Part shown: piece by piece, positions 1 to 13,451 of the stretch | Position numbering within the stretch: the stretch's first letter is position 1 | Layout: each line of letters opens with the position of its first letter | From: Candidatus Bathyarchaeum sp. | GTDB lineage: Archaea; Thermoproteota; Bathyarchaeia; Bathyarchaeales; Bathyarchaeaceae | Length of the DNA stretch: 13,451 nucleotides | NCBI GenBank assembly: GCA_026014495.1 | Contig: JAOZIF010000055.1 | Location: forward strand, 1-13,451 | Direction of reading: 5' to 3' | Notes under the pieces: model-generated | Seen by the model: only the letters and a program-made list of their open reading frames with translations | Told to the model about the DNA's origin: nothing | Databases searched by the model: none | Position numbers and translations under genes: made by a program

Positions 1-16
1 GAAACCTTTATATAAG
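1..16 (+). promoter_or_regulatory. Archaeal BRE/TATA promoter of the his operon
   Basis: GAAACC followed by TTTATATA (8-15), upstream of the first operon gene. The same CTTTATAT core occurs before ileS (12930-12937). Confidence 0.6.
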
Positions 17-67
17 ATGTGCGGAATATGGGTTTCAACCCACAAATTACCCACTGAGGATTGAAAG

Positions 68-133
68 ATGACCAGGAGGAATAACCTTCACACGCCTACA
101 CACCCCAAAAGGAACACGGGACGTTCTGCCTAA
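68..133 (+). other. Short upstream ORF (MTRRNNLHTPTHPKRNTGRSA*) overlapping the hisZ 5' end in another frame
   Basis: ATG at 68 preceded by GAGG (56-59) at 8 nt spacing; TAA at 131-133; two CAC His codons (89-91, 101-103). Translation is unproven. Confidence 0.3.
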
Positions 134-1361
134 CGAAGTCAAACAATACACCTACATCGAAAACCAACTACGAAAAAACTTTGAACTATGGAACTACAAC
201 GAAGTCCGCTCACCCACAATAGAATTCGTCGAAACCCTATCCACAGGCGTAGGCTCAGAACTTGTTGACGCCATGTTCAAGTTTCAAGACTTTGACGGCA
301 AACTTTTAGCACTAAGAGCCGAAATGACTGCACCCGTAGCCAGAATCGTAACAACCAGAATGCAGTCCACACCCGAGCCAATCCGTTTATTCTACGTAAA
401 CAACGTTTTCAGATACAGCCAATCATACCTAAAACGAGAACGAGAATTCTGCCAAGCAGGAGTTGAACTTGTCGGATTCAACACCCCTGAGGCTGATGCC
501 GAAATACTAGCGTTACTTGTATCGTCCCTTAGGCAGGTGGGCTTAGATGACGTAAGAATCGACTTAGGTCACGCCAGCCTACTAAAAGACTTGCTAAATG
601 CGGCAGGATTAACTGACCAGCAAAAAACCTCTGTTCAGGGTCTGCTGGCGTGCAGAGACTCTGTGGGGCTAAAAAAGTTCATGGATCAGAACAGTTTTCC
701 ATCAAGCCTCAGAGATGTATTCATTGAGCTTTCCAGTTGTAGACGGTTAAGTGAGGTCTCTTCAGTTTCGTTAAGTGGTTCAAAGTATGATAAAGTAAAC
801 AAGCAGATACAGAGCCTAACCGCGCTTCAGGAGGCATTGAAAGCTTACGGGATGGCCGATGTTGTTTTCTTCGATTTTTCGTTAACAAAAAAGATTGAAT
901 ACTACACTGGAATGGTTTTTGAGGCATCGGTTCCAAATTTGGGTCTTCCAATCGGCAGCGGAGGAAGATACGACAACTTTATCGAAAAATTTGGAAATCT
1001 TAAGTTGCCCTCAATAGGTTTCGCGTTGGAAATCGGGAAACTGCTCCAAGCTCTAACTGCACAGGGCTTTGAAATCCAAAATAACACAAAAACCAAGGTC
1101 ATTGTAACGTCCAAACTAGGAAAAGCTGCAGTAGAAGCGGTTACGGCTCTTCGTGAAGCAGGGGCTATTGCTTCGTTGGAAGTAACAAAAAGAAGCCTCG
1201 AAAAGACAATAGAGTATGGAAAACTAACTGAGGCAGATTACGTTGTTTGTGTCGATTCATCTCTTGATGCGTCAATTACCGTTTATGACATAAAAAATGC
1301 TGCATCACAAACTGTGGAATTCAAAACGTTCCTGCGAACCATCGGGGGTCAATGTAAATGA
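87..1361 (+). CDS. hisZ: ATP phosphoribosyltransferase regulatory subunit (HisRS paralog); true start uncertain
   Basis: The frame is open from 72 and reads TRLHTPKGTRDVLP...EVRSPTIEF (HisS/HisZ N-terminal motifs) well before the first ATG (273). Also LALRAEMTAPVAR, FRY..REFCQAGVELVG, EYYTG and GSGGRYD. Motif 3 reads GFALEIGKL instead of HisRS GFAxGxERL, so the catalytic Arg is lost. Overlaps a short-form hisG by ATGA (1358-1361). Confidence 0.88.
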   Translation, partial: FTRLHTPKGTRDVLPNEVKQYTYIENQLRKNFELWNYNEVRSPTIEFVETLSTGVGSELVDAMFKFQDFDGKLLALRAEMTAPVARIVTTRMQSTPEPIRLFYVNNVFRYSQSYLKREREFCQAGVELVGFNTPEADAEILALLVSSLRQVGLDDVRIDLGHASLLKDLLNAAGLTDQQKTSVQGLLACRDSVGLKKFMDQNSFPSSLRDVFIELSSCRRLSEVSSVSLSGSKYDKVNKQIQSLTALQEALKAYGMADVVFFDFSLTKKIEYYTGMVFEASVPNLGLPIGSGGRYDNFIEKFGNLKLPSIGFALEIGKLLQALTAQGFEIQNNTKTKVIVTSKLGKAAVEAVTALREAGAIASLEVTKRSLEKTIEYGKLTEADYVVCVDSSLDASITVYDIKNAASQTVEFKTFLRTIGGQCK

Positions 1362-1990
1362 AAAAGAAAATTCGCATCGCAGTACCAAATAAGGGGCGCA
1401 TAAAACAGCCAACAATGGATGCGCTGGCACGTGCAGGCATAACAATACTAGAAGAAGAAAGAACATACGTTTCCAAAACATCTGACCCACGATACGAGGC
1501 AATATTTGCCCGAGCCAACGACATACCAGTCTATGTGCACTACGGCGCCGTAGACCTCGGAGTAACTGGACACGACCTAATCCTAGAACGAGAAGCAGAC
1601 GTTCTTGAATTGCTGGACCTAAACTTTGGGAACGCAACACTAGTAGTTGCGGTGCCCGAAAAATCACAAATCAAAACAGTAACCGATGTGCCTGCCTTGA
1701 CAAGAGTTGCAACAGAATTTCCAAACATCACAAGAAAATACTTTGAGCGACTAGGAAAGCAGGTGGAAGTTCTTGAAGTCAGCGGAACAGCGGAGCTTGC
1801 GCCTAAACTGGGTCTGGCTCAGATGATTGTTGATATAACATCAAGCGGCGAGACACTACGAAAAAACAAGTTAAGAATAATTGGGACTATACTTGAGTCA
1901 ACGTGCAGATTAGCGTGTAACAAGATTGCGTACCGAACTTTCGAGAAGGAAATTAGTGAATTGCAAACTAAGCTTCAAGGGGAGGTTTGA
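1358..1990 (+). CDS. hisG: ATP phosphoribosyltransferase, short form (210 aa, no C-terminal regulatory domain)
   Basis: IAVPNKGRI, ARANDIPVYVHYGAVDLGVTGHD, RVATEFPNIT, SGTAELAPKLG, VDITSSGETLRKNKL. RBS GGGGGT at 1344-1349. Confidence 0.96.
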   Translation: MKKKIRIAVPNKGRIKQPTMDALARAGITILEEERTYVSKTSDPRYEAIFARANDIPVYVHYGAVDLGVTGHDLILEREADVLELLDLNFGNATLVVAVPEKSQIKTVTDVPALTRVATEFPNITRKYFERLGKQVEVLEVSGTAELAPKLGLAQMIVDITSSGETLRKNKLRIIGTILESTCRLACNKIAYRTFEKEISELQTKLQGEV

Positions 1991-1994
1991 GCAG

Positions 1995-3290
1995 ATGAGA
2001 ATTGTATCGTCTAAAGACTTCAAAGAAAAAGAGCTTAACTTGCTCCTAAACAGGGGAAAAGCTGACATTTCATCGATTGTTTCTGCAGTCAGACAGATAA
2101 TATGTGATGTTAAAGAAGAAGGCGACTTAGCCCTATTGCGTTACACTGAAAGATTTGATAATGTACGTTTAGCTTCAACAAAGCTGAAGGTTACAAACAA
2201 AGAAATCAAGGACGCATACACGAAGCTGAGCAAAAAACAAATTAGCGCCTTGCAAAAAGCCGCTGATAATATCGCAAGCTTCCACAAAGAACAGCTCAGA
2301 GCCAAATGGACAACGCAACTAGCAGAAGGCGTAACTTTAGGGCAGGTGAGCAGACCCTTAGCTTCTGTTGGAGTTTATGCTCCAGGAGGAAAAGCGTCAT
2401 ACCCTTCTTCTGTACTCATGTGTGCTATCCCCGCAAGGGTGGCTGGGGTTGAAAAGGTAGTTGTTTGTTCTCCTCCTTCAAAGAGTGGAAATGTTAATCC
2501 TGCTCTTTTGGTTGCGGCGGACATTGCTGGTGTGAGCGAGTTTTATCGGGTTGGGGGAGCTCAGGCGATAGCTGCTATGGCGTACGGTACAGGTACTGTA
2601 CAATCTGTTGATAAAATTGTAGGACCAGGAAACGTTTACGTAACCGCCGCAAAGATAGAAGTAAACAGAGACGTTGCAATAGACGTTCCTGCTGGACCAA
2701 GCGAAGTCCTAATAATTGCAGACGAAACTGCCAACGCATCATATATAGCCGCAGACCTTCTTGCCCAAGCAGAACACGACCCACAAGCATGGGCAATTCT
2801 ATTATCAACATCAAAAACTTTAGCGACAAACGTCCAAAATGAAATCAACAACCAGCTTAAAACGCTCTCTAGAATAGACATAATCAACTCTTCCCTGCAA
2901 AAAGGAGGACTGATAGTAACAGTGCAAAACATCAAAGAGGCAACAGAACTATCGAACATGATAGCTCCAGAGCACCTGCAAATACAAACAAAAGCCCCAG
3001 AGGAAGTATTCAGTAATATCAAAAATGCGGGGGCAGTCTTTTTGGGTAGCTACTCGCCAGTATCATTTGGCGACTACTCGTCGGGACTAAATCATGTCCT
3101 ACCCACGGCAGGTTACGCAAAAATTTACTCAGGACTCTCCAGCCTAGACTTTGTTAAAACAATGAATTTTCTGCAGTGCACAAGGGACGGCTATAGTAGC
3201 CTAAAAGAAACTGCAGTAACAGTCGCAGAAATGGAGGGCTTTGATGCCCACGCAAGAGCAGTCTCAATTAGAGAGGAGCAACAAAAATGA
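1995..3290 (+). CDS. hisD: Histidinol dehydrogenase
   Basis: VGVYAPGG, YPSSVLM, GGAQAIAAMAYG, DKIVGPGNVYV, AGPSEVLIIAD, QAEHD, APEHL, GDYSSGLNHVLPT. Start moved from the track's 1926 to ATG 1995, which follows GGAGGT (1981-1986). Confidence 0.97.
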   Translation: MRIVSSKDFKEKELNLLLNRGKADISSIVSAVRQIICDVKEEGDLALLRYTERFDNVRLASTKLKVTNKEIKDAYTKLSKKQISALQKAADNIASFHKEQLRAKWTTQLAEGVTLGQVSRPLASVGVYAPGGKASYPSSVLMCAIPARVAGVEKVVVCSPPSKSGNVNPALLVAADIAGVSEFYRVGGAQAIAAMAYGTGTVQSVDKIVGPGNVYVTAAKIEVNRDVAIDVPAGPSEVLIIADETANASYIAADLLAQAEHDPQAWAILLSTSKTLATNVQNEINNQLKTLSRIDIINSSLQKGGLIVTVQNIKEATELSNMIAPEHLQIQTKAPEEVFSNIKNAGAVFLGSYSPVSFGDYSSGLNHVLPTAGYAKIYSGLSSLDFVKTMNFLQCTRDGYSSLKETAVTVAEMEGFDAHARAVSIREEQQK

Positions 3291-4378
3291 ACATCAAAAA
3301 ACTGGTTCAAAAGGAAGTTCTAGACATTTCATGCTACGAAGTTAAAACCATCCTTGAGCAAAAACCTGACAACCAACTAGTTAAGATGAATCTGAACGAG
3401 AACTTTGCTGTGTCAAGTGAACCTGTCAAAAAACTGTTGCTTGATGCCTGCCAACGCGTTGACGTTCGCGCATATCCTCCACCTCGCGGTAGTTTAGCAG
3501 TTAAGGCTATCTCCGATTTTCTGGGATTGAGCCCATCTGAGGTTGCTGTGGCGAATGGTGCAGACGAAGTCATGGATTTGCTAATGAAAGTGTTTGTCCG
3601 AAAAGGCTCGAAGGTAATGGTTGCTGAGCCAACATTTCCAATGTATACTTTCTTTGCGGAGTTGTATGGGGGCAAGGAAGTCACGGTTATGCTCAAAGAA
3701 GACTTTAGTTTGGATGTTGACGCCATACTCAATAAGGTAGACAAGCAGACGCGACTGCTTTTCGTTTGTTCTCCAAACAATCCCACAGGCAACCAGTTTC
3801 GAGAATCAGACATCAAACGACTCTTGAATGAATTCAAGGGCATAGTGGTTGTAGATGAAGCATACGTGGACTTCGCTTCAGGTTCGGTCATCGACTGGAT
3901 ACCAGATTATGATAACCTTGCAGTATTGCGAAGCTTTTCGAAGGCGTTCGGTTTAGCTGGGCTTCGCCTTGGTTATCTTGTTTCAAGCAAACAAGTCATA
4001 AACTATGTCCAAAGAGTTGTTGGACCATTCAATGTGAATTCTGTGACTCAACAAACCGTCGCTTTGGCTCTGCAGAACTGGAATTACTTCAAAGAACAAT
4101 TAGACCTTGTAGTCAATGAACGGGAATGGCTAATGGAAAACCTAAAGCAAATCGATGGATTGAAACCTTACCCTTCAGACGCCAACTTTATCCTCTTCAA
4201 AGTAACCGCAGCCAATCTCTCCTCTGCAACCTTAACTGAACAACTAGAAAAACGCAATGTGTTAGTAAAAGACAGAGGACAATTGCCTTTGTTAGAAAAT
4301 TGCATACGGGTCACTGTTGGAACCCGAAACATGAACCAAGCCTTCATTTCAGCTCTAAAGGCGTCACTGGAGGAGTAG
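3287..4378 (+). CDS. hisC: Histidinol-phosphate aminotransferase (PLP class I/II)
   Basis: KMNLNEN, NGADE, CSPNNPTG, VVVDEAYVDF, LRSFSKAFGLAGLRLGY (PLP lysine), SDANF, CIRVTVG. ATGA overlap with hisD. Confidence 0.96.
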   Translation: MNIKKLVQKEVLDISCYEVKTILEQKPDNQLVKMNLNENFAVSSEPVKKLLLDACQRVDVRAYPPPRGSLAVKAISDFLGLSPSEVAVANGADEVMDLLMKVFVRKGSKVMVAEPTFPMYTFFAELYGGKEVTVMLKEDFSLDVDAILNKVDKQTRLLFVCSPNNPTGNQFRESDIKRLLNEFKGIVVVDEAYVDFASGSVIDWIPDYDNLAVLRSFSKAFGLAGLRLGYLVSSKQVINYVQRVVGPFNVNSVTQQTVALALQNWNYFKEQLDLVVNEREWLMENLKQIDGLKPYPSDANFILFKVTAANLSSATLTEQLEKRNVLVKDRGQLPLLENCIRVTVGTRNMNQAFISALKASLEE

Positions 4379-4385
4379 AAACTAT

Positions 4386-5582
4386 ATGTCTTACAGGTTG
4401 CTAAACAACGAACGGCAGATATACGTTAGGGCAGGCTCTGAGAAGACTCTTCGTGGGATAAAAAAGCTAATCTTTGATTTCGATGGTGTGCTTGCTCAAA
4501 CTAGCCAGTCATACAGACAGACAATACGAAACGTTGTTGATTACTACTTCTTAGATTTGCTTGGTCTTACAGGAGAAAAAGGAAAGCTAGTGACCTTGCG
4601 AGATATTCAGAAATTCAAGGACACTGGACTGTATAATAACGACTGGAAGCTATCATACGCCCTAATCAATTACTACCTAAGTATTGTGTTGCGAAATCTT
4701 GAACAAAAAAATGTTCTTGAAGAGTTCAAAAAACAGTTTGGTGGCATTCAGTTCTCAAATGTTCAAGAGTTGATTCAGAACCTAACAAAGGTTGGTGACT
4801 TTCTTAGACGATATGGAATCAGCGCAACTGCCCTTTCAAACTTAAAGGACGATAAAATTGTTGGCTTGGACTTGTTTTTAGCGCAAGCAAGCCTTGAGAA
4901 ACAAAAACCGATTGAAACATCTCTTGTAGGTGTTGACCCTGAGGTTGTAGAAGATAAAGAGATGCTAGTTAGATGGTTGATTCCTTATGACCTTGAGAAG
5001 CCTGATTTGTTGAAGCGATTGTTTGAGGAGACGTATCTGGGCAAAGAATTATTCACCAAAATATATGATATGCCCGCTTTTTTCAAGTTTGATTCAAGCC
5101 TTCTGGACATAGAAGAGTTTATTCCAACAAAAAAGACAATGAGCCTGCTTCGTAGCCAGTTTGGCAAATTTGGAATATACTCTGGAAGACCTAGACCCCA
5201 AGGTATGTACATCCTAGAAAAATACAGTTACACAAGATACTTTGACCAAACGCAATCCGTTTTCCTTGGAGACTTGCTCAAATCTGAGGCTGAAATGGAA
5301 AAACTTGGAAAACCCGACCCCACACTATTTGTTGAGTTGATAAAGAAAACTGTTGACCGTGGGGTTGGGGTGGTTTATGTAGGAGACGGCATCGCAGACG
5401 CAATACTTGTTGAGAACGCAAAAGCTATGGGACTTGAAAACCTGTACTTTGTGGGTGTTGTATCATCGTCAGAGGATTCAAATACGCTTTTTACTCAATA
5501 CAGTAAACATGGAGCTGACGCAGTAGTAACTGACGTGAATGATATTCCATACCTGTTTACAAGTTTGGGAGGAACTCTTTGA
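4386..5582 (+). CDS. HAD-superfamily phosphatase with large cap; candidate histidinol-phosphate phosphatase
   Basis: Motif I FDFDG (D31/D33), motif II YSGR (S266), motif III KPDP (K309), motif IV GDGIAD (D334/D338). Embedded between hisC and hisB with 7-nt and 1-nt gaps. The HAD call is strong; the substrate is inferred from context. Confidence 0.85.
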   Translation: MSYRLLNNERQIYVRAGSEKTLRGIKKLIFDFDGVLAQTSQSYRQTIRNVVDYYFLDLLGLTGEKGKLVTLRDIQKFKDTGLYNNDWKLSYALINYYLSIVLRNLEQKNVLEEFKKQFGGIQFSNVQELIQNLTKVGDFLRRYGISATALSNLKDDKIVGLDLFLAQASLEKQKPIETSLVGVDPEVVEDKEMLVRWLIPYDLEKPDLLKRLFEETYLGKELFTKIYDMPAFFKFDSSLLDIEEFIPTKKTMSLLRSQFGKFGIYSGRPRPQGMYILEKYSYTRYFDQTQSVFLGDLLKSEAEMEKLGKPDPTLFVELIKKTVDRGVGVVYVGDGIADAILVENAKAMGLENLYFVGVVSSSEDSNTLFTQYSKHGADAVVTDVNDIPYLFTSLGGTL

Positions 5583-5583
5583 G

Positions 5584-6162
5584 ATGAGAAAAGTAAATGC
5601 TAAAAGAAAAACCAAAGAAGTAGACATAACCTTGGAGCTAGACGTCGATGGAAAAGGAAACGCAGATGTCAAAACAGGCATCAAGTTTTTGGATCACATG
5701 CTATTGACGCTAGCTAAGCATGGACTATTTGACTTGAATGTCAAAGCAACGGGAGACCTAACGCATCACATAAGCGAAGATGTAGCTTTGGTGCTGGGCG
5801 AGGCACTAAACAAGGCAACAAACAAGGGCAAAGGCATCAAACGGTTCGGTTCTGCATATGTTCCTATGGATGAGTCCTTAGCAAGAGCTACAGTAGACCT
5901 AGGCGGAAGACCATACTGTATACTAAACCTTAGAATCATGCAAACCCAAATTGAAGATCTGAAAACCGAGGACATAGAGCACTTCTTTGAGTCGCTAGCT
6001 CAAGCCGCCAAAGCCAACATCCATGTAACTGTTTTGTATGGTAGTAACGAGCACCACAAAGTAGAGGCTGCGGTAAAGGCGTTAGCGCTTGCTTTGAGGC
6101 AGGCATTCACAGTTGAGCCAAGAATCGGAGATCAGGTTCCAAGCGCAAAGGGGGTTCTTTAG
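5584..6162 (+). CDS. hisB: Imidazoleglycerol-phosphate dehydratase (monofunctional)
   Basis: RKTKEVDI, FLDHML, HHISED, PMDESLA, NEHHKVEAAVKA. No N-terminal phosphatase domain. Start moved from 5539 to ATG 5584, after GGAGG (5568-5572). Confidence 0.96.
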   Translation: MRKVNAKRKTKEVDITLELDVDGKGNADVKTGIKFLDHMLLTLAKHGLFDLNVKATGDLTHHISEDVALVLGEALNKATNKGKGIKRFGSAYVPMDESLARATVDLGGRPYCILNLRIMQTQIEDLKTEDIEHFFESLAQAAKANIHVTVLYGSNEHHKVEAAVKALALALRQAFTVEPRIGDQVPSAKGVL

Positions 6163-6173
6163 CAATACCTCAA

Positions 6174-6773
6174 GTGGCAGTTGTGAACTATGGCGTGGGA
6201 AACCTAAGAAGCATCCGCAAAGGGCTTGAAAAGTCGGGAGCCACGGTCCAAGTTACACATAACCCAGCAGATTTACGCGGGTCTGATGCCATTGTTCTTC
6301 CGGGTGTTGGAGCGTTTGCTCCTGCAGTTAAGAACATGGAGCCAATAGCTGATGTTGTAGCGCAGGCAATGAAGAGCGGCAAGCCAATTCTTGGGGTCTG
6401 TTTGGGGCTTCAGCTTCTTTTCACAAAAAGTAGTGAAGGCGGTTCAGTTAAAGGACTAGATTTCATCTCTGGTGAGGTCGTTAAGTTGCCTGATTCTGTG
6501 AAGACGCCTCAGATGGGATGGAACACCATAAACTTTGCGCGGTCTCACCCGTTGCTTGATGGCGTTAAAGAAGGTTCTTACGTGTATTTTGTTCACTCAT
6601 ATTATCCTCAGCCCGCAGACCCAACTGTTGTAGTGACAACCACAGATTATGGGGTTAAGTTTGCGTCAATGGTTGCGAAAAAGAATCTTTTTGCAACTCA
6701 GTTTCACCCTGAGAAAAGCAGCAAAACAGGATTAATTATGCTGAAAAATTTTGTGAACATAGTGAAGAGGTGA
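6174..6773 (+). CDS. hisH: Imidazole glycerol phosphate synthase, glutamine amidotransferase subunit (GTG start; alternative ATA start at 6165)
   Basis: NYGVGNLRS, LPGVGAF, GVCLGLQLL (catalytic Cys), PQMGWN, YFVHSY, QFHPEKS (His/Glu of the triad). Confidence 0.97.
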   Translation: MAVVNYGVGNLRSIRKGLEKSGATVQVTHNPADLRGSDAIVLPGVGAFAPAVKNMEPIADVVAQAMKSGKPILGVCLGLQLLFTKSSEGGSVKGLDFISGEVVKLPDSVKTPQMGWNTINFARSHPLLDGVKEGSYVYFVHSYYPQPADPTVVVTTTDYGVKFASMVAKKNLFATQFHPEKSSKTGLIMLKNFVNIVKR

Positions 6774-6779
6774 TTTAGA

Positions 6780-7502
6780 ATGATTGTTATTCCTGCTGTG
6801 GACATTTTGGGCGGAAAGTGTGTTCGGCTTTTTCGTGGAGACCCAAATAAAAACAAGGTTTACTATGAGGACCCACTGGAGGCGGCTCAGATTCTGGAAC
6901 ATGACGGGGCGGAGCTTATTCATGTGGTTGATTTGGATGCTGCGTTAGGGTCTGGGCAGAACACAGACGCAATAAAGCGAATTGTAGAAAACGTGAAAGT
7001 TAAGGTTGAGGTTGGCGGCGGAATACGGAGCTTAGAGAAGGCGGATGAGCTTTTGAAGCTTGGTGTTTATCGTGTAATTTTTGGGACTGCTGCAGTAAAA
7101 AATCCCGGTTTGGTCAAAGAGGCGGTGAAAGTTTACGGTTCAGAGCATGTTGTTGTGGGTATTGACGAGAAGGATGGAAAAGTTGCAGTTCACGGCTGGA
7201 CAAACAAGTCTGAGTTGGGTTACTTGGAGTTTGCCAAAACTTTTGACCGTATAGGCGTTGGTGCCTTGATTTTTACTCCAATTAGTGTGGATGGAACATT
7301 GGAAGGACCGCAAACAGAAAAAACAAAGCAATTAGTAGAGTCTGTTAGTGTTCCGGTTGTTGCGTCTGGGGGCGTTGCTAGGATTGAGGATTTGGTTGCG
7401 TTAACAAAAACTGGGGCTGCGGGAGTTGTTGTTGGGACTGCAATTTATGAAAAAAAGTTTACTGTAAAACAAGCGTTGGAGGCTGTTAAAAATGTTAGCT
7501 AA
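6780..7502 (+). CDS. hisA: ProFAR isomerase
   Basis: [47 protein letters not shown] at 6767-6773. Confidence 0.96.
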
Positions 7503-8301
7503 ACGAATAATTCCCTGTCTTGATGTTATGAATGGTCAGGTAGTAAAGGGTGTTCAGTTCGTAAACCTGAAGGTGGAAGGTGACCCCGCTGAGCTTGCCG
7601 CAGACTATGAAGAGCAGGGCGCTGATGAGGTGGTTTTTTTGGATATAACTGCCTCTCACGAGAAGCGGGACACAACATTAGAGGTTGTAAAGCGGACTGC
7701 GGACACGATTTCTATTCCTTTTACGGTTGGTGGTGGCATCAGAAATATCACTGACATACAAAATGCCCTTTCTAGTGGCGCGGACAAGGTTTCTGTGAAC
7801 ACTGCAGCGGTGAATAATCCAAAGCTTGTGGAGGCGTCTGCTTCTATTTTTGGTAGCCAGTGTATTGTTGTTGCTATAGATGCGAAGCGCGTTTACGTGG
7901 ACGATTATGTTTCAGACAAAACTGTTGTGGAAACGTGTAATGGTAAGTGCTGGTGGGAAGTTTACCTAATGGGCGGAAGACAACCCACAGGAATAGACGC
8001 CTTAGCGTGGGCAAAGCAGGTTAAAGAGTTGGGCGCTGGAGAGCTTTTGCCGACTAGCATGGACTGTGATGGGGTTCAGACAGGCTACGACCTAGAGTTA
8101 ACGCGGGAGATGAGTAAGGCTACGAATCTTCCAGTTATTGCGAGTGGTGGTGCGGGTAACTTGGAGCACATTTTTGATGTGTTGACTGTGGGTGAGGCGG
8201 ATGCTGCTTTGGCTGCGTCTATTTTTCATAGGGGTCAGTATTCTGTGGGAGAAGTTAAGAGGTACCTCTCAGAAAAAGGAGTGCCGATGCGTCTGGTTTA
8301 A
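7492..8301 (+). CDS. hisF: Imidazole glycerol phosphate synthase, cyclase subunit
   Basis: [61 protein letters not shown]. Overlaps hisA by 11 nt. Confidence 0.98.
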
Positions 8302-8316
8302 AGTGGAGGATGAAAA

Positions 8317-8988
8317 ATGAAGCTTAGCACAAAAGAGATTGACGATTTCGTGGCGAAAGTCAATTTTGAGAAAGGAGACGGTCTTGTTCCTGTTGTTGTT
8401 CAAGACGCGTCAACTGATAGTGTGTTGATGCAGGCTTACATGAACAAAGAAGCTTTGCGTTTGACTTTGTCTAGTGGCAGGATGCATTACTGGAGCCGAA
8501 CAAAGGGCAGAATCTGGATGAAAGGCGAAGAATCCAAGCACTACTCTTTGGTTGAGAACGCGTTTTTGGATTGTGACAATGACGCGATACTGTTTAAGGC
8601 TCAGCAGGTAGGTGTGGTTTGTCACACTGGAGAGGAAACGTGCTTCTACAAGCCCTTAAAACCAGAAGAAAATGTAAAGGTTGATGCTCGGATGCTTGAG
8701 AGGCTCTTTGAGGTTATTCATGAGCGTATTCGTAGTCCCAGCGAGGAGTCGTATGTTTCGCGTTTAACCGCTAAAGGCGAGGATGCTGTGCTTCAAAAGG
8801 TCGGCGAAGAGGCAACTGAGCTTATTTTGGCAGTAAAATCTGGTGACCCTAAAGAGGCTACGTTAGAAGCTGCTGACGTAATCTTTCATATACTGGTTTC
8901 GTTTGCGCAAAAAGGTTACAGCCTCAACAGCATATTTGAGGAGCTGGATAGCCGTCACAAGAAAAAGACAAAAAATGTGCAATCTTGA
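8317..8988 (+). CDS. hisIE: Bifunctional phosphoribosyl-AMP cyclohydrolase / phosphoribosyl-ATP pyrophosphohydrolase
   Basis: HisI part: GLVPVVVQD, WSRTK..WMKGEES, DCDND, CHTGEETCF. HisE part: SYVSRL, KVGEEATE, EAADVIFH. RBS GGAGG at 8305-8309. Confidence 0.96.
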   Translation: MKLSTKEIDDFVAKVNFEKGDGLVPVVVQDASTDSVLMQAYMNKEALRLTLSSGRMHYWSRTKGRIWMKGEESKHYSLVENAFLDCDNDAILFKAQQVGVVCHTGEETCFYKPLKPEENVKVDARMLERLFEVIHERIRSPSEESYVSRLTAKGEDAVLQKVGEEATELILAVKSGDPKEATLEAADVIFHILVSFAQKGYSLNSIFEELDSRHKKKTKNVQS

Positions 8989-9023
8989 TGTTGGATGTGT
9001 TGAGTTTTTTGGTTGTGTAAATT

Positions 9024-10079
9024 ATGAGTTGGGAACAAACTTTAGACGAGTACGGTGAGGTAATCGAGGAACGTCTTGAAGCGTTTTTGGCTGAAGCAGT
9101 AAAAGAAGCTGAGGTTTATCATCCATTTATTGGAAAAGTTTACGGTGACATCAAAGAGTTTGTGCTCCGTAAGGGCAAGCGGTTGGCTTCGTGTAGCACT
9201 TTGCTTACGTACAAGGGCTATGTTGGCAATGTTGACGAGAACATCCTAAAGGCGTGTGTCGGAGTTGAGCTGTATCGTCACGCTATACTAATACACGATG
9301 ACTTGGTGGACATGGACGACACTCGAAGAGGCGCAAGCACCTTGCACAAAAAGTTCACGAACAGCTATAGCCCATACGATGGCAGGTTTGGGGACGGAGC
9401 TGCAGTGTTTGCGGCAAATATTGCGTATGCTTTGGGTGTTCGTGCCTTGATGGAGTCTGGTTTTTCAGAAGAAAACGTTGGCAGAGTGTTGCTTTTGACC
9501 AGTGAGGGTTACCGTGCAGTTAACGAGAGCCAAATTCTTGATTTGCTCTTTGAACAAAAAGACGTGTCTGTGGAAGAGTGGACTGTTATGGCAAGCAAAA
9601 GGGCAGCTTCACTCTTCAAAGTTACATTGCTTACAGGCGCTATTTTGGGTGATGCCCCAGAAGCAGACCTTTCACTTCTAGGTGAAGCCGCAGAAAACAT
9701 GGGCTACTCCTTTGACATCCAAGACGACATCATAGACAGCTTCGCCAAAAAAGAAGAATACGGCAGGTCAACATGCCTTGACATTTCCAAAAACAAAAAG
9801 CCACTACACATAATCTATGCCCTAACCTCAAAAGACCAAAAGAAAGCTGAAGCCCTCAAATGCATACTTGGCAAACAGTTCCTGAGTTACGGAGAAAAAG
9901 ACCTAGCCAGACAAATACTAAAAGAAAGCGGCGGACTAGACAACGCCAAACAAGCATCAAAACGGTACGCAAAACAAGCAAAACAAGCCATAACAAAAAC
10001 AAGCCTAGCCGAAGACGCAAAAGACTTCTTCAACAGCTTCATAACATACATAGAACAAAGCCTAGACTGGTACAAATGA
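9024..10079 (+). CDS. Trans-isoprenyl (polyprenyl) diphosphate synthase family protein, motif-divergent
   Basis: First Asp-rich motif HDDLVDMDDTRRG; second Asp-rich motif QDDIID; GKR motif; SQILD. Product chain length is not assignable with certainty. Confidence 0.9.
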   Translation: MSWEQTLDEYGEVIEERLEAFLAEAVKEAEVYHPFIGKVYGDIKEFVLRKGKRLASCSTLLTYKGYVGNVDENILKACVGVELYRHAILIHDDLVDMDDTRRGASTLHKKFTNSYSPYDGRFGDGAAVFAANIAYALGVRALMESGFSEENVGRVLLLTSEGYRAVNESQILDLLFEQKDVSVEEWTVMASKRAASLFKVTLLTGAILGDAPEADLSLLGEAAENMGYSFDIQDDIIDSFAKKEEYGRSTCLDISKNKKPLHIIYALTSKDQKKAEALKCILGKQFLSYGEKDLARQILKESGGLDNAKQASKRYAKQAKQAITKTSLAEDAKDFFNSFITYIEQSLDWYK

Positions 10080-10104
10080 TAATTGTAAACTAAATGGTGT
10101 GTAT

Positions 10105-10147
10105 TGTTTGTTGGTTAGTTAATTGTTTTTCTTTTTGTTGATTTTGC
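10105..10147 (+). terminator. T-rich tract, probable archaeal intrinsic terminator after the prenyltransferase gene
   Basis: TTGTTTTTCTTTTTGTTGATTTTG within ~70 nt of the stop at 10079. Oligo-T termination is established in archaea. Confidence 0.45.
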
Positions 10148-10347
10148 CATTTTAATTTATTCTTAGGGATTTTGAATTAAATATGTTTGACAGATAGAAC
10201 TTGATGGAAGAGGAGAGAGGAATGAAACTGAATTTAACACTTTCATAAGAGTTTTCAAATCAACTTGTCAAATTTGAACCAATTTATCACTATTTTAAAA
10301 AAAGTTAAATCAAGAAAGAATAATTAGAATTGTAAGAGCTGATTTAA

Positions 10348-11064
10348 ATGACATCAACAAACCTCACCGAAGAAGAAAAAAAAAAACACATTTCTGTTGA
10401 TGAATATGAATTAGGAAAAATTCTAGTTTTTGTCAGCTATTCTAATGATGACAAAATCCTCGCTGGACGAATTAAACTAATATTAGAAGGATATGGTTTG
10501 TCAGTTTTTCTGGCTCATGATGACATACCACCTCTTTGTGATTGGCAAATGGAAATAAGTAAAAACCTGAAAAAATGTGATGTTTTTTTGCCCATATTGA
10601 CACACAGTTTTTGTGAATCAGAATGGTGTGACCAAGAAACTGGAATGGCTTTTGCGTTGGATAAGTTGATTGTACCCTTGAAGGTTGATATAGCACCATA
10701 CGGGTTCATTAACAAAATCCAAGCATGTAAATTGGATGTAGATAGACCCAAACGTACTTGTCATAAAATTATCGAAGTTTTAAAAGCTAATCAATTTTCT
10801 GACCGTTTATTTGATTGTTTACTCCGAGACTTAGAATCCGCTCCCACTTTTGATTATGCAAACAAAACACTAGAACAAATAAGTGAATATGAAAAAATCA
10901 ATAAAAAACAAATTAACCAGATTATTCGAATAGCAATAAGGAATAATCAATTTCGTCTATCTCGCAAAGGAATACCTTTTCTTGCGTCAATAACAAAGAA
11001 TCATTCCTCAAAAATAAACCCATTTTTACTTAAGGCATACAACAAAGTTAAAGACGACTTCTAG
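10348..11064 (+). CDS. TIR-domain protein (TIR_2-like, putative NADase/signalling) with C-terminal helical domain
   Basis: VFVSYSNDD, VFLAHDDI, W..EI...L..CD.F.PILT..F..SEWC.QE (catalytic-position Glu97), IVPL. Confidence 0.88.
   Translation: MTSTNLTEEEKKKHISVDEYELGKILVFVSYSNDDKILAGRIKLILEGYGLSVFLAHDDIPPLCDWQMEISKNLKKCDVFLPILTHSFCESEWCDQETGMAFALDKLIVPLKVDIAPYGFINKIQACKLDVDRPKRTCHKIIEVLKANQFSDRLFDCLLRDLESAPTFDYANKTLEQISEYEKINKKQINQIIRIAIRNNQFRLSRKGIPFLASITKNHSSKINPFLLKAYNKVKDDF
10376..10386 (+). repeat. A11 homopolymer near the 5' end of the TIR gene
   Basis: Eleven consecutive A, the longest homopolymer I found in the window, in frame as E-K-K-K. Confidence 0.9.
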
Positions 11065-11085
11065 TTCTGAGGGGGTGAAAAGATA

Positions 11086-11319
11086 ATGGTTTTTGTTAAT
11101 GAAAACGGCGAGGAAATGTCAAGAAAAAATGCAATTGAAACAAAAAATGGTCTCGTAGTTTACACAGATGGTGAAGGACACTGGTATCTTCAATATCCAG
11201 AGGATAAAACAGGAAGAATTGATTGTAACGACTTTGAATTCATCAGTTTTATGGTAGCACTAACACTCAACAAAGGCAACATAGATGAAGCTCATGAGAA
11301 AGTATGGGGAGATAGCTAA
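11086..11319 (+). CDS. Small acidic hypothetical protein (77 aa), probably co-transcribed with the TIR gene
   Basis: Strong RBS GGGGGTGA about 8 nt upstream; 21 nt after the TIR stop; 15 D/E versus 7 K/R. No family recognised. Confidence 0.7.
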   Translation: MVFVNENGEEMSRKNAIETKNGLVVYTDGEGHWYLQYPEDKTGRIDCNDFEFISFMVALTLNKGNIDEAHEKVWGDS

Positions 11320-11322
11320 TTG

Positions 11323-11338
11323 AACCCTAAAAAGGGTT
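11323..11338. terminator. Small perfect hairpin between convergent genes
   Basis: AACCCT-AAAA-AGGGTT in the 24-nt gap between the stops at 11319 (+) and 11344 (-). Confidence 0.4.
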
Positions 11339-11343
11339 AGTGA

Positions 11344-11967
11344 TTATTCTGTTTTCTTTTCTTCCAATTTTGGAGTTGAGGGTAAAACTGTGAAAGCAAG
11401 AATCAACAATAATATGGCCACAATGGTAAAAAGTAAAGGAACGAAAAGAAACCCAAAAGTTGCCCATGTGTCTGTAGGGTCATATTGAGAATTTCTAGCA
11501 ATATATGCCATAGAACTAAAGATTGAGAAAATTAAACAAAAAAATGTTGAAACTGCAACTAGCGACAGTGAATTTTGTCTAAGAGTGAGATATTTCAAAG
11601 ATTCTGCTCTGTTATTTGCTTCCTCAGGATTTTCAAATAATTTTTCGTAAAGTGCAGTTTGTTGACTCATTACTGAAGAAAGCATTTGAGCAAAGATAAT
11701 ACCTACAAACCCTAAGAGAATTCCATTGGTTTGAATCATAATCTCAAGCAAAGAATCTGCTGTGGAAATTGGTACATAATCTGGAAAAGCATCTATAAGA
11801 GAAAATGAAAAATAAAAAACAGAACCTACTGCAACAAAAGACGAAACAAAATAAAACAAGAATCTTTTGACAAGGTTCCACTTATCACTCTGGGTTAAGG
11901 GTTTCACAGAATAAGAAGTGGTAAAAGTTGTTGAAACTTTTTCAGTTTTTCCTTCATTTTCTGCCAT
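11344..11967 (-). CDS. Hypothetical integral membrane protein, about 4 TM helices (207 aa)
   Basis: Four hydrophobic segments: FLFYFVSSFVAVGSVFYFSFSLI; ILLGFVGIIFAQMLSSVM; LSLVAVSTFFCLIFSIFSSMAYIA; FGFLFVPLLFTIVAILLLILAFTVL. Charged termini. No competing ORF on the other strand in the track. Confidence 0.8.
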   Translation of the reverse strand: MAENEGKTEKVSTTFTTSYSVKPLTQSDKWNLVKRFLFYFVSSFVAVGSVFYFSFSLIDAFPDYVPISTADSLLEIMIQTNGILLGFVGIIFAQMLSSVMSQQTALYEKLFENPEEANNRAESLKYLTLRQNSLSLVAVSTFFCLIFSIFSSMAYIARNSQYDPTDTWATFGFLFVPLLFTIVAILLLILAFTVLPSTPKLEEKKTE

Positions 11968-12106
11968 TTGAATCCATTTACACCGTTACATCAATTTTGT
12001 TTTTAAAACTTTCTTGTATTCTTACACTATTATAACGGGTCGCCTATTTCAAGTGCTAAAATTGTTTTAGTTAACTTTTATTAGATAATCAAAAATAGAA
12101 TAAACT
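11968..12106. promoter_or_regulatory. Divergent promoter region with candidate TATA boxes and an inverted repeat
   Basis: TTTTAAAA (12001-12008) for the minus gene; TTTTATTA (12077-12084), 22 nt before ATG 12107 (leaderless spacing); CTAAAA-TTG-TTTTAG (12056-12070). The region is AT-rich, so chance matches are possible. Confidence 0.35.
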
Positions 12107-12757
12107 ATGCGATGGTTTGCTGAACATCCGAAATTATCGATACTGATTCAAACGGCAAGAGAACAGGATGTTTTACCTCGAATTCCAAAAATTGTAATCA
12201 TTGAATTAACTTCTGAGGAAATTGAAAAAATAAACGAAATAACTAGAAAAAAAGTTGATGAATTAGGGGGAGCAGAAAATGTCTCACAATTGAAAAGTAT
12301 TGGAGCATCTGATTCACATAAGGGCAAATTTATTGGATTACATCCGGACAAAGCAGGTATTCTAATGTCTACACCATCAAAACGACTCAAGAAGAAAGGC
12401 TACATTAATCCAATTTTTGAAGGAATCGAACAAATATTTCCCGATAAAAAATTGCAGAAACAATTGGATAAATGTAATTACGCTATTGCATTAACGGGTA
12501 ATTTATTAGAATGGTATGGAAAAAAGTATCCCGTTTTCCTTGGAAATGAAGGCATATCCCCAGACAAATATACAACAGGATTTTGCTGGGTTTTAATCCA
12601 TGAATTTGTTCACATAATTGAAATAGAAAATAAAAAGCCAGTCTTTGACAATTTACCAGATAATAAACGTGGAGCAGAAAGAATATTCAGTAATTATCTT
12701 CCTTATGAGTACTGGACAAAAATTGAACCAATTGATTGCAGTGCGAATACACAGTAA
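12107..12757 (+). CDS. Hypothetical protein with HExxH zincin-like metallopeptidase motif (216 aa)
   Basis: WVLIHEFVHIIE (HEFVH codons at 12599-12613) in a hydrophobic helix context. Subfamily not recognised. Confidence 0.7.
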   Translation: MRWFAEHPKLSILIQTAREQDVLPRIPKIVIIELTSEEIEKINEITRKKVDELGGAENVSQLKSIGASDSHKGKFIGLHPDKAGILMSTPSKRLKKKGYINPIFEGIEQIFPDKKLQKQLDKCNYAIALTGNLLEWYGKKYPVFLGNEGISPDKYTTGFCWVLIHEFVHIIEIENKKPVFDNLPDNKRGAERIFSNYLPYEYWTKIEPIDCSANTQ

Positions 12758-12841
12758 AAACTCTAAAAAGTTATTAGTAAAAAATCTAGGTGTACACATA
12801 GGTAGTTGTATACTAATAGCAGTTCATTGTTGAAAACTAAC

Positions 12842-12859
12842 TTTTTTTCTGATTTTTTT
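12842..12859 (+). terminator. Double T7 tract, probable terminator after the HExxH gene
   Basis: TTTTTTT-CTGA-TTTTTTT about 85 nt downstream of the stop at 12757. Confidence 0.4.
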
Positions 12860-12924
12860 GCACTGCACAAGTTTGGTAATTAAAGTTCATACTTACATTA
12901 ATCTGAAACGTAGAGTCCGACTGC

Positions 12925-12940
12925 TTAAGCTTTATATCTA
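12925..12940 (+). promoter_or_regulatory. TATA-box promoter of ileS
   Basis: TTAAGC-TTTATATC (TATA at 12931-12938), 45 nt upstream of the GTG start; same core as the his promoter. Confidence 0.55.
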
Positions 12941-12983
12941 TGGTTGGTCATTCAAGGGTTTAATCTGGTGTCGTGGATGAGCG

Positions 12984-13451
12984 GTGACCGCGAAATTCAA
13001 GCCTAATTCTAAACTTTCGTTAACCCAAAACTATAGCCCGCTCGAGCTTGAAGCTGAAGTTCGTGCATTTTGGGAAAAAAACAAAACCCTCAAAACCCTT
13101 GCAGAAATCCGACAAAAAAACAACGTTGGTATGCTAGGCTACGTTGAGGGTCCACCAACAATGAACGGCATCCCACATGTTGGTCATGCCCGAGGCAGAG
13201 TCATAAAAGACTTTCATTACCGCCTCAAAACAATGCAAAACTACTACATTTCATTCTGGGCAGGATGGGACACACAAGGCTTACCCGTTGAGTTAGAAGT
13301 GGAGAAAACTCTTGGAGCAAAAAACAAGAAAGAACTCATCGCGCGAGTAGGCGAAGAAGCCTTTGTCGAAGAATGCAAAAAAAGCATCATGAAATACCAC
13401 AAAGAGTGGGTTTTAGGCGACAACATGCTTGGCTTGTTTATTGACCACGAC
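12984..13451 (+). CDS. ileS: Isoleucyl-tRNA synthetase, archaeal/eukaryote-like type, 5' part (runs off the window; absent from the ORF track)
   Basis: My translation from GTG 12984: MTAKFKPNSKLSLTQNYSPLELEAEVRAFWEKNK...YVEGPPTMNGIPHVGHARGRVIKD...AGWDTQGLPVELEVEK...GEEAFVEECKKSIMKY. HIGH-type motif HVGH and the GWDxxGLPVE motif are present. Confidence 0.93.
   Translation, partial: MTAKFKPNSKLSLTQNYSPLELEAEVRAFWEKNKTLKTLAEIRQKNNVGMLGYVEGPPTMNGIPHVGHARGRVIKDFHYRLKTMQNYYISFWAGWDTQGLPVELEVEKTLGAKNKKELIARVGEEAFVEECKKSIMKYHKEWVLGDNMLGLFIDHD

What the first reader, a model, noticed from the sequence alone, without database searches (positions are those of the whole stretch)
4386..5582. Large-cap HAD phosphatase is the likely missing histidinol-phosphate phosphatase
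Seen: every other pathway step has a gene in the operon, HisB is monofunctional, and this is the only unassigned gene, wedged between hisC and hisB. All four HAD motifs are intact, with about 230 residues between motifs I and II. Established: HolPase activity has evolved repeatedly (HAD, PHP and IMPase families) and is unassigned in many archaea; a smaller HAD-type HolPase has been described in Thermococcus. From memory, FDFDGV....SYR..I..V and G.YNNDW resemble the uncharacterised TIGR01548 HAD clade; this needs an HMM check. Inference: a 398-aa, extended-cap HolPase subfamily whose cap insertion (~aa 90-250) may add regulation or docking to HisC/HisB.
Basis: partly seen in the sequence, partly recalled or inferred. 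Interest (0 to 1): 0.7.

Follow-up and report, generated by a model that had tools for sequence, protein, structure and literature searches.

The report
Archaeal histidinol-phosphate phosphatase, known family
The unassigned gene between hisC and hisB in this Bathyarchaeia histidine operon is very probably the pathway's phosphatase, but its enzyme family was shown to do this job in Nitrosopumilus in 2024, so it is a divergent new member, not a new enzyme type.

Summary
Observation confirmed. Positions 4386-5582 encode a 398-aa HAD hydrolase with all four catalytic motifs and 232 residues between motifs I and II. It sits between hisC and a dehydratase-only hisB in a complete his operon.

The HolPase reading is well supported but not new. 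The protein aligns end to end with Nitrosopumilus orthologues of nmHisN, the hisC-hisB-embedded HAD enzyme assayed as a specific HolPase by Kinateder et al. 2024 (PMC10804674).

The "large-cap subfamily" is the family norm: median cap 214 residues, with Nitrosopumilus (175) the short outlier. TIGR01548 is the nearest curated model, but the protein scores 71.8 bits against a cut-off of 140.2. No evidence was obtained for docking to HisC or HisB.

New here:
- The gene belongs to a deep, well-supported clade that is entirely his-embedded and separate from the assayed clade.
- It carries Arg44 where nmHisN has the kinetically important Asp25; that position varies widely among operon-embedded orthologues.
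- In a 151-genome class sample, 38 of 38 genomes with both this family and IGPD have them adjacent.

The scan reached the same verdict earlier on other genomes.

The parts
4386..5582 (+). HAD-superfamily gene (398 aa, P0001): probable archaeal-type histidinol-phosphate phosphatase (HisN, nmHisN/toHisN family, clade A)
   Evidence: ORF and translation. Pfam HAD above cut-off. Aligns end to end with the Nitrosopumilus hisC-hisB HAD. AF2 model pLDDT 91.7.
4369..4375 (+). GGAGGAG Shine-Dalgarno-like site inside the end of hisC, 10 nt before the HAD ATG
   Evidence: Sequence read directly.
4473..4490 (+). HAD motif I (F30-D31-F-D33-G-V35): D31 nucleophile, D33 general acid/base
   Evidence: D31, D33 and G34 are invariant in 50 homologues. 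The roles come from established HAD chemistry.
4503..5126 (+). Single all-helical cap (residues ~40-247, about ten helices) inserted right after motif I
   Evidence: AF2 secondary structure, helices 40-58 through 208-227.
4512..4517 (+). Y43-R44, equivalent to fingerprint residues Y24-D25 of nmHisN (Asp replaced by Arg)
   Evidence: Alignment to Nitrosopumilus orthologues. Fingerprint taken from PMC10804674.
4617..4643 (+). K78...N84-N-D86-W87, equivalent to fingerprint K56 and E64 of nmHisN (E to D, as in toHisN)
   Evidence: G81, N84, D86 and W87 are at least 85-90% conserved family-wide.
4707..4985 (+). Variable part of the cap (residues 108-200), which includes the ~50-75 residues absent from the Nitrosopumilus enzyme
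   Evidence: Alignment gaps. Lowest conservation: identity 0.10 and gap fraction 0.36 among distant relatives. pLDDT dips to ~60 at 171-190.
5181..5183 (+). HAD motif II Ser266
   Evidence: The column is S or T in 129 of 135 representatives.
5310..5312 (+). HAD motif III Lys309
   Evidence: Invariant.
5385..5399 (+). HAD motif IV D334-G-I-A-D338 (Mg2+ ligands)
   Evidence: D338 invariant, D334 at least 90%.
3287..4378 (+). hisC (histidinol-phosphate aminotransferase), which makes the proposed substrate
   Evidence: Pfam Aminotran_1_2, E 3e-62.
5584..6162 (+). hisB, imidazoleglycerol-phosphate dehydratase only (no phosphatase domain); probable start at 5584
   Evidence: Pfam IGPD and NCBIfam HisB models matching from residue 15-16 of the longer frame. 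Sequence read directly.

Best explanation
The gene encodes a Mg2+-dependent HAD phosphatase that carries out step 8 of histidine biosynthesis, L-histidinol phosphate to L-histidinol plus phosphate. It belongs to the archaeal nmHisN/toHisN family. Inferred mechanism, from standard HAD chemistry: Asp31 attacks the phosphate to form an aspartyl-phosphate intermediate. Asp33 protonates the leaving histidinol oxygen and then activates water. Ser266 and Lys309 hold the phosphate, and Asp334/Asp338 together with Asp31 bind Mg2+. The single helical cap closes over the site and supplies the specificity residues. These are Tyr43, Lys78 and Asp86 (equivalents of nmHisN Y24, K56, E64), plus the family-invariant Asn84, Trp87, Glu215 and Glu243. 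The gene is translationally coupled to hisC upstream and hisB downstream. Shown here: family membership, fold, motif integrity, operon slot, phyletic linkage. Inferred: the substrate and the role of each residue.
For: (1) Complete his operon with this as the only unassigned gene and a dehydratase-only hisB. (2) Full-length alignment (26-27% identity) to Nitrosopumilus and Nitrosarchaeum proteins that occupy the same hisC-hisB slot. The N. maritimus enzyme of that slot was assayed: kcat/KM 1.1e4 M-1 s-1 on HolP and no activity on nine other phosphoesters (PMC10804674). (3) Five of six fingerprint or accessory positions are kept or conservatively replaced: Y43, I47, I74, K78, D86. (4) In a 151-genome sample of the class, 38 of the 43 genomes with this family also have IGPD. 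In all 38 the HAD gene lies directly upstream of IGPD on the same strand. All 15 sampled clade A members sit directly upstream of hisB, preceded by hisC or hisD where the contig reaches that far. (5) The confident AF2 model (pLDDT 91.7, pTM 0.88) shows a Rossmann core plus one helical cap, as described for nmHisN and toHisN. The family profile hits Thermococcus phosphatase Tt82 (6IAH) at E 4e-28. (6) The genome's other candidates miss every HolPase model cut-off: two PHP proteins (HisJ 23-27 bits against 90.2) and one IMPase (HisN 72 bits against 275; best match is archaeal FBPase/IMPase).
Against: No assay exists for this protein or for any Arg-bearing member. Arg44 replaces Asp25, whose Ala mutant loses about 220-fold in kcat/KM in nmHisN, and the authors themselves called Arg-type clusters less reliably HolPases. 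Identity to the assayed type is only about 27%, and the gene lies in a separate deep clade. The family contains copies unlinked to his genes and duplicates in family f18, so not every member need be a HolPase. The genome is 93% complete, so a HolPase on unassembled DNA cannot be excluded. The fingerprint mapping assumes a one-residue indel relative to the published numbering, because the N. maritimus sequence itself was not retrieved.
Confidence: 0.85

Rival explanations
1. The HAD protein is a phosphatase with a different main substrate that merely travels with the his operon. The real HolPase would be one of the genome's PHP-family or IMPase-family proteins, or a gene on unassembled DNA.
For: Arg44 replaces a kinetically important Asp. 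47 of 85 IGPD-positive genomes in the class lack this family altogether, and in them hisC abuts hisB, so another HolPase type must exist in the class. The genome has two PHP proteins and one IMPase.
Against: Those three proteins miss all HolPase model cut-offs and none of the three genes lies in the his operon, all of whose genes are in the window. Adjacency of HAD and IGPD is 38 of 38. Position 2 of the fingerprint varies (D, N, R, L, T, E, Y, G) among copies that all sit in the slot, so Arg there does not mark a functional switch.
Confidence: 0.08
2. The enzyme is a HolPase whose enlarged cap additionally docks onto HisC or HisB, or senses a regulator.
For: The gene is tightly coupled to both neighbours. 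Earlier notes of this scan report HisC::HAD fusions in other lineages (not verified here). Residues 161-190 are well conserved among close relatives (0.84-0.90).
Against: Residues 108-200 are the least conserved and most gapped region family-wide. nmHisN was reported to be a monomer. No fused forms longer than 698 aa were found for this protein.
Confidence: 0.05
3. The protein is a catalytically dead HAD-fold protein kept for a structural role.
For: None specific.
Against: All four catalytic motifs are intact and invariant across the family. Close relatives keep strong conservation at the active-site segments.
Confidence: 0.02

Closest known systems
nmHisN (Nmar_1556), HAD-type histidinol-phosphate phosphatase of Nitrosopumilus maritimus (Kinateder et al. 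2024, PMC10804674)
   Same: Same superfamily and the same family by full-length alignment. Same operon slot between hisC and hisB. One large all-helical cap inserted after motif I. Equivalents of Y24, I28, I52 and K56 are kept.
   Different: About 27% identity, and a separate deep clade (100/100 support). Asp25 is replaced by Arg44, and Glu64 by Asp86. The cap is 232 residues rather than ~175, and the protein is 398 aa rather than ~322. The protein itself has not been assayed.
toHisN (Thermococcus onnurineus HolPase, Lee et al. 2008 as cited in PMC10804674) and its solved relative Tt82 of T. thioreducens (PDB 6IAH)
   Same: Homologous: profile E 4e-28 to 6IAH. Shares the S-Y motif after motif I and Asp at the E64 position.
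   Different: Tt82 is 240 aa with a much smaller cap (seven helices reported for toHisN). Its fingerprint is Y-D-R-D, against Y-R-K-D here.
TIGR01548 (HAD-SF-IA-hyp1), NCBIfam hypothetical equivalog
   Same: It is the best-scoring curated model for this protein and for both clades of the family, including the Nitrosopumilus type (55-83 bits).
   Different: Every sequence tested scores far below the 140.2-bit cut-off. The model is 197 positions long and has no room for the large cap.
PDB 1QYI, Staphylococcus aureus Q8NW41, structural-genomics protein of unknown function
   Same: Best structural match (Foldseek TM 0.62/0.65) and a full-length profile match (E 9e-23, residues 28-394 against 2-376). 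It is the only solved structure among those matched that covers the large cap.
   Different: It is bacterial, its fingerprint positions read F-D-K-N, and its function is unknown.
HisB-N of E. coli (HAD), PHP-type HisK/HisJ, IMPase-type HisN
   Same: They catalyse the same reaction. HisB-N shares the HAD core chemistry.
   Different: HisB-N has unrelated, tiny caps (TIGR01656 scores 19.9 bits against 84.15). The PHP and IMPase types have different folds.

Membership tests
HAD superfamily | Four motifs: DxD, S/T, K, and (G)DxxxD | tested here: met
   D31/D33, S266, K309 and D334/D338 are invariant or nearly so in homologues. PF00702 and PF13419 score above cut-off.
HAD superfamily | Rossmann-like core with a cap inserted after motif I (C1 type) | tested here: met
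   AF2 model, pLDDT 91.7, with helices 40-227 between the core strands. HAD structures dominate the Foldseek hits.
nmHisN/toHisN archaeal HolPase family | Full-length sequence homology to the assayed enzymes or their close orthologues | tested here: met
   Aligns end to end with the Nitrosopumilus and Nitrosarchaeum hisC-hisB HAD proteins. The family HMM scores them at E 1e-73 to 1e-75 and 6IAH (Tt82) at E 4e-28.
nmHisN/toHisN archaeal HolPase family | Gene embedded in the his cluster next to hisB | tested here: met
   Window layout. Adjacency in 38 of 38 genomes across the class.
nmHisN/toHisN archaeal HolPase family | Fingerprint Y24-D25-K56-E64, or the toHisN variant Y-D-R-D | tested here: not met
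   The protein reads Y43-R44-K78-D86. Three positions are kept or conservative, but Asp25 is Arg. The same Y-R-K-D type is described for the paper's unassayed cluster II. The numbering map assumes a one-residue loop indel.
nmHisN/toHisN archaeal HolPase family | Specific Mg2+-dependent hydrolysis of L-histidinol phosphate | not testable with these tools
   This needs an enzyme assay or complementation.
TIGR01548 (HAD-SF-IA-hyp1) | Score at or above the curated cut-off of 140.2 bits | tested here: not met
   71.8 bits. Ten other family members score 54.5-83.3 bits.
HisB-N type HolPase (TIGR01656 domain) | Score at or above 84.15 bits | tested here: not met
   19.9 bits, covering the motif III-IV region only.

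The most novel reading that the evidence does not exclude
Clade A, the window's clade (34 of 182 sampled sequences), is an old, separate lineage of his-operon HolPases. It recognises histidinol phosphate without the Asp25 that matters in nmHisN, and clade-specific acidic residues (Asp207 100%, Asp79 85%, Asp73 88%) may take over that role. If so, the published Y-D-K-E fingerprint rule is too narrow. Related families of one order would then carry HolPases from two deep clades, or none, in the same hisC-hisB slot, which points to repeated in-place replacement.
Probability: 0.4. Interest if true: 0.4.

Novelty: new member of a known kind. Interest (0 to 1): 0.27.

Why it matters
It supports a sound annotation. 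Public records call these proteins "hypothetical", "HAD family hydrolase" or "phosphoglycolate phosphatase-like", and none of the Pfam or NCBIfam models scanned here names them. Naming them closes the last gap in the histidine pathway of this Bathyarchaeia lineage.

The more useful by-product is comparative. Operon context argues that Arg-, Asn-, Leu- and Tyr-bearing variants at the Asp25 position are isofunctional. That can be tested, and it would widen the fingerprint used for annotation.

In contrast, about half of the his-competent Bathyarchaeia sampled lack this family, so their HolPase is still unknown.

Tried and rejected
- **Complex prediction of HisC with the HAD protein** (alignments A3 and A1): score 0.00, and the tool's verdict was "no answer". 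This is not evidence for or against binding.
- **Search for fused forms longer than 698 aa**: none found, which the tool itself calls weak evidence.
- **A 534-aa open frame in L024 that looked like a HisC-HAD fusion**: rejected. hisC and the HAD gene are in different frames, and the extension is a high-GC open-frame artefact.
- **TIGR01548 membership**: rejected on score.
- **PHP and IMPase proteins of the genome as rival HolPases**: they match nucleoside-bisphosphate phosphatase/RNase RNM, CehA/McbA and FBPase/IMPase models better and miss every HolPase cut-off.
- **Retrieving the N. maritimus SCM1 protein to verify the published numbering**: it was not named among 120 Nitrosopumilus-type hits. 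Their Y-to-K and Y-to-E spacings are 33 and 41, against 32 and 40 in the paper, so a one-residue loop indel is assumed.
- **The paper's supplementary files** are not held, so I could not check whether clade A sequences were in its similarity network.
- **Euryarchaeal cluster II sequences** could not be fetched, so the relation of clade A to that cluster is untested.
- **Model coordinates** are not exported, so distances from R44, D79 and D207 to the active site could not be measured.

Full report
**What is there.** The window carries a compact, single-strand histidine operon: hisZ (273-1361), hisG, hisD, hisC (3287-4378), an unassigned gene (4386-5582), hisB, hisH, hisA, hisF and hisIE (8317-8988). 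All were identified by Pfam with E-values from 1e-18 to 1e-169. hisB is imidazoleglycerol-phosphate dehydratase only.

The unassigned gene encodes a 398-aa protein (P0001). It passes the Pfam HAD models (PF00702 36.6 bits, PF13419 34.3 bits). It has an intact DxD (D31/D33), S266, K309 and D334/D338, and 232 residues lie between motifs I and II.

The gene is tightly coupled to its neighbours. A GGAGGAG lies 10 nt before its ATG, inside the end of hisC. Its TGA (5580-5582) is followed one base later by an ATG at 5584, which is preceded by GGAGG (5568-5572). That ATG is where the IGPD family models start to match, so 5584 is a better hisB start than the listed 5539.

**Organism.** The closest named relative (81% identity) is from a Candidatus Bathyarchaeum MAG. 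The related genomic loci are Bathyarchaeota/Bathyarchaeia and Nitrososphaerota. The window's assembly is 2.19 Mb in 196 contigs and 93% complete.

**What the literature already says.** Kinateder et al. 2024 (Protein Sci 33:e4899, PMC10804674) followed up the uncharacterised hydrolase gene between hisC and hisB in Thaumarchaeota.
- They purified Nmar_1556 from Nitrosopumilus maritimus and showed it is a Mg2+-dependent HolPase (kcat 0.79 s-1, KM 73 uM) with no activity on nine other phosphoesters. They named it nmHisN.
- They described one large cap of nine helices, against seven in the smaller Thermococcus enzyme toHisN.
- They defined a fingerprint Y24-D25-K56-E64, with accessory residues I28 and I52. 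K56A, Y24A, D25A and E64A each lower kcat/KM by more than 200-fold.
- Their similarity network had a cluster I of Thaumarchaeota plus Bathyarchaeota, and a euryarchaeal cluster II with Arg at the D25 position. They rated cluster II as likely, but less reliably, HolPases.

No later archaeal work turned up.

**Is this gene a member of that family?** Yes by homology, fold and context, and partly by fingerprint.
- Nitrosopumilus and Nitrosarchaeum genomes carry a 322-323-aa HAD gene in the same slot. It aligns with P0001 from end to end at 26-27% identity.
- A profile built from 50 diverse relatives scores those proteins at E 1e-73 to 1e-75. It scores the solved Thermococcus thioreducens phosphatase Tt82 (6IAH) at E 4e-28.
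- The AF2 model is confident (pLDDT 91.7, pTM 0.88). It shows a short N-terminal hairpin, the Rossmann core, and one all-helical cap of about ten helices spanning residues ~40-227.
- Mapping the fingerprint through the Nitrosopumilus orthologues gives Y43, R44, K78 and D86, with accessories I47 and I74. The E-to-D change also occurs in assayed toHisN. The D-to-R change is the real difference.
- The mapping assumes a one-residue loop indel between the published numbering and the 120 Nitrosopumilus-type sequences I could fetch, because the N. maritimus protein itself was not identified among them.

**The large cap is not special.** An exhaustive search found 340 cluster representatives at E <= 1e-10. 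Among the 135 full-length ones, length has a median of 376 aa and the motif I-II distance has a median of 214 residues (range 130-241). The window's 232 is near the upper end, and the Nitrosopumilus enzyme (175) is the short outlier.

The part that is extra relative to Nitrosopumilus lies within residues 108-200. It is the least conserved and most gapped region of the protein: identity 0.10 and gap fraction 0.36 among distant relatives, against 0.26-0.48 identity elsewhere. The family-wide conserved cap residues all lie in the parts shared with nmHisN: S42, Y43, G81, N84, D86, W87, F213, E215, G219 and E243. This pattern fits a variable structural decoration, not a conserved docking module.

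The best structural match is 1QYI, an uncharacterised 380-aa Staphylococcus aureus protein (TM 0.62/0.65). It is also a full-length profile match (E 9e-23), but it reads F-D-K-N at the fingerprint positions.

**TIGR01548.** It is the top NCBIfam hit (71.8 bits) but far below its cut-off of 140.2. Ten other members from both clades, including the Nitrosopumilus orthologue (76.3 bits), score 54.5-83.3. It is therefore the nearest curated model for the whole family, and none of the Pfam or NCBIfam models scanned names the family. Public records label these proteins hypothetical, HAD family hydrolase or phosphoglycolate phosphatase-like.

**Linkage to histidine biosynthesis.** I sampled 151 genomes of the class.
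- 43 have the family at E <= 1e-10 and 85 have IGPD.
- 38 have both, and in all 38 the HAD match lies directly upstream of the IGPD match on the same contig and strand. This count comes from my cross-tabulation of the coordinates.
- Of 49 copies with readable flanks, 42 sit directly upstream of hisB. In 34 of these hisC is upstream, in 5 hisD, and in 3 the contig ends.
- Five genomes, all in one family (f18), have the HAD without a detected IGPD. The two I examined, L068 and L069, have no his genes within about 5 kb. One f18 operon carries a second paralogue after hisI.

**Phylogeny.** An IQ-TREE analysis of 48 copies splits them into two clades with 100/100 support and a long internal branch.
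- Clade A (15 rows) contains the window's gene and members of five Bathyarchaeia families. Every member sits directly upstream of hisB in a his operon, and the fingerprints are x-R-K-D, F-Y-K-D or Y-L-K-D.
- Clade B contains the Nitrososphaerota (Y-D-K-E), other Bathyarchaeia (Y-D-R-D, Y-N-R-D and others), and the three copies not placed just upstream of hisB (two unlinked, one after hisI).

With the global representatives added, clade A is 34 of 182 sequences (support 0.999). Arg at position 2 also occurs in 41 clade B sequences.

Position 2 is plastic even among operon-embedded copies: D, N, R, L, T, E, Y and G all occur. Within the window's own genus one orthologue has Leu. So Arg44 is unlikely to mark a change of function. 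More likely the D25 requirement is specific to the Nitrosopumilus background. Clade A has its own conserved acidic residues (D207 100%, D73 88%, D79 85%) that might compensate.

**Other HolPase candidates in the genome.** There are two PHP-domain proteins (contigs C12 and C167) and one IMPase-family protein (C106).
- The PHP proteins best match nucleoside-bisphosphate phosphatase/RNase RNM and CehA/McbA models. They score 23-27 bits on the HisJ family model (cut-off 90.2).
- The IMPase best matches the archaeal FBPase/IMPase model (228 bits). It scores 72 bits on HisN (cut-off 275).
- None of these genes is near a his gene. No HisB-N type domain reaches its cut-off.

**A caution from relatives.** 47 IGPD-positive genomes in the class lack this family. 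In a same-order example (L061) the operon is otherwise the same, but hisC abuts hisB. A lenient search of five such genomes found only generic HAD-core matches. A different, still unidentified HolPase therefore exists in the class. This keeps a small probability on the rival that such an enzyme also serves here.

**Docking idea.** A controlled complex prediction of HisC with the HAD protein returned no answer, so it counts neither way. No fused forms longer than 698 aa were found, and an apparent fusion frame in L024 is an artefact. nmHisN is reported to be a monomer. Earlier notes of this scan mention HisC::HAD fusions in other lineages. I did not verify them, and they concern other members of the family.

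**Verdict.** The gene is very probably (about 0.85) the operon's histidinol-phosphate phosphatase, working by the standard HAD aspartyl-phosphate mechanism under a helical specificity cap. It is a divergent member of a family whose function was established in 2024, so it is a new member of a known kind. Earlier follow-ups in this scan reached the same verdict on similar genes in other genomes.

What is modestly new: clade A is separate from the assayed clade and is entirely his-embedded, the Asp25 fingerprint position is not conserved among operon-embedded orthologues, and about half of the his-competent Bathyarchaeia sampled lack the family.

Noticed in passing
window 5539-5586: The listed hisB ORF starts at ATG 5539 and overlaps the HAD gene by 44 nt. 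An in-frame ATG at 5584, with GGAGG at 5568-5572, coincides with where the IGPD models begin to match. It is the more likely start, one base after the HAD stop.
   Followed up: partly
window 273-1361: The hisZ ORF from ATG 273 matches the tRNA-synt_His profile only from position 54 of 308, so about 50 N-terminal residues seem to lack a canonical start.
   Followed up: no
window 10080-12950: GC drops from about 0.45 to 0.31-0.36 right after the polyprenyl synthase gene. The low-GC stretch holds a TIR-domain gene (10348-11064; weak Thoeris ThcB4 and retron-TIR hits), a minus-strand ORF (11344-11967; weak Brp/Blh-like hit) and an ORF with no NCBIfam match (12107-12757), before the ileS 5' end.
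   Followed up: no
L067 (G092 C29) 3051-4172 and 7354-8526, minus strand: In Bathyarchaeia family f18 the his operon carries two paralogues of this HAD family. One lies between hisC and hisB (Y-G-K-D). The second lies directly after a hisI that lacks the hisE half (Y-P-K-D). Sister genomes have copies with no his genes nearby (L068, L069).
   Followed up: partly
L061 (G038 C8) 5125-6763; also L062-L066, L070: 47 of 85 IGPD-positive genomes in the class sample lack this HAD family. In a same-order genome that is 100% complete, hisC abuts hisB directly and no family member is found elsewhere. The HolPase of these lineages is still unassigned.
   Followed up: partly
G038, G088, G144 (whole genomes): PRA-PH (HisE, PF01503) was not detected in three genomes, including the 100%-complete G038, whose operon has hisI only. 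Two sister genomes gave only marginal hits (22-23 bits). HisE may be divergent or replaced in these lineages.
   Followed up: partly
PDB 1QYI (Staphylococcus aureus Q8NW41): This structural-genomics protein of unknown function is a full-length homologue of the large-cap family (profile E 9e-23, TM 0.62/0.65). It reads F-D-K-N at the HolPase fingerprint positions, so it is a bacterial relative with a probably different substrate.
   Followed up: partly
tree; loci L032-L036, L045 versus L037, L040, L041, L047: Families of the same order carry HAD genes from the two deep clades in the same hisC-hisB slot (f3 has clade B; f1 and f4 have clade A), and family f2 has none. This suggests replacement or loss in place.
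   Followed up: partly
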